Virus record (IMG/VR): IMGVR_UViG_3300032047_002388 | Location: 1 to 64,000 of that record | Length of the DNA stretch: 64,000 nucleotides | DNA from: a virus | Strand: one strand, 5' to 3' | Part shown: positions 1 to 64,000 of the stretch, piece by piece | Numbering within the stretch: position 1 is the first letter of the stretch | How the letters are laid out: each line of letters begins with the position of its first letter | Translations under genes and position numbers: made by a program | The notes under the pieces: generated by a model | What the model saw: only the letters and a program-made list of their open reading frames with translations | What the model was told of the DNA's origin: nothing | Databases searched by the model: none

Positions 1-131
1 TGGAGAGTACAACACATAAAGCATTAATTGTATCCGATTACTCCTTAGATAGAAAGGGTAATTCAGTTGAAAAAGATGCCCAACATTTAGATGTTATTAT
101 TACTTATTGTAGAAGTGAAGGACATCAGGTT

Positions 132-1004
132 ATGGGTATATTAAATGGTTTTGCAAGACTCGATGTATCGCATACAATTAAAGATATTTATTTTTTAGGT
201 AATTATACAAATTCTATCACCTTTAAACATCACAGTACTAGACCTAGATTTAATGTACATTTGATACCAATATATGGTGCACCATTTACTACGTTTTCTA
301 AATTTAATGGTGATGTGAATATGGATGATGTTGTTGAACCAACAAACATAAAAGAAAGTTTAATATCATTTATTTATTATGGACAAAGACCATTAAGAGA
401 TAAGATAGTTACGAAACTTTTTAATAATGATTTACTTCAGAATACTATATATCATTCCCATCATAAACAACCAGGTGAGAATATTATAGAAAAAACAGAT
501 TCTAACAAAGAAATTTATCACTTACTACCATTAATAAGTGATTTTCCATATGATGATGGTCACAATGATTATTATCCAAACACAATAGAACTTGCATCAA
601 AAAGTTTATTCTATATAATATCAGAAACTAATGCTGATTTACATGATAGTAAGTTTAATGTTCTAACAGAAAAATCAGCAGTACCATTTTTCTCTAAAAC
701 AATACCAGTTTTATTTACTTTAAATAGTTTAGAAACTTTAAAGTATTTACAAGATTTAGGGTTTGATTGTTTTACTGATATTATACCTGAAGAAGTTTAT
801 AAAATACCACAAGATGATAGGATAGATGAAGTGTTAAAAATTGTTAAAAACACAAGTTTAGATTTCTATACAAAAAATCAACAAAGATTTGATAAAAATT
901 ATGAAATTGCTAATTTATTATCTAAAAATAATCTAAATTATGTATTAGATGGTATAAATAAGATTGTAAAAGACAACAACCTATCAGTTCATAATATAGT
1001 ATAA
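132..1004 (+). CDS. glycosyltransferase-like protein (GT-B/GT10-like C-terminal motif); may start upstream of the window
   Basis: SLFYIISETN...LTEKS...LQDLGF motif shared with 24788 and the C-half of 59512. Confidence 0.5.
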   Translation: MGILNGFARLDVSHTIKDIYFLGNYTNSITFKHHSTRPRFNVHLIPIYGAPFTTFSKFNGDVNMDDVVEPTNIKESLISFIYYGQRPLRDKIVTKLFNNDLLQNTIYHSHHKQPGENIIEKTDSNKEIYHLLPLISDFPYDDGHNDYYPNTIELASKSLFYIISETNADLHDSKFNVLTEKSAVPFFSKTIPVLFTLNSLETLKYLQDLGFDCFTDIIPEEVYKIPQDDRIDEVLKIVKNTSLDFYTKNQQRFDKNYEIANLLSKNNLNYVLDGINKIVKDNNLSVHNIV

Positions 1005-1017
1005 ACCTAAAAATTCC

Positions 1018-1026
1018 ATATTTATA
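1018..1026 (+). promoter_or_regulatory. putative late promoter ATAYTTATA
   Basis: ATATTTATA in the intergenic gap 5 nt before ATG 1032; recurs before about 10 genes. Confidence 0.5.
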
Positions 1027-1031
1027 GTTGT

Positions 1032-2060
1032 ATGAAGATTCCAAACTCATTTTTTAGATTATTAGGAGGATTACTTATCCTCTTTCTTTTTTCAAGTTGT
1101 TCATCAACTTTTTACATGGCAAAGAACAACTATAACAACGACCCAATCTATGGTATCGTAGAATCAACTGGTGATACAATCCAAATTGATGTAATCAGTA
1201 ATGATTTTCAGTTAGATAGAAAGTTCAGATTTGATAACAAATTCAGATGGAACTATTCTATGTATGCTATGAATCAAGATTATATCTGGCATCAAGATTT
1301 CTTTTGGAGAAATAGAATGTTCAGAAATGGATATGGATTCTCATCTTGGGATTTCTATTGGAACAGACATGATTTTTGGTGGAACTGGTCGGCAGGTTAT
1401 CCATTCAACTATGGTTTTAGTTATTGGAACAATTGGGGATGGCACAGAGACCCATTCTATCAAAGACCAGGTTCGAACTATGGAATGTATGGATATAATA
1501 ATTGGGGTTGGAGAAATAGAATGAACGATTATGCTTGGGAACATAGAGATAGAAGAAATGTTGCTTATGTAAATGGTAGGAGAGGTTCTAACATCGTTGT
1601 AACTCCAAATGGAAGTAGTAGAGGTGGAACAAATAATATCATCTCTAATCCTAATATACGAATCAACAGAGGTAGACCAAGCATTCCTGGCACACTAGAT
1701 AATGAAGATTTAGTAATAAAAGATAAACCAAATCTAATTGATAGATTTGTTAGAAAGATTGAAAACGCATCTGGTATAAGAGTTAGAACAATTGAAAACC
1801 CAAACAATATTCCTAACAATAATAACAGAATCAGAAACTATAATAGAGTTGAAAATGGTAATAATAATGTTAATAGAAATAATAACAATAATGTAAGAAA
1901 TTATAATAGACCACCAGTAAACAATAATCGTCCTTCAAGAAGTTATACCCCACCTTCAAGAAGTTCTTCCCCACCACCATCATCCTCCAATATTAGTAGA
2001 GGTTCTTCGAGTGGAGGTGCAGTAATCAGCAGAGGTTCAAGAGGTAATAATATTCAGTAA
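1032..2060 (+). CDS. lipoprotein with aromatic/Gly-rich core and Asn/Arg/Ser low-complexity tail
   Basis: signal peptide ending LFSSC lipobox; W/Y/G-rich middle; NNR/PS-rich C-terminus. Confidence 0.7.
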   Translation: MKIPNSFFRLLGGLLILFLFSSCSSTFYMAKNNYNNDPIYGIVESTGDTIQIDVISNDFQLDRKFRFDNKFRWNYSMYAMNQDYIWHQDFFWRNRMFRNGYGFSSWDFYWNRHDFWWNWSAGYPFNYGFSYWNNWGWHRDPFYQRPGSNYGMYGYNNWGWRNRMNDYAWEHRDRRNVAYVNGRRGSNIVVTPNGSSRGGTNNIISNPNIRINRGRPSIPGTLDNEDLVIKDKPNLIDRFVRKIENASGIRVRTIENPNNIPNNNNRIRNYNRVENGNNNVNRNNNNNVRNYNRPPVNNNRPSRSYTPPSRSSSPPPSSSNISRGSSSGGAVISRGSRGNNIQ

Positions 2061-2073
2061 TCTGTTTTTCTTT

Positions 2074-2082
2074 ATACTTATA
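2074..2082 (+). promoter_or_regulatory. putative late promoter ATAYTTATA
   Basis: ATACTTATA, intergenic, upstream of 2098. Confidence 0.5.
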
Positions 2083-2097
2083 GTAAAGGAATAACTT

Positions 2098-2922
2098 ATG
2101 CCATCAAAATCTAAAGCTCAACAGAAATTTATGGGAGCAGTTTATGCATTAAAAAAGGGTGATGTAAAATCATCTGATGTAACTCCTGCAGTAAGAAAAG
2201 TTGCAAAGGATATGAAGAAATCTGATGCCAAGGATTTTGCCTCTACAAAACATAAGGGGTTACCCAAAAAAATCAAACAAGAAATAGCAAAAAGATTAAG
2301 AGATGAAGGTAAATTGGCTGGACCAATGGCTGGTAGTTATGCTATACCTTCACAACATAAGAAAAGAAAACATAGTGATAAGAATAATCTAGGTAAAAGA
2401 CAGAAGGATGGTAATTCTGGTCAACCAGATTTAGATGAAGGAATGTTTTCTACACTAGACCAAATCAGACAAGATTCAAAAAATGTAAGAGATTTTGTAA
2501 AGAACGTATTTGCAGATAGAGATTTTAAGAAAATGAAAAATGATAAAGAATTCATTAAGTATCTTAAATCTATATATGAAGGTGTATCCGAAGGTTCTTT
2601 TCAGAGAGGTACAAGAACAGTTCCACCAAAACGAGATGGTGGATTAAATCATCATATACTTAATAAATCCAAAGTAAGAAAACATGATGATGACGCAAAC
2701 TTTAAAAAAAAGTATAGTGGACAAGATGACGTAGATGAAATGAAATTAGATGAAATCGGATTATTTCCTATTCAGAATTATCTACAAGGAATAATCCCAT
2801 CAAACTTCATTGATACAACAACAAGACAGAAGAAAGAAAGATTAAGGTCTACTCTAAAAGATTTAAAGAGCACTTTAAATTACTTTTGGAAACAACACAA
2901 AATACCTTATAGAATTAAATAA
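2098..2922 (+). CDS. DUF3008-like protein, possible virion internal protein
   Basis: N-terminal MPSKSKAQQKFMG...KDFASTKHKGLP; several (L/I/V)-x-E motifs; SD AAAGGA. Confidence 0.6.
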   Translation: MPSKSKAQQKFMGAVYALKKGDVKSSDVTPAVRKVAKDMKKSDAKDFASTKHKGLPKKIKQEIAKRLRDEGKLAGPMAGSYAIPSQHKKRKHSDKNNLGKRQKDGNSGQPDLDEGMFSTLDQIRQDSKNVRDFVKNVFADRDFKKMKNDKEFIKYLKSIYEGVSEGSFQRGTRTVPPKRDGGLNHHILNKSKVRKHDDDANFKKKYSGQDDVDEMKLDEIGLFPIQNYLQGIIPSNFIDTTTRQKKERLRSTLKDLKSTLNYFWKQHKIPYRIK

Positions 2923-2933
2923 GAGAGGATATT

Positions 2934-3176
2934 ATGGCAACATATAATATATTAAATTCAGATAATACAGTTTCCCAATCGAGAGAATTTGCTTCGAATA
3001 GTGAAATAGATGAATATATCACTGGTTCAAGGGCAAGGGGAATAAATTGTTTTAAGTATGATATTTATAACGATGATAGAGATATATTTGAATGGTATGG
3101 AGATACTGGTGAATACCAAGTAATAAAATATGTATCAGGCGATGAACCTGATAGAGCTGCCCATTTTCCAACATAA
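2934..3176 (+). CDS. hypothetical protein
   Basis: 80-aa ORF with GAGGA SD, tightly packed. Confidence 0.7.
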   Translation: MATYNILNSDNTVSQSREFASNSEIDEYITGSRARGINCFKYDIYNDDRDIFEWYGDTGEYQVIKYVSGDEPDRAAHFPT

Positions 3177-3189
3177 AAAGGAGTAATAA

Positions 3190-3441
3190 ATGTCAAAAGA
3201 AGAAACAGGTATAAACAAATTTTTATCAAATAACTGGTCAATAGTAGTTGGATTACTAGCTGCTATATTTACGGCTGGAACTTTATTTTCTGAGTTTACG
3301 GCTTTAAAAACAGAACTGAGTACAGTACACGAAAGGTTAGATAAAAAAATAAAAGTTATCAATGAACTTGAAGATAGAATTGTAGATATTGAAAAAGAAC
3401 TACAATATGAAAAAGGATTTTTAGAAGGAAAAGGAAATTGA
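3190..3441 (+). CDS. membrane-anchored coiled-coil protein (possible lysis accessory)
   Basis: one N-terminal TM segment followed by a coiled coil; AAGGAG SD. Confidence 0.6.
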   Translation: MSKEETGINKFLSNNWSIVVGLLAAIFTAGTLFSEFTALKTELSTVHERLDKKIKVINELEDRIVDIEKELQYEKGFLEGKGN

Positions 3442-3544
3442 AAAAGATAAAAGAAATATTTTGGGAATATTGGATAAGACCATGGGGCCCAAATATGGGT
3501 TAGTTCCCAATCGATGAATAAAGAACGAATGAAAAGGAGTTACA

Positions 3545-3724
3545 ATGAAAAAGAAAGTTATATCAATACTTTTGGTTAGTGCGTTATTGGTTGGATGTGG
3601 TTCAACAAAATCAACAACTGAAAATAATACACAAACCGAGATAAGTGGAGAACATGACCCTATAATGAAACTATTATTATCGAGTTTGATAATATATTCA
3701 TTAAATTTAGTATTAACAAAATAG
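3545..3724 (+). CDS. 59-aa lipoprotein with C-terminal hydrophobic segment (u-spanin-like topology)
   Basis: own translation MKKKVISILLVSALLVGC-GSTK...IMKLLLSSLIIYSLNLVLTK; AAGGAG SD; absent from ORF track. Confidence 0.6.
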   Translation: MKKKVISILLVSALLVGCGSTKSTTENNTQTEISGEHDPIMKLLLSSLIIYSLNLVLTK

Positions 3725-3734
3725 AGATTAAAAT

Positions 3735-4346
3735 ATGGCACAATTTACGAGAGAACAAATCGAAGAAACGTTAAGAGGTAAAGGTTATAAATACTTCACA
3801 AGTGATAAAGGATATGATGTAAACATAGTTGGTATCAGAAACTCAGATACTCATGGTAAAGTAACAAACAGATTTGATGATACTCTTACAATCTCATACA
3901 AAGATTTAAATGGTGAATGGATTTATAATGAATACAAGGCAACAACAGACCCTGGTTCACATTGGGAAAAGAACTTGTTGAACAAAGATGGTGTTGCAAT
4001 CCTAAAACCAGGTCAGTACAGAGGTTCACACAAACTTGGATTACATCAAGGTAAGTATGAAGCACTAAGACAGAAATCACCAGTAAAAGTTTATAGAGAT
4101 GATAACAAAGATGGTGATTATGATTTGATTGAAGAAAATGTACAAGAAGGTATCTTTGGAATCAATATTCATAAGGCAGGTGGTAGAGTAGATGGTTCAA
4201 CTCAGATTGATAAATGGTCTGCTGGATGTCAAGTATTTTCAAAAGAATCTGATTTTAATGAGTTTATGGATGTGTGTAGAAAAGCAAGTGGTATATGGGG
4301 TAACTCATTTACTTACACTTTGATTGAATCTAAAGACATTTCATAA
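3735..4346 (+). CDS. putative endolysin / peptidoglycan peptidase (YkuD-like His/Cys motif)
   Basis: GINIHKAG...WSAGCQV; flanked by membrane proteins. Confidence 0.55.
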   Translation: MAQFTREQIEETLRGKGYKYFTSDKGYDVNIVGIRNSDTHGKVTNRFDDTLTISYKDLNGEWIYNEYKATTDPGSHWEKNLLNKDGVAILKPGQYRGSHKLGLHQGKYEALRQKSPVKVYRDDNKDGDYDLIEENVQEGIFGINIHKAGGRVDGSTQIDKWSAGCQVFSKESDFNEFMDVCRKASGIWGNSFTYTLIESKDIS

Positions 4347-4403
4347 ATTTTTATATATATAATTAATAAAGGTTACAACTCACATTTAAGGAGGAGTAAT
4401 AAA

Positions 4404-4733
4404 ATGATTGATAAAGAATTAGAGAAAAAAGCTAATCACCCTGCAGATACAAATGGTGATGGTAAAGTATCTGATGAAGAGCATAAAATGTTCTTGGAAT
4501 TCAAGAGAAAAGAACTTGATGACCAAGATGCTATGAGAGATGCACAAAGAAAAATGGCATGGTTTGCATTATTTGGAATGTTACTATACCCATTTGCTGT
4601 TGTAATCGCCTCGGTTACTGGAGTAGAACAAGCTTCTACAATACTTGGTGACATGGCAGCAACATACTTTGTTTCAGTAGCAGCAATAGTTGCGGCTTTC
4701 TTCGGTACACAAGCTTATTCGAATAAAAGTTAA
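4404..4733 (+). CDS. putative holin-like membrane protein with EF-hand-like N-terminus
   Basis: DTNGDGKVSDEE loop and two TM segments; AAGGAGGAG SD. Confidence 0.5.
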   Translation: MIDKELEKKANHPADTNGDGKVSDEEHKMFLEFKRKELDDQDAMRDAQRKMAWFALFGMLLYPFAVVIASVTGVEQASTILGDMAATYFVSVAAIVAAFFGTQAYSNKS

Positions 4734-4742
4734 AATAAAAAT

Positions 4743-5216
4743 ATGATATATTGGTTTACAGGACAACCAGGAGCAGGCAAAACAACTCTTGGTAAAAAGT
4801 TACATTCATTTCTTAAAACAGAAAAGCGAAATTGGAGGAGAGATGTTTTCCATTTAGATGGAGATGACCTCCGAGAACTCACAACCAACAAAGATTATTC
4901 AGAAGAGGGTAGAATCACAAACATTCGAAACGCTCATATGATTGCACAATACCTACATAATAATGGGTGTGATGTGGTAGTATCTCTTGTTGCACCATAT
5001 CGTTGGTTAAGAGAGGAGTTTAAAGAAAAGATAGGTGTACATGAATTCCAAGAGTTTTATGTACATACAACTGAAAAGAGAGAACGAGATAGGTATAAAT
5101 CAAAAGACTACGAACAACCAGAGGTTAATTTTATTGATGTAGATACTACAAAAGATTCACCAGATATATCTTTCTCAAGAATCATAAATAATCTCGGTAA
5201 AACTGTTGTAAAATGA
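4743..5216 (+). CDS. cysC: adenylyl-sulfate (APS) kinase
   Basis: WFTGQPGAGKTT, LDGDDLR, VVSLVAPY, YEQP motifs. Confidence 0.85.
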   Translation: MIYWFTGQPGAGKTTLGKKLHSFLKTEKRNWRRDVFHLDGDDLRELTTNKDYSEEGRITNIRNAHMIAQYLHNNGCDVVVSLVAPYRWLREEFKEKIGVHEFQEFYVHTTEKRERDRYKSKDYEQPEVNFIDVDTTKDSPDISFSRIINNLGKTVVK

Positions 5217-6037
5217 TACAAGAAATCATCTGTATAGGTTCATCATTTACAGAGGGTGGGGGATTAAATCCAAATAGAGATTCTAAACAATCAAAGTGGT
5301 ACTCTAAAAAATACAACACTACTGTAACCGATAAAACACATTCTTTTCCAGCAATAATTGAAAATATTACAGGTATACCAACTCGTAACTTGGGTAAATG
5401 TGGTACAGGCTTAGAATGGATAATAAGAAATACAGAAGAAATATTAGAAGAAGGAAAACACGGTCAACTATTTGTATTTGATTGTAGTAATTGGGGAAGA
5501 GCAGAATTGTGGTCAAATGATTTTGAAAAATATGTTGTTGCAAATTGGGGACATAAAAATGGTGAGAATCCAAAAGATGGTTTCGCAACTCACATAACAG
5601 TTGATTATAATAACGAATACGATAATACACCATATCCAAATCCAGATTTTAAGAATATTCAAAGAAAATACGATATTTTTTTAAATCATTTTATGGATGA
5701 AGATAAATTGTTAATCAATCTTGAAAGACAGTTCTTAAATTTACTATATAAGTTGGATGCAAAAGGGATACCATTCAGAATATTAGAAAGTGAACCATTT
5801 TATTGGGAACAATTATTGAAAGAAAAACTGATAACAGATAATAGAATACAATTGAGAGCAGATAGAGATGGATTTGAAAATTGTTTAGTAACAACTTGGG
5901 ATTTTTTATCTACTCATCAACTATCTATTAGATGTGATAGTGATGGTTTATTTGATGATGGACATGCAGGTGTTGAAGGACATAAGGTTATTGCTGATTT
6001 AATTTTAAAAACAATAAAAGATTATGAAACAATATAG
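5213..6037 (+). CDS. SGNH/GDSL-like hydrolase or acyltransferase
   Basis: GSSFTEGGG near N-terminus, DDGHAG near C-terminus. Confidence 0.6.
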   Translation: MIQEIICIGSSFTEGGGLNPNRDSKQSKWYSKKYNTTVTDKTHSFPAIIENITGIPTRNLGKCGTGLEWIIRNTEEILEEGKHGQLFVFDCSNWGRAELWSNDFEKYVVANWGHKNGENPKDGFATHITVDYNNEYDNTPYPNPDFKNIQRKYDIFLNHFMDEDKLLINLERQFLNLLYKLDAKGIPFRILESEPFYWEQLLKEKLITDNRIQLRADRDGFENCLVTTWDFLSTHQLSIRCDSDGLFDDGHAGVEGHKVIADLILKTIKDYETI

Positions 6038-6377
6038 TTTATTTATAGGTAGATGGCAACCTTGGCATGAGGGTCATCAATGGTTGATAGACCAAAGATT
6101 ACGAGAAGGTAAAAATGTTTGTATTGCAATCAGAGATGTAGAACCAAGTGAAAAACAGCCTTGGACATCACAAGAAGTATTAGAAAACATTGGATATGAA
6201 TTAAATGATTTGATTCAACAAGGAGTAGTAAAAGTAATAATTATACCTGATATAGAATCAGTAAATTATGGTAGAGGAGTTGGATATGATGTTATAGAAC
6301 ACGAACCTCCAAATCAAATTAAAAAAATATCTGCAACAAACATTCGCTCAGAAATGAGAAGAGATGGAAAATTATAA
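6024..6377 (+). CDS. HIGH-family nucleotidyltransferase (cytidylyltransferase-like)
   Basis: GRWQPWHEGH and ISATNIR motifs. Confidence 0.75.
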   Translation: MKQYSLFIGRWQPWHEGHQWLIDQRLREGKNVCIAIRDVEPSEKQPWTSQEVLENIGYELNDLIQQGVVKVIIIPDIESVNYGRGVGYDVIEHEPPNQIKKISATNIRSEMRRDGKL

Positions 6378-6598
6378 TGGTAAGTAGAAAGAGACACATA
6401 CTGAAAACAATAAGTTGGAGAATTATAGGTACATTAGATACTATAATTCTTTCATGGTTTATTACAGGCAATTGGAAATGGGGTATTGCCATCGGTGGTG
6501 TTGAGTTAATAACAAAAATGGTTCTTTATTATTTTCATGAAAGGGCCTGGTATAAATTTAGTAAATATGGAATTGATAAACCCGTACGTCAGAAATGA
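6377..6598 (+). CDS. DUF2061-family small membrane protein
   Basis: KTISWRIIGT...LYYFHERAW signature. Confidence 0.75.
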   Translation: MVSRKRHILKTISWRIIGTLDTIILSWFITGNWKWGIAIGGVELITKMVLYYFHERAWYKFSKYGIDKPVRQK

Positions 6599-7598
6599 GT
6601 GGGATGATTTAAAAGAAATCATAGTAGGAACAACAAAGGGTGCACAAGTACCAACAGTAGGAGATAAATGTTTACATAGTATTGATTATGCACATTTATC
6701 CGATGAAGAGTTTAAAAATAGACCATCTGGTCCATACCCAAAACAAGTTATGGAAGAGATGGAAGAAGATTTAGAAGGAATAGTAAACACACTTACAGAT
6801 TTAGGTGTAAAAGTACACCGACCAATCGATAGAGATTTTTCACAACCAATCGTAACAGAAAATTGGACAGTTGATGGATATTATAATTATTGTCCAAGAG
6901 ATTCCATGTTAGTAATTAATGATAAGGTTATTGCAACACCAATGACACTTAGACATAGAAGTAATGAAGCAGAAACTTGTAAACCTTTATTCAATCCATC
7001 ATGTTGGGTTGATGCTCCTAAACCCAAATTATTGGATTCGATATATCAAAGAGAGGATTTATCTATCCCCACCTTGTTGGATGAAGAACCCGTTTTTGAT
7101 GCAGCAAATGTTATTAAACACAATAATGAGTTATTATATTTAGTATCTAATACTGGTAATAAAGCAGGGGCGATTTGGTTACAAGAGTTTTGTGATTCTC
7201 AGCCTTGGGGTGATTATCGTGTACATACTGCTGAAAATGTTTATGCATATATTCACATTGATACAACCTTTGTGTTTCTTAGAGAGGATACAGTACTAAT
7301 AAATCCACATAGAGTTAGTTGGAGAAACCTACCAGAGTTTTTAAGTAGAATGAATATTATATGGGCACCTGAACCATATCCAACACAAGTATTAGAAGAG
7401 TGGTGTTCTGCATCGCCATGGTTAGGTATGAATATTTTACCTATCAATGATAAACAAGTTATGGTAGAAGAGAATCAAATACTATTAATGACAGAACTTA
7501 AAAAACATAACTTCGAACCTATTCCAGTCAGAATGAGACATGCTAGAACATTTAGTGGAGGACCACATTGTGTTACGCTAGATGTAAGAAGAGGATAG
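6567..7598 (+). CDS. amidinotransferase (glycine/inosamine-phosphate amidinotransferase family)
   Basis: NEWDDLKEIIVG, CPRD, FDAA, HIDTT, GGPHCVTLD catalytic motifs; start moved to ATG 6567. Confidence 0.85.
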   Translation: MELINPYVRNEWDDLKEIIVGTTKGAQVPTVGDKCLHSIDYAHLSDEEFKNRPSGPYPKQVMEEMEEDLEGIVNTLTDLGVKVHRPIDRDFSQPIVTENWTVDGYYNYCPRDSMLVINDKVIATPMTLRHRSNEAETCKPLFNPSCWVDAPKPKLLDSIYQREDLSIPTLLDEEPVFDAANVIKHNNELLYLVSNTGNKAGAIWLQEFCDSQPWGDYRVHTAENVYAYIHIDTTFVFLREDTVLINPHRVSWRNLPEFLSRMNIIWAPEPYPTQVLEEWCSASPWLGMNILPINDKQVMVEENQILLMTELKKHNFEPIPVRMRHARTFSGGPHCVTLDVRRG

Positions 7599-7622
7599 TA
7601 TATCAAAAAATTTTGATATCCT

Positions 7623-7631
7623 ATACTTATA
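7623..7631 (+). promoter_or_regulatory. putative late promoter ATAYTTATA
   Basis: ATACTTATA, intergenic. Confidence 0.5.
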
Positions 7632-7646
7632 TACAAAGAGTATAGT

Positions 7647-8210
7647 ATGGAAAATAACGAAAATATGGCGTTCCCCAACTTTGACCCAACGAATGATTTA
7701 TCTCAGGCTGGGAAACAAAGAAGGATGAAAAGAGGATTAGGAGCTAAACCACTTTTAGAATCAGAAATCAAAGAGGCACAAAAGAAGGCTCGTTCGGCTA
7801 TGGAGGCAGCGAGAGTATTAGGAGTATCTTACAACACTTACAAAAAATATGCTAGAAAGTATGGTATCTTTGAGGATTTAAAAAATCCTGATGGTATTGG
7901 TATCAAGAAAGGATATAATCTTAAAAGAGGTAAGTTTGCACTTGAAGAGATTCTTGCAGGTAAATATCCTAACTACCCTGTCTGGAAACTAAAACAAAGA
8001 TTACTTAATAATGGTTATATGTTAGAGAAGTGTAACTGTTGTGGGTTTGAAGAGAGAAGAGTTACAGACCACAAAGTTCCTCTTGTTTTAGATTTTATAG
8101 ATGGTGATAGAAAAAATCACAAGTACGAAAATCTTAGGATGTTATGTTTCAACTGTTCATTTCTTATAAATGGTAATCTAACTGGCCCTAAGAAAGAATA
8201 CGAATACTAA
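7647..8210 (+). CDS. HTH plus HNH-like zinc-binding protein
   Basis: SAMEAARVLGVSYNTYKKY HTH; CNCC...LDFIDGDRKN...NLRMLCFNC. Confidence 0.7.
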   Translation: MENNENMAFPNFDPTNDLSQAGKQRRMKRGLGAKPLLESEIKEAQKKARSAMEAARVLGVSYNTYKKYARKYGIFEDLKNPDGIGIKKGYNLKRGKFALEEILAGKYPNYPVWKLKQRLLNNGYMLEKCNCCGFEERRVTDHKVPLVLDFIDGDRKNHKYENLRMLCFNCSFLINGNLTGPKKEYEY

Positions 8211-9065
8211 ATGATACTTTTTACGAATGGATGTTCTCACACTGCTGGGGTATGTGTTCTACCACCATTAACTTGGCCATGGATGTTAACTCGTAGTTTG
8301 ATTGATGAAGAATGGAAAACACCAATAAACGAAATTGAAAACAATCCACAAGATTATATAAGTAAAGATGAAAATCAACTGATAGATTATTCAGACCATG
8401 GAAAATCTAATGATTTAATTTACTATGAAACTCTACATTTTTTACTCAGTTTACAAAAGAAAGGTTTAAAACCAGATTTTGTTGTAATACAATGGAGTGG
8501 GGTGAACCGAAGAGTTCATTCAATACCAGGTGGTAGTGGTGTTAACTATGGATTAATTAATGTAAATCCACACGATAATGCTGAGTTTGGGCCGTGGTTT
8601 GAACCATATGCGAGTAAACATACTCTTCAGTTGATGTTACATTTACAGATGTATCTTAAATCAAATGATATTAAATATGCTTTCATACCATACATGGAAG
8701 TAGATAAACGAAATAAATTTTTAGTTGAACTAGATTTTTTAGATGAAACTAAATGTACTACTTCACCATTGATTGGTCATCGAAATGAGTTTAGAAGAAA
8801 AGGTTTGAGTGGTGATACACATGGTCATCCAAATCTTCTAGCAAACTACTTACTAACTAGTGAGGTAATGGAGATATTAGATTGTGGAGAAGTTAAAGGT
8901 TTAAGTTTTTTCACAAATGGTAAAACTTCATTGAAGAATGAAATTATCAAAAGACAATACGAAAGAAAGTTTATAAAAGATAAAATAGATGATATAAACG
9001 AGGGAGAAAATGAGGATAGTTACTTTTGGAGTAATGCACTAAAAAAGTACAAAAGTTTAATATGA
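8211..9065 (+). CDS. SGNH-like protein
   Basis: NGCSHTAG, VVIQWS, GHPN. Confidence 0.6.
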   Translation: MILFTNGCSHTAGVCVLPPLTWPWMLTRSLIDEEWKTPINEIENNPQDYISKDENQLIDYSDHGKSNDLIYYETLHFLLSLQKKGLKPDFVVIQWSGVNRRVHSIPGGSGVNYGLINVNPHDNAEFGPWFEPYASKHTLQLMLHLQMYLKSNDIKYAFIPYMEVDKRNKFLVELDFLDETKCTTSPLIGHRNEFRRKGLSGDTHGHPNLLANYLLTSEVMEILDCGEVKGLSFFTNGKTSLKNEIIKRQYERKFIKDKIDDINEGENEDSYFWSNALKKYKSLI

Positions 9066-9370
9066 GTTTTATAATAGGAAATAAATGTGTTGGAGTATGT
9101 GATACAGCATGTGTTGAAGTTTGTCCTGTCGATTGTATTAACGGTCCATTAAGTGTTACTGGTAGAGGTGAAGAAGTAGAAAAGATGAGTGAGGAAGAAA
9201 AGAAAGGATTACAACTTTATATTGACCCAACTGAATGTATTAATTGTGGAGCATGTGTACCAGAATGTCCAGTTGAAGCAATATACATGGATGAAGAAGA
9301 GGCCATTGCAGAGGGTGAAATAGAGGCAGTGCAAAAAAATTATAAATTTTATGGTCAAAAATTTGGATAA
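9062..9370 (+). CDS. 4Fe-4S dicluster ferredoxin
   Basis: CVGVCDTACVEVCPVDC and CINCGACVPECP. Confidence 0.9.
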   Translation: MSFIIGNKCVGVCDTACVEVCPVDCINGPLSVTGRGEEVEKMSEEEKKGLQLYIDPTECINCGACVPECPVEAIYMDEEEAIAEGEIEAVQKNYKFYGQKFG

Positions 9371-9395
9371 TTCAAAAAAAAGTTGTATGTTAGCT
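9363..9395 (+). promoter_or_regulatory. early/host-sigma-type promoter
   Basis: TTG-N20-TATGTTAGCT. Confidence 0.55.
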
Positions 9396-9432
9396 AGAAA
9401 TATACATATATATAAATAAATAAACTAAAGTT

Positions 9433-9645
9433 ATGAACAAATTTTTTGAAGTTACGGTATCAATCGTAGTGGCCACACTTAAAAATGGTAAGGATAAAAA
9501 GAACAAAGAAATCTACTTAGTAGATGCATTATCAGTAACAGAAGCTGAAGCCAAGGTTGTAAAAGATTTTGAGGATAGTGGAGTTCAGATTGACTACAAA
9601 GTTGTAGGTGCAAAAGAAAGTAGAATTATTAGGGTAATTAGCTAA
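9433..9645 (+). CDS. DUF4494-like protein
   Basis: YLVDALSVTEAEAKV motif typical of Bacteroidota DUF4494. Confidence 0.65.
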   Translation: MNKFFEVTVSIVVATLKNGKDKKNKEIYLVDALSVTEAEAKVVKDFEDSGVQIDYKVVGAKESRIIRVIS

Positions 9646-9911
9646 TGGGAAAAGAACCTGAAGTAGTAAAAGAAGAGATAAAAGTAAAAGTTGCTAAGAG
9701 AGTACCACCAGGAGATAGGTGGTCTCCCTTAGATAACGAAACTGTTATATTAGATTCTCTTACAGATGTTTTAGAATATGTTTACCAAAAACAAGGTGTA
9801 ACACAATTTTTTATGGATGCTAAGGAAGGGTTCACCTATATTATCCAACAAGAAGAAAAAGTAATAGAACCAGAACCAACAAAAACATGGAGTTTATACG
9901 GTGAAGAGTAG
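9645..9911 (+). CDS. hypothetical protein
   Basis: 88-aa ORF translationally coupled to the previous gene. Confidence 0.7.
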   Translation: MGKEPEVVKEEIKVKVAKRVPPGDRWSPLDNETVILDSLTDVLEYVYQKQGVTQFFMDAKEGFTYIIQQEEKVIEPEPTKTWSLYGEE

Positions 9912-10051
9912 AATAAAAACAAAACTGAGAAACATTTTATTTTCATTATTATTAATAATTGGACACACATTTCCTAGTTCAGGAATAATCAAAGAATGTG
10001 ATAATGATTATGAAGATAGTGATGATATCCAGATGTTTATTTAATAACACT

Positions 10052-10060
10052 ATATTTATA
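10052..10060 (+). promoter_or_regulatory. putative late promoter ATAYTTATA
   Basis: ATATTTATA, intergenic. Confidence 0.45.
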
Positions 10061-10092
10061 GTAGATACTAACATTAACAAACAAAAAAAACT

Positions 10093-10407
10093 ATGCAAAC
10101 TGTTTTAATTATTTTAGGTCTCCTTGCAATAGGAGCCGGAGTTTACTTCTTTCTTATCAAGACTGGTAAGATTGAGGACAAAGATGGTGATTTAATTGCC
10201 GATGATGTAGAAGAAGTTATCGAAGATGTTAAAGACACTGTTAAGACTGTAAAGAGAAGAGCCAAAAGAGTAAAAGAAGAGCTTGGTGATGTTGCTGATG
10301 CAATCAAAGAGGTTGGTAAACAATCTAAAGATGTTGTAAAAGCTGCAAAAGGTGCTACTCGTAAAGGTAGACCATCAAGAAAGAAATCTTCAAGAGCTAA
10401 AAAATAA
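10093..10407 (+). CDS. membrane-anchored protein with basic C-terminus
   Basis: N-terminal TM, amphipathic repeats, K/R-rich tail. Confidence 0.7.
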   Translation: MQTVLIILGLLAIGAGVYFFLIKTGKIEDKDGDLIADDVEEVIEDVKDTVKTVKRRAKRVKEELGDVADAIKEVGKQSKDVVKAAKGATRKGRPSRKKSSRAKK

Positions 10408-10416
10408 GGAGTAACA

Positions 10417-11238
10417 TTGAGTTTAAAGAAACTTATAACCGAGACAGTGGTCATTGATTCCATGTTCGATATGGAGCAGGAATTATTGAACCTCAAAGAA
10501 TCTATCTTAGAACAAATGATTGTTGAGGGAGTAGATGACCCTGGCATATTGAAATGTGTTTTCATGGCCGGTGGACCTGGAAGTGGAAAATCGTTCACTG
10601 CCATGGAAATCTTCGGTATAGATAAAAGACTCAAAGCATCATTTTCCTCAACTGGTCTTAAATCAGTTAATTCGGATTCGGCATTTGAAAAAGGATTAAA
10701 GGATAATGGTATTGACCCAAAAGATTTAGCAAGAATTGAAAAAGAAGAACCAGAGTTGTGGGATAAAATTACTGCAACACCTGGTGGTATCAGAGATAAG
10801 GCAAAACAACTAACTGCAAAACAAAAGAAGTTTTACGAAGCAGGTAGATTGGGAATGATTATCGATGGTACTGGTCATGTTTACAGTAAGATTCAGAAGA
10901 ATAAGAAATACGCTGAATCACTAGGTTACGATACTTACATGGTATTCGTTAATACTTCACTAGAAGTTGCCCAAGAAAGAAATAAACAAAGAGAAAGAGT
11001 ATTACCAGATGATTTGTTAGAGAAATCTTGGAAAGATGTTCAGAACAATTTAGGTAAATTCCAAAATCTATTTGGTGGTAATTTTAGAATTGTAGATAAT
11101 ACAGTTTATAAACCTATCGCAAGAGAAGTTCAAAAGGCAGTTAATTCTTTTGTAAGAAAGAAAATATATAATCCAATCGGTAAAAAATGGATTGAAACTG
11201 CAAGGGCCTTAAAAAAGAATAACCTTATTAAAAAGTAA
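10417..11238 (+). CDS. P-loop kinase (AAA_33/zeta-toxin-like)
   Basis: MAGGPGSGKS, VNSD, IIDGTG, RNKQRER; TTG start with AAGGAG SD. Confidence 0.7.
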   Translation: MSLKKLITETVVIDSMFDMEQELLNLKESILEQMIVEGVDDPGILKCVFMAGGPGSGKSFTAMEIFGIDKRLKASFSSTGLKSVNSDSAFEKGLKDNGIDPKDLARIEKEEPELWDKITATPGGIRDKAKQLTAKQKKFYEAGRLGMIIDGTGHVYSKIQKNKKYAESLGYDTYMVFVNTSLEVAQERNKQRERVLPDDLLEKSWKDVQNNLGKFQNLFGGNFRIVDNTVYKPIAREVQKAVNSFVRKKIYNPIGKKWIETARALKKNNLIKK

Positions 11239-11241
11239 AAA

Positions 11242-11940
11242 ATGAACCTTGAACAGGTTTACAAACAACATAATACTTTTCTCAAACAAAATCAAGAAAA
11301 CGTAACAGAGATAATGGTACGAAGTGATGGTGATAATAAATTTACAATCACTACCAAAAAAATTGCAAGTAGATTACTTGAAAGTAAGGGATTATATAGT
11401 TCAACTCATTTTTATCCTACCTTTGATACAAACTGTACTCTTTTTCCATACAAATCATCTGATTTTAAAAACCCACTTACTGAAAATTGTAAAAACCTTT
11501 TAGAAACTGTTGGTTATGAATCATATGAAGATTTATTAGTAAATGGTGATATTACTGCTTGGGTAAGAGACCCATTCGAAAGATTACTAACTGCAATAAT
11601 AGAGGAAACAAAAGATGATTATGATTTATTTACAGAATCAGAAGTTGCCTTAGATTATTGGTTAGATGAGGTAGTTAAGAAGGGATATTCAATAAATTCA
11701 TTCCATTGTAATGAATATCATCGATTGGTGTACTTAATATCAAAATCCAATACAAACTCGTTTAATAGTATAGATGTACCTAAACCAGTTAATCACATGG
11801 AAGAAAGTACAAAAAATCAGATTAGTAATAATAAATGGAAAGATGCCATGAGAGAATCTTTACTACAAGGTGAGCGTTTATTAAAAGTAGAGAATTACCT
11901 TACATCTGAATATATTTTTTACAAATTATTGAAAAAATAA
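11242..11940 (+). CDS. sulfotransferase-like protein
   Basis: TKKIASR and VRDPFERLL motifs; paralog of 18832. Confidence 0.45.
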   Translation: MNLEQVYKQHNTFLKQNQENVTEIMVRSDGDNKFTITTKKIASRLLESKGLYSSTHFYPTFDTNCTLFPYKSSDFKNPLTENCKNLLETVGYESYEDLLVNGDITAWVRDPFERLLTAIIEETKDDYDLFTESEVALDYWLDEVVKKGYSINSFHCNEYHRLVYLISKSNTNSFNSIDVPKPVNHMEESTKNQISNNKWKDAMRESLLQGERLLKVENYLTSEYIFYKLLKK

Positions 11941-11982
11941 AAAATGTATATTTAGTACTATACACAAAATATATATTACAAC

Positions 11983-12150
11983 ATGGGAATAACTGAATTA
12001 CTAGAAAAACTACAAAGCTTAAATTATCAGTTAGAAGAAGCAATTGAATCTCAAGATTGGGATGATGTTAGTACTGTCAAAGGTGAATTAGATGAATTAA
12101 TTCTTGAAGGAGACAGAGCTGGATTTGATTCTTATGATACTTACGAATAA
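11983..12150 (+). CDS. small acidic hypothetical protein (55 aa)
   Basis: own translation MGITELLEKL...YDTYE fills the gap. Confidence 0.6.
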   Translation: MGITELLEKLQSLNYQLEEAIESQDWDDVSTVKGELDELILEGDRAGFDSYDTYE

Positions 12151-12153
12151 AAT

Positions 12154-12540
12154 ATGATTATACCAATAGATGTAAAACCACCGAAAAGAGTAGAAAAAGT
12201 TTGGGGACACGAACTTTGGATACACAATGATGAAGAATATTGTGGTAAATTACTAGTGTTTGAAAAAGAGATGGCAAACTTCTCAATGCACTACCATCTG
12301 AAAAAGAAAGAAACTTGGTACATACAACAAGGTTCTTTTCAGTTCAATTGGATTGATGTTGAAGATGGACAACATGATAGCAGGATTCTAAAGGAGGGAG
12401 ATTCTGTTCTAATAGAAAGAGGACAACCACATCAATTAATATCGTTAGAAGAGAACTCAATCGTTTTTGAGGTATCTACACAACATTTTGATGAGGATTC
12501 ATATAGAATATACAGAAACACACCTAATGATTTATTATGA
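12154..12540 (+). CDS. cupin (sugar isomerase-like)
   Basis: EKVWGHE, SMHYHLKKKETW, GQPHQL. Confidence 0.8.
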   Translation: MIIPIDVKPPKRVEKVWGHELWIHNDEEYCGKLLVFEKEMANFSMHYHLKKKETWYIQQGSFQFNWIDVEDGQHDSRILKEGDSVLIERGQPHQLISLEENSIVFEVSTQHFDEDSYRIYRNTPNDLL

Positions 12541-12686
12541 GTAAAGTAAAACAACCGATTAGATTCACAAAAGAATTTTCTCCAAAGTACAACTCTCCAG
12601 CAATGAAAGCATCACTTTTAGAACAAGGTTGGAAGTTTAAAGGTACAAATAAAGATAACCCCATCTTTGAATATTACCACGCATAA
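12537..12686 (+). CDS. small hypothetical protein (49 aa)
   Basis: ATGA-coupled ORF MSKVKQPIRF...YYHA. Confidence 0.5.
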   Translation: MSKVKQPIRFTKEFSPKYNSPAMKASLLEQGWKFKGTNKDNPIFEYYHA

Positions 12687-12693
12687 AATAATT

Positions 12694-12760
12694 GCAAAAT
12701 AATTAAGAAATGCCATTGTAGTCTCGGCGGAAATACTTATATTAGCTATGTAAGATTAAG
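12694..12760 (+). promoter_or_regulatory. conserved early-type promoter repeat (ATTGTRGTCT allele)
   Basis: GCAAAATAATT...ATGCCATTGTAGTCTC...TATATTAGCTATGTAAGATT. Confidence 0.8.
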
Positions 12761-12776
12761 ATAAAACGCTAGAACT

Positions 12777-14876
12777 ATGAGTAAATACAATTCTTCTTTT
12801 TGGTACGATGATTTCGATACAGATGACTCGATTCTCGATAACCTAACAGATACAGAAAAGAAATCCTTAGATTTATACAAGTTGGCATCATCCAAGAGGG
12901 CGATATCTAACTTTGTTAATATCGTAACAAACGAATCAATACCAGTTCAATTCAAAGAAAGGGGTGATTCTTACACCGATGGTAAAACTGTTGTTATTGG
13001 TAGTAAGATAGAACAACCAAAAGATTTTGATGTGGCTGTTGGTTTGGCACTTCACGAGGGTTCTCACATAAAACTTTCCAATTTTAAATTACTAAACGAT
13101 TTATACAATTTGATTCCTACTCATGTTACTGATGGGGCAATCAAAAAAGGTATTTACAATACACAAGAAATTGTTAAGAACCTTTGGAACTATGTAGAGG
13201 ATAGAAGAATTGATAACTACGTTTTCAAATCAGCTCCTGGTTACAGAGATTATTACAGAAAGATGTACGATAAGTACTTCAATGATAAGTTGATTGATAA
13301 GGCATTACTTTCAGATGAACATACTAATGAGGATATTAATAGTTACTTGTTCAGAATTATTAACCTTCATAACAAAAATACAAATCTTTCGGCGTTGAAA
13401 GGTTTAAGAAAGATTTACAGATTAGTTGGTTTGAACAAAATCAGTAGATTAAAAACTTCACAAGATTCACTTGATGTGGCGTTAGAAATATTCAAAGTTA
13501 TTTTGAGTAACATGAATGATGTATCAGATGGTGGAGATGAAACTCCTCAACCACAGAAAGGTGGTGAAGGTGAAGGTTCTGATGGTAGTTCTGATGATGG
13601 ACAAGGTTCTTCTGATAACACAATGAGTGATGAAGATTTCAATGACCTGATGGACTCAGTTGGTAAATCACCAATAGATGGTGGTTCTGATGAAACTCCT
13701 ACTGGTGGTGGTGGAATGGATGTTGATAATCTACCTGATAATATGGATGGTACTAAATCTTCATCATCAGATTCTAAATCAAAATCTTCAATTCAACTTT
13801 CAGATAGACAAAAAGAACTTCTTAAAAAGAAGATTGAAAAACAAAAGAAATTCTTGGATGGTGATATCCAAAAGAAATCAATAACTAAATCAGATTCTAA
13901 GAATCTAAACTCTATTGAAGAGAGTGGTTCTGAAATCAAACAAGTTGGTAATGGAACCAGAACAGGTTATTGGAATAACCAAACTACTCCTTGTATTGTA
14001 GTTAAGAGAATGACCAAGAGTTTATATGAATCAGAATTATTCCCAATGACAAGGTTAAACTATTGGAACGAAAAAGAAGGACCAGTTAGAATGCACTACC
14101 AAGATTCAGTTGATAAAGGTATCAAACTTGGTTCTATCTTAGGTAAGAAACTTCAAGTGAGAGGTGAAGATAGAAGTACTGTTTTCAACAGACAGAAAAT
14201 CGGTAAGATTGATAAGAGAATGATTTCATCTCTTGGATTTGGTAACGAGAATGTATTCCAATTTACTGAGATTGATTCTTACAAGAAGGCCAACCTTCAC
14301 ATATCAGTAGATGCTAGTTCATCTATGGGTGGTAGTAAATGGGATAAAACAATGACCAATGTAGTTGCTATTTGTAAGGCAGTTGATATGATTCCTAACT
14401 TACAAATTCAAGTAACATTCAGATTGACTCAAGATAACAAACCATACATCGTTATGGCCTACGATTCAAGAGTAGATAAGTTTTCTAAAGTAAAGAATAT
14501 GTTCGGTGGATTAGGACCAAGTGGAACTACACCTGAGGGATTATGTTTCGAGGCTATTCAAAAAGAGTTTGTTCCAATCAATAATGATATGGATTCTTAC
14601 TTCTTGAATATCTCAGATGGACAACCTTACTTCCCTGGCAATGGGTTCTACTATGGTGGTGAAACTGCTGAAAAACACACCAACAAAATGGTGAAGATGA
14701 TTGAGAGTATGGGAATTCAAACTCTAGCCTACTTCGTAACAGATTGGGAAATGGATGTAGAATCCTCTGATGCAAGAAGTTTCAAAAGAATGTATGGTAA
14801 AGGTGCCAAGATGATTGATGTTAATAATGTTAATCAAATCACAAAAACAATGAACGAATTATTTTTGGCAAAATAA
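12777..14876 (+). CDS. vWA-domain protein with N-terminal HEXXH metallopeptidase-like domain (CobT-like)
   Basis: LHEGSH, NYVEDRRI, acidic G/D/S linker, MIDAS DASSSM...GTTP...ISDG. Confidence 0.85.
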   Translation: MSKYNSSFWYDDFDTDDSILDNLTDTEKKSLDLYKLASSKRAISNFVNIVTNESIPVQFKERGDSYTDGKTVVIGSKIEQPKDFDVAVGLALHEGSHIKLSNFKLLNDLYNLIPTHVTDGAIKKGIYNTQEIVKNLWNYVEDRRIDNYVFKSAPGYRDYYRKMYDKYFNDKLIDKALLSDEHTNEDINSYLFRIINLHNKNTNLSALKGLRKIYRLVGLNKISRLKTSQDSLDVALEIFKVILSNMNDVSDGGDETPQPQKGGEGEGSDGSSDDGQGSSDNTMSDEDFNDLMDSVGKSPIDGGSDETPTGGGGMDVDNLPDNMDGTKSSSSDSKSKSSIQLSDRQKELLKKKIEKQKKFLDGDIQKKSITKSDSKNLNSIEESGSEIKQVGNGTRTGYWNNQTTPCIVVKRMTKSLYESELFPMTRLNYWNEKEGPVRMHYQDSVDKGIKLGSILGKKLQVRGEDRSTVFNRQKIGKIDKRMISSLGFGNENVFQFTEIDSYKKANLHISVDASSSMGGSKWDKTMTNVVAICKAVDMIPNLQIQVTFRLTQDNKPYIVMAYDSRVDKFSKVKNMFGGLGPSGTTPEGLCFEAIQKEFVPINNDMDSYFLNISDGQPYFPGNGFYYGGETAEKHTNKMVKMIESMGIQTLAYFVTDWEMDVESSDARSFKRMYGKGAKMIDVNNVNQITKTMNELFLAK

Positions 14877-14934
14877 TTAAGAAATGCCATTGTGGTCTCG
14901 GATTTTTTTACTATATTAGCTATGTAAGATTGAG
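14868..14934 (+). promoter_or_regulatory. conserved early-type promoter repeat (ATTGTRGTCT allele)
   Basis: near-identical to 12694-12760. Confidence 0.8.
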
Positions 14935-14962
14935 ATAAAGTTAAACCTATAAAACATAAAAT

Positions 14963-16180
14963 ATGACAGATTTAAAACAAGGTTACATTCCAAACGAAGT
15001 TTACAAAGTAGAACAGTTTGGTAATACGTTTAAGTTGATTGATACTCAAGGTGTCAAAGTTGGTACTATGGGTGCCACAACTACAAATAGGAAGAACGCT
15101 TTCAAACAAGGAAAGGCTCTTCAAGGATTTATCACTAAGAGTGGTAAAAAGATTTATAAAAAAGTTGATATGGATGTGTACAACGCACTAGTTATCCCAA
15201 TGAATACTCAAGATGGTAGTGTTCAGTTTGAGGATAAAGGTGACCACACGGCCATTAAAGATTTTATCCACAAAGGTTCGGTTGGGTTGAAACCTACTGA
15301 ATTAGTTATGGAAGAACTAAAGTGGAAATACCTCATCAGAAGTGCTGTGAGGGCTAAAAATATTATGATGACTGGTCCAAGTGGTTGTGGTAAAACCATG
15401 GCTGCCAAGGCGTTGGTAAACGCACTTGATAGACCAGATTTCTATTTCAACCTTGGGGCTACTCAAGACCCGAGAGCTACACTAATTGGTAATACTCACT
15501 TTGATAAACAGAGAGGAACTTACTTCTCTGAATCATCGTTTGTTCAAGCCATCAAAACACCCAACGCGGTTATTCTCTTGGATGAGTTATCTAGGGCTCA
15601 TCCAGACGCGTGGAACATCCTAATGACTGTTCTTGACCAAGGTCAAAGATACTTGAGATTGGATGAGGCTGATGGTTCACCGATTGTGAATGTGGCTGAA
15701 GGTGTTACGTTCATCGCAACGGCTAACATCGGTAATGAATATACATCAACAAGAGTGATGGATAGAGCGATTCTTGATAGATTTGTTACTATCGAAATGG
15801 ATGTTCTTGATGATGTGAAAGAATTTGGATTACTTAAGTTTATGTTTCCAGAAGTGAATGAAGATGATTTGAAAGCAATTTCAGAGATATCTCACCACAC
15901 TAGAACTCAATCAATGAGTGAGAATGGAAAACTAACTTCAATGGTTTCAACAAGAGCCTCTGTTGAGATGGCTGGATTAATCTACGATGGGTTCTCACTT
16001 CTTGAATCTGCTGAGATTTCAATCTTCCCATTCTTCTCACAAGATGGTGGTGTTGATTCCGAAAGAACATACATCAAACAATTGGTTCAGAAATACCAAA
16101 AAGATGAAAATGGTGAACCTCTATTCAAAGAAGTAGAGGACAACCAAGAAGAGAATGAGGATTCAGTTCCTCAGTTTTAG
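14963..16180 (+). CDS. MoxR-type AAA+ ATPase (CobS/CbbQ/NorQ-like)
   Basis: GPSGCGKT, ILLDELSR, IATAN, DRAILDRF. Confidence 0.9.
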   Translation: MTDLKQGYIPNEVYKVEQFGNTFKLIDTQGVKVGTMGATTTNRKNAFKQGKALQGFITKSGKKIYKKVDMDVYNALVIPMNTQDGSVQFEDKGDHTAIKDFIHKGSVGLKPTELVMEELKWKYLIRSAVRAKNIMMTGPSGCGKTMAAKALVNALDRPDFYFNLGATQDPRATLIGNTHFDKQRGTYFSESSFVQAIKTPNAVILLDELSRAHPDAWNILMTVLDQGQRYLRLDEADGSPIVNVAEGVTFIATANIGNEYTSTRVMDRAILDRFVTIEMDVLDDVKEFGLLKFMFPEVNEDDLKAISEISHHTRTQSMSENGKLTSMVSTRASVEMAGLIYDGFSLLESAEISIFPFFSQDGGVDSERTYIKQLVQKYQKDENGEPLFKEVEDNQEENEDSVPQF

Positions 16181-16204
16181 GGTTATCACTTACAAATGAG
16201 ATAC

Positions 16205-16245
16205 GAGAGGTGGAAAGCGGTTTAACAAAGCTCACCTCTCTATTT
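16205..16245 (+). terminator. stem-loop after the MoxR gene
   Basis: GAGAGGTG (16205-12) / CACCTCTC (16233-40), followed by TATTT. Confidence 0.55.
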
Positions 16246-16260
16246 CTAAATTAACAAATT

Positions 16261-16443
16261 ATGGATGGAATTATAGTTTACTTATTGATTGGAACGTTGT
16301 GGTGTTTTATCACAGACGTATTTATGACTGAGATGGAGAATAACAATACAAGATTAAGATATGTTATCTTCTGGCCAGTAACAGTTATAGCATTTATTTG
16401 GGGATTTATTGAAGCAATGAAGAATAGAGATGAGGAAATGTAA
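16261..16443 (+). CDS. small membrane protein
   Basis: two hydrophobic segments, IFWP motif. Confidence 0.65.
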   Translation: MDGIIVYLLIGTLWCFITDVFMTEMENNNTRLRYVIFWPVTVIAFIWGFIEAMKNRDEEM

Positions 16444-16783
16444 TGTTTGTAATCGTAGAAAACCTAATTGGTTTTTCAAAACACCTGAAAAGAAAACTTG
16501 CAGACAATGTGAGTTCAGTTGGTGGAGGTGGTTTCTACGTTCATTAATAAAACAAAGAAAATTAACAGCAGCAGAACGATTAGGTAACCGATTGGGTTAC
16601 ATGGGAACTGCATTCATTATGATGTCACCATATCTTTTACCTTATGATAATATCGGTGCATACACTTACTTGATTGGAGCAGTATTATCCTTACCACAAG
16701 TTTGGTTGGCAAAACAATGGAACTTAGTAATCGTAAATTTTAACTTACTGATTGGATATGGAATGTATCTATTCGGTTCATAA
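16430..16783 (+). CDS. Zn-ribbon plus 3-TM membrane protein
   Basis: CNVC...CRQC then three TM segments containing LPQV; paralog of 31682. Confidence 0.6.
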   Translation: MRKCNVCNRRKPNWFFKTPEKKTCRQCEFSWWRWFLRSLIKQRKLTAAERLGNRLGYMGTAFIMMSPYLLPYDNIGAYTYLIGAVLSLPQVWLAKQWNLVIVNFNLLIGYGMYLFGS

Positions 16784-16794
16784 AAAATTTAATA

Positions 16795-17007
16795 TTGAAA
16801 GAAAAAAATACATTTATGTTAACATCTGCACACTATGAAACTATTAGAAAAATGATTCGATACTTTTCTAAAAATATCAAGGTAGAGAATGGTAATAAAA
16901 ATAAAGTAGAATTTTTAGATACGATGTTAAGACAACAATTCTATAATAGAAATGAAAGAGGATTGTTAAATAAAATGAGAACAGTTTACTTAGACCAATG
17001 GAGATAG
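16795..17007 (+). CDS. hypothetical protein
   Basis: ORF within the operon. Confidence 0.55.
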   Translation: MKEKNTFMLTSAHYETIRKMIRYFSKNIKVENGNKNKVEFLDTMLRQQFYNRNERGLLNKMRTVYLDQWR

Positions 17008-17210
17008 ATTTACATGGAATGACTCACGAACAAGCAGTTTTAGAGACAGAGAATTTATTACTAATGGAATACAAATACGCAGATGAGTTCAAAGTAATCA
17101 CAGGCAACTCACCAAAACTTCAAGATAAAATTACAGAGATGTTAGACAAACATGGATTCAGATGGTACATACCCTCATGGAATCTTGGAGTTGTGATGGT
17201 AAGTTATTAA
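16998..17210 (+). CDS. stand-alone Smr domain protein
   Basis: IDLHG...VITG...NLG. Confidence 0.8.
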   Translation: MEIDLHGMTHEQAVLETENLLLMEYKYADEFKVITGNSPKLQDKITEMLDKHGFRWYIPSWNLGVVMVSY

Positions 17211-17260
17211 AAAATGCCATTGTAGTCTAAAATATTTTTTGTATATTAGCAAATATAAGA
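17211..17260 (+). promoter_or_regulatory. conserved early-type promoter repeat (ATTGTRGTCT allele)
   Basis: ATGCCATTGTAGTCT...TATATTAGC. Confidence 0.75.
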
Positions 17261-17268
17261 TTAAAATT

Positions 17269-17478
17269 ATGAGTTTAAGAGATACAGTAAAAGATTGGTT
17301 AAGAGAGGGTAAGGAGATTAAACCAAAAAATCCTCTTTGTTCAAAAAGGTTGGTTATTAAAAACCTAAATCAAATCAAACAATTATTGGAAGAAGATTCC
17401 CCAATGATTGCAAAGGAAAGAATAAAGTTCTTAATATCAGATATTGAGAATGGAAAATTAAACGCAGGAAATTTATAA
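17269..17478 (+). CDS. hypothetical protein
   Basis: start moved to the ATG downstream of the promoter. Confidence 0.65.
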   Translation: MSLRDTVKDWLREGKEIKPKNPLCSKRLVIKNLNQIKQLLEEDSPMIAKERIKFLISDIENGKLNAGNL

Positions 17479-17493
17479 TTAATAAATAATAAA

Positions 17494-17628
17494 ATGGCAA
17501 AACAAACAAGTGAATGGATGACTAGGTTGGTGGAGAAATACCGCATCCCCTCTGAGAAGAGTAAACCAATCAAAATTTTAACTGAAGAACAATTAAAAAG
17601 GATAAAAAAGAACGATGGGAAGAATTAA
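17494..17628 (+). CDS. small basic hypothetical protein (44 aa)
   Basis: own translation MAKQTSEWMTRLVEKY... Confidence 0.5.
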   Translation: MAKQTSEWMTRLVEKYRIPSEKSKPIKILTEEQLKRIKKNDGKN

Positions 17629-17896
17629 AAAACTATTAGATGAACAAACTTATATAATGAGTTTGGGTGAAGAACAAGAATTAAACAAAGAATTTGAAGA
17701 TTTCAAGAATTCACAAGAATATGTTGCAAAAGTAAATGAAGAGTTCAACTTACATAAATCAAAATATTCTGATGCTGAGGTTGATAACGCTATTAAATAC
17801 GCATTTGAATGTATCCAACTACCACCAGAAGAGATTGGAATCAATGTATATCAGAAGTTGTGGAGACAACATTTCTATGAAATTTTAAACAGTTAA
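17615..17896 (+). CDS. hypothetical protein
   Basis: ORF within the operon. Confidence 0.65.
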   Translation: MGRIKKLLDEQTYIMSLGEEQELNKEFEDFKNSQEYVAKVNEEFNLHKSKYSDAEVDNAIKYAFECIQLPPEEIGINVYQKLWRQHFYEILNS

Positions 17897-17897
17897 A

Positions 17898-18395
17898 ATG
17901 GCTTATAATCCCTTCAGATGGTACACACAAGGTAAGTACCGAAAGAAACCACTTAAGAAAGCATCACCACTTCTATCCAAGATTAGAAATGGAGATTTTG
18001 AATCATCACCTTTTTTCAGAGAGGCAAAAGATAATGAAAAGTTATACGATAAAATGTATAATGAATTCATGGAATCATCACATATTTCTGATGAGAATGA
18101 TAAAAAGGTAGAAGCCCATCAACACGCAAAGATGAAGAGAATCAAGGCACAAAAGTTAATGGAGAAGGGATTAGAAGAAGAGTTAACAAGATTGAAAGAA
18201 CTAAGAAGTGAATTAACTAGAGAGTTTGGTAAAGATTTATGGGAAGAATCATTGGAGAGACAGAGAGGAAAAGGAAGAACCGAAGATTTATATTTTTGGT
18301 ATAAAAAACAGATGAAGTTAGGTCAAACACCATCTGAAATCGCAATAGCATTAGGTAGGAAAACTACAAAAGGTCTATTACCTAATATTTATTAA
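17898..18395 (+). CDS. hypothetical protein
   Basis: 165-aa helical ORF. Confidence 0.7.
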   Translation: MAYNPFRWYTQGKYRKKPLKKASPLLSKIRNGDFESSPFFREAKDNEKLYDKMYNEFMESSHISDENDKKVEAHQHAKMKRIKAQKLMEKGLEEELTRLKELRSELTREFGKDLWEESLERQRGKGRTEDLYFWYKKQMKLGQTPSEIAIALGRKTTKGLLPNIY

Positions 18396-18396
18396 T

Positions 18397-18573
18397 ATGA
18401 AAGATACTCTACTAGAGAAGGCAATCAAAGTTATAGATTCATGTAAAAATGATATCCATTTTGATGGTGCAATCAGATATGTAGATAATTTCAAAAAGTT
18501 TAGTACTCAGAAAGAGTACGATTTTATATTAACCCATTTACATAAAAAATTAAATAGTTATAATGGAAATTAA
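18397..18573 (+). CDS. small hypothetical protein (58 aa)
   Basis: own translation MKDTLLEKAIKVIDSC... fills the gap. Confidence 0.55.
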   Translation: MKDTLLEKAIKVIDSCKNDIHFDGAIRYVDNFKKFSTQKEYDFILTHLHKKLNSYNGN

Positions 18574-18829
18574 GAAGAGTAGATATGGACAAGACCGTTC
18601 ATATGAGAAGATTGATGAGAAGAGAATCCGAGTAACGGGTCAATCTAAATTTGTAAGAGCATCTGAATCAGAAGATGGAACAGTTATTATGTATGATATG
18701 GAAGGTGGTCCATGTTTCAATGTTAACGCAAAGATTAGATATAGACACAAAGATTATGTAATCGAAAAAATTCAACCTCTAAAAAGTGTTCATGAAGATT
18801 TATGTGAGGTTGTACTTCACTTAAAATAA
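18563..18829 (+). CDS. hypothetical protein
   Basis: KSRYG...DMEGGP ORF. Confidence 0.7.
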   Translation: MEIKKSRYGQDRSYEKIDEKRIRVTGQSKFVRASESEDGTVIMYDMEGGPCFNVNAKIRYRHKDYVIEKIQPLKSVHEDLCEVVLHLK

Positions 18830-18831
18830 AA

Positions 18832-19587
18832 ATGTTTCAGAATCAGTATTTTAGTAATTACTTTATTCTATGTTATGATTCAGTAAGAGATATTGTATTT
18901 GTAACAACTCAAAAATGTGGACAAACATTTATTGGTACACATTTAGATGGAGTTCATTTTGAAGTAATGGACCATACAAACATGAGCAGACCTACTTATA
19001 AGTTAGGTGATGCGATTCTACATGAATTTACTGAGGCAGGTTCATCTTTCAAGGAATTATTTAATTGTGAAACAGTTGAAGAAGTACTGAATACAAAACA
19101 ATGTTACTTTGTAATTAGAAATCCAAAGAAGAGATTTTTCTCAGGTATAGCACAAATACTAACACAAAGATTCAAAGAAACTGAAGATGCATCTGATATT
19201 TGGGATTTTAAAAAATATGATGAACCAGAGATAGAAGTTATAAAATACATGAAATCTGATAAAGGACAGGATTGGTTAAGAAAAGAACTATCCAAGTTAT
19301 CATTATCAGATTTGGATGATGAACATATCTATCCTATTTTTGATTTCTATACAAAATATCTATGGAGACCACACCACAAGACAATCAATTTAAACGATTT
19401 ATCTTCGTGGTTTGAAGGAGTAGAACCTAAACGATGGAATCCATATTTAGTAAACGATAAAAGTGAGATATATAAAAAATGGATTTTGGATTCAAAACAT
19501 CCGATTCATAAATTGCTTTTAGAGTATGGTGATATTTATAATAAAGAAGTAATTGCATGGGAAAATCTAAAAAGGGAAGAGTGTTAA
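18832..19587 (+). CDS. sulfotransferase-like protein
   Basis: TTQKCGQT and VIRNPKKRFFSG, resembling 5'-PSB/3'-PB motifs. Confidence 0.5.
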   Translation: MFQNQYFSNYFILCYDSVRDIVFVTTQKCGQTFIGTHLDGVHFEVMDHTNMSRPTYKLGDAILHEFTEAGSSFKELFNCETVEEVLNTKQCYFVIRNPKKRFFSGIAQILTQRFKETEDASDIWDFKKYDEPEIEVIKYMKSDKGQDWLRKELSKLSLSDLDDEHIYPIFDFYTKYLWRPHHKTINLNDLSSWFEGVEPKRWNPYLVNDKSEIYKKWILDSKHPIHKLLLEYGDIYNKEVIAWENLKREEC

Positions 19588-19892
19588 CTGCGTTTATTGG
19601 TGCTCAAGATATCTACGAGTGGGTAACTAGTGAAGATGGTAGAGCAACAATGTTTCCTATTTTGATGAGTGGTGTTGAAAAGACAATAGAAGAGGATTTA
19701 GAAGAACATCATGTTCTTAGAGTAGAATCTTTGGTAAATTACAATATGCAGAAGTTCAACTTCTATGTCAAGAGAGATGATTTATCCGATACATTAGATA
19801 AAATAATGGAGTGGGCATTAGAAGAAGAAGAATATGAAATCTGTGCAAGAGTTAAAAAAGTAGAAGAGAAACTTGTAAAAGAAGAATTTTGA
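19557..19892 (+). CDS. hypothetical protein with C-terminal UVR-like motif
   Basis: EEEEYEICARVK; similar tail in 39784. Confidence 0.6.
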   Translation: MGKSKKGRVLTAFIGAQDIYEWVTSEDGRATMFPILMSGVEKTIEEDLEEHHVLRVESLVNYNMQKFNFYVKRDDLSDTLDKIMEWALEEEEYEICARVKKVEEKLVKEEF

Positions 19893-20632
19893 AAATATTA
19901 GTTATAGGAGATAGTTGTACCGATATATTCGTATATGGTAGTTGTACAAGGTTATGTCCAGAAGCACCCATACCAGTATTCCAACCATCCAAAACCATAA
20001 CAAATCAAGGTATGGCTGGAAACGTTGTTGAAAACCTCAGAGCATTAGGAGTTAGAAAAACTGAACTAATAACAAACAACGAACAAATCCAAAAGACAAG
20101 ATATGTAGAAACCAAATCAAACCAAATGCTACTCAGAGTAGATGGTAATGATAAGGTCTCTAATTCATTTGATTATCGTAAAGTTGATTTTGATTCATAC
20201 GATGCAGTGATTGTTGCAGATTATGATAAAGGATATCTAACTTATCAAGATATAGGTAAAATCGGTGAAAATTCTAAACTATCTTTTATTGATACAAAAA
20301 AGACAATAGGTAGTGGAGATTATTTCAAAGATTATACATTTGTAAAAATGAATGAAGTTGAGTGGGAAAATTGTGTTGAAAAAGGTGCAGTTTATTCTGA
20401 GTGGAAAAAATCATTGATTGTAACTATGTCTGAGAGAGGATGTATGTACGATGAAAAAAGATATCCAGTCGATACTTCAGTTGAGGTTAGAGATTTGAGT
20501 GGTGCAGGAGATACTTGGATGGCATCATTCGTAATGAAATATGTAGAAACAAAAAGTATAGATGAATCAATACAGTTTGCAAATGAAAATGCAACAATAG
20601 TAGTACAAAAAAGAGGTGTTACAACAATATGA
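19889..20632 (+). CDS. PfkB-family sugar kinase (HldE/RfaE kinase domain-like)
   Basis: ILVIGD, RLCPEAPIPV, DYDKG, DLSGAGDT. Confidence 0.85.
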   Translation: MKILVIGDSCTDIFVYGSCTRLCPEAPIPVFQPSKTITNQGMAGNVVENLRALGVRKTELITNNEQIQKTRYVETKSNQMLLRVDGNDKVSNSFDYRKVDFDSYDAVIVADYDKGYLTYQDIGKIGENSKLSFIDTKKTIGSGDYFKDYTFVKMNEVEWENCVEKGAVYSEWKKSLIVTMSERGCMYDEKRYPVDTSVEVRDLSGAGDTWMASFVMKYVETKSIDESIQFANENATIVVQKRGVTTI

Positions 20633-21039
20633 GAAAATACTTACCAACATTAGGAGAACTTATAGATAGATTAACTATCGTTCAGTTAAAAGAAGTTAAG
20701 ATTCCACAACACAAAGAGGAATATCAAAAAGAAATCAAAGATATCGTACATGATATTAATGAAATATTATTAGATGAAAAACTTCCAAGAGATATCGTTG
20801 ATGGGGATATGATTAGGGCAATAGTGGTGTTATCACAAATGAATACTCATATTTGGGTGAATGAAGATAAAGCAAGAAGTGGTGAAAATAAAGGAAATGA
20901 TTTACTGCTCACTCATGGTTTAAATGGAATCAGAAACACAGCCAAAAATAAAATACAAGAGAAAGTTGGTGGTAGAAAAGATTACAAAATAGATTGTATC
21001 GCATCTGATTTTAAAGATTGGGAAGTATCGTGGGAGTAA
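20629..21039 (+). CDS. hypothetical protein (DUF4254-like helical)
   Basis: TLGELIDRLTIVQLK motif. Confidence 0.6.
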   Translation: MRKYLPTLGELIDRLTIVQLKEVKIPQHKEEYQKEIKDIVHDINEILLDEKLPRDIVDGDMIRAIVVLSQMNTHIWVNEDKARSGENKGNDLLLTHGLNGIRNTAKNKIQEKVGGRKDYKIDCIASDFKDWEVSWE

Positions 21040-21554
21040 CTGAAATAAATACCATATTTTCTGAAGTAGAGTTTTCTTATATAAAAAAAGAATTTGAATC
21101 TAGTAAATTTATAGAAAACAATACTTGGGAAGAAGGAATTATACATTTCAGTAAACCAGTAGAGATATCTCAAATAGAAAATAAAGATATTATCAAATTA
21201 ATTAATAATGCAATTAAAAGAACAGGTATATCACCACTAGATAAAAATGTAATCAAGGGTGCTCTATTTTATAAATGGGGACCTGGTTCTTACATTCCAT
21301 GGCATCATGATTCAAATTATTCAGCTGGATTAACAGTATATTTGAACGATGATTGGAATTATAAAAATGGTGGATTATTTGTGTACAAAGATGATGAGGA
21401 TATCAAAACAATAGTACCTCAAAAAAATAAAGGAGTTTTACAAATCGGAGGAGTTGCACATTCAACTACGATAATATCAAAGAGGTCTGAACCGAGAAAA
21501 ACTTTACAGATATTTTTTGATAAGTTTAACGATTTAAATAATTATATTATATGA
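21018..21554 (+). CDS. 2OG-Fe(II) oxygenase
   Basis: WHHD...YLN..W...GG...H...R. Confidence 0.8.
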   Translation: MGSIVGVTEINTIFSEVEFSYIKKEFESSKFIENNTWEEGIIHFSKPVEISQIENKDIIKLINNAIKRTGISPLDKNVIKGALFYKWGPGSYIPWHHDSNYSAGLTVYLNDDWNYKNGGLFVYKDDEDIKTIVPQKNKGVLQIGGVAHSTTIISKRSEPRKTLQIFFDKFNDLNNYII

Positions 21555-22405
21555 CAAGACAAGTATTAGTTACAGGTGGTGCAGGATTTATAGGTTCTAA
21601 CCTAGTGAAACGATTAGTTAAAGAAGGGTATAGAGTTGTATCATTGGATGATTACTCAACAGGCAATAAAGATAATCATATCGAAGGTGTAAAATATATC
21701 ACTGGTGATATTGAATTAATAGAATACATAAAAGGTGATTTTGAAACTTGTTATCATATTGCTGCACAATCAAGAGTACAACCTTCGTTTGATGACCCAA
21801 CAGAATGTTTTAGGGTTAATGTGAAAGGAACTCAAGCAGTGATGGAATGGGCAAGAGCAAACAATATAAAAGTTGTATATGCTGGTTCATCATCCAAACA
21901 CCACAACCCATCAGATTCCCCATATGCTATGTACAAATATCTAGGAGAAGAGGTTTGTAAGTTATATAAGAAAACTTATGATGTTGATGTTAGAATATGT
22001 AGATTTTATAATGTTTATGGACCAGGTGAATCTTTGGATGTAAAATTTGGAAATGTTATAGGTATATGGAGAACCTTAATTGAAGAAGGTAAAGCCCTAC
22101 CAATAGTGGGCGATGGAGAACAGAGAAGAGATTTCACTTATGTGGATGATATTATCGATGGGTTATTTAAGGCATGTAATTCTAATTTTAATCATGCAGA
22201 TGCATGGGAGTTAGGATGTGGTAAAAATTACTCAATAAATGAATTGTTTGGGATGTTTAAAGAAAAGTATCCAAATATAGAAACTAAAACATTACCAGAC
22301 CAAAAAGGAAATTATAGAGAAACATTAAATAGAAATAAAGAGGCAAGAGACCTATTAGGTTGGGAGCCTAGGGATATGTTATACGATTACATAAAATCAT
22401 TATGA
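21551..22405 (+). CDS. NAD-dependent epimerase/dehydratase
   Basis: VTGGAGFIGS, YAMYK, RFYNVYGP, RDFTYVDD. Confidence 0.9.
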   Translation: MTRQVLVTGGAGFIGSNLVKRLVKEGYRVVSLDDYSTGNKDNHIEGVKYITGDIELIEYIKGDFETCYHIAAQSRVQPSFDDPTECFRVNVKGTQAVMEWARANNIKVVYAGSSSKHHNPSDSPYAMYKYLGEEVCKLYKKTYDVDVRICRFYNVYGPGESLDVKFGNVIGIWRTLIEEGKALPIVGDGEQRRDFTYVDDIIDGLFKACNSNFNHADAWELGCGKNYSINELFGMFKEKYPNIETKTLPDQKGNYRETLNRNKEARDLLGWEPRDMLYDYIKSL

Positions 22406-23181
22406 TAAACAAAAAGAACGAGTGGAATCAAAGTAAATCTAAATGGGGTTTTGGTAGAACCAAAATTGATAACTTTTTAGATGAAGAAACTGCATACCAA
22501 TTATATGAAGAGTGTATGAACGCTCCAAAAGGTGGATGGACAGTATTTACTCGTGCTGGTTCAAGAATGGAAGAGTTCAACGATTTGATTTCATTACCAA
22601 CTGCACATAGGGTAACTTATGATATAATGCATAGTGGTGAGTTTCTATACGAGTTAGAACAAATGACTGGGATTGTAGGATTATTACCAGACCCACATTT
22701 GGTTGGAGCAGGATACTCAATAATCAGAAATAGTAAAGATTTGGGTTGTCATTATGATTTCAATTGGAATGATAGAATCAGATTACATAGAAAACTAACT
22801 TCACTTTTATATATCACACCAGATTGGAATGATGAATGGGGAGGTCATATTCAGTATTGGGATGATAATATAGATGTTAATCCAAACTCACCATTAATTG
22901 AATCAGTATCACCAAAATTTAATCGATTGGTAATCAATGAGAATGTAAAACAAGCACCATACCACAGAGTGAGTGAAGTAAAATCACCAGAGGATAAACC
23001 AAGATGTGCAATAAGATTTTTCTATTATATTTCTACATCAGAATACGATAAAGATAATCCACCACATCGAAGTACATATAAATCAAATGAATATTCACAC
23101 CATAAATTACATGAAGAAGAAAATTGGGATGGACACTTTGTAGGACAAGGTGGTGAAGATTATGGTTATAAACCCAAGTAA
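22402..23181 (+). CDS. 2OG-Fe(II) oxygenase
   Basis: PDPHLVGAG, HYDFN, WNDEWGG, YH...R. Confidence 0.8.
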   Translation: MINKKNEWNQSKSKWGFGRTKIDNFLDEETAYQLYEECMNAPKGGWTVFTRAGSRMEEFNDLISLPTAHRVTYDIMHSGEFLYELEQMTGIVGLLPDPHLVGAGYSIIRNSKDLGCHYDFNWNDRIRLHRKLTSLLYITPDWNDEWGGHIQYWDDNIDVNPNSPLIESVSPKFNRLVINENVKQAPYHRVSEVKSPEDKPRCAIRFFYYISTSEYDKDNPPHRSTYKSNEYSHHKLHEEENWDGHFVGQGGEDYGYKPK

Positions 23182-24137
23182 TGAAATACATTTTAACATC
23201 AGGTTGTTCATTTACTAATAATACTAGATATAATCCTAATAATAAACTAGCAAGTGAGAACTATCCAAACGAGGATTACAAATCTTGGCCTTACTATTTA
23301 CAGAAAGAAGTAGGAGAGGATTATGAAGTTTGGAATCTTGGTGGTGCAACTAATGATAATATAAGTATTATTAGGGTTTTGTTCTATAATATTAAAGAAT
23401 TGATAAATAAAGGAGTAGATTCTGATGATATTACAATTGTAGGACAGTTCTCAGATATTCATAGAAAAGCAATATATCTACCATCAGAGTGGAATTGGGA
23501 TGAACAATTACAATGGAAAGAACACACCTTAAAATATCACGAACATAATGTATGGAAAAAAGATAAGAATGGATTCTTTTTCCTAACTGGTGGATTTGGA
23601 CCACCTGATAATGAAGATGGAACGATGAATATTTTAGGGTTAAATAAATTCATGGAAGAGTATGATATGAAGGTATTAGGAGAATCCTATATAAACGAAA
23701 CTCTTCAATGGTTAGAAACTTGGGCATTCTTTGAAACATTTTGTATTGATAATGATATCGAAACTTATTGGTTTTGGATGAGAAACAATTTATCACAAGA
23801 GGCTTTTGATTGTCACTTCGGTGCACCTGATATGGATAGTGATAAAACATCAAAAAATATATGGTTGAATGAATATGATATCTTAAAACCATATTTGGAT
23901 GAGGTATCTTTCAATGGTAAAAAGATTTGGTCATATAAAAATTACAATGGATTATTGGAGTGGTGTTACGATAATTATGGTGATTTAAATCCATATCAAG
24001 AAACAGTAGGAATGGATGTAAATCATTATCTAACGAAAGTACAACCAAATAAATGGGGTCACCCATCAAAAGAAATGAATGAAAAATTTGTTAAAGAAGA
24101 ACTATTAAAATTTATTGAATATGGAATCAATGGATAG
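23181..24137 (+). CDS. SGNH-like protein
   Basis: SGCSFT, SWP, NLGGATND, GHPS. Confidence 0.6.
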   Translation: MKYILTSGCSFTNNTRYNPNNKLASENYPNEDYKSWPYYLQKEVGEDYEVWNLGGATNDNISIIRVLFYNIKELINKGVDSDDITIVGQFSDIHRKAIYLPSEWNWDEQLQWKEHTLKYHEHNVWKKDKNGFFFLTGGFGPPDNEDGTMNILGLNKFMEEYDMKVLGESYINETLQWLETWAFFETFCIDNDIETYWFWMRNNLSQEAFDCHFGAPDMDSDKTSKNIWLNEYDILKPYLDEVSFNGKKIWSYKNYNGLLEWCYDNYGDLNPYQETVGMDVNHYLTKVQPNKWGHPSKEMNEKFVKEELLKFIEYGING

Positions 24138-24804
24138 AGAAGAACTTGAGTGGTATCACAACATTCAAGACCCATGGGATTGGGTTACAGTTTTTGAGAA
24201 TACAGTATCAGAGTATTGTGGTTACAAATATGGAATTGCATGTGATTCAAACTCAAATGCAATCAGATTAATGTTAAATTATTTTGGGATTAACCATACA
24301 CATATTGTTATACCAGCAAGAACCTATGTTTCAGTACCAAATCAAATCATATTGAGTGGCAACTACCCAGTCTTTGAAGATTACAAATGGGATGGATTTT
24401 ATCAATTTGGTAGTGATATTCCAATCATAGATGCTGCAACGGCATTCTATGAAGGTATGGGAAAAGACCACCAAGATAAACATATGATACTTTCATTTCA
24501 TAAGAAAAAGATACTTAATATAGGACAGGGTGGAATGATTCTAACAAATGATGAAAAACTTGTAGAATGGGCAAGACCTATGATTTACGATGGTAGACAC
24601 AAAGATAGAATGTATAAAGATGATGAATTTGAGTGTATTGGATGGCATATGTATATGAGTCCAGAATCTGCGATGAGAGGATTACAAATATTCCATTCAC
24701 CTAGAATCCAAAGTTGGAATGAACATTGTGGTTCATCCAAAGTATATGGTGATTTGAGAAAACAAGAAATATTCAAACCTTATGTAAATGATAACAGTAA
24801 ATAA
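24115..24804 (+). CDS. DegT/DnrJ/EryC1/StrS-family PLP aminotransferase (short)
   Basis: PARTYVSV, IDAA, SFHKKKILNIGQGGMILT. Confidence 0.8.
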   Translation: MNMESMDREELEWYHNIQDPWDWVTVFENTVSEYCGYKYGIACDSNSNAIRLMLNYFGINHTHIVIPARTYVSVPNQIILSGNYPVFEDYKWDGFYQFGSDIPIIDAATAFYEGMGKDHQDKHMILSFHKKKILNIGQGGMILTNDEKLVEWARPMIYDGRHKDRMYKDDEFECIGWHMYMSPESAMRGLQIFHSPRIQSWNEHCGSSKVYGDLRKQEIFKPYVNDNSK

Positions 24805-25867
24805 GGAATTAGAGTACGATGTATATTTGGGTGATTGGGGTATTGACCTCACTTCATGTTTTTATGAATACAACAACCAATATCAGAAAGTAATGAGTTG
24901 GAACGAGGAGTGTGATGGATACAACGAAGAACACTTCATTGAATCGGTAAAGGAATTTATTAACAAACACCCAAACAAAACAATTTATGTGATTGATAAA
25001 TATGAAGCACATAGTATGAAAGAACATTCAGGCAAAACAATTCAATCACTTATCAAATTTACAGAACAAAATAAACTAGATATAACCTTTGCAGGTGGTG
25101 GATATGATAAACCAGGATTTCCATTTAGAAAAATAACCTATTGGTTAGGGAATAACGCATTCAAAAACAAAGAGATAAAACCAAGAAAGTTTGATAAACA
25201 CTTTCTGTATATGAATCGAATTCGTAAAAAACAAAGAGAAGAACTACTCTTCAGTATGTATAGAGGAAGATATTTAGATAAATGTTATTGGAGTTGGGCA
25301 TCTAATAATCCAGGTGATGGATTACACAAAACAATTGAAGGTGTTGTGATTGATGGTCAGAATTCACATTTAGAAAATGAAATACTACCTGAATTTTTTA
25401 AATCATTCATATCAATCGTACCAGAAACAAATGTTTGGGTAAATGAACACACAAGAGGAGTAGCATTTCCAACAGAAAAAACAGAGAAATGTTTCACTGC
25501 AGGACAACCATTTATTGCAGTATCTACACCAGGATATCTTAGACAATTGAGAAGTTTAGGATTTAGAACATTTGATGGATTTATAAATGAAGATTATGAT
25601 TCATATTATAATGATAAAGAAAGACACGAAAGAATTATGATGTTGATACATGATATTTCAACTTGGTCACTAGAAAAGTGTGAGAGGATATATAAGGAGA
25701 TGATACCTATATTAAAACACAATCAAGAACTAAACGAGAAATATTTAAAACTTCAGAACGATGCAGGATTCTCATTCATAGATGATATCATTGAAGATGA
25801 GGTGTATGAAGATATGTTAATGAAATCAGAAGATAAACAAAGATATAATCCAGACAGATTAATATGA
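24788..25867 (+). CDS. glycosyltransferase-like protein
   Basis: FLYMNR, ISIVPETN, PTEKT, GQPFI, LGFRTF. Confidence 0.55.
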   Translation: MITVNKELEYDVYLGDWGIDLTSCFYEYNNQYQKVMSWNEECDGYNEEHFIESVKEFINKHPNKTIYVIDKYEAHSMKEHSGKTIQSLIKFTEQNKLDITFAGGGYDKPGFPFRKITYWLGNNAFKNKEIKPRKFDKHFLYMNRIRKKQREELLFSMYRGRYLDKCYWSWASNNPGDGLHKTIEGVVIDGQNSHLENEILPEFFKSFISIVPETNVWVNEHTRGVAFPTEKTEKCFTAGQPFIAVSTPGYLRQLRSLGFRTFDGFINEDYDSYYNDKERHERIMMLIHDISTWSLEKCERIYKEMIPILKHNQELNEKYLKLQNDAGFSFIDDIIEDEVYEDMLMKSEDKQRYNPDRLI

Positions 25868-26610
25868 GAACAGTATATTCAATAGGAGATAGTGTGGTTT
25901 GGGGTGCAGAGTTAGAGAACAAGCAGTATGAACGATTTTCTTACGATTTCGCGAGAAGGTTAGGAGCAACAGATTGTAACAACGCATCCGCAGGTGTATC
26001 TAATGATTACATATTTAGAAACACAATACGAGATATCTACCATTGGAAGAAAACTGGTCAAGTTTGGAGTGAAGAGACGGGTTGGATTGATAGTGATGAA
26101 TTTATCCTATGTATGGGAGTTACTTCACCAACAAGATTTGAGTGGTGGGATGGTAAAAGATACGAACAAGAAAGGTTGTGGAAAGGATACGATAAATGGG
26201 GTAAGAACGATGAAGAGAGAACCACATTAGATTTCCATGTACTGAATCAAACCGAACTCATCCCATCCTTTATCAGAACCCTGCAAGGGGTATTATCTGT
26301 CAAGACTATATGTGAGAGTGAATCAATACCATATATTATATTCAACACATTTTTTAAATATAATTTCGATGAAATAAAACAACCCAAAAATAATATTGAT
26401 AGATGGGGTAGAAAGGATAATCAATTAAGTTTAGACTCACTATGGAATGAGATACCAATTGAGTTCAAATTAGATACGATGTACGATTACTTTAAAAAAC
26501 AAGGTGGTGGATTATTACCAAGAAATCACCCAACAAAAGAATCACACCAATTGTGGAGTGATAGGTTATATAATATGTTTATGAATAAAGAGAAAGATGA
26601 TGAATTTTAG
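25864..26610 (+). CDS. SGNH-like protein
   Basis: GDSVVWGAEL, GVSNDYI, NHPT. Confidence 0.6.
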   Translation: MRTVYSIGDSVVWGAELENKQYERFSYDFARRLGATDCNNASAGVSNDYIFRNTIRDIYHWKKTGQVWSEETGWIDSDEFILCMGVTSPTRFEWWDGKRYEQERLWKGYDKWGKNDEERTTLDFHVLNQTELIPSFIRTLQGVLSVKTICESESIPYIIFNTFFKYNFDEIKQPKNNIDRWGRKDNQLSLDSLWNEIPIEFKLDTMYDYFKKQGGGLLPRNHPTKESHQLWSDRLYNMFMNKEKDDEF

Positions 26611-26758
26611 ATTTTTTAATGAAGAATGGAACGAGGGCACGAAACCCCCATCCGATGATGATTGGGGAGACGAGTTAGAGGACGGAGTACACGATTTTAT
26701 AATAAAGAAAAAGAAACCTACTCACATAGAAGATGAGTACGAAGAATATGGCAACTAA
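26597..26758 (+). CDS. small acidic hypothetical protein (53 aa)
   Basis: own translation MMNFRFFNEEW...EYGN. Confidence 0.5.
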   Translation: MMNFRFFNEEWNEGTKPPSDDDWGDELEDGVHDFIIKKKKPTHIEDEYEEYGN

Positions 26759-26831
26759 CCCCTTTACATCCTATCGGTGGGGGTGGAGTCGATGACTAAA
26801 TTTTTTTTGATAGTGATATATATTTATTGAT

Positions 26832-27143
26832 ATGGGATTCGGAATAATATATACATTTTTACAAAAGAACTTTGGTACTAATAATAACAAAAGATTAGAA
26901 CAAATGAGAAACAATAAGTATGTAACTCTTAATATCAGAGAACAGAGATTAAAAGAGAATTGTAAGTGTGGGAAGTATAACCCACAAAGTAGTAACTGCA
27001 AGTGTAATGAAACCAAGACCAAAAGGAATGCTCATAGAGATTTCTTATTTGGGAACATCACAAGTAGAGAGTACGATACGCAGTTAGAGATAACCGAAGA
27101 AGAGATTAACGAAGAGTTATTTAAAAGGAACGACAACCATTAG
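26832..27143 (+). CDS. Cys-containing hypothetical protein (start may be ATG 26904)
   Basis: CKC...CKC; preceded by ATATTTATT and followed by a terminator. Confidence 0.55.
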   Translation: MGFGIIYTFLQKNFGTNNNKRLEQMRNNKYVTLNIREQRLKENCKCGKYNPQSSNCKCNETKTKRNAHRDFLFGNITSREYDTQLEITEEEINEELFKRNDNH

Positions 27144-27169
27144 TATAAGTTCCCTACACATGCACTAAC

Positions 27170-27208
27170 AACCCCTACGACTCAATACCGAGTTATAGGG
27201 GTTTTTTT
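27170..27208 (+). terminator. intrinsic terminator
   Basis: AACCCCTA.GACTC / GAGTT.TAGGGGTT stem followed by a T run. Confidence 0.8.
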
Positions 27209-27502
27209 ATGCCCAAATGGGAGTTAACGACAGTACCCCAAGTACCCCTACTGAGAGGAAGAGAATACACCACGCTGAGGTTGTTTTTGATTCTTTCGTG
27301 TGAAATTATACTACACCATAATAGTTAACCCCTCTAACCCCTTGTAAATGAGGTGCTTGGAGGTTTCCACTACCCCCAAATGAGTAGTTAGTTGCACAAT
27401 AGAGTGGTATCATAATGATTTTATGATATACTTTCCCATAATGATAGAGGAGGACTAGGTATAGCATTATTATTAGGAGCCTCAAGCGTATGTGTCCAGA
27501 GG

Positions 27503-27745
27503 TGACATGCTGTCATGTGCTTGGTTGTGATATATTACCCCCCATTTGCATATGTCCAGTAATAGGGGATTTCCTTACAAAGATGACAATTCCACGCTTT
27601 TCAGACATATTGTCATGTTTTTTATTTGGATATATGAGCTTTTTTTCGTATCTTAGCTCGGAGGCGTGTGTCTTTGCCTGCTTAATAATAATGACTGTTA
27701 CAATTGTGTCATATGTTACATTTGTAAACAGGTGACATATTGTCA
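27503..27745. repeat. three TGACA-N3-TGTCA-type palindromes
   Basis: TGACATGCTGTCA 27503, AGACATATTGTCA 27603, TGACATATTGTCA 27733. Confidence 0.75.
27626..27658 (+). promoter_or_regulatory. early-type promoter
   Basis: TTG-N20-TATCTTAGCT. Confidence 0.5.
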
Positions 27746-27812
27746 TAGTTCTATCTCTAGGGGGGTATAGTCTAATAAGCATCACGCTATTCTGTGATTT
27801 ATTACTTGTATC

Positions 27813-27880
27813 CGCAAAATAATTGCAAAAAAAGTGTAAAAAAGTTTGGAAGTCTCAGGAATTATTCGTATATTAGCTAT
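27813..27880 (+). promoter_or_regulatory. conserved early-type promoter repeat
   Basis: GCAAAATAATT...TTGGAAGTCTC...TATATTAGCTAT. Confidence 0.75.
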
Positions 27881-28069
27881 GTATTGTGATTGAGACGTTA
27901 CTCTAACAATACTGTTCTTTGAAAATATAGCGGTATAAGTCCTTATAGGAAATGAAAGATACTCGGGCAATCGCACTCTGAATGAGACCATTCTCTCCTA
28001 TTCCCACACGGGAAGACAACAAAGTAAAACCAATTTCACCAGCAGTTCCTCATTCCTGCTGGTTTTTTT
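27881..28069 (+). ncRNA. putative ~190-nt structured non-coding RNA
   Basis: bounded by a promoter and a terminator, no credible ORF, several hairpins. Confidence 0.5.
28038..28069 (+). terminator. intrinsic terminator
   Basis: ACCAGCAG / CTGCTGGT followed by a T run. Confidence 0.8.
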
Positions 28070-28091
28070 ATGCAGAAAAGCGTGCAATTGT

Positions 28092-28123
28092 TTGGATTTG
28101 TCATTTATTATTTGTATATTAGC
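28092..28123 (+). promoter_or_regulatory. early-type promoter
   Basis: TTG-N20-TATATTAGC. Confidence 0.6.
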
Positions 28124-28128
28124 CCTGT

Positions 28129-28335
28129 ATGATGAGAGTTAAAAAAACAATTTCGGTAACATTAATCTTATTAGGTGTAGTACTAGTAGTATCAGCCCTA
28201 CCCCTAGCGATTAAGTTTTTCTTTAGAATTTTCCAACTATTCCTACTATATCCCCTTGAAGGATTATGCATGACAGGACTACTTCTAGTATTCCAATTCT
28301 TGTATATTAAGATAGTAGAGGGAGAAGAGGGGTAA
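28129..28335 (+). CDS. small two-TM membrane protein
   Basis: hydrophobic 68-aa ORF directly after a promoter. Confidence 0.55.
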   Translation: MMRVKKTISVTLILLGVVLVVSALPLAIKFFFRIFQLFLLYPLEGLCMTGLLLVFQFLYIKIVEGEEG

Positions 28336-28538
28336 GCCACCCTTCGAGGTTTCTTGCTACTGCAGGCAATTGACATTGGACAGAGGGGCCCGGATACGTT
28401 TTTGGGCAGAGGTTAGCTTTTCTCCCTATGGAAAAAACACCTTAATCACCCCTATGGGGTTGCAGTATCTGTCAAAGTGGTTTGGTATCGAGTTGTGAGT
28501 CAAGGAGTTAAGAACTTCACGCTCTACTCTCTTTTTTT
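28333..28538 (+). ncRNA. putative pseudoknotted structured RNA
   Basis: GC-enriched, multiple complementary segments, ends in a hairpin plus T7. Confidence 0.45.
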
Positions 28539-28546
28539 AATTGTCT

Positions 28547-28639
28547 ATGAATTATAAATTTATTAGGTTTATACTGTGTGTATGTATAGTATGGACTTTT
28601 GTATTTTGGTTTTCTTTGTATGTATTACTAGTAGGGTAA
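28547..28639 (+). CDS. 30-aa hydrophobic peptide
   Basis: MNYKFIRFILCVCIVWTFVFWFSLYVLLVG. Confidence 0.35.
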   Translation: MNYKFIRFILCVCIVWTFVFWFSLYVLLVG

Positions 28640-28703
28640 TTAGTATCTGAAGTAGTATTAGTATTGGTGCCCGTCTCCAAAGGGTTTTAAATTTTTTTTA
28701 TAA

Positions 28704-28901
28704 ATGGAAGGTAAACACACAACAGTAGCTTATAAGCTTAAAAGAAGTAGAAAGGTAAAAGTAGAGGTTTTCCCATATCATGTGGATAGAATCAACAATT
28801 CCAGGTCTACCAAACCTATAATCCCCCACGATGCAGAGATTCTCTCTATGGGAGTAGGTGAGGGTTTCCTTGAAGTCTACAAAAAAAAGTATAAAGTTTA
28901 G
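28704..28901 (+). CDS. hypothetical protein
   Basis: 65-aa ORF. Confidence 0.6.
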   Translation: MEGKHTTVAYKLKRSRKVKVEVFPYHVDRINNSRSTKPIIPHDAEILSMGVGEGFLEVYKKKYKV

Positions 28902-28902
28902 G

Positions 28903-28968
28903 TAAAATAATTGGGTTTTTATTTGGAGCTTTGAGCTATTTTTCGTATATTAGCTATGTAAGATTGAG
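28903..28968 (+). promoter_or_regulatory. conserved early-type promoter repeat (TTGGAGCTTT allele)
   Basis: TTGGAGCTTT...TATATTAGCTATGTAAGATTGAG. Confidence 0.8.
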
Positions 28969-28989
28969 AGATATAAAAAACCTAAAATT

Positions 28990-29217
28990 ATGAGTAAATT
29001 TAAAAACCTATTTGAACGATTAAAACCTGAGATTCGAGAAAAGATACTTTCTGAACAATCAGAGTTTCCAACTCACATCGGTCTTTTGATAAAAGAGATG
29101 GAGAAAAACGTAGCTATAACTGAGATGAAGTTAGGTGATTTAACATCAATATCAAATTTCTGTAAAGGGTATTGTAACGAAATAAATGATTTGTACAATA
29201 TGTTCGAAGATATTTAA
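28990..29217 (+). CDS. small early protein
   Basis: ORF with its own promoter. Confidence 0.7.
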   Translation: MSKFKNLFERLKPEIREKILSEQSEFPTHIGLLIKEMEKNVAITEMKLGDLTSISNFCKGYCNEINDLYNMFEDI

Positions 29218-29271
29218 AAAAAGCCATTGTGGTCTCGATTTTATTTCGTATATTAGCTATGTAAGATTGAG
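29216..29271 (+). promoter_or_regulatory. conserved early-type promoter repeat (ATTGTRGTCT allele)
   Basis: GCCATTGTGGTCTC...TATATTAGCTATGTAAGATTGAG. Confidence 0.8.
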
Positions 29272-29296
29272 AAAGTTAAACCTTAAAAATTAAAAT

Positions 29297-29446
29297 ATGT
29301 ATTCACTTCCAAACATTTCAGAAGAATTCGATTCAATTTCAGAACTAGTAAACTTTGTACTCCAAGAAGGAGTTGACCCAAACTATGAGGTTACCAAGAA
29401 TGGTAATGGTATGGGTGAAGATTTAACTGATTTCATAGTTCACTAA
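29297..29446 (+). CDS. small acidic early protein (49 aa)
   Basis: own translation MYSLPNISEEF...DFIVH after a promoter. Confidence 0.65.
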   Translation: MYSLPNISEEFDSISELVNFVLQEGVDPNYEVTKNGNGMGEDLTDFIVH

Positions 29447-29447
29447 G

Positions 29448-29639
29448 ATGGAAAGTTGGTATTACCGAGAAATGGGTTCTCGTAACAAGAAAACTGGTAA
29501 GTTAAATTACTACAATGTTCGAGTTACGAATTATGTTATCGATGATTGTGAATGTCCCGCACGAGGATTCCGAAGATATACCCCATGTAAACACATGAAG
29601 AGGTTACACGAAAAATTATCACACCTACAAATTTCATAA
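29448..29639 (+). CDS. SWIM zinc-finger protein
   Basis: CECP...PCKH. Confidence 0.75.
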   Translation: MESWYYREMGSRNKKTGKLNYYNVRVTNYVIDDCECPARGFRRYTPCKHMKRLHEKLSHLQIS

Positions 29640-29644
29640 AATCT

Positions 29645-29718
29645 GGCCGAGTAGCTCAATTGGATAGAGCAATAGCCTTCTAAGCTATCGGTTGAAGGTT
29701 CGAGTCCTTCCTCGGTCA
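29645..29718 (+). tRNA. tRNA-Arg(TCT)
   Basis: GGCCGAG/CTCGGTC acceptor, ATAGC-CTTCTAA-GCTAT anticodon arm, GGTTCGAGTCC T arm; CCA not encoded. Confidence 0.95.
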
Positions 29719-29745
29719 CAAAATTACTATAAAAATCATTATGGT

Positions 29746-29754
29746 ATATTTATA
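29746..29754 (+). promoter_or_regulatory. putative late promoter ATAYTTATA
   Basis: ATATTTATA between the tRNA and metK. Confidence 0.4.
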
Positions 29755-29783
29755 GATAGTACGTTAATATTAAAAAAAGTTAC

Positions 29784-30740
29784 ATGATTAGAACCGCAGA
29801 ATTCGTATCACCCTCACATCCAGATAAAATGTGTGATAGAATTTCGGATGCTCTACTAGATTTGTGTTTGGAACAAGACCCAAACTCAAGATGTGCAATC
29901 GAAACTATGGGTGGCAACCAAAAAATCTTCATTACAGGCGAGGTAACAACTGAAGCAAAACTTACAGATGGAGATATCAAACGAGTAGTTAAACAAATTA
30001 CTAACATAGATGATGTAATTATTCATCTAAACACACAATCACCAGAGATTGCTCAAGGAGTTGATACTGGTGGTGCAGGAGACCAAGGAATAATGATTGG
30101 CTATGCTTGTGATGAGAATCAGGAGTATGTTCCCCAAGAGTATTTTTTGGCTAGAAATCTTAATAGATACCTATATGCCAACTACAGGTCAGATGGAAAA
30201 ACCCAAGTTACTATGAATGGTAACTCATTAAGGGTTGTTGCTTCGTTCTGTGGAGCACCGACTGAACAGTTAGAGAAGAAAACAACTAAATTTTTCTCTC
30301 AATTTCCCCAATATCACATTGAAGCATTACATTGTAATCCCGCAGGTGATTGGGATATCGGTGGATTTACTGCCGATGCAGGGTTGACTGGTAGAAAACT
30401 GGCCGTAGATAACTATGGACCAAGAGTTCCACTAGGTGGTGGAGCCTTTAGTGGGAAGGATGCTACCAAAGTTGACAGGTCAGCAGCCTATATGGCGAGG
30501 AGAATCGCAGTAGATATCCTAAAAGAGAAGGGTGCAAAGGAGGTATATGTACAACTTGCATACGCAATTGGGTACGACCAACCTCTTCAAGCCACTGCTA
30601 TCGTAGATGGTGAACACCAATTCGTAAAAGGATATGATTTATCACCAAAAGGAATTATAGATTTCCTTAAATTACAAGAACCAATTTATGAAAGAACAGC
30701 AAATTTCGGACACTTCGGAAATGGATTCGAGTGGAGATAA
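29784..30740 (+). CDS. metK: S-adenosylmethionine synthetase
   Basis: HPDKMCD, GAGDQG, DGKTQ, DAGLTGRK, GGGAFSGKD. Confidence 0.95.
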   Translation: MIRTAEFVSPSHPDKMCDRISDALLDLCLEQDPNSRCAIETMGGNQKIFITGEVTTEAKLTDGDIKRVVKQITNIDDVIIHLNTQSPEIAQGVDTGGAGDQGIMIGYACDENQEYVPQEYFLARNLNRYLYANYRSDGKTQVTMNGNSLRVVASFCGAPTEQLEKKTTKFFSQFPQYHIEALHCNPAGDWDIGGFTADAGLTGRKLAVDNYGPRVPLGGGAFSGKDATKVDRSAAYMARRIAVDILKEKGAKEVYVQLAYAIGYDQPLQATAIVDGEHQFVKGYDLSPKGIIDFLKLQEPIYERTANFGHFGNGFEWR

Positions 30741-31575
30741 CTTTGGAACACCCAAAGAACAGAATCCAACAGTATATGGTAAGTACTACCATGACTTTTT
30801 TAACGATAAATTCGTAAGAGAGATTATTCACCCTAACAAAGATAAGGGATATTTCGTAGATTGTGGTGCAACAGATGGAATTTTACAATCTCAAACACTT
30901 AGATTCGAAGAAGATGGTTGGGATGGTATCTGTATTGAACCGAATTGGGCATTCCACGATGAGTTAGAAAAGAACAGAAAGTGTATTATTGAGAAATCAG
31001 CGATAGTACCGAAGGGTTATGAAGGAATGCATGCGTTCAAACAGAAGGAAGCCCACACATTATCTCATGTTATATTCAACGCAAACGAGATGAGTCAGAA
31101 AACTTACGATGTACCAGGTATAAGTATCACCTCAATATTACAGAAACACGATGCTCCAATAGAGATTGATTTCATGGGTATCGATATTGAAGGTAAGTTT
31201 GGAGATGCGTTTTGTATTGAAGAACAGATGTTAGAGGAACTGATTAAATCGAAGTACAAAGTTAACTTCTTTTCAATAGAACATTATTGGCCACCATCAT
31301 TAGAGAAGGTATTTAACGAATCGAATTACGTTAAAGTATTTAATCCATTCTTAAAAGGGATATGGTTGAATAGAAAAGATGGGTTAACCTACACCTTATC
31401 ACCTTGGGGTCATTTTATTTGTCAACAATTTGGTAACGAAGTAGAGATTGACATGAAAGATTTATCACCCATTACTTGGGAATGTTATTATGTTCATATC
31501 GATGTGGTGAAAAAGAATAGTTACTTGAAAAGGTTTTTAAACCCTTTGTTCGATTCGAAGTTACTTTATCAGTAG
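30688..31575 (+). CDS. FkbM-family methyltransferase
   Basis: VDCGATDG, GICIEPN, IDFMGIDIEG. Confidence 0.8.
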   Translation: MKEQQISDTSEMDSSGDNFGTPKEQNPTVYGKYYHDFFNDKFVREIIHPNKDKGYFVDCGATDGILQSQTLRFEEDGWDGICIEPNWAFHDELEKNRKCIIEKSAIVPKGYEGMHAFKQKEAHTLSHVIFNANEMSQKTYDVPGISITSILQKHDAPIEIDFMGIDIEGKFGDAFCIEEQMLEELIKSKYKVNFFSIEHYWPPSLEKVFNESNYVKVFNPFLKGIWLNRKDGLTYTLSPWGHFICQQFGNEVEIDMKDLSPITWECYYVHIDVVKKNSYLKRFLNPLFDSKLLYQ

Positions 31576-31681
31576 CTTAGTAGCTATAGTAGGGCCACTT
31601 CCTAGTAGCAGGTTGTCCCCCCTACCCCCCAATTATTACTTATTAGCTAGCTTACATATAGCAAAAAAACAAAAACGTAAA

Positions 31682-31924
31682 ATGAAAAAACAAAAAGTAG
31701 TACAAGAACAGTTATGGTACAAGTATTTAGTACTGTATTTTGGAACGGCGATGATGATGTTCTCACCTTTTGTAATCGATTCAGTATATGGAAAGATTGG
31801 GATGTTAATTGGATTAACTCTCATCACCATTCAAACTGAGGTTACAAAACAGAGAAACTTAACACTGCTTAACTTAGTAGGAATTTGTGGATATTTATAT
31901 TCACTACTAACATCACATTATTAA
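31682..31924 (+). CDS. 3-TM small membrane protein
   Basis: paralog of the membrane part of 16430; start moved to ATG 31682. Confidence 0.6.
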   Translation: MKKQKVVQEQLWYKYLVLYFGTAMMMFSPFVIDSVYGKIGMLIGLTLITIQTEVTKQRNLTLLNLVGICGYLYSLLTSHY

Positions 31925-32476
31925 ATGAGTAAACTAATAAATCTATTTGGTGGACCAGGTATCGGTAAATCATCCATCTCCGCAGGAATTACTTATAAAT
32001 TAAAAAAGAAACATATCAGTTGTAACAATCCATACGAATTTCCCAAAAGGTTAGCTTGGGATAATAACATACCAGCAATCAAAGACCAGTTGTATGTATT
32101 CGCAAATCAACATCGAGGAATTGCAGAATGTTATGGTAAGGTTGATTACATAATCATTGATTCACCTATTTTATTCTCTACAATCTATCACAGATACTAT
32201 ACTGAAGGATATCCCGCAGAGTTCTATGGTGAACCCTTCCACAATCTAGTTATTGATTTACATAAGAAATATGATAATATCAACATTCTACTAGAACGTA
32301 CACAAGGTGACCACAATGATGATGAGAGATTTCAGAACTTAGAAGAATCAATTGCAATCGATAACCTATGTAAAAAAGTATTGGAAGATAATAATATTCC
32401 ATATCATGTAGTTAAGGTTGGACCGAAATCGGTAAAGGATATACTTAAAATTATAAATGAAAACTCAAAGGTTTAA
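31925..32476 (+). CDS. NadR/AAA_28-like P-loop kinase
   Basis: GGPGIGKS, IIDSPIL. Confidence 0.75.
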   Translation: MSKLINLFGGPGIGKSSISAGITYKLKKKHISCNNPYEFPKRLAWDNNIPAIKDQLYVFANQHRGIAECYGKVDYIIIDSPILFSTIYHRYYTEGYPAEFYGEPFHNLVIDLHKKYDNINILLERTQGDHNDDERFQNLEESIAIDNLCKKVLEDNNIPYHVVKVGPKSVKDILKIINENSKV

Positions 32477-33077
32477 TCCAGATTGGATACACGATGAACC
32501 AAACAGTAGTACTCTAGGACTCGGTAAACTTCTATGGGAGTTAGAGTTTCATAGAAAAAGAGAACTACAAATGTATCCACCACCTAAAATGAGGATGTTG
32601 GAAATCGGTTCTTATATGGGAGAATCTACTATGATGTTCGCATCAACTAACCTATTCTATGAAATACATTGTGTTGAGCCATTTCAAGGTGAAGAGAAAT
32701 ATAATCACTGGCAAGGATATGATTGGGAGTTTATAGAAAACGAGTTTAAAACAAATACTAGATTCTTTGATAACATAGTTCTACACAAAGATTATAGTTA
32801 CAATATAATAAATGATTTAGAAGATAAATCTTTTGATTTCATTTATATCGATGGTAACCACGAACAACATGAAGTAGAACGAGATATTACATTGTGTTTA
32901 CCTAAACTAAAAAAAGATGGAGTTATCGCAGGACACGATTATCACAAAAACTGGCCAGGGGTTATGGAGGCTGTTGATACGTTAGTTGGTAAACCAGATT
33001 GGATATACAGAGATACAAGTTGGATAAAATATGAAATACAAACTGCTGAAGAACGTAGTACCAAACCACTATTGTGA
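32457..33077 (+). CDS. class I SAM methyltransferase (Methyltransf_24-like)
   Basis: LEIGSYMGES, FIYIDGNH, IAGHDY. Confidence 0.85.
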   Translation: MKTQRFNPDWIHDEPNSSTLGLGKLLWELEFHRKRELQMYPPPKMRMLEIGSYMGESTMMFASTNLFYEIHCVEPFQGEEKYNHWQGYDWEFIENEFKTNTRFFDNIVLHKDYSYNIINDLEDKSFDFIYIDGNHEQHEVERDITLCLPKLKKDGVIAGHDYHKNWPGVMEAVDTLVGKPDWIYRDTSWIKYEIQTAEERSTKPLL

Positions 33078-33657
33078 ATACCTACAAGAATACACATTAG
33101 AACTTAAGAAAAGAACTAGTGAGGTATTAGGTAAACAGAAATCAAATGGAGGAGGGATATATTGGAGAGGATTAGATATGGCATCTAGTTGTGATTTATC
33201 ATCGGATGAAGAGAATCAGAAACTATATGATATCTACACCTCTAAGTTTATGTATGATATAATAACACCATATATCCCCAACCCATACCTATTCAATGAC
33301 CAGGTAGTTGTCAAAGAACCTAACGAGGACTTTGTATTTGAATCACATTATGATAATCAACATGGACCAACCCCTGGCGATAAAAGTTTAGTAACTATTA
33401 ACTGTATGATAGTACTAGATGATTTCACCGATGAGAATGGTGCGATAGAAGTAATGGATACTAATTGGATAAGGTTATATCCGAAGGTTGGGGATATCTT
33501 AATGATAGAAGGATTCACTTCACATAGAAGTTTCAAGAATAATTCGGATGATGTTAGAAGGGCGTATCTTTGTGTGTACTCTAATAAACCAATAGGTAAA
33601 GGATTCAAAAGTGGTTTCTATTATAACAATTTTGTTATATCAAAACAAATTCGATGA
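33031..33657 (+). CDS. PhyH-like 2OG-Fe(II) dioxygenase
   Basis: HYD, LDDFTDENGA, HRS..N.S...RR. Confidence 0.8.
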   Translation: MKYKLLKNVVPNHYCEYLQEYTLELKKRTSEVLGKQKSNGGGIYWRGLDMASSCDLSSDEENQKLYDIYTSKFMYDIITPYIPNPYLFNDQVVVKEPNEDFVFESHYDNQHGPTPGDKSLVTINCMIVLDDFTDENGAIEVMDTNWIRLYPKVGDILMIEGFTSHRSFKNNSDDVRRAYLCVYSNKPIGKGFKSGFYYNNFVISKQIR

Positions 33658-34442
33658 AGAAGGTAATAGTTTCAATAGCAAGTCCTGATTATATACAATA
33701 CTTTCTTCCTATGATTCAAAGTTCAATTGATGAAGGAAAGTGGGATGGTGATTTCTGTTTAATCGTAAATGAAGATATTGAATGGGAGTTAGCTAATAAA
33801 CTAATACAAAAAAGAGTTCATATATTTAAAACACCTCAACTACCAGAAAACCCAACAATCCATTGGCATAAAATGTATTTGTTTGATAGGTACTTTAAAA
33901 AATGGGATTGGATATTATATTGTGATTTAGATGTTTTATTTTTAAATCCAATAGAACTTAATTTATCAGAAAAAGATAAGAACTTCATTTATACCAAAAA
34001 AGATGATTTATCATTTATGGAACATTTCTCAGATAATGAATCCAAAGAGAAAGATTTGATATATGAGAAGTATGGTGATGGAGATGCATTACAAAGTTGT
34101 TTCTTATTATATCATAGTGATATGATTGATTCTAATTACTTTAAAAAATTATACGATGCATACTTGTATTACTATTGTGAACATAAACTAAACAAAAAAC
34201 CATATTGGGACCAAACGATATTTAATATTGTGTTTTATAAAAAGTGGTTAGATATTGGTGATGAGTTTATAGCAATAAATCCTATGATGCATGATATTGA
34301 TTGGAATTGGGATAAATTGAATAATCCCTATACAGATACTAATGATTATAGTAATACAACAGCACTACACTTTTTTCATTTTGTAGCACCTTGGGATAAG
34401 AATAATTTAAGATTTTACCCTATTTGGAAAAAATATAATTAG
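33654..34442 (+). CDS. glycosyltransferase family 8-like
   Basis: YCDLDVL, DQTIFN, LHF...PW. Confidence 0.75.
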   Translation: MKKVIVSIASPDYIQYFLPMIQSSIDEGKWDGDFCLIVNEDIEWELANKLIQKRVHIFKTPQLPENPTIHWHKMYLFDRYFKKWDWILYCDLDVLFLNPIELNLSEKDKNFIYTKKDDLSFMEHFSDNESKEKDLIYEKYGDGDALQSCFLLYHSDMIDSNYFKKLYDAYLYYYCEHKLNKKPYWDQTIFNIVFYKKWLDIGDEFIAINPMMHDIDWNWDKLNNPYTDTNDYSNTTALHFFHFVAPWDKNNLRFYPIWKKYN

Positions 34443-35282
34443 ATGAGCGAAATAAAAGTTAACATCAATCCTAATAGTAATCGTAAACTATGGGTATATG
34501 GTTGTTCTTATTCTGATAATTGGAACGATAGAGTAATACCTTATGAAGAAACATGGTGGGGAATCATAGCGAAAGAACTAAACCTCAACGTAGTAAGAAA
34601 CCATCATGAAGATGAGGATGATGTAATAAGAACACAATTCGGATTAGGTGGACAAGGATGGAATAGTGTAGAGAGACAAATCCTTATGACTATGAATGAA
34701 TGGAGTAAGGACGATGTAATCATAATAGAAGAACCCCCAAGAATACGAAGTCAATGGCACAACCTTAAACTAGAAGGATGGGAAAATATGGACCACAAAA
34801 TTCTGTCAACCATATTACCTGAGCAATACAATAACAAACCCTTATTCAAGGATTTACAATTAAATGATTATAACCGAGTGATGAGACACGAGGCGGTAAA
34901 CTTAGATTCTCTCAGCGGACTACAAGATATCTACCTTATACAAGGATACCTTAACTTCTCTATGTATAGGGGAACAATCGAGTCGTTAACTCAGCATTTC
35001 CCCAACATCCACACATGGAACTTTGAAGGAGGATACTTAGATTGGTATTGGGGAGAAGAAAATAAACTCACAACCGGTGCGATACTTCCCCTATGGGATG
35101 AGTTTAAAGAGAAACCCTACCGATTAAAGTTTGGATTATGGGATACTTATATAGAATGGATGTGGAGAACTCCTCTTGCGTGGGCGAATTGGAAGAAGGT
35201 TGACGACCATCAAAACGCGTATGGACACAAGGTAATGGGGAAAATGTTTGTTAAGCAATTAAGAACTAAGTATGGTTTATAA
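34443..35282 (+). CDS. SGNH-like protein
   Basis: YGCSYS, DDHQNAYGH. Confidence 0.55.
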   Translation: MSEIKVNINPNSNRKLWVYGCSYSDNWNDRVIPYEETWWGIIAKELNLNVVRNHHEDEDDVIRTQFGLGGQGWNSVERQILMTMNEWSKDDVIIIEEPPRIRSQWHNLKLEGWENMDHKILSTILPEQYNNKPLFKDLQLNDYNRVMRHEAVNLDSLSGLQDIYLIQGYLNFSMYRGTIESLTQHFPNIHTWNFEGGYLDWYWGEENKLTTGAILPLWDEFKEKPYRLKFGLWDTYIEWMWRTPLAWANWKKVDDHQNAYGHKVMGKMFVKQLRTKYGL

Positions 35283-35347
35283 TACTATCAATATATATCA
35301 AGATAAAAAGTCCGAAGCGAAAACGACGAAAAAAGTTGTAAAAAGAT

Positions 35348-35380
35348 TTGGAGCTTTGGATTTTATTTCGTATATTAGCT
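35348..35380 (+). promoter_or_regulatory. early-type promoter (TTGGAGCTTT allele)
   Basis: TTGGAGCTTT...TATATTAGCT. Confidence 0.75.
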
Positions 35381-35635
35381 ATGAATTTAAAAATTATTAG
35401 AGATATGGTACACAAAAATGGCAACAAAGATTTTAAATCTTTTAAATCGAATGGAACTCAATATCACACATATGATAACAAGTTTCACAATTGGGATGGT
35501 CCGGCCATCATTAAAGAGAATGGCGATAAACAATGGTTCATATATGGTATAGAATATACCAAACAAGAATTTCAAAACCAAGTTGGAGAAATGAATAGGA
35601 GAAACGATGCAACCTCGATTCCAAAAAACATATAA
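35381..35635 (+). CDS. hypothetical protein with an H-x-x-DGPA repeat unit
   Basis: FHNWDGPAII..NGDKQW; start moved past the promoter. Confidence 0.6.
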   Translation: MNLKIIRDMVHKNGNKDFKSFKSNGTQYHTYDNKFHNWDGPAIIKENGDKQWFIYGIEYTKQEFQNQVGEMNRRNDATSIPKNI

Positions 35636-35853
35636 TGAAGTACGACCCAAAGAACCCCTTATCTGAACAAGAACTCGATAAACTCGGTAAAGAGGATTTT
35701 GATGGTTTCATTGAATACCTTGATGGTATGAGTGAACACAAGAAACGAAAAAAGAATCCTAGAGTGAAAGAGATGAAAGAAAAGAAAAGGCAAGTATTGA
35801 GAAATACTGGTATATATAAAATCAAAACAAACCGAGACCAGTGGTTTGATTAA
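35635..35853 (+). CDS. hypothetical protein
   Basis: coupled ORF. Confidence 0.65.
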   Translation: MKYDPKNPLSEQELDKLGKEDFDGFIEYLDGMSEHKKRKKNPRVKEMKEKKRQVLRNTGIYKIKTNRDQWFD

Positions 35854-35855
35854 CT

Positions 35856-36047
35856 ATGAGAAAATTAATTTATTTAATAGTACCTAACGAAGGAAACTAC
35901 TACCATGTAGAGTTTATTACCGATAGAGAACCCAAGTGGACAGAAGAACAATTTCTACGTCATAGACGTGGATACAAGATGGAGATGATAAGTAATGAAG
36001 AAGCAGAGGAGAAAATCCCAACATCAAGAGAAGTTAAGTTGGGATGA
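35856..36047 (+). CDS. hypothetical protein
   Basis: ORF within the operon. Confidence 0.6.
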   Translation: MRKLIYLIVPNEGNYYHVEFITDREPKWTEEQFLRHRRGYKMEMISNEEAEEKIPTSREVKLG

Positions 36048-36048
36048 T

Positions 36049-36174
36049 ATGACTTATGGTGAGGCATCTCACCACATCGGTAAGAAAACAACTGAGAAGG
36101 TACACAAATCTCAGAAGGATTATAATCGTAAAAAGAAACACAAGAACAGAGGTTTCGATGATAACGATTGGTAG
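36049..36174 (+). CDS. small basic protein (41 aa)
   Basis: ...KVHKSQKDYNRKKKHK. Confidence 0.5.
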   Translation: MTYGEASHHIGKKTTEKVHKSQKDYNRKKKHKNRGFDDNDW

Positions 36175-36177
36175 AAT

Positions 36178-36249
36178 GGCCCGTTCGTCTATCGGTTAGG
36201 ACGTTAGGTTTTCATCCTAGAAAGAGGAGTTCGATTCTCCTACGGGCTA
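36178..36249 (+). tRNA. tRNA-Glu(TTC)
   Basis: GGCCCGT/ACGGGCT acceptor, TTAGG-TTTTCAT-CCTAG arm, GTTCGATTC T arm; CCA not encoded. Confidence 0.93.
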
Positions 36250-36271
36250 CTAATTTTTTTAAAAGACAATA

Positions 36272-36445
36272 ATGAATGAAAGAGAAGATTTCTTAAAGGG
36301 TGTTATTGTATTTGTATTAGCAGCAATAGCAATTTCATATATAACACGATTAATCGGACACCCTCTAAACGCACTAGAGGGTTTCGGTGTTGTTATGCTA
36401 TTGGTATTAATAAAGAATTACTTTGATATGAATAGTGAAACATGA
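36272..36445 (+). CDS. small two-TM membrane protein (57 aa)
   Basis: own translation; ATGA-coupled to the next gene. Confidence 0.55.
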   Translation: MNEREDFLKGVIVFVLAAIAISYITRLIGHPLNALEGFGVVMLLVLIKNYFDMNSET

Positions 36446-36645
36446 GATATCCTTCATATAAGAGACCGATTGAAAGAGTTAATAATAAACTATATGTTAT
36501 ACACGCAGAGTACGAACAACATAAGATAAAGAACGTATCAATGGTAAAAGAATGGTTGGGAGTAGATACTGTATTTAGACAACATTCAAAAGGTACTTAT
36601 ATTTTTTGTGAGGAAATTCAAGATGTAGATTGGGAAAATGTATAA
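36442..36645 (+). CDS. hypothetical protein
   Basis: coupled ORF. Confidence 0.65.
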   Translation: MRYPSYKRPIERVNNKLYVIHAEYEQHKIKNVSMVKEWLGVDTVFRQHSKGTYIFCEEIQDVDWENV

Positions 36646-37168
36646 TCAAGAAGTAATATTTACCAAAGAAGAATGTAAACGTATCATTGATATGAATAGT
36701 GGATTTACACAAAGTAAATTAGCTTCTGCAGATGATGGATATAAATCATCGGAAAGGTCAAGTTATGATTCTGTAACTAAGACAACTGATGAGATACGAA
36801 ACCTACTTCTACCAAAATTATCTAAATATGGAGTGATTGAATTATCTAATTACTTTAATATTCTAAGATATGAAAAAGGTCAAGAGTTTAAAAAACATAG
36901 AGATATTGGTCTTAACAAACATACAAACAAACGATACAGAACATTAATTATACAACTATCTAACTTTGATGATTATGAAGGTGGTGATTTGATTGTATGG
37001 GATAACAACGAACAAATAGAAACTGTATGTAATAAAGAGATTGGAAATATGATTTTATTCCCATCTAAACTATTACATCAAGCAAAACCAGTTATAAGTG
37101 GAACACGATATGTAATGACATTTTTTCTTACAAACGAACACTTTAACATAAAAAACACTCTAATTTAA
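36638..37168 (+). CDS. 2OG-Fe(II) oxygenase (prolyl hydroxylase/PiuC-like)
   Basis: HRD, YEGGDL, LFPS..LH...PV.SGTRY. Confidence 0.85.
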   Translation: MYNQEVIFTKEECKRIIDMNSGFTQSKLASADDGYKSSERSSYDSVTKTTDEIRNLLLPKLSKYGVIELSNYFNILRYEKGQEFKKHRDIGLNKHTNKRYRTLIIQLSNFDDYEGGDLIVWDNNEQIETVCNKEIGNMILFPSKLLHQAKPVISGTRYVMTFFLTNEHFNIKNTLI

Positions 37169-37180
37169 TATGTATATAAT

Positions 37181-37639
37181 ATGAGATGGGTAGAATACTT
37201 TAGAACTTTGGCTCACACGGTCAAACTAAAATCCAAAGATGAGAACACACAAATTGGTGCAATCATAGTTGGTAAGGATAAAGAAATTGTATCTACTGGT
37301 TATAACTCATTTCCACGAGGATTAAAAGATAACATTAGAGAAAGACAACAAAGACCAGAAAAGTATTTTTGGTTTGAACACGCAGAAAGAAATGCGATAT
37401 ATAACGCTGCAAGAATAGGAGTATCAACTAAGGGTTGTACTATGTATCTATCTTGTGGAATCCCTTGTTCAGATTGTGCAAGGGGAATTATAAATGCTGG
37501 TATCACACGAATCTTTTGTGAAAGAGGTGATGTTACCAAAGGAAAACATTGGGAGGAGAACTACGAAAGAAGTTGGGCGATGTTGGAAGAGGCTGGAATC
37601 AATGTTCAATTTTATGACGATGAATTTTTAAGCTTATGA
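37181..37639 (+). CDS. dCMP deaminase
   Basis: STGYN, HAERNAI, PCSDC. Confidence 0.9.
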   Translation: MRWVEYFRTLAHTVKLKSKDENTQIGAIIVGKDKEIVSTGYNSFPRGLKDNIRERQQRPEKYFWFEHAERNAIYNAARIGVSTKGCTMYLSCGIPCSDCARGIINAGITRIFCERGDVTKGKHWEENYERSWAMLEEAGINVQFYDDEFLSL

Positions 37640-37763
37640 ACATAGATAAATTTATAGAAACAAGTACAAAGAGTGAAATTTTAAATAAACTCTTAGAACT
37701 TAAAACACAACCTCAAACAGAGGATGTGAAATTATTAATACAAAAATTACAACAAACACTAAG

Positions 37764-37946
37764 ATGACAGAAGAAAAGATGATTGAGGAGATTCTATATG
37801 AATCCCATTCGGTTGGTATGAGAAGTGAGGTAATGAGCAGAGCAAACGATATCATGGGTTCTGAGGATTTCAAGTCAGATTGGAGAAATAGAAGAGTTGA
37901 CGCATATCAACAAGCTTACAAAGAACTAGTTGGTAGTAAATTCTAA
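37764..37946 (+). CDS. hypothetical protein
   Basis: 60-aa ORF. Confidence 0.6.
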   Translation: MTEEKMIEEILYESHSVGMRSEVMSRANDIMGSEDFKSDWRNRRVDAYQQAYKELVGSKF

Positions 37947-37952
37947 TAAGTC

Positions 37953-37961
37953 ATATTTATA
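37953..37961 (+). promoter_or_regulatory. putative late promoter ATAYTTATA
   Basis: ATATTTATA 3 nt before ATG 37965. Confidence 0.5.
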
Positions 37962-37964
37962 TAC

Positions 37965-39404
37965 ATGGCACAGATATTTCCAACACCGAACAATGTAAAC
38001 ACTCAACCTATATCAAGAAGGGTTAGTGATAAGTTTAAGAAAATAAAAACTACAACTAACTTAGAAAAGATAAGCATTGTTAACGATTACCCAGTCATTA
38101 GAGGTAGAGAAGAGGATGGAAGTCCAGAAAACATTATATCCTACGCTAAAAGGATTAGAGACCACTACAATATTAAAACATCTGATGAAACAAAACACAA
38201 AGGTGTTCTTACTCCTCCTCATACTCAAGGTGTTGATTACTTTACAAACACAATAAATAGATTATCTCAATTTTATATTGCACCTGATAACTATAATGTA
38301 CCCCTACCAGAACCATTTGGTTATAGAGGATTTGAAGAATGGAAACAAGGTGCTACATTAGTAGAACGTAATTTTGCTGGTAATGCAACTTCATTTAGAT
38401 TTGTTATAGAATTCTTCGAAACTGGTAACAGATATTATAGTAGAAGATTAAGAGATGATTTAAATGAAGCAGACCAAAATGGTAATCCATATTTTACAAA
38501 ACATCTTATACCAACTATTATGATTCAATTGAATCAATTACAAAATTACCAAAAGGCATTCTGGCCACTAGAGGCTGTATGGGATGTACAAGTTCTTGAT
38601 TCACTAGGAAGTGGTTCAACTACTGAGTCTAACGAAATAGAAGTAGTTCAATATATAGATGCGTTGTTAAAAGGTCAACCAGTAACTAGAGATAACAAAT
38701 TAAAATCACCATACAAGAAAGGTACTGTTATATCTACCCATTGGTTTTCTCAAAATCCAAGAGGACTTGGAGATGATGAAACTGCATCATTCCTCGATGT
38801 AGATTTAAGTGGTGGAACAGATGCCGTAGATTCAGCAGGAGATACTGGAGTTGCAGAACCAACGCCAGGTGGAGGAGGAAGTACTCGAACAGTACAAGCA
38901 GATGATGGAACAGATGTTAACATTAGAGGAAATACTGGTAACCTAACAGACCAAGAAGTAGCAAATATATCAGCTGATTTAGGATTCGGACCTGGTACAG
39001 ACGAAACAACTACTGGTACAACATTTGCAGTAGATACTGATGGTGATGGTGAAATTGAATCTATTCTTAATCTAAACGATGACCCTAACTTCGAAACAAC
39101 ATTTGACCCATTTGGAAACGCTATTGGTAACAATGATACTTTTGGTGCAGCTGCAATATTAGGTAACAATTTATCTAATCTACAATCAGACGTACAAAAC
39201 TATAACAACACACAACCTTTAGGTGTTGGTGGTGCTCAAGGAAATTATGCTCCATTTGGTACACCAGGTGAATTCTCATATCAAACGAAATATTTTCAAG
39301 GAACAGAATATATTTGGAATAGAATGAATTCAGGTAAATGGGAGCCAACTTTCACTGCAAGTGGATTTGGTGGATTTGGCTTTAGTGGTGGACTCACCTT
39401 TTAA
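37965..39404 (+). CDS. probable virion/structural protein with G/T/D-rich C-half
   Basis: late-type motif upstream; low-complexity acidic/Gly region. Confidence 0.55.
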   Translation: MAQIFPTPNNVNTQPISRRVSDKFKKIKTTTNLEKISIVNDYPVIRGREEDGSPENIISYAKRIRDHYNIKTSDETKHKGVLTPPHTQGVDYFTNTINRLSQFYIAPDNYNVPLPEPFGYRGFEEWKQGATLVERNFAGNATSFRFVIEFFETGNRYYSRRLRDDLNEADQNGNPYFTKHLIPTIMIQLNQLQNYQKAFWPLEAVWDVQVLDSLGSGSTTESNEIEVVQYIDALLKGQPVTRDNKLKSPYKKGTVISTHWFSQNPRGLGDDETASFLDVDLSGGTDAVDSAGDTGVAEPTPGGGGSTRTVQADDGTDVNIRGNTGNLTDQEVANISADLGFGPGTDETTTGTTFAVDTDGDGEIESILNLNDDPNFETTFDPFGNAIGNNDTFGAAAILGNNLSNLQSDVQNYNNTQPLGVGGAQGNYAPFGTPGEFSYQTKYFQGTEYIWNRMNSGKWEPTFTASGFGGFGFSGGLTF

Positions 39405-39414
39405 ATAATAAGTT

Positions 39415-39768
39415 ATGAAATATAATTGGTATTACATAGGACTGGCAATCGTCCTTTATATGATTGGCCAAACTGCAGTATGGTTTCAACACAACTGGCA
39501 GTTCAAAGACCCAAGTAAATCTCCATCATGGTGGGGATGGTATCTAATGGCAATCCCACTAACATGGGTATTCCTACAAGCAACAAAAGTTGGTGTAGAA
39601 GGATTCGGAGGTAATCTCTGGCCAAATAGATTTATTGGGTTTGTAGTTGGTATGGTATCTTATATACTATTAACAAATCACTTTTTCAATGAACCAGTTA
39701 CACCAAAGATTGCAGTACAGTTGGGACTAGCATTTTCTATATTATTAGTACAGTTATTTTGGAAGTAA
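39415..39768 (+). CDS. 4-TM membrane protein (DMT/SMR-like)
   Basis: four hydrophobic helices, FFNEPVT loop. Confidence 0.6.
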   Translation: MKYNWYYIGLAIVLYMIGQTAVWFQHNWQFKDPSKSPSWWGWYLMAIPLTWVFLQATKVGVEGFGGNLWPNRFIGFVVGMVSYILLTNHFFNEPVTPKIAVQLGLAFSILLVQLFWK

Positions 39769-39783
39769 ATAATATTTATAGAT

Positions 39784-40143
39784 ATGAAGAATGTTTACAA
39801 GAAGGTGGGATGGAGAAAACATTTAGTACCAAACCAAAGGGAATGGATTACTGAATATATGAACACGCATGGTGTTGATTTTTACACTAGAGCAATAGAC
39901 CTTATCAACATGGCATGGAAATACAATAGAAAAGAAATTGTATTAGCAAAGTTTATAAAAACAAATATATGTGTTGTTGTTCAACGTAAAGATTATGAAA
40001 TAGCAATGAAATATTGCATGATGTGGTTAGAACATAAAGAAGAATATGAATACTGTGCTATCGTTAGGGATTATCTAAGTGAAAGAAAAACTAAATCTAA
40101 AAAATTATCTTTTGAAGAACAAATTCACAGTTTAATATCATAA
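39784..40143 (+). CDS. hypothetical protein with UVR-like tail
   Basis: KEEYEYCAIVRD; ATATTTATA at 39772. Confidence 0.6.
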   Translation: MKNVYKKVGWRKHLVPNQREWITEYMNTHGVDFYTRAIDLINMAWKYNRKEIVLAKFIKTNICVVVQRKDYEIAMKYCMMWLEHKEEYEYCAIVRDYLSERKTKSKKLSFEEQIHSLIS

Positions 40144-40157
40144 AATACATTTATCAG

Positions 40158-40166
40158 ATACTTATA
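40158..40166 (+). promoter_or_regulatory. putative late promoter ATAYTTATA
   Basis: ATACTTATA, intergenic. Confidence 0.5.
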
Positions 40167-40194
40167 TAAAGAACAGCAATAAGAAAGAAATTAA

Positions 40195-42549
40195 ATGAAA
40201 GGTACACTATTTTCTAGTGATTTTATCATCGATGAATCTAATAATCTAAGATTACTAGAGTTTAATACAGACTCTGGTTTTATATCAGATACATTAGCTT
40301 CTCGTTTTGATTTTACTGATTTCATATCAGTACTATCTAGTAACAACATCACTAAACTATCGATTTTATATAAGAGTTGGCACAGAGAATTTGTTGACCA
40401 CTTAAACCAAGCAATTGAAAATGATGCAACTTTCATAACAGAATTTTCAAAGATAGAAGAAGCAGAACATACTGTATATCCAACAAACGTAACCGATGAA
40501 TCAGATAGATTTATTCTAAGAATATGTTACGATGAAAATGCAATATTCGATAGTACCTATTGTAAACAAAGAGTTGAAGTTTTAAAATTATTCCACGATA
40601 ATGATGCAACTGGTTCAATACCAGAGTTTAGAGCTAGTGGTAGTAATTGGGAAGGTACTTCAATGTCATCATCATTAAATCTAACAGCAAATTATCCTGA
40701 TTTAGCAGTAAAAGATTTAAGTGAGAATCACAATCCATTGCAGTTTGCTAAGTTCAACTCTACGTTATCATCAGAATCATCTTCGGCTGATTTACTTGAA
40801 GATTATTGGTGGAACTACTTAGATAGAAGTGACCAATACATGGAAAAGTATCACACCAATCCAACTCAAGTATCGAATGGTAAACAACAAACAGTACGAG
40901 AGTATGGTATCTTATATGGTAGTACTATTGAGTATGTAAGAATTGGTAGTTATACAATCGATTCTTTACTGCCAGTTGTTGATATATCTGGTTATGATGA
41001 TGCCAATAAAGCAGCAGATAATATACCAAACAAACATTACTTTGAATATACAACTAACTTTATCAGAACTAAGAATTGGAAAGATTCATTATTAGATTCA
41101 GAGGTTATAGTTAAATCAGATGGTTCATTTGTTTCGGTTGATGAAGCAATCATAGGTGATAATATAAAATCATATATTGTAAGTGGTTCACCTGATACTG
41201 ATGATGTAGATGTATTTGGTTCTTGGTCTTATGATGGTTCAACACTTCCATCGGGTTCTGAAGTAACATCATCTAATATCACATCTTTCAGTTCTGAATC
41301 ATTAGTATATGGAACTGGTATAGAACTTGTATTACCAACTGAAGAAACTATATATTTTGCACCATATAAAAACATATTAACATATAACTCATCATCCGAT
41401 GAATTTAAGTTTAAATCAGCACATACACTTCTACCAGGAGATGGTGGGGATTATCTTATAGATGGAACAGGTGGATTAATACCAATATCACAATCTAATA
41501 CATTTATATTAAACGATTCAAATCAAAATGAATATTATCAAGTTGACGTTGAGACAACCGATACATTCTTTATTTCTGCTTCAACTCCATTTGTAGTACA
41601 CAACGCACCATGTTTTATCGCAGGTACTAAAGTTCATATAGAAGAAAAAGGAATAACAAACATAGAAGATGTAGAAGTTGGTGATAAAGTAATTTCATAT
41701 AATCACGATACTGATACTGTTGAGTATAGAGAAGTTTTAAAAGTTAGAGAACAAGAAGGTAAGAATGTTGTAACTTATATATTTGAAAATGGTACAACAC
41801 TTAGTGCTACACCCGACCACCCATTGTTTGTAAATGGTAAAGGATATTCATCTTACTATCCTAAACAAACAAAAGAAGATAGTGGATTTGATGTAGAACA
41901 AATATTATTAGGAGATGAGGTTTTACACATGGACGGGTATGGTGTTGTTATAGATGATATAATAGAAGAACCAGTTACTCATACTGTATATAACCTAGAA
42001 GAAGTAGATGGTAATAATAATTTCTTTGTAGAAAATCTTCTTGCACATAATAGATATCTAACACCTCAAACTTGTTTTGCAGCAGGTACTCAAATCTCAT
42101 TATCAAATGGTGATGTTAAAGATATAGAAGATATAGTTGTAGGTGATGAAGTATTAGGATGGGATGGAGATACGATAGATTCAGCTGAAGTAATAGCAAT
42201 AGACCACAGACATACAGTTGGTTCTCACGCAGATGCTTGTGAATCAATAGGAGATGTACCTTCACTATATACAATAAATGATACTGAAATAGAATTCACA
42301 CCAGAACATCCATTCTTAACTAAAGAAGGTTGGAAATCACTAGTACCAGACCCTAAACAAGAACCATACCTATCAAGTGGAGAATTAAAAATATTAAAAA
42401 TAGGTGATTATATAAACAAAGATGGTGAATGGATAGAGATAGAAGATATAAGAATCATTCGTTCAGATGCAGAAGAACCAGTTTATAATATTACAGTTGA
42501 TAAGTTACATTCTTATATAGCAAATGGAATAATCGTACACAATAAATAA
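40195..42549 (+). CDS. multi-Hint (intein-like) polyprotein with ATP-grasp-like N-terminal region
   Basis: three ..HN ends (VVHN, LAHN, IVHN), CFIAGT and CFAAGT starts, TPDHP/TPEHP block B; N-terminal DFIIDESNNLRLLEFNT. Confidence 0.85.
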   Translation: MKGTLFSSDFIIDESNNLRLLEFNTDSGFISDTLASRFDFTDFISVLSSNNITKLSILYKSWHREFVDHLNQAIENDATFITEFSKIEEAEHTVYPTNVTDESDRFILRICYDENAIFDSTYCKQRVEVLKLFHDNDATGSIPEFRASGSNWEGTSMSSSLNLTANYPDLAVKDLSENHNPLQFAKFNSTLSSESSSADLLEDYWWNYLDRSDQYMEKYHTNPTQVSNGKQQTVREYGILYGSTIEYVRIGSYTIDSLLPVVDISGYDDANKAADNIPNKHYFEYTTNFIRTKNWKDSLLDSEVIVKSDGSFVSVDEAIIGDNIKSYIVSGSPDTDDVDVFGSWSYDGSTLPSGSEVTSSNITSFSSESLVYGTGIELVLPTEETIYFAPYKNILTYNSSSDEFKFKSAHTLLPGDGGDYLIDGTGGLIPISQSNTFILNDSNQNEYYQVDVETTDTFFISASTPFVVHNAPCFIAGTKVHIEEKGITNIEDVEVGDKVISYNHDTDTVEYREVLKVREQEGKNVVTYIFENGTTLSATPDHPLFVNGKGYSSYYPKQTKEDSGFDVEQILLGDEVLHMDGYGVVIDDIIEEPVTHTVYNLEEVDGNNNFFVENLLAHNRYLTPQTCFAAGTQISLSNGDVKDIEDIVVGDEVLGWDGDTIDSAEVIAIDHRHTVGSHADACESIGDVPSLYTINDTEIEFTPEHPFLTKEGWKSLVPDPKQEPYLSSGELKILKIGDYINKDGEWIEIEDIRIIRSDAEEPVYNITVDKLHSYIANGIIVHNK

Positions 42550-42551
42550 TC

Positions 42552-42692
42552 ATGGCAGATAAACCAATCATATATAAAAAAGTAAGTAATCCTTACACAA
42601 GAACTAACAATAGTTTGACAAGTGACCAACAAACAAAGGCCACAAACATCATCGGTCAATTTATAACTTACTTTAAAGCAAAACACTTATAG
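42552..42692 (+). CDS. small hypothetical protein (46 aa)
   Basis: own translation MADKPIIYKK...FKAKHL, 2 nt after the Hint gene. Confidence 0.6.
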   Translation: MADKPIIYKKVSNPYTRTNNSLTSDQQTKATNIIGQFITYFKAKHL

Positions 42693-42711
42693 TTAAACTT
42701 AAATTTCCATT

Positions 42712-43485
42712 ATGAGTAAATTATGGAATTTTAATTTACCCTTCTTTCATGGGAAATCCACAACAATAGATTGGATTCCAAACGATTCAAAAAAAGAGTT
42801 TGAGAAACACATCAGTATGTATCCTGATTCTGAGCATTTGAATAACTACAAAAACAATCCAATTAAATACAAACTAAATAACTATGGATTCAGAACAGAT
42901 GATGATTTCTTTGATGGGGATATAGGTACAGTTTACTTAGGATGTTCTCATACTTTTGGACTTGGACATTATTTAGAAAATACGTGGTCTTATAAACTCC
43001 ACCAAAAAGTTGGTGAGGGTAAATTTTTTAATCTTTCTTGCGGAGGGATAGGACTCACATCTCAATATTATTTTCTAAAATACTTTTCAGATATGTTAAA
43101 TATAAAAAAAGTATATCACTATTATCCACCAGAAGTTCGTTACAGATATGGGTTTATGAATGGTGATGGAAAGATAGATGTTTTTGCAAAGTATTTTGAT
43201 GAAGAAACATCTTCTGTTGATACAGAACTATGGAAAAAATATTTAGTACATGAAACTCATAATGAATTCCATAACAAGTTACATTTAGATGCAATAACTG
43301 GTCTTTGTTCTTTGATTGAATGTGATTATATACGAGTAGAAAATTCCTATATGAATGATAAATTTTGTGACGCGTATCATAAAGAACTTACACCCTCCAG
43401 AGATTTGTTACATCCATATGTAGAAAGACATGATAAGATAGTTGATAATTTTTTAAAATTAAATCGTAATAACTCTGTAATATGA
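42712..43485 (+). CDS. SGNH-like protein
   Basis: NNYGFR, LGCSHTFG, FNLSCGG, RDLLHP. Confidence 0.6.
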   Translation: MSKLWNFNLPFFHGKSTTIDWIPNDSKKEFEKHISMYPDSEHLNNYKNNPIKYKLNNYGFRTDDDFFDGDIGTVYLGCSHTFGLGHYLENTWSYKLHQKVGEGKFFNLSCGGIGLTSQYYFLKYFSDMLNIKKVYHYYPPEVRYRYGFMNGDGKIDVFAKYFDEETSSVDTELWKKYLVHETHNEFHNKLHLDAITGLCSLIECDYIRVENSYMNDKFCDAYHKELTPSRDLLHPYVERHDKIVDNFLKLNRNNSVI

Positions 43486-44156
43486 TTTTTTGTACTTTAT
43501 GTGTTGGTATTGATTGGTGTGAAAAACATTCTCAAGCTATTAATGATATAGGAGAGAATCATACAATATATGTTTATACAGATTGTCCACATTACTTTCC
43601 AAACTGTAATATAATTCAATACACACGAAGTGATTTTAGTTACTTTGAAAAGTTGGTTTTGTTATTTAATGTAATGGATGAGTGTAATGAAAGAGTTACA
43701 TACTTTGATTGTGATTCTACAAAAAGAAACCAAGTTCAACTAATGTTAAATGGATTAAATCAGCCATTCGATAACAAATCAATATACACATATAAAGTAT
43801 TTAAGAATGTAGAATATTCAATGGAACATTTATCAACAGACCCATCTTTATATACTTTAATGAATGTTTACAGAGAACTAGGATTTAAAGATGTTAGATG
43901 TAACTATCCTCACGAAAGAATATTATCATTACCTTTCATACCTAAGAAATATAAAAAACTAAAAGAAAAGGTTTTAAACGTACAACCAATTTGGGAAAAG
44001 AATTGGTCTATGGGAAAATCTTGGATAGGAACTCATCCATGTAATAAATGGTCACAATGTGGTTGTGGATATGCCGAGGGAGGTGCACTATCCATATATG
44101 CTAAAGAACTAAAAATAAATTTAGAACCTATTCTTCCAATAACCACATTATTCTAA
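43482..44156 (+). CDS. glycosyltransferase-A-like protein
   Basis: TLCVG, YTD, YFDCD (DxD), GYAEGGAL; paralog of 45189. Confidence 0.5.
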   Translation: MIFCTLCVGIDWCEKHSQAINDIGENHTIYVYTDCPHYFPNCNIIQYTRSDFSYFEKLVLLFNVMDECNERVTYFDCDSTKRNQVQLMLNGLNQPFDNKSIYTYKVFKNVEYSMEHLSTDPSLYTLMNVYRELGFKDVRCNYPHERILSLPFIPKKYKKLKEKVLNVQPIWEKNWSMGKSWIGTHPCNKWSQCGCGYAEGGALSIYAKELKINLEPILPITTLF

Positions 44157-44185
44157 TATTTATACTTAGAACTAATACTGTTACT

Positions 44186-44701
44186 ATGAATAAAGCAGAC
44201 TATGTTCAGATGCGAATATATGCACCTGATTTTAAAATGCCATGTGAACTTGATGATAGATACTCCTATATTGAGATTTCAGAATATTCCCACGAAAAAG
44301 ATTTACTGAAAATAATCGATAGTATTAACGAAACACTATCTGATTGGAAAACCAGACCTGATGTTGATAATCTTAAAAAAAGATTTGAAGCAGGGAGTTC
44401 TTGTTTTATACAATATTTTAAAGGAGAAGTAACTGGTTGGTTTTGGACTTGTAATTTCTTAACACACGATTGGGTTGAAAAGGTAAAAGATTTACCAACA
44501 CCAAACTCAAACTATTCAGGTGGAACATATGTAATTAAAAAAGTTGCACCTAGAAATGCGGGATATCAACTATATGCATACTGTATTGAGAAAGTAATGA
44601 GTAGAACTGATTATGGATATGCGTATGTAGATAAATGGAACAAAGCACCAATCAGATTAAACTTTAATTGTGGAGCTACTTATATAGATAACTTACTATG
44701 A
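44186..44701 (+). CDS. GNAT-like acetyltransferase
   Basis: RNAGYQL...YVDKWNKAPIRL; ATATTTATA at 44156. Confidence 0.5.
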   Translation: MNKADYVQMRIYAPDFKMPCELDDRYSYIEISEYSHEKDLLKIIDSINETLSDWKTRPDVDNLKKRFEAGSSCFIQYFKGEVTGWFWTCNFLTHDWVEKVKDLPTPNSNYSGGTYVIKKVAPRNAGYQLYAYCIEKVMSRTDYGYAYVDKWNKAPIRLNFNCGATYIDNLL

Positions 44702-45189
44702 TTTACAAAATATCAGAAGAAGAAGTTTCTACATTGGAAAATCTAATTAGTACTACGAGTAAAAGTAAGGATAACCAAGAAGAACAATTAACAGAGACAC
44801 AAGATTATATCAACAATCGTAGGTATGTATTGCCAGATATTGATATAGAATATTATTCTACTGATAATAAAGAACTAAACAAAAAACTTTCAGAGATTTT
44901 AAAGGTAGATGATGTAGTACCAATTACAATACATAAGTTCAAATATGAAAATGGTGCACATTCAAAAAGACACAATGATGTTAACTCTAATCAAACATTT
45001 GTAATAATATTAGAAGATGATTATGAGGGAGGTGATTTTTATTTAAATGATGAGTTAACTGATTTTAGAAATAGAGGAGATGTTGCAACTTATGTGGGTA
45101 AAGAAAGTCCTCACTATGTAACTCCAATAACAAAAGGAACCCGAACTGTATTAGTAGTTTGGTATCCTAAAAAAGATACACTAATATAA
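44698..45189 (+). CDS. 2OG-Fe(II) oxygenase
   Basis: HND, YEGGDF, HYVTPITKGTR. Confidence 0.8.
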   Translation: MIYKISEEEVSTLENLISTTSKSKDNQEEQLTETQDYINNRRYVLPDIDIEYYSTDNKELNKKLSEILKVDDVVPITIHKFKYENGAHSKRHNDVNSNQTFVIILEDDYEGGDFYLNDELTDFRNRGDVATYVGKESPHYVTPITKGTRTVLVVWYPKKDTLI

Positions 45190-45821
45190 TGATAGAATTT
45201 GCAACATTATGTGTGGGTAAGGAATGGTGTTATGAATGGAAGGATGATATAAATAATTTTTCTGAATCACATAAACTACATTTACTTACAGATTGTAGAA
45301 GTTGGTTTGATTTCCAAACATACAGCTACAAGAGTAAACAATTTAGTTATTATGATAAACTTATATTTTTATTGGATTTAATGCAATTAAAAAAACAAAG
45401 AATTACTTATCTTGATGTAGATAAGTTACAACTTTATAATAACATTGATTACGATAATAAATCTTGTTATGTTTATAATACAATACAAACACCAATAATA
45501 TCAGAAGTGTTTGAATCAACAAGAAAAGAAATACATGATTACTTAGATATAGAAAATGAATCTGATGTATATACTCAAGAGGCATTAATATCTTTACCAT
45601 ATACATCTCAATTTAAAAATATAAAAAAAGATATATTAGAATTAAGAGGTATAGTAGAGAGAAATTTTGGTAATAGAGAATGGGATAATCCAAAATTAAA
45701 CAGATACAGTAAACATGGAATAGGTTATGGTGAAGGAAGTGCATTAACAGCAGTGTTATTAAAATACAACATAGATATAGTTAATGTGTATTCTAGTTTT
45801 AGGAGAGAAGTAATAATTTAA
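45189..45821 (+). CDS. glycosyltransferase-A-like protein
   Basis: TLCVG, LTD, YLDVD, GYGEGSAL; paralog of 43482. Confidence 0.5.
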   Translation: MIEFATLCVGKEWCYEWKDDINNFSESHKLHLLTDCRSWFDFQTYSYKSKQFSYYDKLIFLLDLMQLKKQRITYLDVDKLQLYNNIDYDNKSCYVYNTIQTPIISEVFESTRKEIHDYLDIENESDVYTQEALISLPYTSQFKNIKKDILELRGIVERNFGNREWDNPKLNRYSKHGIGYGEGSALTAVLLKYNIDIVNVYSSFRREVII

Positions 45822-45833
45822 AGAAAGGCTATA

Positions 45834-46499
45834 ATGGCAACACAAAATGTTAACAAACAACCCCCAAAGGGTAAAGTACGATTTTCAATATCATTATCAG
45901 AAGAACAAAAGATGGCTAAGACAAATATCTTATATCATCCTTATAACTTTGTTCTCGGAAAAGCTGGTAGTGGTAAAACGTTACTTGCAGTACAAATTGG
46001 ATTAGATATGTACTTTCAACGAAAGATAAACCAAATCATTATAACAAGACCAACAGTATCAAATGAAGATAATGGATACCTACCAGGTTCACTTGATGAA
46101 AAGATGGAGCCTTGGTTAGTTCCAATTCGTTCTAATATGAGAAAGGTGTATAACAAACCAACTATATTACAGAAGATGGAATCTGATGAGAAGATTGAGT
46201 TAGTATCCCTATCTCACTTTAGAGGAAGAACATTTGATAATGCTTGTGTAATAGTAGATGAGTTTCAAAACTTAACTAAACAACAACTTAGTATGGTGTT
46301 GGGTAGATTAGGTAAAGGTTCTACTATGATACTTTGTGGAGACCCTCAACAAATTGATTTAAAGTTTGCTAATGATTCAGCAATACACGAAGTACCAAAG
46401 GTTAAAGAATCTAAATATGTTTATTCAGTTAACTTATTAGATAATCATAGACATGAATCATTAGATGAGATATTAAGATTACTACAAGAATACGCATAA
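45834..46499 (+). CDS. phoH: PhoH-family ATPase
   Basis: GKAGSGKT, GYLPG, RGRTF, DEFQN, GDPQQID. Confidence 0.92.
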   Translation: MATQNVNKQPPKGKVRFSISLSEEQKMAKTNILYHPYNFVLGKAGSGKTLLAVQIGLDMYFQRKINQIIITRPTVSNEDNGYLPGSLDEKMEPWLVPIRSNMRKVYNKPTILQKMESDEKIELVSLSHFRGRTFDNACVIVDEFQNLTKQQLSMVLGRLGKGSTMILCGDPQQIDLKFANDSAIHEVPKVKESKYVYSVNLLDNHRHESLDEILRLLQEYA

Positions 46500-47285
46500 A
46501 TGTATAGTTACACTTTGTACAATAACGATTGTGTTTTAGATAAAACAACTAACACTATAATTTATAAAGAAGATAGTGAGTGGAAGTTATATGAAAAATG
46601 GAAGAAGGATAATGCTGAAGCTGCTGAGCATGCATGGGCAAGTAAACACAATTTACTATTATGGAACAAAGGTGAACCTATATTAAAAGATGGTGTAAAA
46701 TCATATTATGATAAAGATGGGTTTCTAATAAAAAAAGAAACTACAAATAAAATAGATTATTACAATGCAGATGTTATTTACAAAACTGAACACATTGAAA
46801 ATGACAGAATTGTTTTAATAAAAAAATATTCAGAAAACAAAATATTGTATGAAGAAAAAAACTTTAAATTAAAAACACATAAGGAGTTTGATATAGGAAC
46901 AGGTTCAATTGTTTATTACAAAAAAACCAAAGGAGATTTAGAATATGAAGTTTGGTATGATAATAAAATTGTAATCAAATCTTTCTTGAGAAAATTAGAT
47001 AAAATATTAAAGTTTACAGAATACTTTACTGGTATGAATTCTGTTAGTAAAAAATTACATTATTCAAATAACAATATGTATAAGTGTACCACATACTATA
47101 CATCTGGTCAAGTTAGGGGATGTGGTTTAATATCCAACGATGATAAGATGCAAGGTGAGTGGATATTCTATCATCACAACAATGAGGTTGAATCTAAACA
47201 CAACTTTAGTGATGGTAAGTTAATTGGTAAATCATTTTTGTTTTACGAAAATGGAAAGTTATATAAAGAAGTAAATCATGATTAG
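46500..47285 (+). CDS. MORN-variant/YwqK-like repeat protein
   Basis: YYTSGQ, GEWIFYH, FYENGKL repeats. Confidence 0.6.
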   Translation: MYSYTLYNNDCVLDKTTNTIIYKEDSEWKLYEKWKKDNAEAAEHAWASKHNLLLWNKGEPILKDGVKSYYDKDGFLIKKETTNKIDYYNADVIYKTEHIENDRIVLIKKYSENKILYEEKNFKLKTHKEFDIGTGSIVYYKKTKGDLEYEVWYDNKIVIKSFLRKLDKILKFTEYFTGMNSVSKKLHYSNNNMYKCTTYYTSGQVRGCGLISNDDKMQGEWIFYHHNNEVESKHNFSDGKLIGKSFLFYENGKLYKEVNHD

Positions 47286-48141
47286 TTTTATTATAGCATT
47301 TGCTAGTAAAGGTGATAATTTATATCGATGGAAAGATACTGATGAGGGGATGATAATATTATCCACAATACTCTGTATTAAAAACATAAATAAGATATTT
47401 GATGTACCTAAAGAAATTATATTAGTTGACAACACTAATAGCTTTCCCAATATAGAAATCCCAAATCTTAAGATAGTAAAAGGATTACAATACAAAAAAG
47501 AATTTACAGAAGAAGAAATTTCAAAGTACAAGATAGATGATGTAACTAATCATAGTATGTGGGCATCAATTGCTTACAATATAGGTATCGAACATTCTAT
47601 CGGAGATTACATTGTACTACAACATAACGATATATTTTATCACGAGAATCTTTTACCAACTCTACGCGATATATTGGAGTATAATGAGTATGTTTCGGTA
47701 GATTCTAAACACCTTAGTTTGACAGGATATTTAGGGAATAAAGATATTATTGATTCACTAGATATTGATTTTGAAATTGGATATGAAAATGGGGGATATG
47801 TAAAACAAAAGCTATTTGGATTAGCAGATGCATATTTCTTTATGTGTAAAAAAGAATTCTTTGATGATTATTCTGTTGATTGGGGATATGGGGATACAAA
47901 TCATGGAGCAACAATAAAATGTTTAACTAATGGAGATTCTTTCTTACATATAGAACCATTCTTTGGAAACAGTAATTATATTACTGATGATTCAAACTCA
48001 TATATTCTTTTTGGTAAAAAATTTATCACACATCTAAAAGGCGGGTTTTCAGAAAATAAACTATCGTTTAAAAAAGAAAACAACGAATATAATATGGATG
48101 AAACAAACAACTATATAGAACAACTTAAACAACTATCATGA
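47278..48141 (+). CDS. glycosyltransferase family 2-like
   Basis: EIILVDN, AYNIGIEHSIGDYIVLQHND. Confidence 0.75.
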   Translation: MISFIIAFASKGDNLYRWKDTDEGMIILSTILCIKNINKIFDVPKEIILVDNTNSFPNIEIPNLKIVKGLQYKKEFTEEEISKYKIDDVTNHSMWASIAYNIGIEHSIGDYIVLQHNDIFYHENLLPTLRDILEYNEYVSVDSKHLSLTGYLGNKDIIDSLDIDFEIGYENGGYVKQKLFGLADAYFFMCKKEFFDDYSVDWGYGDTNHGATIKCLTNGDSFLHIEPFFGNSNYITDDSNSYILFGKKFITHLKGGFSENKLSFKKENNEYNMDETNNYIEQLKQLS

Positions 48142-48863
48142 AAACATTTATAATTAGAATAAGTAGTAATAAAGATTCAGTTAGGTCTGCACAACAAACA
48201 ATAGATTCAGCAAGAAGTGTAGGGTATAATGAACCAATTGAAATATTCGAAGCAATAAAACCAACTGAGTGGAAATCCATTTTACCATATCCAAACACCT
48301 TTAATGACTATGCAAGACCAGATAATGTTGCTGCATGTTTTGCCTCTCATTATTTATTATGGGAAAAGTGTGTAGAACTAAATGAACCTATATTAATTTT
48401 AGAACATGATGCAATATTCAAAACTAATATACCTGATATAGATTTCGATATGTGTGTTAACTTTGGTAGACCAAGTTATATCAGACCTAATAAAATTGTT
48501 TACGATGAACCAAAAGAGGGATTAGATATTGTTAACCAAGTTAACTTTTTAGGTCATCATGCATATGCTATGAAACCAAAAGCAGCTAAAATATTTTGTG
48601 ATGATGTAAAGAAAAAAGTATTAACACCAAACGATGTGTGGATTGAAAGAAACTCATATCCATGGCTAGAAGAATACAGACCATTTCCAATTCATGCAGA
48701 TACTGATTTCTCTACTATACAAACTATACTACCAGATGACCATCCAATTATGGAATCATATTATAAAGTTACAAGTAAGGAGAATCCTAATTACGAATAC
48801 TTAGAAAAATATTTTCCTCATGTTCTAACAGGTCCACAATCAGAAAGACATATAAATGTATAA
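48138..48863 (+). CDS. glycosyltransferase family 25
   Basis: ACFASHYLLW, ILEHDA, HAY. Confidence 0.85.
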   Translation: MKTFIIRISSNKDSVRSAQQTIDSARSVGYNEPIEIFEAIKPTEWKSILPYPNTFNDYARPDNVAACFASHYLLWEKCVELNEPILILEHDAIFKTNIPDIDFDMCVNFGRPSYIRPNKIVYDEPKEGLDIVNQVNFLGHHAYAMKPKAAKIFCDDVKKKVLTPNDVWIERNSYPWLEEYRPFPIHADTDFSTIQTILPDDHPIMESYYKVTSKENPNYEYLEKYFPHVLTGPQSERHINV

Positions 48864-49692
48864 TAAAGTAAATTTACCAATTGGATGGACTGAAGAAATT
48901 CCAAAATATTGGACAGACCCAAGTAAGATAAACGCATGGGTTGGTGAACCTATTGAATCTAATAAGTTTCTTTTAGTTAGTTGGAGAATGGCAGGTTCAG
49001 AATTTTGTAAAGAGTTAATACGAGAGAATTATCCAGAAACAGTAAATATAAACCATTGGTCAAAGAGTCATATTATCATAGGAAAGAAACTTACTCAACA
49101 GTTAATTGATAATGCAAACACCAAAGTGTTCATGATAATATCAGACCCGAGAGATGTTGCAAGTAACTTAGTTAGTTTTGAGAATGGATTTGGGTTACAC
49201 TACCATGGTCATCATGATTATACACATGGTACGTCTGATTCAAATAGTGTAACATTTTTAAATGAAGTTGCCGATAAACAAATTGAGTTAGTAAATCATT
49301 ATACAAAAAGATTTGGTGATAACTGTATTGTACTGCGATATGAAGATGCATTTCAAAACCAAGATAAATTTCACAATCAAGTATCTAAGTTTATCGGATA
49401 CGAACCATTAGGTATTGATGATGTTAGAAAATATAAATGGTCAATCTATAAAAATGTAGGGTTGTTTAGAAACCACTTTGACTCAGATGTTTTAACCAAA
49501 CACTACAATGAGTACAAATGGTTTTATGATAAATGGGAATATCCAATTGAAGGAATGAATGATTTAAGATATGGATGGCATAGATTTAATGATAAGGTAA
49601 ATGGGAGACAACTTACCGAAGATTATAAACAGATGTTAAAAAGAAATGGAGTTTCCGAATCCGATAGAACAAACAATATAGATGAATTCTAA
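48856..49692 (+). CDS. sulfotransferase-like protein
   Basis: SWRMAGSE, DPRDV, LRYED. Confidence 0.6.
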   Translation: MYNKVNLPIGWTEEIPKYWTDPSKINAWVGEPIESNKFLLVSWRMAGSEFCKELIRENYPETVNINHWSKSHIIIGKKLTQQLIDNANTKVFMIISDPRDVASNLVSFENGFGLHYHGHHDYTHGTSDSNSVTFLNEVADKQIELVNHYTKRFGDNCIVLRYEDAFQNQDKFHNQVSKFIGYEPLGIDDVRKYKWSIYKNVGLFRNHFDSDVLTKHYNEYKWFYDKWEYPIEGMNDLRYGWHRFNDKVNGRQLTEDYKQMLKRNGVSESDRTNNIDEF

Positions 49693-51157
49693 GAAAAATG
49701 TTATAGTAGTTTCGGCAAGAAGAAGTGGTACGCATCTTCTTCATGATTTAATAGTTAATAATTTTGGATATGAAAGTACTAATTACAACTATATAGATTA
49801 CTATAAATTTACAGATGAAATGGAAGGGTTTGAATCATCTATGAATGAAGGCGGTAAAATAACTTGGACTCATTCTCATGATTATAAGGATTACCACAAA
49901 TACAATCATAGTATTGATAACCAAAATAAATTAGATAGATTCTTTTCCGAATCTAAAATTATATTAGTTTACAGAGATGTTAGAGATATAATAACATCAT
50001 GTTATCACAGACCAAGATATAAATCTAAATATAAAACATTTGATAACTTTTACAAGAACTTCGATTTCGATGGATGTGAATTGATTGACCAGAAATACGA
50101 TAATATGTTTGAATTATTACTTCAGTATTATAAGAATTGGTTTTCTGTTTACATGGCAAAAGAACTTCTTGATATCGATATGGAAGTAATATCGTTTGAA
50201 GAAATAATAAAAGATTACGATTTTTCAGTATCTAAGATAGGAAAGTTTTTAGAACAAACACCAACGGGAGTTGATGTTAGGTTACCAAATAAAAATAATG
50301 AAAACATTATTTACACAACCAATGATTTTAGAAATGGAAAGATTAATGATTGGCTTTCGACTATGGAACAGCAATTTGGTACAGAGTTGGGTGAAAGGTT
50401 TTACCATGACTTAGGTGCAGGTTTAGATTGTTTTTTAAACGATATAAAGATACATAAATATCATAATCCTCAGCGAAATAAGTTTTACAAACCCATTCCA
50501 CTAAATGTTGAAAAAGATTTAACATCTGAATTAGAACAATATAAAAATAAATTTAGGTTCTTCGGTGAAAGAGGTGCAATAGAATTAATAGAGAATAGAT
50601 ACAAAGATTCAATACAGAAATCAACAGATTTCAGATACTATCACAAAGTTTTTTATTACGATAAATATGTATTGAAATTTCACTATCCATGTAAAGCAAG
50701 TTTAGATAAAAAAACATTTGATTCTACAATACCTACTGCATCAAAAGAACAACTCTTAACGATTCTTAAAACAAATGATTTTCTATATGAAAATGGTATT
50801 GTTCCTAAACTATATCATGCAGGAATCTACAAAGGAATTTTGTATGTTATACAAGAAAGATATTCTGAAGAAAGTATAATTTATAACAAATACAATTTTC
50901 ATCCTAAGTGGGATAATTTTTTCCAATGGGCAGTTGATTTGGGTTTAGACAGACAATTAAAAGAATATTTTTTCAAAGCATTAGAGAACAATATTTTACT
51001 AACTGATTTAATCAATGTATATAATAATGCAATTGATAAGAATGGTAATATAAAATACTTTGATTTAGATGGTATAAAATATTTCGAAACAAAAGAAGAA
51101 ATGATTAACTCAGAAGATTATAAAAACTCAATAGGTATTATAAAAGACATAACATGA
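49682..51157 (+). CDS. sulfotransferase fused to a kinase-like C-terminal domain
   Basis: ARRSGTHLL, YRDVRD, SFEE; then VLK, VPKLY, IQE, TDL...N, FDLD. Confidence 0.65.
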   Translation: MNSKKNVIVVSARRSGTHLLHDLIVNNFGYESTNYNYIDYYKFTDEMEGFESSMNEGGKITWTHSHDYKDYHKYNHSIDNQNKLDRFFSESKIILVYRDVRDIITSCYHRPRYKSKYKTFDNFYKNFDFDGCELIDQKYDNMFELLLQYYKNWFSVYMAKELLDIDMEVISFEEIIKDYDFSVSKIGKFLEQTPTGVDVRLPNKNNENIIYTTNDFRNGKINDWLSTMEQQFGTELGERFYHDLGAGLDCFLNDIKIHKYHNPQRNKFYKPIPLNVEKDLTSELEQYKNKFRFFGERGAIELIENRYKDSIQKSTDFRYYHKVFYYDKYVLKFHYPCKASLDKKTFDSTIPTASKEQLLTILKTNDFLYENGIVPKLYHAGIYKGILYVIQERYSEESIIYNKYNFHPKWDNFFQWAVDLGLDRQLKEYFFKALENNILLTDLINVYNNAIDKNGNIKYFDLDGIKYFETKEEMINSEDYKNSIGIIKDIT

Positions 51158-51846
51158 AAGGATTTGTAATATATGTAGATACTTCTTCTAAGAGTAAGGA
51201 AAGTGCAAAACATACTCAAAGTATGTTTGGTGATATTGATATTACTTTATTCAAAGGGGTAGATAAAACAAATGTTTGGCAAACTTTTATTGATTCTGAG
51301 TTAAGTATGTTAGATATAAAACACTTTGGAGGAGGAAAAGTTGATTCAGAAATAGCTACATTTTTTTCTCATTATAACGTCTGGTTAAAATGTATAGAAT
51401 TGAATGAACCTATATTAGTATTAGAACACGATGCTATTATTATTGGTGAAATTGATTTTAGTATTTTAAATAAATTTGAAGGTGATTTATTAAACTTAGG
51501 TGAACCAAATTGGGGAAGTATCACTTTAGATTCACATCCATCTCCATGGCTAGATAAACCAAAAGGAATTTTTTTACGAGATGTATGTAATAACAAACAC
51601 GATATCTATAAAATGTGGAACAACGAAAAGGGGTTGTGTCATTGTGATACTATGTGGTTATTTGGGGCTCATGCATATTTATTAAACCCAAGTGGTGCAA
51701 TAAAATTAGTTGAAGGTACTAAGAAAGGAATCCTTCCAGCAGATATTTATATAAGACAAGAACTCATAGATATCTATGATTACTTACCTCACCCAATAAA
51801 ACAAAATGGAGATTTTTCATTAATACAAAGATGGATGGATGAATAA
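51154..51846 (+). CDS. glycosyltransferase family 25
   Basis: FFSHYNVW, VLEHDA, GAHAY, PAD. Confidence 0.85.
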   Translation: MKGFVIYVDTSSKSKESAKHTQSMFGDIDITLFKGVDKTNVWQTFIDSELSMLDIKHFGGGKVDSEIATFFSHYNVWLKCIELNEPILVLEHDAIIIGEIDFSILNKFEGDLLNLGEPNWGSITLDSHPSPWLDKPKGIFLRDVCNNKHDIYKMWNNEKGLCHCDTMWLFGAHAYLLNPSGAIKLVEGTKKGILPADIYIRQELIDIYDYLPHPIKQNGDFSLIQRWMDE

Positions 51847-52297
51847 TATTTTTGAAACATATACGAGTGGTTTAAAAGATAATTTATTTATAGTTACAAA
51901 AGTTATTGTAAAAGATAACAAAGGTAAGTTTCATATAAACACGTCTATACCTCAAGAAATCTTTTTAAGTATAATCGATTTTTCTCTTAATTTTGATAAT
52001 CTAAAATTTGTTTGTAGAGCAAATCATGATGATAACGCAGGTACACCAAATAGTAATCAAATAACTCTATTACGAAAATATGGTAAGATATTTTTTCAAG
52101 ACCCTTGGCCAACACCTGTACCAAATTTTAAATCTGATTCTGTTGTATTTAGATTTGGATATGATGAAGGATGTGAATATGATAAAATGTGTGCACACAA
52201 TCCAATTCACAATGTAGAAGAAAATGATGGAACGTATTACTATTTAATAAGTAAAAATAATATAGTGAAATTGGAATCAAAAAAAATATTAATATGA
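51839..52297 (+). CDS. hypothetical protein
   Basis: ORF within the operon. Confidence 0.65.
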   Translation: MNNIFETYTSGLKDNLFIVTKVIVKDNKGKFHINTSIPQEIFLSIIDFSLNFDNLKFVCRANHDDNAGTPNSNQITLLRKYGKIFFQDPWPTPVPNFKSDSVVFRFGYDEGCEYDKMCAHNPIHNVEENDGTYYYLISKNNIVKLESKKILI

Positions 52298-52920
52298 AAC
52301 AAAAAATATTAATAATAGGTCAACCAAGAAGTGGTACATCATCATTACTAAATAATATATGTAAACAAGATTATGTACGAATATCAGAACCATATAATTA
52401 TAGTTTCGGTGAAAGATATGAATGGCCATTAAAGGAATTAGAATCCGATAGAGTGGCAATAAAATCTTTGGTTGTACAAATACCATCCAAAGAAAAATCA
52501 AAAGGATGTATGCACTTCGTTGAGTTTTCTAAGTTAGTTGATAGAGTTATATTATTAAAAAGAAATAACCAACAAGAACATTTTGAAAGTTTATTAAACT
52601 TACATTATAGATTACTTCAAGATAATAAAATAAATTCACATAAGAAATATGTATTTGATGGATTACTTTTTAGTAAAATTCCAAAAGGTCTTATTACTAA
52701 AATAGAAGAACTACAGCAAAACTCACTAGAGGATATAACTGAAGTATCTGAAAAATTAAATATTCAACCCACTTCCTATGAAGATTTATATGGGGAAGAT
52801 AGAATGAAATCATTTGAAATAATAAACAAATGGGATTTAGATTTAGACCCATTTGAACTAAACGAAGCTTTACATCCCCAACATAGATACAGACAGTTCA
52901 CAGATAAGAATCTTTTATAG
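52294..52920 (+). CDS. sulfotransferase-like protein
   Basis: GQPRSGTSSL, SEP, SYEDL. Confidence 0.65.
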   Translation: MKQKILIIGQPRSGTSSLLNNICKQDYVRISEPYNYSFGERYEWPLKELESDRVAIKSLVVQIPSKEKSKGCMHFVEFSKLVDRVILLKRNNQQEHFESLLNLHYRLLQDNKINSHKKYVFDGLLFSKIPKGLITKIEELQQNSLEDITEVSEKLNIQPTSYEDLYGEDRMKSFEIINKWDLDLDPFELNEALHPQHRYRQFTDKNLL

Positions 52921-52986
52921 CAAAATAATTCAAAAATGCCTTGGAGCTTTGAGCTATTTTTTGTATATTAGCTATGTAAGATTAAG
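52920..52986 (+). promoter_or_regulatory. conserved early-type promoter repeat (TTGGAGCTTT allele)
   Basis: GCAAAATAATT...ATGCCTTGGAGCTTT...TATATTAGCTATGTAAGATT. Confidence 0.8.
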
Positions 52987-52990
52987 TGAT

Positions 52991-53218
52991 ATGATAAAAA
53001 GTAAAGAAAGTTTAAAGAGAGGAATCGAAATCGATTTGACAGGACCCGATGGTAACGCGTTTGTTCTTATGGGATACGCTAAAAGATTCGGTAAACAAGT
53101 TGGTATGGGTGATTCTTATATCAATGAAATGTTAGAAAAAATGATGAGTTCGGATTACGAAAACTTAGTTAAAGTATTCGATGATGAGTTCGGTTCAGTA
53201 GTAACTTTATTAAGATAA
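52991..53218 (+). CDS. conserved small phage protein
   Basis: IDLTGPDGNAF...MMSSDYENL; start moved past the promoter. Confidence 0.75.
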   Translation: MIKSKESLKRGIEIDLTGPDGNAFVLMGYAKRFGKQVGMGDSYINEMLEKMMSSDYENLVKVFDDEFGSVVTLLR

Positions 53219-53229
53219 ACCCTAAACCT

Positions 53230-53415
53230 ATGATAAATAAAATAAAATCTAAAATGTTAACCTATCTGTTTAAAGATTGGGTAGCAAATGAATATGATTT
53301 AGAAACCCTAGAACTTACTAAGGGTATGATTAATAATAGAGAAATAATGTTAAAAACCATTATTGATAAAGTAAATCATAAACCAATATTAGGATATAGA
53401 AGTCATTGTAAGTAA
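53230..53415 (+). CDS. hypothetical protein
   Basis: 61-aa ORF. Confidence 0.6.
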   Translation: MINKIKSKMLTYLFKDWVANEYDLETLELTKGMINNREIMLKTIIDKVNHKPILGYRSHCK

Positions 53416-53470
53416 AATAATTGAAAAATGCCATTGTAGTCTCAATTATTTTTCTTATATTAGCTTTGTA
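53413..53470 (+). promoter_or_regulatory. conserved early-type promoter repeat (ATTGTRGTCT allele)
   Basis: ATGCCATTGTAGTCTC...TATATTAGCT. Confidence 0.8.
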
Positions 53471-53481
53471 ATAAGAGAGAT

Positions 53482-53964
53482 ATGAATAAAAAACCAATAT
53501 TATATATAGACATGGATGGTGTGTTAGTTGATTTATCTAAACACTATAAACAATTTTTTGTTGATAATCCACATCTAGTAAAAAAATTCGAACATTGTCC
53601 AGACCACATACCTGGTATATTCAGAGACCCACCCCCATACGAAGATTGTATTGAGGCTGTAAAGAAACTTTACGATTCTGATAAATATGATATGTTCATC
53701 GCAACATCAGCCCCTTGGGGTAATCCAGATTCATTAACTGATAAAAGGTTTTGGATTGAGAAATACTTTGGAAGAATGTTTCACAAAAAGTTAGTAACAA
53801 CTCACAGAAAAGATTTGTTAGTTGGTGATTACCTAATTGATGATAGAGTTAAAAATGGTGCTGGAGATTTTCCAGGTGAACACATCCACTTTGGTTGGTG
53901 TTACGAGAATGAGAAGTGGAACAAATACCACTCTTGGGATACTGTATTAGATTACTTACTATGA
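53482..53964 (+). CDS. 5'(3')-deoxyribonucleotidase (HAD, NT5C family)
   Basis: IDMDGVL, ATSAPW, LIDD. Confidence 0.88.
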   Translation: MNKKPILYIDMDGVLVDLSKHYKQFFVDNPHLVKKFEHCPDHIPGIFRDPPPYEDCIEAVKKLYDSDKYDMFIATSAPWGNPDSLTDKRFWIEKYFGRMFHKKLVTTHRKDLLVGDYLIDDRVKNGAGDFPGEHIHFGWCYENEKWNKYHSWDTVLDYLL

Positions 53965-54058
53965 TAAACAAATTAAAAAAACTTTGGAACTATCTAACTT
54001 GGTTAGAAGAACAACGAATGAAAGCCGCAATCAAATGTGGTAGTGCAGGACCTTTACT

Positions 54059-54508
54059 ATGATAAACAAACTATTAGATTATGTAGTTCTAGTTTTTATT
54101 ATTGGATTATTGATGATATTATCATCTTGTTCAATACCAGATGATGAACTACTACAACCAATACCACCTACATTAGAATTAGATGGTAGATTAGATATGG
54201 ATTCAAATGGATATTACCATTTAGAACTACGCCAAGATGTACATCAAACAATACATACTATATCTGGTACAGTTGGTAATACACTTGAATGGGATGAACC
54301 TATGAAAGTAGAATGGGATAGTAACCTAGTTTGGTACTTACAAGATGAGGTACAAGTAACCACGTCTAATGGAGCATCTTATGTTGTTGATGGTAAAGTT
54401 AATAATGTAATTGGACCAGTTAAAACAATGGTAGGAGATACTCTAATATTAACTGGTACTATACGAGAACATTTAGTATCTGATACCATAAAAATAGTTT
54501 TAGAATGA
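54059..54508 (+). CDS. lipoprotein
   Basis: signal peptide with LSSC lipobox. Confidence 0.7.
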   Translation: MINKLLDYVVLVFIIGLLMILSSCSIPDDELLQPIPPTLELDGRLDMDSNGYYHLELRQDVHQTIHTISGTVGNTLEWDEPMKVEWDSNLVWYLQDEVQVTTSNGASYVVDGKVNNVIGPVKTMVGDTLILTGTIREHLVSDTIKIVLE

Positions 54509-54816
54509 TACCAATAAAAATACATAGTACACCTATTACCGAAGAAACGTTTAAGAAACAAGGGTGGACACGAGAAGAAGAAGAGGATATAAAAGGCAAT
54601 ACTTTTACATATTGGATTCTATCATTACCAAAAGGAAGTAAAGACCCATATGCACCATGTTTTATTTCTAATACATCAAACCAAAAACTAAAAGGATTAG
54701 AAGAAGGAGAATATGTAGTAGAGTTAAATGATTTCGGTGGATTAGGATTTTGTAGTAGTGAAGAAGAGATAGAAGTATTATATGAAATGTTAACAAAAAA
54801 ATCAATATATCAATGA
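54505..54816 (+). CDS. hypothetical protein
   Basis: coupled ORF. Confidence 0.7.
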   Translation: MIPIKIHSTPITEETFKKQGWTREEEEDIKGNTFTYWILSLPKGSKDPYAPCFISNTSNQKLKGLEEGEYVVELNDFGGLGFCSSEEEIEVLYEMLTKKSIYQ

Positions 54817-55472
54817 AAAATTATACAGCAGAACAATTATCAGCAAACTATGATAAGTTCATAGAAGCATTAAAGAAAGTATTCAAAGGTGAGAGGTTAG
54901 AAAAACTCTTACATATGTACTCAGAAAAAGAATTGGGTACAGAACTAACTCTTGCACCTGCAAGTGGTAGATTACAATTTCATTCAGCATACGCTGGTGG
55001 TTATATAGACCATGTATTGAATGTTGCAAGAAACTCATATAAACTGAAAAAAGTTTATGAAGAGACTGGAATAAAAGTAGATTTTACAGCTGAGGAATTA
55101 TTATTTGCTGCATTTCATCACGATTTGGGTAAACTTGGAAACTCTGAAGGCCCATTGTATGTAGAAGAAACATCAGATTGGCATAGAAAGAATCTAGGAA
55201 GAGTTTATAAACACAATGATGAGATTAACTATATGGATGTTACCCATCGTGCACTTAACCTATTGAATAACTATGGTATCAAGTATAACGAAAAAGAACA
55301 ACTAGGAATTATGTTGGCGGATGGGTTATATAATGAAGCAACAAAACCATATTTTATGGCAAGAAGTCCTGAGTATGGATTGAAAACTGATTTACCATAC
55401 ATTTTACATTGGGCAGACCACATGAGTTGTAGACAAGAAAGAAAGGAATGGGAAGATTCAAAACCATTCTAA
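54813..55472 (+). CDS. HD-domain phosphohydrolase
   Basis: PAS...FHSAYAGGYIDH, HHDLGK, HWAD. Confidence 0.85.
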   Translation: MKNYTAEQLSANYDKFIEALKKVFKGERLEKLLHMYSEKELGTELTLAPASGRLQFHSAYAGGYIDHVLNVARNSYKLKKVYEETGIKVDFTAEELLFAAFHHDLGKLGNSEGPLYVEETSDWHRKNLGRVYKHNDEINYMDVTHRALNLLNNYGIKYNEKEQLGIMLADGLYNEATKPYFMARSPEYGLKTDLPYILHWADHMSCRQERKEWEDSKPF

Positions 55473-55519
55473 CTGACATATTGTCATAACCAAAAGTGAT
55501 TATACTGACATATTGTCAT
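55472..55519. promoter_or_regulatory. tandem palindromic operator upstream of hsp20
   Basis: ACTGACATATTGTCAT twice, 32 bp apart (55472, 55504). Confidence 0.75.
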
Positions 55520-55587
55520 GTTTTATGTGTTGGTATGAATTTGGTACTATAAAGAGTAAATGTTTAAATTAAAAAAAGGAATAAATT

Positions 55588-55956
55588 ATGCTTTACACAA
55601 TTAATAATACATTCGTTGATGATTTTCTCAATGATGTACTAACAACAAAACCAAAAACTAATTACTCATCTTTTGATGCTGAAGTACTAGAAGATGGAAA
55701 ACAAAAAGTTACAGTTAACACTATTGGACATAATCCAAAAGATATTACAGTAGAAGTTACTGAAGAAGAAGTTACAATCAAATCTAAGAAAGTAGAGAAC
55801 TCATCTCGATTTGTTAAAGATATTGATTTAACACTAACAGTTGGTGCCGATTATGATGGTACAAAATCAACTGCAAAATTCGACAATGGGTTACTCACTC
55901 TCCTCATTGATAAGAAGGTAAATAAAAAGGCTAAGACCTTAAAAATTTCTTATTAA
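55588..55956 (+). CDS. small heat-shock protein (Hsp20/alpha-crystallin)
   Basis: G..PKDITVEV, AKFDNGLLTL. Confidence 0.8.
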   Translation: MLYTINNTFVDDFLNDVLTTKPKTNYSSFDAEVLEDGKQKVTVNTIGHNPKDITVEVTEEEVTIKSKKVENSSRFVKDIDLTLTVGADYDGTKSTAKFDNGLLTLLIDKKVNKKAKTLKISY

Positions 55957-55976
55957 ACTCACTATCGAAATAATTG

Positions 55977-56003
55977 AAGGGGAAAGAAATTTCCCCTTTT
56001 TTT
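55977..56003 (+). terminator. intrinsic terminator
   Basis: AAGGGGAAA-GAAA-TTTCCCCTT followed by a T run. Confidence 0.85.
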
Positions 56004-56043
56004 ATATATACAATATTTATTATTACAAGAAAACTATATTATT

Positions 56044-56223
56044 ATGAAAGATGCTTACAAACAAAAAGTTTATAATCTAATCGAAGGTGTACTATCTAGG
56101 TCTAAAATATTAGATGATGGTATTACTGGAGTTAAAAAAGTTTCTCCTCAAGACGCAAGAAGGCTTGTATCCGAAGTTACTAAGTTAACACAAAACATAA
56201 GAGAAATGATAGATATCTCTTAG
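56044..56223 (+). CDS. small hypothetical protein (59 aa)
   Basis: own translation MKDAYKQKVY...MIDIS; ATATTTATT at 56013. Confidence 0.6.
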   Translation: MKDAYKQKVYNLIEGVLSRSKILDDGITGVKKVSPQDARRLVSEVTKLTQNIREMIDIS

Positions 56224-56236
56224 AAAGGGAAATCAA

Positions 56237-57337
56237 ATGAAATTCAGAACCCTATTACTAGGATTATCCGCATTGTTTGTAGCATTTAATGCTGCGTTCT
56301 TTTCGGTAAGTGGTTTAAGTAAATTATTTGCAGGAGCAGCATTATCTGTTATTGTAATGGCTAGTTCATTAGAATTAGCAAAACTAATTACCGCTGGATA
56401 TCTGTACAATTATTGGGAAAAAATAAATAAATCATTTAGATTATATCTAAGTGGTGCAGTAGTTATCTTAATCCTTATAACATCATTAGGTATCTATGGA
56501 TTTTTAACATCTGCATTTCAAGATACATTTAACCAATACAGTATCAAAGAGAAACAATTAGCATTCCTACAACAGAAAGAACAGTTTTGGGGTGATGATG
56601 TAAAACGATATGATGAAGAACTTAAAAGAATTTCTACTAACATTGGTACTCTTTCCAATGCTAAATCTCAACAAATCCAAGTACGAGACACCGCGGTGGT
56701 TGGGGGCGTTAGAACCACAATCTCCACTGCAGAACTTAGATTGGCACAATCTCGTATTGAAGTGGAAGAGAGAAACAAGAGCTCGGTACAAGAGAAAAGA
56801 GAAGTAGCTGCAGATTCACTACAATCTATTCAGTTAAAAATTTTAGATTTAGAATCTATGGAGGGTGTATCCTCAGAACTAGGGCCACTAGAATATCTTA
56901 GTGGATTACTTAACAAACCAATGGACCAGATTATCAATTGGTTTATCTTAATCATTATCTTTGTTTTCGACCCGTTGGCTGTTGCACTTGTAATTGCATT
57001 TAACAACGCTTTAAAAGTTGATAGGGGTATTATAGATAAACAGAAAATAATTCGTAAGAGAGAGTTATATGATGAAGTACCCGAAGAAGAGATAGTAGAG
57101 GAGTTGAATGAAGAAGAAGATGTAAAGGAAGAACTTCCACCAGAGGCAAGAGGATTTACTCCACCAAAAAAAGAAGTTCCTCAATTTACAAAAGCAGAAG
57201 TAAGATTATATACACATCCTCACTTTGATTGGAATAAGAAAGAGACCTGGCAAAATGACCCCAAGGCAGTACAATATTGGTTAAGATATGTTAAACCAAA
57301 AGATGAGGATGACGAGTTTACAAAAAAAACTTATTAA
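56237..57337 (+). CDS. multi-TM coiled-coil membrane protein
   Basis: three N-terminal TMs, coiled coil, GPL..L, IFVFDPLAV TM. Confidence 0.75.
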   Translation: MKFRTLLLGLSALFVAFNAAFFSVSGLSKLFAGAALSVIVMASSLELAKLITAGYLYNYWEKINKSFRLYLSGAVVILILITSLGIYGFLTSAFQDTFNQYSIKEKQLAFLQQKEQFWGDDVKRYDEELKRISTNIGTLSNAKSQQIQVRDTAVVGGVRTTISTAELRLAQSRIEVEERNKSSVQEKREVAADSLQSIQLKILDLESMEGVSSELGPLEYLSGLLNKPMDQIINWFILIIIFVFDPLAVALVIAFNNALKVDRGIIDKQKIIRKRELYDEVPEEEIVEELNEEEDVKEELPPEARGFTPPKKEVPQFTKAEVRLYTHPHFDWNKKETWQNDPKAVQYWLRYVKPKDEDDEFTKKTY

Positions 57338-57375
57338 ATGCCTTGGAGCTTTAAATTATTTTTATTATATTAGCT
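57337..57375 (+). promoter_or_regulatory. early-type promoter (TTGGAGCTTT allele)
   Basis: ATGCCTTGGAGCTTT...TATATTAGCT. Confidence 0.75.
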
Positions 57376-57391
57376 GTATAAAATAAACTAT

Positions 57392-58288
57392 ATGAATTTA
57401 GGATACGCTTGTATTAATATGACATTGGGTAAACAAAAACCCAAAATCACAACAAATAGAAGTATGATTAAACGTACCTTCTTAGAGAAGGGTGTTGATT
57501 ATGCTGGTGAACTATCTTTACAAAATGTTAGAGATTTACATTCCATCTTAGAATGGAACAACAACAATGGAATCAAATGTTTCAGAATATCATCTGATAT
57601 ATTTCCATGGGCTTCAGAGTATGGTATTGAAAACTCACCATACTACAAACGAATTCAAACAATACTTCAGGCATGTGGTAACTACGCAACCAAACATGGT
57701 ATTCGTATTACAGCACATCCTGGTCCTTTCAATGTACTTGTATCTCCAAGAGAGAATGTTGTACAGAATACAATTACTGATTTAGAGATACATGGTAAAG
57801 TATTCGATATGTTAGGATTATCTCGTACACCTTACAACAAACTAAACATACATTGTAATGGTGTCTATGGTGATAAGATTTCTGCTATGGATAGATTCTG
57901 TAAGAACTTTGAGAAACTATCACCAGCAGTACAAGGAAGGTTAACAGTAGAGAATGATGATAAAGCATCTATGTACTCAGTAAAAGATTTGATGTACATA
58001 CATGAACGTATTGGTATTCCTATTGTATTTGATTATCATCACCACAAGTTCAACACAGGTGGTTTATCAGAACAAGAGGCACTTGAATTGGCAATCTCTA
58101 CATGGCCAAAAGATATCAAACCAATTGTTCACTACTCAGAATCAAAAGCATTACACGAAAGTAATGATAAAGTAAAACCACAGGCTCATTCTGATTACAT
58201 CAATGAGTTACCTAACTTATATGGTAACGATGTAGATGTTATGGTAGAAGCCAAGGCAAAAGAATTATCTATATTACCATTTATATAA
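57392..58288 (+). CDS. uvsE: UV damage endonuclease
   Basis: LGYACIN, FRISS, HPGPF, ENDD, FDYHHH, HSDY, VEAKAKE. Confidence 0.92.
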   Translation: MNLGYACINMTLGKQKPKITTNRSMIKRTFLEKGVDYAGELSLQNVRDLHSILEWNNNNGIKCFRISSDIFPWASEYGIENSPYYKRIQTILQACGNYATKHGIRITAHPGPFNVLVSPRENVVQNTITDLEIHGKVFDMLGLSRTPYNKLNIHCNGVYGDKISAMDRFCKNFEKLSPAVQGRLTVENDDKASMYSVKDLMYIHERIGIPIVFDYHHHKFNTGGLSEQEALELAISTWPKDIKPIVHYSESKALHESNDKVKPQAHSDYINELPNLYGNDVDVMVEAKAKELSILPFI

Positions 58289-58294
58289 CAACAT

Positions 58295-58459
58295 ATGGAA
58301 CGAGAAGAAAGAATGTACAAATCTCATTTGGCAAGAAAGAAAAGAAAAGAAACCAAAGAGGTTGTAGATAAAGTAGAAAAGAGAAAAAACGCTGATGCTA
58401 AAAATCTAAAAAAGAAATATAAGAAGATTAAAGATAGACATCACGATAATAAACTATAA
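58295..58459 (+). CDS. small very basic protein (54 aa)
   Basis: own translation, K/R-rich. Confidence 0.5.
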   Translation: MEREERMYKSHLARKKRKETKEVVDKVEKRKNADAKNLKKKYKKIKDRHHDNKL

Positions 58460-58460
58460 A

Positions 58461-58610
58461 ATGAAAGAAAAAAAAGTTAGACAGTACAGAAGTAGACAAG
58501 GTAGGAGTGATAAACAATATGAATCTAATCTGAAAGCCATGACATATGGTTGTATAGGTCTCTTGGCCATACTAACTAGTATAATCATTTATGGAGTAGT
58601 AACAACATGA
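58461..58610 (+). CDS. small membrane protein (49 aa)
   Basis: RQGRS motif then a C-terminal TM; ATGA-coupled to thyA. Confidence 0.55.
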   Translation: MKEKKVRQYRSRQGRSDKQYESNLKAMTYGCIGLLAILTSIIIYGVVTT

Positions 58611-59515
58611 ATACATTAGATAAACAATATCAAGGGATTCTCAGAAAACTAATAATGTATGGTCAAGAGAAACCCGATAGGACTGGAACTGGTACTCTAT
58701 CCTATTTCGGAGAACAAATAAGACATGATATGAGTAAAGGGTTTCCACTTCTTACAACAAAGAAAATGGCAGTCAAAACAATGATGACTGAATTGAAGTG
58801 GTTCTTGAAAGGAGATACTAATATCAAATATTTGGTTGATAATGGATGTAATATCTGGAATGGTGATGCTTATAAACGATATGCAGATATTGAATGCAAT
58901 CCACCTCATGACCATTCGTTATCACAAAAAGAGTTTGTTGATAAAATTAAAACCGATGATGAGTTTGCAAAAGTATGGGGAGAACTAGGTCCTATCTATG
59001 GTAAACAATGGAGAAATTGGTTTGGTTATGATGAAAATATTAACCATATTAGAGTTGACCAAATAGAACAACTGATTAAAAATATAAAAGAAAATCCAAA
59101 TAGTAGAAGATTAATGGTAAGTGCATGGAACGTTGGGGAATTAGATAAGATGGTATTACCTCCTTGTCATTATGGATTCCAATGTTATGTAAACGATGGT
59201 AAACTTTCACTTATGTGGAATCAAAGAAGTGTTGATACTTTCTTAGGATTACCATTTAACATTGCATCTTATGGAATGTTATTACTTTTACTATGTGAAG
59301 AGACTGGATTAAAACCAGGCGAACTAATCGGTTCATTAGGTGATGTACATTTATATAAAAATCACTTAGAACAAGCACACGAACAAATTAAAAGAGATTC
59401 TTTTAAATTACCAACTATTGATTTAAGTAATGTAAATATATTAGAAGGTGAATTTGATTATTCTATTATTGATTACGAATCACATCCAACAATTAAAGCA
59501 CCACTATCGAATTGA
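58607..59515 (+). CDS. thyA: thymidylate synthase
   Basis: DRTGTGT, GPIYGKQWR, LPPCH, QRSVD..LGLPFN. Confidence 0.95.
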   Translation: MNTLDKQYQGILRKLIMYGQEKPDRTGTGTLSYFGEQIRHDMSKGFPLLTTKKMAVKTMMTELKWFLKGDTNIKYLVDNGCNIWNGDAYKRYADIECNPPHDHSLSQKEFVDKIKTDDEFAKVWGELGPIYGKQWRNWFGYDENINHIRVDQIEQLIKNIKENPNSRRLMVSAWNVGELDKMVLPPCHYGFQCYVNDGKLSLMWNQRSVDTFLGLPFNIASYGMLLLLLCEETGLKPGELIGSLGDVHLYKNHLEQAHEQIKRDSFKLPTIDLSNVNILEGEFDYSIIDYESHPTIKAPLSN

Positions 59516-61638
59516 TACAACCAAGTAGAAAAGAAGAAAAGAACGATAAACACAGATATCATACTCACTTATATGTAGGGGGAACTTCTGTCACTAAAGG
59601 TGGTGGATTTGAAAACAACCGAACAGATATAAGACCACTATATAAAGAAAAGTATAATATCGATTTACCTGATATAGAATTTTGTAGTTACGCATCTGTA
59701 CTTGCATCTAATCTTGGTGTTAGTGGACTTACAAATGATGCAAAATGTGGTAGTGGTACAAAAAGAATAATAAGAAAGGCAACTGAGTTTATAGTAAATA
59801 CTGAATACGATAATCGAGTAGACCTTGATAAACATTATACATATCATTTTGAGTTTCAACCTGGTATAAGAGATGATGTTTGGTTTTCTAAAGAAAATGA
59901 ATATGGTATTTGTAACGCAAGTTGGAATGATAGAGATAAACGTTATCAGTTTTCACTTGTTAAAGAATGGTTTACTGAAGAAGAAACAAACCAACGATAT
60001 GATGAAACATATGGTGAGGACTATCAAAAGTATATTGATAATCATTTTGATGAAGTAGAGTATCACAAAAATGAATCAAGGATGATAATGAACTTTATTG
60101 GGTGGTTGGATTCATTACCATTAAGAAAGTATTATACATTTTCAATTGGACACTTTGACAATTGTTACTACATAACTGAAGAAGGTGAAAGAAAAGATAT
60201 GAGAGAACATCCTAGATGTATAAACAGATATTTGGATGGTAAGGATTTGTGGAACTATGCACACGATATGAAATGGTTAATATCAGATGAAGTAGATAAC
60301 GATGATAATCATATAGGATATTTTGGTTCAAGAAAAATAGGAAACAAACTTACTAGTATATTCGCAGAATTAACTAAATTGGGCCCATTGTTTGGTGAAT
60401 ATAAAATTCAACCAAAAACTGAAATACAATTTTGCTCACCATTTGAGGATTATTGTCCTGCAATTGCTGATGTAGTACCTCATTTAAAAAATATAAACTT
60501 TAAACAAGTACCTGCAGATAATTGTAAACTATTATGTATAGAACACGATAACTTACATCAAGGAACTGAATTTTATGAATTTAAACATTACTATGAAGAT
60601 ATACAAAAGATAGTAAAAAATAATGGAGGTAAAATGTTTTTATCTATTAGACAAGAATCATTCCAAGATATTGTAGAAGAATCAATTTATAAAGTTTGTT
60701 GTGATGAATGGGGATGGGATAAGAGTGATATCATAATACTAGATTGTAATATAAACAGAGCAGATTTAAGTTTACTAATGAAAACATATCAAGATGACCC
60801 AATAGTAATTCCAGAATCTCCAGTTCCTTTAAGTGCATATTTTCATGACGCGTGGACATTAAAACAACCTCAACCAAGAAGATTTAACTTTAGTATGTTA
60901 ATAAACAAAGAAACATCTTTTAGAATTGGTGCACTAGATAAATTATTTAAACATGGAATACCTAGTGATTCTTTATTTACGTTGAGGGCAATACCACAAG
61001 ATTTTGAAGATATACAATCGTTATCAAATTATGAATTAGAAAATATCGATAACATAAAATTAATCAGAGGGAAATCAGTAGAAGATTATTATCCATTAAG
61101 TGAATCAGAAAAGTTTGACGAGTATTTAAGAACAAATCAAACCATATACAACTCTGTTATAAAAACATACAAAGATTCCCATTTTAATATTATATTGGAA
61201 ACTTCTATGATGGCACATGAAAGTAAAAAAGATATATTTAATCATGTATCAGAAAAAACATTAATTCCAATATTATGTGGTTGTTTGGTATTTTCAGTAG
61301 TACCTGGTATTAACTATCAGATAATGGAAGATAAATGGGGATTGAATTTTTCTTACTTGAAAGAGTTTGGTATTTCTGATTATAGAACAAATACACTAGA
61401 AGAACAAATGTCCGAGTTATCAAAAATAGGTATATGGGCAAACGAAAATGGTGGAGATTCTTTATTTAGATTACATAAAAAATATCATGATATCATAACT
61501 GATAATTATCGAGTTTTAGAAAATGCACTATTTACTGATAAAACCGAAGAAACTCTTATACAGATTTTAAACCATCATAAAGAGTATTCAACACAAGAGA
61601 GACCAAAACAAAAATTTTACGCCAATGAAGAAGTATAA
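59512..61638 (+). CDS. fusion of SGNH-like and glycosyltransferase-like domains
   Basis: N-half GGTSVTKGGG...DNHIG; C-half FNIILETS...SEKTLIP. Confidence 0.6.
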   Translation: MIQPSRKEEKNDKHRYHTHLYVGGTSVTKGGGFENNRTDIRPLYKEKYNIDLPDIEFCSYASVLASNLGVSGLTNDAKCGSGTKRIIRKATEFIVNTEYDNRVDLDKHYTYHFEFQPGIRDDVWFSKENEYGICNASWNDRDKRYQFSLVKEWFTEEETNQRYDETYGEDYQKYIDNHFDEVEYHKNESRMIMNFIGWLDSLPLRKYYTFSIGHFDNCYYITEEGERKDMREHPRCINRYLDGKDLWNYAHDMKWLISDEVDNDDNHIGYFGSRKIGNKLTSIFAELTKLGPLFGEYKIQPKTEIQFCSPFEDYCPAIADVVPHLKNINFKQVPADNCKLLCIEHDNLHQGTEFYEFKHYYEDIQKIVKNNGGKMFLSIRQESFQDIVEESIYKVCCDEWGWDKSDIIILDCNINRADLSLLMKTYQDDPIVIPESPVPLSAYFHDAWTLKQPQPRRFNFSMLINKETSFRIGALDKLFKHGIPSDSLFTLRAIPQDFEDIQSLSNYELENIDNIKLIRGKSVEDYYPLSESEKFDEYLRTNQTIYNSVIKTYKDSHFNIILETSMMAHESKKDIFNHVSEKTLIPILCGCLVFSVVPGINYQIMEDKWGLNFSYLKEFGISDYRTNTLEEQMSELSKIGIWANENGGDSLFRLHKKYHDIITDNYRVLENALFTDKTEETLIQILNHHKEYSTQERPKQKFYANEEV

Positions 61639-62095
61639 AGTAATTTTAATTAGTGGTGGGTTTGACCCAGTCCACAAAGGACATATAGAATGTATCCAAA
61701 ATGCTAAGAAGTTAGCAGATGAAGTTTGGATAGGATTAAACAACGATAGTTGGTTAAGGAGAAAGAAAGGTAAATCTTTTATGAAAGAAGGTGAACGAAA
61801 GTTTATCATGGAATCATTAAGAGATGTGGATTATGTTTATGTAATGAATCCACTCATACATGGAGATGATACAGCAATTGATTTCATTGACCATGCAAAA
61901 CACAAATGGCATTTTGAAAAGAGAGGTGAGTTAGAAGGTAATGTAGCATTTGGTAATGGGGGAGATAGAACAGAAACAACTACACCAGAGAATGATGTAT
62001 GTAATTCATATGGAATAGAATCAGTATGGGGATTGGGAGATAAAGTACAATCTTCATCATGGTTATTAGAAAAATATTTAAATATAGCAGAATGA
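61625..62095 (+). CDS. cytidylyl/adenylyltransferase (RfaE domain II-like)
   Basis: SGGFDPVHKGH, GLNND, FGNGGDR, SSS. Confidence 0.85.
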   Translation: MKKYKVILISGGFDPVHKGHIECIQNAKKLADEVWIGLNNDSWLRRKKGKSFMKEGERKFIMESLRDVDYVYVMNPLIHGDDTAIDFIDHAKHKWHFEKRGELEGNVAFGNGGDRTETTTPENDVCNSYGIESVWGLGDKVQSSSWLLEKYLNIAE

Positions 62096-62712
62096 CAAAA
62101 ATAGTACAAGATGTAAGTAAGTTAAAAACTCCACTTACAAAATTACCAAAAAACAAACAAGAACAAGATGTGTTATCAGCAGCATTGATGACATCACTAA
62201 CAAAACATAAAGGGTTCGGATTATCAGCAAATCAAATCGGAGTTGATAAACGAATTTGTGTTGTAAATGTAAAAGACCCGTTAGTACTTGTAAACCCTCG
62301 TATAACGAATAGAAGTGAAGATGGTATAGTTTATATCGAATCATGTCTATCGTTACCTAAAACAATGACTAAACCAAGATATACTGTACGTTCGCAAACA
62401 ATTACAGTAGAAACAGATAACTTGGGAACAATTGAGTTTGGACCAGATGAACCAAAGAAGATTGGAACTAAAGACCATAATTATTTTGGAGATGAGGGAT
62501 TATTAGAATGTGTTGTTGCTCAACACGAAATCGACCACCTAGATGGTATTTTGATAACAGATGACGTTAGAAAATACGATAGAACTATACGAAGTGAAAA
62601 GAAGTATGGTAGAAACGACAGAGTAATGGTTAAGTTATCAGATGGTACAACTGAGTTTATGAAATACAAAAAAGCAGAACCATTACTAGCCAAAGGTGCA
62701 GAAATTCTGTAA
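62092..62712 (+). CDS. def: peptide deformylase
   Basis: GFGLSANQ, ESCLS, QHEIDHLDG; start moved to ATG 62092. Confidence 0.92.
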   Translation: MTKIVQDVSKLKTPLTKLPKNKQEQDVLSAALMTSLTKHKGFGLSANQIGVDKRICVVNVKDPLVLVNPRITNRSEDGIVYIESCLSLPKTMTKPRYTVRSQTITVETDNLGTIEFGPDEPKKIGTKDHNYFGDEGLLECVVAQHEIDHLDGILITDDVRKYDRTIRSEKKYGRNDRVMVKLSDGTTEFMKYKKAEPLLAKGAEIL

Positions 62713-62753
62713 TTGTAGAGAAATCTATATTTAGAGATACGCGTTAGTTATTT

Positions 62754-62808
62754 GCAAAAATAATTGAAAAAAGCCTTGGAGCTTTGTAAAATTATTGTTA
62801 TATTAGCT
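62754..62808 (+). promoter_or_regulatory. conserved early-type promoter repeat (TTGGAGCTTT allele)
   Basis: GCAAAAATAATT...GCCTTGGAGCTTT...TATATTAGCT. Confidence 0.75.
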
Positions 62809-62833
62809 AATATAATCAAAAGGAGTAATCCCT

Positions 62834-63433
62834 ATGAGAAAACAAATAATATTTACGTTAGTAGTTTCACTACTATCGTTTGGAATGATAGATTCCGCAG
62901 TAACACAATCTGATAACAATCAACCAACAATTGAACAGTTAGAAGAAGAAAAAAAGATTCAAGAGTTAGAATTAAAAAGACTCGAAGAAGAAAGAATCAA
63001 AAAATATCACGAGGATGAACTTAATAGATTCCTAAATGATATAGGATTCAGAGAAAGTGGTAACAGATATGATATCACAAACAAATGGGGATACATGGGT
63101 AAGTATCAATTTGGAAAATCAACTCTGAAAGGATTAGGATTCAAAGTAAGTAAAAACGAATTCCTAAATAACCCAAAACTACAAGAAGAAGCAATGATGG
63201 CTTTATTACTACACAACAAAGAAAAACTTCAAAAGTATATCGATGTATTTGATGGACAAACTGTTAATGGTATGTACATCTCAGAGAGTGGAATATTGGC
63301 AGCAGCACATCTTGGAGGACAAGGGTCTGTTAAAAGATACTTCAGAAATGGTAAAGTATTCAAAGATGGATTCGGAACAAAAATCACTTCTTACATGGAT
63401 AAGTTTAGTGGTTATGATATAAAATTAAATTAA
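62834..63433 (+). CDS. exported lysozyme-like / lytic transglycosylase
   Basis: signal anchor; RESGNRY...GKYQF...AAAHLGG. Confidence 0.7.
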   Translation: MRKQIIFTLVVSLLSFGMIDSAVTQSDNNQPTIEQLEEEKKIQELELKRLEEERIKKYHEDELNRFLNDIGFRESGNRYDITNKWGYMGKYQFGKSTLKGLGFKVSKNEFLNNPKLQEEAMMALLLHNKEKLQKYIDVFDGQTVNGMYISESGILAAAHLGGQGSVKRYFRNGKVFKDGFGTKITSYMDKFSGYDIKLN

Positions 63434-63437
63434 AGTT

Positions 63438-63722
63438 ATGTTAGAATTATTTACAACCTATAACATTGTTATAGCAGTTTTGAGTATCCTTATAATTGGT
63501 TTAGTAATCGGTATAAGGAATTTAAATATACAAAACGAACAGTATCAAGATTACATCGAAGAGGAATTAGTAAAAACAGAACAACTCAGAATCAAAGTTG
63601 AAAAGGCCTATGATAGAATGCAAGATGCAGATATTAGGGGTTCATTTGAATCTGATGATGAAGTTGGTTCAGCCTTTTCGGAATTAAAAGAAATAATTGA
63701 AGAATTAAATAAAACCATATAA
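63438..63722 (+). CDS. membrane-anchored coiled-coil protein
   Basis: N-terminal TM; FESDDEVG motif. Confidence 0.7.
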   Translation: MLELFTTYNIVIAVLSILIIGLVIGIRNLNIQNEQYQDYIEEELVKTEQLRIKVEKAYDRMQDADIRGSFESDDEVGSAFSELKEIIEELNKTI

Positions 63723-63723
63723 T

Positions 63724-64000
63724 ATGCCAATAAAAAAGAAGAGAAGAAAAAAATCCAAAATGTATTTTGGTACTCCTGCACAAGAAGCAATCATAGAGTA
63801 CAATAAATCTAAAGACCCTAAGGAGAGGAACGAGATTTACAAAACAAGAATTAAGTATCCATTTGAGAAACTTGCAGAGAATGTTTTAAATACATTTAAG
63901 TTTACTTACTTTGATGTACCAAAAAGAGATATACAAACAGAAGTGGTATCTACTATGGTAGAAAAAATTCATATGTTCAAAGAAGGCAAGGGTAAGGCAT
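63724..64000 (+). CDS. probable phage sigma factor (T4 gp55-like), truncated by the window end
   Basis: own translation MPIKKKRRKKSKMYF...EAIIEYN...FEKLAENV..TFKFTYFD...EKIHMFKEGKGKA resembles sigma region 1.2/2. Confidence 0.6.
   Translation, partial: MPIKKKRRKKSKMYFGTPAQEAIIEYNKSKDPKERNEIYKTRIKYPFEKLAENVLNTFKFTYFDVPKRDIQTEVVSTMVEKIHMFKEGKGKA

Follow-up and report, generated by a model that had tools for sequence, protein, structure and literature searches.

A conserved GC-rich element between two small protein genes of uncultured marine phages: a candidate structured RNA with no support for the predicted pseudoknot

The window analysed here is a stretch of 64,000 nucleotides, positions 1 to 64,000 of the 128-kb IMG/VR virus record IMGVR_UViG_3300032047_002388. 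It contains a gene for a small hydrophobic protein of 68 amino acids with two segments, which is preceded by a promoter of the phage early type and by a unit free of open reading frames (ORFs). The gene is followed by a conserved, GC-rich core, a hairpin of variable sequence and a short hydrophobic ORF (Table 1). From the letters of this DNA, an earlier sequence-only reading had described the region as a compact multi-stem RNA closed by an outer stem and locked by a 7-bp pseudoknot. As possible roles it had named a new ribozyme, a riboswitch-like attenuator for the downstream peptide or a structured phage ncRNA.

Table 1. Features of the locus (positions in the window)
Feature	Position	Strand	Remarks
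ORF-less upstream unit	27878–28070	+	own promoter box (27865–77) and terminator
Phage early-type promoter	28091–28123	+	TTTGGA 28091–97; box TTTGTATATTAGC 28111–23
68-aa protein gene	28129–28335	+	hydrophobic, two segments
Conserved GC-rich core, ~124 nt	28338–28461	+	nhmmer and covariance-model matches in 12 loci
Hairpin H1, ACCY-N4-RGGT	28339–28350	+	83% of cells paired
Hairpin H2	28353–28369	+	invariant (A4 columns 13–32)
Three-way junction	28384–28427	+	helices paired in 100%, 100% and 97% of cells
Junction helix AGGG/CCCT	28384–87/28424–27	+	
Junction helix GCCCGG/TTGGGC	28388–93/28402–07	+	variable loop
Junction helix, 5 bp	28408–12/28419–23	+	
Two U-runs	28400–03 and 28418–21	+	invariant (A4 columns 65–68 and 83–86)
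Single-stranded GGAAAAAACA	28430–28439	+	invariant (A4 columns 95–104)
3′ hairpin H5, ACCCC-TAT-GGGGT	28448–28460	+	compensatory changes in relatives
Non-conserved 3′ segment	28461–28484	+	3′ strands of pseudoknot, TTGACA/TGTCAA helix and outer stem
Variable hairpin GAG..GTGAG/CTTCAC..CTC and T7	28490–28538	+	hairpin 28490–28524, then 7 nt, then T7 28532–38
Hydrophobic 30-aa ORF	28547–28639	+	frame listed from TTG 28541; the downstream peptide of the sequence-only reading

The promoter box in front of the 68-aa ORF contains TATATTAG, which resembles the −7 element of Bacteroidota. Allowing at most one mismatch, TTNGTATATTAGC was matched 15 times in the window compared with 0.5 matches expected, and 12 of these matches lie on the + strand. 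The same box was found 5′ of the 68-aa ORF in all eight relatives examined. The consensus TTTG/TANNTTTG, with transcription starting 4–5 nt past the box, is given in a section of PMC6847099. A transcription start near 28127 is predicted for the window and the 68-aa gene is probably leaderless. Judging by the promoter type, the host of the phage may belong to the Bacteroidota. The 68-aa protein is without a Pfam or PHROG family, and 14 residues are invariant in the alignment of its family (A5). In the place of the 30-aa ORF, relatives carry an ORF of 30, 61 or 76 aa.

The core behind the 68-aa gene differs clearly in composition from the rest of the genome. The GC content of positions 28313–28432 is 0.517 compared with a genome mean of 0.318 (sd 0.051), which is the second highest among all 120-nt windows of the 128-kb record; the highest peak, at 76544–76663, is a poly-proline coding run and not an RNA. 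In the core alignment (A4), 84 of 130 columns are invariant across relatives, with invariant runs of 20, 13, 11 and 16 nt, and substitutions are located in a linker, one hairpin loop and the 3′ tail. Six distinct core sequences were available from 12 loci. The core of the window or of L009 shares 79–85% nucleotide identity with the cores of the other lineages, which is not above that of a well-conserved neighbouring gene for a 65-aa protein (82–91%). The 68-aa protein abutting the core is only 29–33% identical when the window is compared with the distant group, and the sequence 3′ of the core is unalignable among relatives. Thus, 28338–28461 is a genuine island in both composition and conservation.

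One frame stays open across the core throughout the nine rows, and in seven of them (the window and L009 being the exceptions) its phase agrees with that of the stop codon upstream. Coding explanations would be an extension of the 68-aa ORF by read-through or frameshifting, or a separate small ORF. In the window and L009, however, the 68-aa ORF has another phase, and the open frame has no start codon before 28370. The 20 variable columns fall on third positions 9, 9 and 2 times in the three frames, that is, without enrichment. In addition, the invariant runs of 11–20 nt leave no synonymous variation, unlike in neighbouring genes, and a linker of five residues would be wholly different between lineages. 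With neither a constant phase relative to the upstream ORF nor a third-position bias, read-through, frameshift and bypass readings were rejected, and we consider it hardly conceivable that the core encodes protein.

The distribution of the core was determined in 53 loci fetched via the neighbouring 65-aa gene. Using nhmmer and a covariance model, the core was detected in 12 loci and was absent from 41, of which 33 carry at least 900 nt upstream of the 65-aa gene; the other eight are too short upstream to judge, and one of these (L030) begins just 3′ of the expected core. By tblastn, the 68-aa family was found in exactly the 12 core-bearing loci. The ORF-less upstream unit was found by nhmmer in the same 12 loci and nowhere else among the loci searched. 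The three elements always occur together, and the 68-aa gene and the RNA core form one module. The bearers are a small group of uncultured marine phages, in which the cassette lies in the tRNA region. No homolog was obtained by blastn against 50,697 phage records with the 'distant' setting or with exact 18-nt and 28-nt patterns of the window in viral and metagenome contigs. Loci found via the SAM synthetase gene (L002–L004) or the 248-aa upstream gene (L005) had no similarity by nhmmer, blastn and model R1. In search of a cellular counterpart, model R1 gave no match at E ≤ 0.1 in four genomes and then in 151 genomes of one phylum, a sample centred on a genome labelled uncultured Bacteroidetes, by which absence is not proven. 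Two candidate hits were discarded. The 17-mer TTCTTGCTACTGCAGGC had 45 matches in 596 billion bases of prokaryote genomes compared with approximately 69 expected, none of which extends past the seed. The pattern AGAGGGGCCCGGA-N5–9-TTGGGC revealed one extra locus in viral contigs (L108), which is situated within coding sequence and gave no match to model R1.

All pairings named in the sequence-only reading are present in the window. The outer stem TAAGCCAC (28333–40)/GTGGTTTG (28477–84) comprises 8 bp, two of them G·U. The loop TACTGCA (28358–64) forms 7 perfect bp with TGCAGTA (28461–67), giving the pseudoknot, and TTGACA (28370–75) is complementary to TGTCAA (28470–75). The AGGG/CCCT junction with GCCCGG/TTGGGC and AGAGG/TTTCT, the hairpin ACCCC-TAT-GGGGT and the T7 run were likewise found. 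For the three long-range helices, conservation was assessed in a homolog alignment of nine rows, eight of them distinct (A3). Standard pairs are formed in 61% (outer stem), 39% (pseudoknot) and 42% (TTGACA/TGTCAA) of the cells; pooled, 48.2% of the cells are paired compared with 37–48% when the 3′ partners were slid by 1–3 columns. Five of the seven pseudoknot pairs form in just one or two of the eight distinct sequences and the other two in all eight. The 3′ partners are either missing or altered with no compensating change in every one of the eight relatives' rows. L009 has lost the 3′ strand of the outer stem, and the remaining relatives carry AT-rich sequence in place of the entire 3′ region. 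The segment 28461–28484 allowed no alignment in seven of the eight relatives' rows and is partly deleted in L009, and one metatranscriptome contig carries a natural 10-nt insertion after 28462, inside this segment. Dinucleotide-preserving shuffles of 28333–28484 yielded at least one perfect 7-bp complement in 150 of 300 cases and at least four 6-bp complements, the number observed, in 62 of 300.

These data show that the 7-bp pseudoknot is not conserved and is at chance level, and that the closing outer stem and the TTGACA/TGTCAA helix, neither of which is conserved, pair no better than the slid controls. Therefore, the compact closed architecture falls. The loop TACTGCA does not vary among the homologs; an alternative partner for it was not seen when the alignments were inspected by eye. 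No family of self-cleaving ribozymes matched the core in the Rfam searches, and the proposal of a new ribozyme found no support. Although every pairing exists in the window and the loop is invariant, a closed multi-stem RNA locked by a pairing between loop and 3′ tail, be it a new ribozyme or a pseudoknotted riboswitch, is already contradicted by the comparative data and is highly improbable.

The inner hairpins and the three-way junction, which had also been predicted, were retained in relatives: in a local model of six helices, 93.5% of the cells are paired, compared with 29–56% in slid controls. H1 begins 0–4 nt past the stop codon of the 68-aa ORF, in a register one base off the CCT/AGG pairing proposed before, and its inner pair is U-A, U-G or unpaired, depending on the sequence. 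For H2, the registers TGC/GCA with the loop TACTGCAG and CTTGC/GCAGG with the loop TACT, which include the palindrome CTGCAG, are indistinguishable because A4 columns 13–32 are invariant. Within the junction, we found one compensatory exchange of A-U to U-A (columns 73/88) and two one-sided changes that still pair, and the loop columns 60–64 vary over an invariant stem of the same hairpin. RNAalifold gives a shifted alternative for this junction. The counterparts of H5 in relatives are TACACC/GGTGTA or CATCAT/ATGATG; both sides change at two pairs, and rows with TACCCC/GGTGTA have one C-U mismatch. Altogether, three pairs in the local helices show changes on both sides. The observed covariation score was matched in 37 of 500 column shuffles and the number of compensatory pairs in 96 of 500; overall covariation of the local helices is weak. 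Numerous other G/U-rich helices could form, among them an invariant one of 8 bp (GGUUUCUU/GAGGGGCC). GTTTTT (28398–403) and AAAAAC (28433–38) form 6 perfect bp in the window and 4–6 bp in relatives.

The z-score of the minimum free energy of the + strand was −0.42 for 28325–28545; for the core it was −1.07 on the + strand compared with −0.13 on the − strand, and + strand values of the core ranging from −1.07 to −1.37 are unremarkable. In most sequences, 5 of the 11 pairs of GCCCGG/TTGGGC and the adjoining 5-bp helix are G·U, which would be A·C on the other strand. Together with the z-scores, the + strand therefore appears favoured. Such unremarkable stability, a conservation that is chiefly invariance and not covariation, and the two 6-bp palindromes in invariant blocks (CTGCAG and GGGCCC) would also suit a signal conserved as duplex DNA, such as a protein site, an origin-associated element or a recombination site. 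However, the 3′ hairpin survives full replacement of its sequence (ACCCC/GGGGT, ACACC/GGTGT, CATCAT/ATGATG), the G·U-rich helices are possible on the + strand only, and a hairpin loop varies over an invariant stem. Moreover, the core is invariably located directly behind the stop codon of a gene of the same orientation, within a transcription unit. A signal at the DNA level is thus quite unlikely, and we regard a functional RNA element of the + strand as rather probable.

Comparison with Rfam agreed with the statement of the sequence-only reading that the region belongs to no recognised class. Nothing was found on the + strand of the core, no Rfam 15 model, including those of RNase P, tmRNA, SAM and preQ1 riboswitches and known self-cleaving ribozymes, reaches its gathering score there, and at this score the whole window gave two tRNAs only. 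At E ≤ 10, queries of 801, 3201 and 141 nt around the core as well as the homolog from L010 gave no + strand match on the core. The sole manA-II alignment (19.6 bits compared with a gathering score of 100) falls on the terminator of the upstream unit (28007–28069) and not on the core. Judged from Rfam and sequence searches, the core is uncatalogued.

Contigs from all four metatranscriptome runs span 28148–28481 with 0–2 differences, and one of them covers the entire core uncut (28156–28481), which is compatible both with and without self-cleavage; since such contigs show neither strand nor ends and carry-over of DNA is possible, we state that the core is apparently transcribed. The ORF-less upstream unit is covered at 27929–28055. 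No contig of the four runs lies on 27400–27804 and the cover thins past 28481; these gaps prove nothing. The element is conserved, GC-rich, apparently transcribed and non-coding. 'Structured phage ncRNA' is a fair, generic label for it.

Folding of seven sequences placed a hairpin between the core and the following ATG in each of them; its sequence differs, and in relatives it lies 17–24 nt ahead of this ATG. The terminator-like hairpin with T7, as it had been described, is present in the window and in L009; in the other relatives, a different hairpin is followed by a short U/A-rich run (just UUU before A/U-rich sequence). In the window, the T7 run begins 7 nt past the end of the stem. A terminator scan did not call this structure, which is not a canonical intrinsic terminator and possibly serves as a weak terminator or expression platform. 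A conserved antiterminator or competing helix was not found in relatives.

Alternatively, the core might be a trans-acting or simply stable small RNA, cut from the 68-aa message or outlasting it like 3′UTR-derived sRNAs, and acting on host or phage targets or sponging a protein, in the manner of the small stable RNAs of the T4 tRNA region. In this phage family the core belongs to the tRNA region, where its constant neighbour is an ORF-less unit equipped with promoter and terminator. Its long invariant single-stranded runs would suit base pairing or protein binding, and a hairpin and U-run follow it in the window and in L009. On the other hand, no promoter box belongs to the core itself, the nearest being located at 28111, before the 68-aa ORF, and at 28942. 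Six of the eight distinct relatives have no U-tract terminator after the core, and transcription should therefore continue into the next ORF. Finally, complements of the core of at least 11 nt elsewhere in the 128-kb record are at chance level (two matches, both of 11 nt), and no significant pairing was found with the neighbouring ORF-less unit. We consider a small RNA of this kind unlikely.

A further alternative is a module like those of type I toxin–antitoxin systems, in which case the 68-aa protein would be the toxin and the 3′ element would control its mRNA by folding back or through processing, or be the target of an antisense RNA. The family consists of small hydrophobic ORFs (68–69 aa) with conserved membrane-like segments, which makes the protein a putative toxin; ORF and RNA element co-occur in 12 of 12 loci, and an ORF-less RNA unit is always adjacent. 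However, no promoter box was found on the − strand near the core. The longest Watson–Crick run between the ORF-less unit and the mRNA is 9 nt, a length reached by 58 of 200 shuffles, and pairing of the mRNA 5′ end with the core was matched by 62 of 300 shuffles. Furthermore, 68 aa is long for type I toxins. A module of this type is very improbable.

We propose that the core is an uncatalogued + strand structured RNA located between two small membrane-protein genes and probably cis-acting; taken as a whole, this statement falls somewhat short of an even chance. The core would consist of two small 5′ hairpins, the three-way junction, an invariant A6 facing the two invariant U-runs and a 3′ hairpin. 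Its cassette would comprise, in this order, the ORF-less unit, the early promoter, the leaderless gene for the 68-aa membrane protein, the core, the variable hairpin with a U-rich run and the gene for a second small membrane protein. As an intercistronic leader or attenuator, the core would act in cis on the transcript of which it is part. Its constrained sequence might bind a putative ligand or partner, or the core might detect ribosomes that terminate at the adjoining stop codon. In this way it would set how much transcription or translation passes the variable hairpin and reaches the second small membrane-protein gene. This cis-regulatory intercistronic mechanism is tentative and, in the form given here, doubtful; a putative attenuator for the downstream peptide is nevertheless the most plausible of the three roles named in the sequence-only reading. 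More speculatively, and with little probability, the core could represent a new class of sensing RNA in which A6 is clamped by the U-runs in a U·A-U triplex or pseudoknot near the three-way junction. Such an RNA would respond to a small molecule or to terminating ribosomes and gate the expression of early small membrane proteins of marine phages whose hosts are of the Bacteroidota type and lack Shine–Dalgarno (SD) sequences.

Our result is mainly corrective. The pseudoknot is attributable to chance, the real element is smaller and simpler than had been described, and the real unit is a cassette of promoter, small ORF and RNA. The core is a narrow-range element and its comparative support is weak. 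If it is a functional RNA, it would be one more uncatalogued structured RNA of large uncultured marine phages, encoded in their early or tRNA region. With ~124 nt, it would then offer a compact test case for the tuning of expression on leaderless, SD-less messages in hosts that are probably Bacteroidota.

Several known systems resemble the core in part. The tRNA region of phage T4 carries small stable RNAs, and the core likewise belongs to the tRNA region of a phage, where it occupies the 3′ end of a short message beside an ORF-less unit; unlike T4 stable RNAs and 3′UTR-derived sRNAs, it is without its own terminator in most relatives, and no complementarity to targets was found. The put sites of phage HK022 are cis-acting antitermination RNAs. 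They share with the core the position of a hairpin-rich RNA a few hundred nucleotides past an early promoter and before terminator-like structures, as well as a strong sequence constraint. The host polymerase would be of a different type here, assuming a Bacteroidota host, and there is no evidence of terminator read-through. The riboswitch preQ1-I and other small H-type pseudoknot riboswitches have an A-rich 3′ tail. As a lead only, the core has a short G-rich hairpin followed by the invariant A6, and its U-runs could give A-minor or base-triple contacts. In contrast to preQ1-I, pairing between loop and tail amounts to 4–6 bp and is not kept intact, and the 141-nt query gave no Rfam match to this class at E ≤ 10.

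Among the orphan structured RNA motifs of marine phages and metagenomes in Rfam are manA, wcaG, PhotoRC and IMES. Like these, the core is a GC-rich, conserved, non-coding island of multiple hairpins that is present in ocean RNA libraries, likewise on the AT-rich background of a phage genome, and it differs from them in its very narrow spread of 12 loci with six distinct cores. Compared with the leaders of riboswitches and attenuators, including intercistronic ones, the core abuts a stop codon and not a promoter, and its hairpin and U-run do not form a canonical terminator. Leaders and riboswitches are usually built from a conserved core and, downstream of it, a platform that varies. The core corresponds to them in the succession of a conserved putative sensor, a variable spacer, a variable hairpin and a U-rich run before the start codon, and it shares with riboswitches an invariant junction and invariant single-stranded nucleotides in combination with variable loops.

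Homology among the related loci extended from about 28338 to 28461 and ended there. DNA searches of a phage collection, with exact patterns and at loci reached via two flanking genes (SAM synthetase and the 248-aa gene), yielded no relatives. By protein search, the 68-aa ORF directly 5′ of this core had four relatives and the 65-aa protein encoded downstream had 50 (58–97% identity). Using an alignment of the 65-aa family, 53 related loci were collected (2 viral, 51 metagenomic), and nhmmer detected the element in 12 of them (L006 and L008–L018, where L006 and L011 are one 62,020-base contig present in two collections). The identity of the 65-aa protein was 89–95% in all 12. A covariance model of the element was run on the 41 remaining loci, on the window outside the element, on the complete record and on three further viral records, and gave no additional copy; in one phylum it likewise gave none, first in 4 and then in 151 sampled genomes. 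A 17-mer taken from an invariant stretch matched 45 prokaryote contigs, no more than expected by chance, and no match extended beyond the seed.

Of 130 aligned columns, 84 were invariant, with blocks of 20, 13, 8, 11 and 16 nt. The variable positions all fell in a 14-nt linker, the GCCCGG/TTGGGC hairpin loop, the 3′ tail or three columns of the helix that follows this hairpin. The 68-aa protein, which ends 0–4 nt before the core, is in the most distant group only 29–33% identical to that of the window, and 3′ of the core the window could be aligned with L009 only. Whole-core nucleotide identity (79–85% for the window or L009 against other lineages) is not above that of the 65-aa gene (82–91%); the case for the element therefore lies in the island-like distribution of conservation and in the invariant blocks and not in a global excess. 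A coding function of the core was rejected. One frame is open in all rows; relative to the 68-aa ORF it lies in different phases in different lineages, has no start, encodes entirely different linker residues and shows no third-position enrichment of variable columns.

The sequence-only reading had proposed a compact fold at 28333–28538 with, among other pairings, an outer stem, a 7-bp pseudoknot and a TTGACA/TGTCAA helix. All pairings it named are present in the DNA; the long-range ones did not exceed chance. In dinucleotide shuffles of 28333–28484, a perfect 7-bp complement occurred in half of 300 and at least four 6-bp complements, the observed number, in 62 of 300. Nor were these helices kept in homologs. 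The outer stem was paired in 61% of cells of a 177-column alignment and has lost its 3′ strand by deletion in L009, the pseudoknot in 39% (TGCAGTA is CACTGTA in L009) and TTGACA/TGTCAA in 42% (TTGACA is TTTCAT in L009, uncompensated). Together the three reached 48.2%, compared with 37–48% when the 3′ partners were slid by 1–3 columns. L009 is the sole relative with a common 3′ region, the others having AT-rich sequence there. A single metatranscriptome contig (run X19) has 10 extra nucleotides, CAGTATCTGT, inserted after 28462; they duplicate the adjacent bases in tandem. The T7 run of the proposed terminator-like hairpin exists in the window and L009 and only there, and a terminator scan did not pick out this hairpin.

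Conservation of stems was found for local helices, the long-range ones staying at the level of the slid control. A six-helix model (H1, ACCY-N4-RGGT; H2; the junction stem AGGG/CCCT; GCCCGG/TTGGGC; a 5-bp helix; and the 3′ hairpin H5) was paired in 93.5% of cells, compared with 29–56% when slid. H5 occurs as ACCCC/GGGGT, TACACC/GGTGTA and CATCAT/ATGATG, both sides changing in two pairs, with one C-U mismatch in the TACCCC/GGTGTA rows; in the 5-bp helix one A-U pair is swapped to U-A, and L009 has an A.A mismatch there. With six distinct cores, covariation statistics were weak (score reached by 37 of 500 shuffles, number of compensatory pairs by 96 of 500). RNAalifold favoured a shifted register that fits the invariant columns equally well, and many alternative G/U-rich helices are possible. 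We conclude that the element is real and that its original fold was over-read.

GC content at 28313–28432 was 0.517, exceeding the mean by about four standard deviations, and ranked second in the whole record. The rank-1 peak (76544–76663 of the record, L109 945–1064, outside the window; GC 0.667) is coding sequence and not an RNA: it is a run of about 20 prolines within a large ORF, with a second Pro/Gly-rich ORF immediately upstream. The minimum free energy of 28325–28545 gave z = −0.42 (+ strand) and −0.08 (− strand); three homologs gave −1.07, −1.37 and −1.32 on the + strand and −0.13 was obtained on the − strand. Several G.U pairs and this strand asymmetry point to the + strand. A DNA-level site is a rival reading of the core. 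That the element matches no recognised RNA class was borne out: Rfam 15 at gathering score returned two tRNAs only, and at E ≤ 10, with 801, 3201 and 141 bases and one homolog, no + strand match on the element. A weak manA-II alignment (19.6 bits, 100 required) falls outside the element, at the neighbouring unit's terminator.

The virus record comprises 128,139 bases (the window is its first 64 kb; CheckV completeness estimate 67%) with a GC content of 31.8%, and its large ORFs are all on the + strand. A phage-specific box, TTYGTATATTAGC, matched 15 times in the window with at most one mismatch (0.5 expected), 12 times on the + strand. It contains TATATTAG, which agrees at 5 of 6 near-invariant positions with the Bacteroidota −7 element TANNTTTG (PMC6847099), downstream of which transcription starts after 4–5 nt. 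TTTGGA lies about 12 nt upstream of the box at the inspected sites (28111 and its counterparts in relatives). The resemblance to the Bacteroidota −33/−7 promoter type (PMC6847099) hints at the host. This box also precedes the 68-aa ORF in all 8 relatives examined. From its position, transcription would start near 28127; the ATG (28129) would therefore lie almost at the 5′ end of a near-leaderless message. Beside the 65-aa gene, the tRNA complement varies among loci L006–L054 (tRNA-Cys; Leu-Arg-Met-Cys; Ala-Glu; Arg, as in the window), which marks the neighbourhood, the tRNA region of this phage family, as a plastic region of tRNAs and small genes.

Coordinates of the element's surroundings in the window
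Feature	Position	Remarks
Small-ORF stretch holding the element	between 26610 and 29645	3 kb; from end of 248-aa gene to tRNA-Arg
Promoter box TTYGTATATTAGC, example sites	17238, 27865, 28111, 28942, 29245, 35367, 52960	15 sites in window
ORF-less unit	27878–28070	about 190 nt; own promoter box 27865–27877; clean terminator
Promoter box before 68-aa ORF	28111–28123	
68-aa ORF	28129–28335	small hydrophobic protein
30-aa ORF	28547–28639	hydrophobic
65-aa gene	28704–28901	
tRNA-Arg	29645–29719	
SAM synthetase gene	29784	follows tRNA-Arg

Parts of the stretch were present in six metatranscriptome runs. Contigs of four runs, compared with the window, covered 28156–28404, 28252–28393, 28156–28481 and 28148–28367 with 0–2 differences, and the ORF-less unit was covered at 27929–28055. 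These contigs span the join of the 68-aa ORF and the core; their strand and ends cannot be read, and DNA carry-over is possible.

The 68-aa ORF (by tblastn) and the ORF-less unit were each found in exactly the 12 core-bearing loci. In every lineage a hairpin of differing sequence lies 17–24 nt before the ATG of a downstream small hydrophobic ORF, whose length is 30 aa in the window and in L009 and 61 or 76 aa in the other lineages. The 30-aa ORF follows the T7 run, is almost identical in L009 and aligns to the C-terminal part of the 61–76-aa ORFs; it seems to encode a small membrane protein in truncated or alternative form. In some relatives, additional ORFs separate the element from the 65-aa gene (L009, about 1990–2500; L015–L018, about 2250–2500). 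The cysteine pattern of one in L009 is, by eye, reminiscent of a Kazal-type inhibitor domain, and one common to L009 and L015–L018 starts with IDLHGF, presumably reminiscent of Smr domains. A type I toxin-antitoxin-like module, with the 68-aa hydrophobic ORF beside the ORF-less unit, is another rival reading; complementarity between this unit and the adjacent message did not rise significantly above chance, and no antisense promoter was found near the element.

Cis-acting leaders and riboswitches usually consist of a constrained core followed by a variable hairpin, a U-rich run and a start codon. The same order, with a sequence-constrained core, is found here. No more than 4 nt ever separate H1 from the upstream ORF's stop codon, and a ribosome terminating there would therefore melt H1, which might couple the fold to translation. 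Base triples or a small pseudoknot would be compatible with the invariance of the A6 tract and of two U-runs; Watson-Crick pairing of the tract with a U-run reaches only 4–6 bp in relatives. No conserved antiterminator was found for the core. A stable or trans-acting sRNA is a further rival, and no trans-pairing target for the core was found. Because of the leader-like layout, the stop codon at H1 and the lack of a trans target or antisense promoter, we tentatively favour a cis-acting intercistronic regulatory RNA as the likeliest single role; the broader claim, that the element is a functional + strand RNA, we consider probable.

In its working, this putative cis-acting RNA would be nearest to leaders and attenuators, whose defining features include a competent terminator with a mutually exclusive pairing, and a ligand. 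Belonging to no Rfam family and narrowly distributed, the element is best placed among the orphan structured RNA elements of uncultured marine phages.

Follow-up and report, generated by a model that had tools for sequence, protein, structure and literature searches.

A phage protein that joins a predicted permuted ATP-grasp domain to Hint domains and a C-terminal lysine, with a 46-residue partner encoded next to it

What does a phage make with a polypeptide that begins like a ligase and continues as a series of Hint domains? This question is raised by a marine phage gene, a single ORF on the plus strand of the window (the 64,000-nucleotide stretch of DNA analyzed here, from IMG/VR record IMGVR_UViG_3300032047_002388). 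A preliminary description, made from the sequence alone, had read its product as an ATP-grasp/TTL-like head followed by three Hint domains, that is, as a polyprotein releasing a ligase together with two activated linker peptides, AP and RYLTPQT; as checks it had proposed structural modeling of the head and the Hints and a comparison of Hint number and linkers among homologues. The layout of one N-terminal domain and three Hint domains holds, with boundaries that are exact in the sequence (Table 1). The ORF has 421 homologues at E≤1e-3, and a profile of the N-terminal domain matches 334 representatives of 50%-identity clusters.

Table 1. Features of the locus and their positions in the window.
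Feature	Positions	Strand	Remarks
AT-rich promoter-like element TTATATAAA	40163..40171	+	degenerate form of the TATTTATA motif
Large-subunit ORF	40195..42549	+	784 aa, coordinates including stop; predicted ATP-grasp, pseudo-Hint, two BIL-type Hints, terminal Lys
Predicted circularly permuted ATP-grasp domain, residues 1-297	40195..41085	+	AF2, Foldseek, VIA
Pseudo-Hint (Hint1), residues 298-470	41086..41604	+	Hint fold; H469-N470 kept, nucleophile and block-B His gone
Linker Ala471-Pro472	41605..41610	+	Ala at +1 of the pseudo-Hint, Pro at -1 of Hint2
Hint2, residues 473-619	41611..42051	+	C473, T539-P-D-H542, H618-N619; Pfam
Linker RYLTPQT, residues 620-626	42052..42072	+	+1 of Hint2 is Arg
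Hint3, residues 627-783	42073..42543	+	C627, T702-P-E-H705, H782-N783; Pfam Intein_splicing over 635-783
Lys784	42544..42546	+	sole residue after the last Hint; invariant in alignment A1 (20 closer relatives); C-terminal Lys family-wide
Partner ORF, 46 aa	42552..42692	+	including stop; 2 nt past the large-ORF stop; predicted clamp subunit

For the head, the AF2 model of residues 1-297 (pLDDT 89.4) shows an ATP-grasp-type fold, with YjfC, GspS and human glutathione synthetase as Foldseek matches (E 2e-6, TMq 0.40-0.46). VIA aligned the model with 1m0w (Z 11.0, rmsd 4.3, 221 residues aligned), 2hgs (Z 10.7) and 7uk8 (Z 10.6), and an unbiased VIA search placed 11 permuted-type enzymes in the top ranks (Z 7.4-9.9). 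The order of the elements is permuted, with the putative metal-binding strand pair first: Permuted-type enzymes align from model residue 1 onward (Z 9-11), whereas the canonical ATP-grasps Ddl, RimK, LysX and TTLL stay at Z 5-6.6, with alignments that start only around residue 50. The RiPP-associated ATP-grasp 7mgv aligns only from residue 52 (Z 4.5, as against 9-11 for the glutathione-synthetase type). In these models, residues 1-297 are a circularly permuted ATP-grasp domain of the glutathione-synthetase/GspS/YgiC type; of the head assignment made before, the ATP-grasp part stands and the TTL-like part does not. The likeness to glutathione synthetase (2hgs, 1m0w), GspS (2io7), YgiC/YjfC (7uk8, 7uk6) and Cp1B (9cjn) covers the fold of the whole 297-residue domain (Z 8.3-11.0, rmsd 3.8-4.9 Å, 204-230 residues aligned) and extends to the N-terminal position of the candidate Asp/Glu-x-Asn strand pair. 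Of these, 2hgs and 1m0w are eukaryotic glutathione synthetases, 2io7 is the E. coli glutathionylspermidine synthetase, 7uk8 and 7uk6 are the YgiC/YjfC peptide-spermidine ligases, and 9cjn is the fungal E-64 ligase Cp1B. Unlike these ligases, with which it shares 7-14% sequence identity, the phage head has no Pfam or NCBIfam membership, is much smaller (297 aa vs 370-600), is fused to Hint domains and needs, or at least always has, the 46-residue partner. Pfam at E≤1 returned no family covering residues 1-470, neither GSH_synth_ATP, GSP_synth nor CP_ATPgrasp_1 or 2, the models of the permuted branch, and NCBIfam at E≤10 returned no match for the head.

The missing sequence-level membership in any ATP-grasp family and the moderate TM-scores to solved enzymes (only 0.37-0.46) would suit a head devoid of ligase chemistry, either a pseudo-enzyme or a structural module such as a virion or injected protein that Hint autoproteolysis matures. 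We regard this as distinctly unlikely: Across 49-50 sequences with identities to the window protein down to about 30%, the charged and polar residues D9, D13, E22, N24, K60, R109, E114, D119, D169 and K173, among them those at the motif positions, do not vary, and the gene sits in an island of metabolic-type genes, away from the structural genes. The N-terminal D...ExN motif pointed out before is real and corresponds to the invariant D9, E22 and N24; an alignment of these residues with ADF...LEVNT in D-Ala-D-Ala ligase has an E of 2.3, which is not significant. Catalysis by the head would consist of the activation of a carboxylate by ATP and its subsequent joining to an amine, as in the closest structural relatives; the closest solved enzymes are described in PMC12568646 as ligating peptide C-terminal carboxylates to amines.

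The head is followed by a Hint domain of unusual composition. Pfam gave no match over Hint1 (residues 298-470), and the AF2 model of this segment (pLDDT 93.7) is a Hint fold with Tetrahymena BIL2 (6y75) as the Foldseek top match (E 3.4e-9, TMt 0.78); further matches are the C. thermocellum BIL 2lwy (TMt 0.87, rmsd 2.6), hedgehog 6tyy (TMt 0.80) and inteins. A family profile of the segment retrieved 6tmm (2.5e-6) and 2lwy (9.2e-6) among PDB sequences. In an alignment of 50 sequences, the column equivalent to Cys1 holds Gly in 45, Ala in 3, Asp in 1 and Ser in the window protein only, and no His other than the penultimate H469 (47/50) reaches 80% conservation across the rows, which together with the fold matches bears out the earlier reading of Hint1 as a Hint without the block-B His. 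The terminal N470 is present in all 50 relatives, and the same His and Asn are invariant in 15 relatives with a six-Cys tail (alignment A6). Residues 298-470 are a Hint fold that has lost its N-terminal nucleophile and retained the terminal His-Asn.

Hint2 and Hint3, by comparison, are complete A-type BIL-like domains. Pfam recognizes one Hint domain at about 472-620 and another at about 627-783 (Intein_splicing 9.2e-15, Hint 1.3e-13), and five models exceed their own cut-offs: Intein_splicing (55.2 bits, cut-off 35.8), Hint (51.5, 29.7), PT-HINT (38.8, 27.7), Hint_2 (38.1, 28.4) and Vint. The two domains are 31% identical (E 1e-12). Within alignment A1, C473 of Hint2 is nearly invariant and H542 invariant, as are C627, H705, H782 and N783 of Hint3; among 415 Hints from 274 family proteins, Cys is the first residue in 401 and HN closes the domain in 399, a pattern that suggests purifying selection on the intact Hints. 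No room is left for an endonuclease domain (147 and 157 aa), as had been stated. The +1 residues of the window protein are indeed Ala, Arg and Lys, and family-wide this position is occupied by Lys in 248 and Arg in 124 of the 415 Hints (372 in total), by Ser or Thr in 4 and by Cys in none; the earlier assignment to BIL-type Hints that do not splice canonically is thereby upheld. These domains also differ from a canonical class 1 intein inserted into a host protein between functional exteins, since the last C-extein is one Lys. Pro, which is unfavourable for the N-S shift in inteins when placed at -1, occupies this position in 125 of the 415 Hints, including Hint2. With A-type BILs such as 2lwy, Hint2 and Hint3 share Cys1, the block-B TxxH and the terminal His-Asn as well as the lack of an endonuclease and of a +1 Cys/Ser/Thr. 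Unlike the bacterial domains, they are phage-borne and form a tandem array that occupies the C-terminal part of an enzyme, behind a Hint that lacks the nucleophile; they are almost always followed by Lys or Arg at +1, with a single Lys after the last Hint. The review PMC7765530, which cites Amitai 2003 and Dassa 2004 for these domains, attributes to A-type BILs a C-terminal cleavage through Asn.

The number of canonical Hints is not fixed. Across 274 proteins it is zero in 27, one in 67, two in 168 and three in 12, and on a FastTree tree of 144 cores it changes at least 28 times (mean 66 for shuffled labels); the three-Hint design described earlier is therefore not a constant feature, and whole Hints are gained or lost between relatives. 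Single-Hint relatives of about 635-650 aa miss Hint2, and in core-only relatives HN is followed by just 1-12 residues, for example FHNK, HNPAPPPKL or HNKPKQPKK before the stop. What persists is the ATP-grasp and pseudo-Hint core, which is conserved family-wide, and the Lys at the end: Of 218 family proteins, 168 terminate with this Lys and 202 have it among their final four residues, and in the window protein it directly precedes the stop, as had been noted. A sister family carries a six-Cys tail in place of the Hints and likewise has Lys within the last four residues in 59 of 60 proteins, with the same six-Cys pattern after HN in 58 of 60. The intact Hints thus look like optional modules inside a short, Lys-terminated C-terminal tail.

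The linkers between the Hints do not look like products. The polyprotein proposed at the outset, with AP and RYLTPQT as defined products next to the ligase, matches the junction residues of the window protein, and HN-A-P-C occurs in most of the 20 closer relatives of A1. Linker 1, however, reads AP, SP, DP, A, LGISGS, PYGVGRWGYT or otherwise in other relatives or is absent altogether (HN directly followed by C), and position 471 is Ala in 18 of 50 relatives and a gap in 12. Linker 2 consists of 2-12 unrelated residues, with inter-Hint spacers of 0-12 residues overall. The comparative data on linkers and on Hint number contradict this proposal, which we consider very improbable; the linker peptides are not conserved as products, and AP and RYLTPQT are probably spacers. 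A RiPP-like or tagging role, if there is one, would concern the whole Lys-terminated tail rather than the two linkers.

The core is accompanied by a small protein. Of 58 loci, 57 have a homologous partner ORF (cluster c2) immediately after the large one, separated from it by 0-100 nt, and in the sister family a homologous small ORF follows in 77 of the 78 loci that have room for it. Complex prediction of partner and core gave ipSAE values of 0.82, 0.84 and 0.82 in three runs, in which at least 84% of the contacts were shared and the partner pLDDT was at least 87; the best of three controls scored 0.00. A value of 0.82 is attained by 58 of 80 solved complexes and by 2 of 110 mismatched pairs, a calibration that holds only roughly for a complex predicted, as here, from custom alignments. 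In the predicted complex, the partner packs against the ATP-grasp sheet through its C-terminal helix, and the N-terminal strand, which bears a nearly invariant Tyr-Lys motif (Tyr8-Lys9), pairs with the pseudo-Hint at 435-440 and 300-304. The prediction is that the 46-residue protein clamps both core domains. Its earlier designation as a partner is sustained by its occurrence across the loci and by this interface.

We consider it somewhat more probable than its negation that the system is a two-subunit phage ATP-grasp ligase in which intact Hints are optional self-removing modules; ligase activity, Hint self-cleavage and the order of events in the phage protein are what we infer. An N-S acyl shift at Cys473 and at Cys627, together with cyclization of Asn619 and Asn783, would let Hint2 and Hint3 remove themselves after translation, either by cleavage or by non-canonical splicing. 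The remaining product would be the core with a short tail, resembling the tails of Hint-less relatives. Self-removing add-ons leave unexplained the +1 Lys/Arg, the C-terminal Lys and the invariant Asn470, which point to further chemistry.

In a rival proposal, conjugation would be driven by the Hints themselves: A thioester at Cys473 or Cys627 would be resolved by the amine of the +1 Lys, of the terminal Lys or of the partner's Lys9, whereby an isopeptide bond would fix the core to a target without ATP. The precedent, for tandem BIL arrays as well as for lysine attack on a Hint thioester, is Tetrahymena BUBL/BIL2 (6y75, 6tmm), which the pseudo-Hint matches best both in structure and by sequence profile; according to PMC8616854, BIL2 forms a K(epsilon-NH2)-C-terminal isopeptide. 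The prevalence of Lys or Arg at +1 fits this idea, as does the nearly invariant Tyr8-Lys9 on a segment predicted to lie on the pseudo-Hint. Arg, however, is a poor nucleophile, and the surface contacted by the partner belongs to the pseudo-Hint, which has no Cys for a thioester. In BUBL, moreover, the BILs alternate with ubiquitin-like cargo domains, whereas the phage Hints are separated by 0-12 residues only. Because neither the core nor the tail Lys is lost in the 27 of 274 relatives without an intact Hint, and the partner is retained even in the six-Cys sister family, thioester chemistry cannot be the core function, and we judge the proposal unlikely.

Alternatively, enzyme and substrate may be fused, in a RiPP-like or scaffold arrangement: The ATP-grasp domain, clamped by the 46-residue subunit, would modify its own C-terminal tail in cis, at the C-terminal carboxylate or the Lys of the flexible tail, and cyclization of Asn470 would free the modified tail. 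The intact BIL Hints would be intein-like passengers that must excise before tail release. Such a release would yield a modified lysine or a short peptide here and a six-Cys peptide in the sister family. Borosin OphMA and PEARL pathways, in which the enzyme acts on its own C-terminal tail or on a scaffold C-terminus before release, provide a conceptual precedent only: They employ other enzyme classes and separate proteases, whereas the phage proposal has a Hint built in for release. Several observations are in line with it, namely that the C-terminal Lys is kept whatever intervenes after the pseudo-Hint, that N470 is kept despite the missing nucleophile, even with 1-12 residues after it, that the six-Cys pattern after HN is shared by 58 of 60 sister proteins, and that the closest solved enzymes join peptide C-terminal carboxylates to amines. 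Radical SAM/SPASM genes (25/58 and 27/80 loci) and 2OG oxygenases (55/58 and 67/80) also occur near the gene; such enzymes, however, belong to the usual content of a variable island of these phages, and therefore their presence may be coincidental. A further burden is the single turnover, with one protein of 500-900 aa consumed per product, and the subfamily tails are short and unconserved save for Lys. On balance, we hold the fusion to be rather unlikely.

Of the five tailoring enzymes said to follow the gene in the window, one was recovered, a 2OG-Fe(II) oxygenase at 44698-45189; the other four ORFs gave no family match in Pfam or PHROG. The supposed late-type promoter did not hold up, as TATAAATA was not found upstream of the gene and is not enriched across the window (16 observed vs 16.2 expected). 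Relatives instead carry TATTTATA 20-46 nt upstream of the gene in 40/54 and 38/54 distinct upstream regions, compared with 1.6% of random 80-nt windows; upstream of the window gene this exact motif is not present, and TTATATAAA comes nearest to it. Four seawater metatranscriptome runs contain contigs 99% identical to the gene, two of them spanning the stop codon and the small ORF, a possible sign of expression, with DNA carry-over as an alternative. In three of the four runs, an RNA-library contig starts near TTATATAAA, at 40179, 40190 and 40207, a weak hint of a promoter.

The family looks restricted to phages: 219 and 188 relatives were found in viral contigs, and the genomes of 185,579 species yielded one match, on a 2.8-kb MAG contig. 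It is found almost exclusively in phage contigs from seawater and fresh water, and at least 14 marine metagenome runs, which come from different studies, contain near-identical copies of the gene.

ATP-grasp ligation and Hint self-processing, each a well-studied chemistry, come together in this family, which adds a micro-protein subunit. We found no published description of such a joined arrangement in the literature, and the combination of ATP-grasp ligase, Hint tail and tiny partner appears to be undescribed; standard annotation would miss the 46-residue subunit. The invariant Asn of a nucleophile-less Hint, the near-universal C-terminal Lys and the Lys/Arg rule at +1 point to a defined reaction. 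Should the fusion of enzyme and substrate prove true, these phages would possess a RiPP-like route with enzyme, substrate and release protease in one chain. If the tail is a product, infecting phages would have a new means of producing small peptides or amino-acid derivatives, and protein engineering would gain a compact tag chemistry that releases itself.

Read from the sequence, the ligase gene encodes a single long protein in a window that forms the initial 64 kb of a viral record of 128 kb (CheckV completeness 67%), has a GC content of approximately 31%, and carries almost all of its genes on the + strand. The coordinates and domain junctions assigned to this protein in the preliminary description proved exact: VVHN470-AP-C473...AHN619-RYLTPQT-C627...VHN783-K784-stop. 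Pfam recognises two Hint domains at approximately residues 472–620 (Hint2) and 627–783 (Hint3), for which the models Intein_splicing, Hint, PT-HINT, Vint, and Hint_2 all exceed their cut-offs, and has no match in residues 1–470. This core comprises a head (residues 1–297) and Hint1 (298–470), to which we refer as the pseudo-Hint. A megablast and tblastn comparison of the ligase gene with a phage record collection gave no near match, only three weak Hint-only matches in Ruminococcus phages.

Features of the window and loci of the sister family
Feature	Coordinates	Strand	Remark
Large ORF (ligase gene)	40195-42549	+	784 residues
479-aa ORF	37965-39404		Middle Gly/Thr/Asp-rich, C-terminus Gly-Phe-rich
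2OG oxygenase	44698-45189		Sole recognisable ORF of the five after the gene pair; PhoH and glycosyltransferase genes then follow
First of two adjacent ORFs	49682-51157		No family match; starts with a VVSARRSGTHLL segment, which we take to resemble the PAPS-binding loop of sulfotransferases
Second of two adjacent ORFs	48856-49692		No family match
TATTTATA copies	1019, 3062, 6040, 10053, 19533, 29747, 31892, 37954, 39773, 44157, 51744, 51885	+	
Sister-family loci	L080-L159, e.g. L080:6001-7506		

The head had been proposed to be ATP-grasp-like, a view that is borne out by fold comparison with Foldseek and VIA-align but not by any curated sequence model: neither Pfam nor NCBIfam recognises the head, and NCBIfam likewise returned no match for the small partner protein and two relatives. 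Modelling with AlphaFold2 from an alignment of 50 relatives from viral loci (A2) yielded a confident structure (pLDDT 89.4), whose top Foldseek matches in the PDB were exclusively glutathione synthetases, glutathionylspermidine/trypanothione synthetases, and E. coli YjfC/YgiC (E 2e-6 to 1e-4). VIA-align gave Z-scores of 11.0 for 1m0w (rmsd 4.3 Å, 221 aligned residues), 10.7 for 2hgs, 10.6 for 7uk8, and 9.4 for GspS, with each alignment starting at residue 1 of the model; the canonical ATP-grasps Ddl, ITPK, and TTL reached Z 5–6 and align only from approximately residue 50. A structural search of 48,161 chains, independent of Foldseek, was led by eleven permuted-type enzymes (Z 7.4–9.9), among them the E-64 ligase Cp1B and Mfla_0391, followed by RimK, LysX/ArgX, and TTLLs (Z 5.8–6.6). 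As judged from the model, the head is an ATP-grasp in circularly permuted order, a fold shared with glutathione synthetase, GspS, YgiC/YjfC, and Cp1B. For the closest enzymes, PMC12568646 gives homoglutathione synthetase and 'peptidylpolyamine synthetases YgiC and YjfC', and it describes Cp1B as coupling an acid to an amino acid. The permuted order also explains why the D...ExN motif, noticed in the preliminary description, is found at the very N-terminus: It is N-terminal in every relative, head-profile matches begin at residue 1, and D9, E22, and N24 are invariant in the relatives' alignments. The alignment of these three residues with ADF...LEVNT of D-Ala-D-Ala ligase is not significant (E 2.3). 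In the ESM Atlas, the top score (0.90) belongs to an unnamed viral cluster, and the ATP-grasp clusters at 0.86–0.87 serve as leads only; Foldseek against the BFVD viral models gave no match at E ≤ 1e-3.

The model of the pseudo-Hint is likewise confident (pLDDT 93.7) and resembles, in fold and in sequence profile, two bacterial intein-like (BIL) domains: Its best Foldseek matches are BIL2, which belongs to the BUBL1 locus of Tetrahymena (E 3.4e-9), and the C. thermocellum BIL (TMt 0.87), along with hedgehog and many inteins, and its family profile picks up BIL2 (2.5e-6) and 2lwy (9.2e-6) by sequence. Alignment with Hint3 by hhalign is end-to-end and weak (E 0.0016). The column equivalent to Cys1 holds glycine in 45 of 50 sequences and serine in the window protein alone. 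The penultimate histidine, H469, is the only histidine conserved in at least 80% of the rows (47/50), and N470 is retained in all 50. From this residue pattern, the pseudo-Hint is predicted to be a Hint devoid of thioester capability that retains the asparagine used in C-terminal cleavage.

The small partner ORF suggested earlier is indeed conserved directly downstream: An ORF of 43–53 aa begins 0–100 nt past the stop codon in 57 of 58 loci, the 58th having a weaker candidate. Its product contains a nearly invariant Tyr8-Lys9 and usually terminates in ...F(I/L)xYFKxKH(S/L/T). Fusion of the two ORFs by read-through or frameshifting was rejected on the grounds that the gap varies between 0 and 100 nt among loci and the frames differ in the window. 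We predicted the complex of the core with the small protein, each with a custom 49-row alignment, and obtained ipSAE values of 0.82, 0.84, and 0.82, whereas none of the three controls scored above 0.00. This mark is reached by 58/80 solved complexes and 2/110 mismatched pairs, counts that calibrate the prediction only roughly because custom alignments were used. At least 84% of the contacts are common to the runs and the partner's pLDDT is at least 87. In the predicted complex, helix 29–46 of the partner lies on ATP-grasp residues 8–23 and 117–141, while its residues 7–11 pair with the pseudo-Hint strand 435–440 and touch residues 300–304. The modelling thus supports binding of the small protein to the core.

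A late-type promoter had been ascribed to the gene; a T4 late promoter was rejected, as the consensus TATAAATA is missing ahead of the ligase gene and shows no enrichment in the window. Its reverse complement, TATTTATA, is located 20–46 nt upstream of the relatives' ligase genes in 40/54 and 38/54 distinct regions, together 78 of 108 related loci, against a background of 1.6% of random 80-nt windows. The coding strand of the window has 12 copies of TATTTATA and 4 of its reverse complement. Several TATTTATA copies are placed 11–40 nt ahead of ORF starts (37965, 39784, 44186); the ligase gene of the window is preceded only by a degenerate TTATATAAA. TATTTATA is probably the promoter core of this phage group. 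Near-identical DNA is partly present in six metatranscriptome runs, and short contigs of 99% identity cover parts of the ligase gene in four of these RNA runs, leaving other parts uncovered. In three runs these contigs start at 40179, 40190, and 40207, and two span the stop codon and the small ORF, a weak hint, with DNA carry-over possible, at a transcript beginning shortly upstream and spanning the two ORFs.

Of the five tailoring enzymes thought to follow the gene pair, one stood, a 2OG-Fe(II) oxygenase; the other four ORFs are unrecognisable, and most neighbours in the window lack a Pfam or PHROGs family. Genes for 2OG-Fe(II) oxygenases are found in the island in 55/58 loci and in 67/80 loci of a sister family, which has a six-Cys tail instead of Hints, and as many as eight oxygenase-like genes can follow the small ORF in tandem (e.g. 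in the related loci L012, L023, and L030–L033). Radical SAM/SPASM genes are present in 25/58 and 27/80 loci, respectively, and the island also contains carbamoyltransferase, APS kinase, DUF2061, and SGNH-like genes. Pairing is strict only with the small ORF, and the proximity of the island genes may reflect habit and not function. The APS kinase genes of relatives occupy the same island as the two adjacent ORFs in the table. No Pfam or PHROG family matches the 479-aa ORF, whose homologues are found close to the ligase gene in only 4 of 57 compared related loci. An ORF of approximately 95–100 aa from an unknown family (cluster c45) is situated directly upstream of the ligase gene in 72/80 sister loci as well as in a few loci of the window's subfamily (L026, L036, L046, L047, L064).

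A scan of one genome per species across 185,579 bacterial and archaeal species revealed a single relative, on a Cyanobium MAG contig of 2.8 kb that is probably phage DNA and offers the sole clue to a host. At least 14 marine or seawater metagenome runs, drawn from various studies dated 2013–2025, contain DNA near-identical to 40195-42692 (at least 96% of sampled words); this lineage of phages occurs widely in the sea. Among cultured phages, the nearest relative of the window's PhoH shares just 47% identity with it, and a search of the 128-kb record for a T4-type major capsid protein (PF07068) gave no match, but control genomes were likewise unresponsive.

Hint2 and Hint3 share 31% identity, and each possesses Cys1, TP(D/E)H, and a terminal HN, the pattern of A-type BILs as outlined in part of a review (PMC7765530). 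We parsed 415 intact Hints from 274 family proteins, a set in which close relatives of the query are over-represented: 401 begin with cysteine and 399 end in HN, and we therefore conclude that both cleavage chemistries are under selection. The +1 residue is lysine in 248 and arginine in 124 cases, serine or threonine in just 4, and never cysteine, which excludes canonical splicing, as had been anticipated. Since the catalytic residues are preserved, the intact Hints presumably must self-process if the protein is to work. Hint2 (41611-41925, residues 474–577) is matched at E 1.5e-21, better than by every Hint model, by AXH of Pfam (Ataxin-1/HBP1 module, PF08517), a model that precomputed annotations show on nearly all homologues. 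Either Hint domains and AXH are relatives, or the model suffers from contamination.

A word-based search detected 421 homologues of the ligase protein, none of them named, and the head profile 334 representatives of 50%-identity clusters; in viral contigs, 219 relatives of the window's subfamily emerged with an alignment as query and none with a single protein. Stand-alone heads were limited to 18 short word-based matches, mostly fragments on short contigs. The constant part of the family is the head plus pseudo-Hint (~460–475 aa). It is followed in some proteins by a tail of only 1–12 residues (e.g. FHNK*, HNPAPPPKL*, HNKPKQPKK*), in others by one, two, or three intact Hints, and in 7/58 loci by a terminal Hint that lacks HN and belongs to another type. 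The three-Hint design described earlier is hence not fixed: Proteins with 0, 1, 2, and 3 canonical Hints number 27, 67, 168, and 12, and a FastTree tree of 144 cores requires at least 28 changes in the number of Hints (mean of 66 with shuffled labels). The linkers AP and RYLTPQT had been regarded as released products. In relatives, the first is AP, SP, DP, A, LGISGS, PYGVGRWGYT, others, or nothing, and the second consists of 2–12 unrelated residues; the linkers are therefore not conserved peptides, and we dropped them as products.

What persists is the tail lysine, the last residue in 168/218 family proteins and at most four residues from the end in 202/218; of the 16 exceptions, several are fragmentary or bear the other terminal Hint type. 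The sister family, with 188 members in viral contigs, was identified by profile search and combines, in proteins of ~495 aa, the same permuted ATP-grasp and pseudo-Hint with HN followed by a six-Cys motif. HN..C..C....CG..C....C..C is matched by 58 of 60 distinct complete sister proteins, and a lysine lies at most four residues from the end in 59/60, typically within ...PKL* and also ...EKV; 4/60 contain an additional intact Hint that terminates in VHNKK. Of the 78 sister loci with room for it, 77 have a homologous small ORF next to the ligase gene, downstream, whose product ends in ..IKxKHLS.

These observations fit a two-subunit ligase core with a short, lysine-terminated tail, into which intact BIL-type Hints would have been inserted and from which they would have been lost repeatedly. 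Excision would leave the concatenated flanks AP + RYLTPQT + K, similar to the tails of Hint-less relatives. This reading of a ligase with optional Hints leaves unexplained the invariant Asn470 of a nucleophile-less Hint, the universal tail lysine, and the rule of Lys/Arg at +1, and all three motivate two bolder readings. A fusion of enzyme and substrate with Hint-mediated release appears unlikely to us, and conjugation directed at lysine, as reported for BIL2 in an excerpt of PMC8616854, even less probable. We found no description of the architecture, the micro-protein subunit, the Asn-keeping pseudo-Hint, or the tail-lysine rule in the Hint/BIL, ATP-grasp, and RiPP papers surveyed. While the components of this ligase are of known kinds, what appears to be new is their combination, the micro-protein subunit, the pseudo-Hint with its kept asparagine, and the tail-lysine rule.
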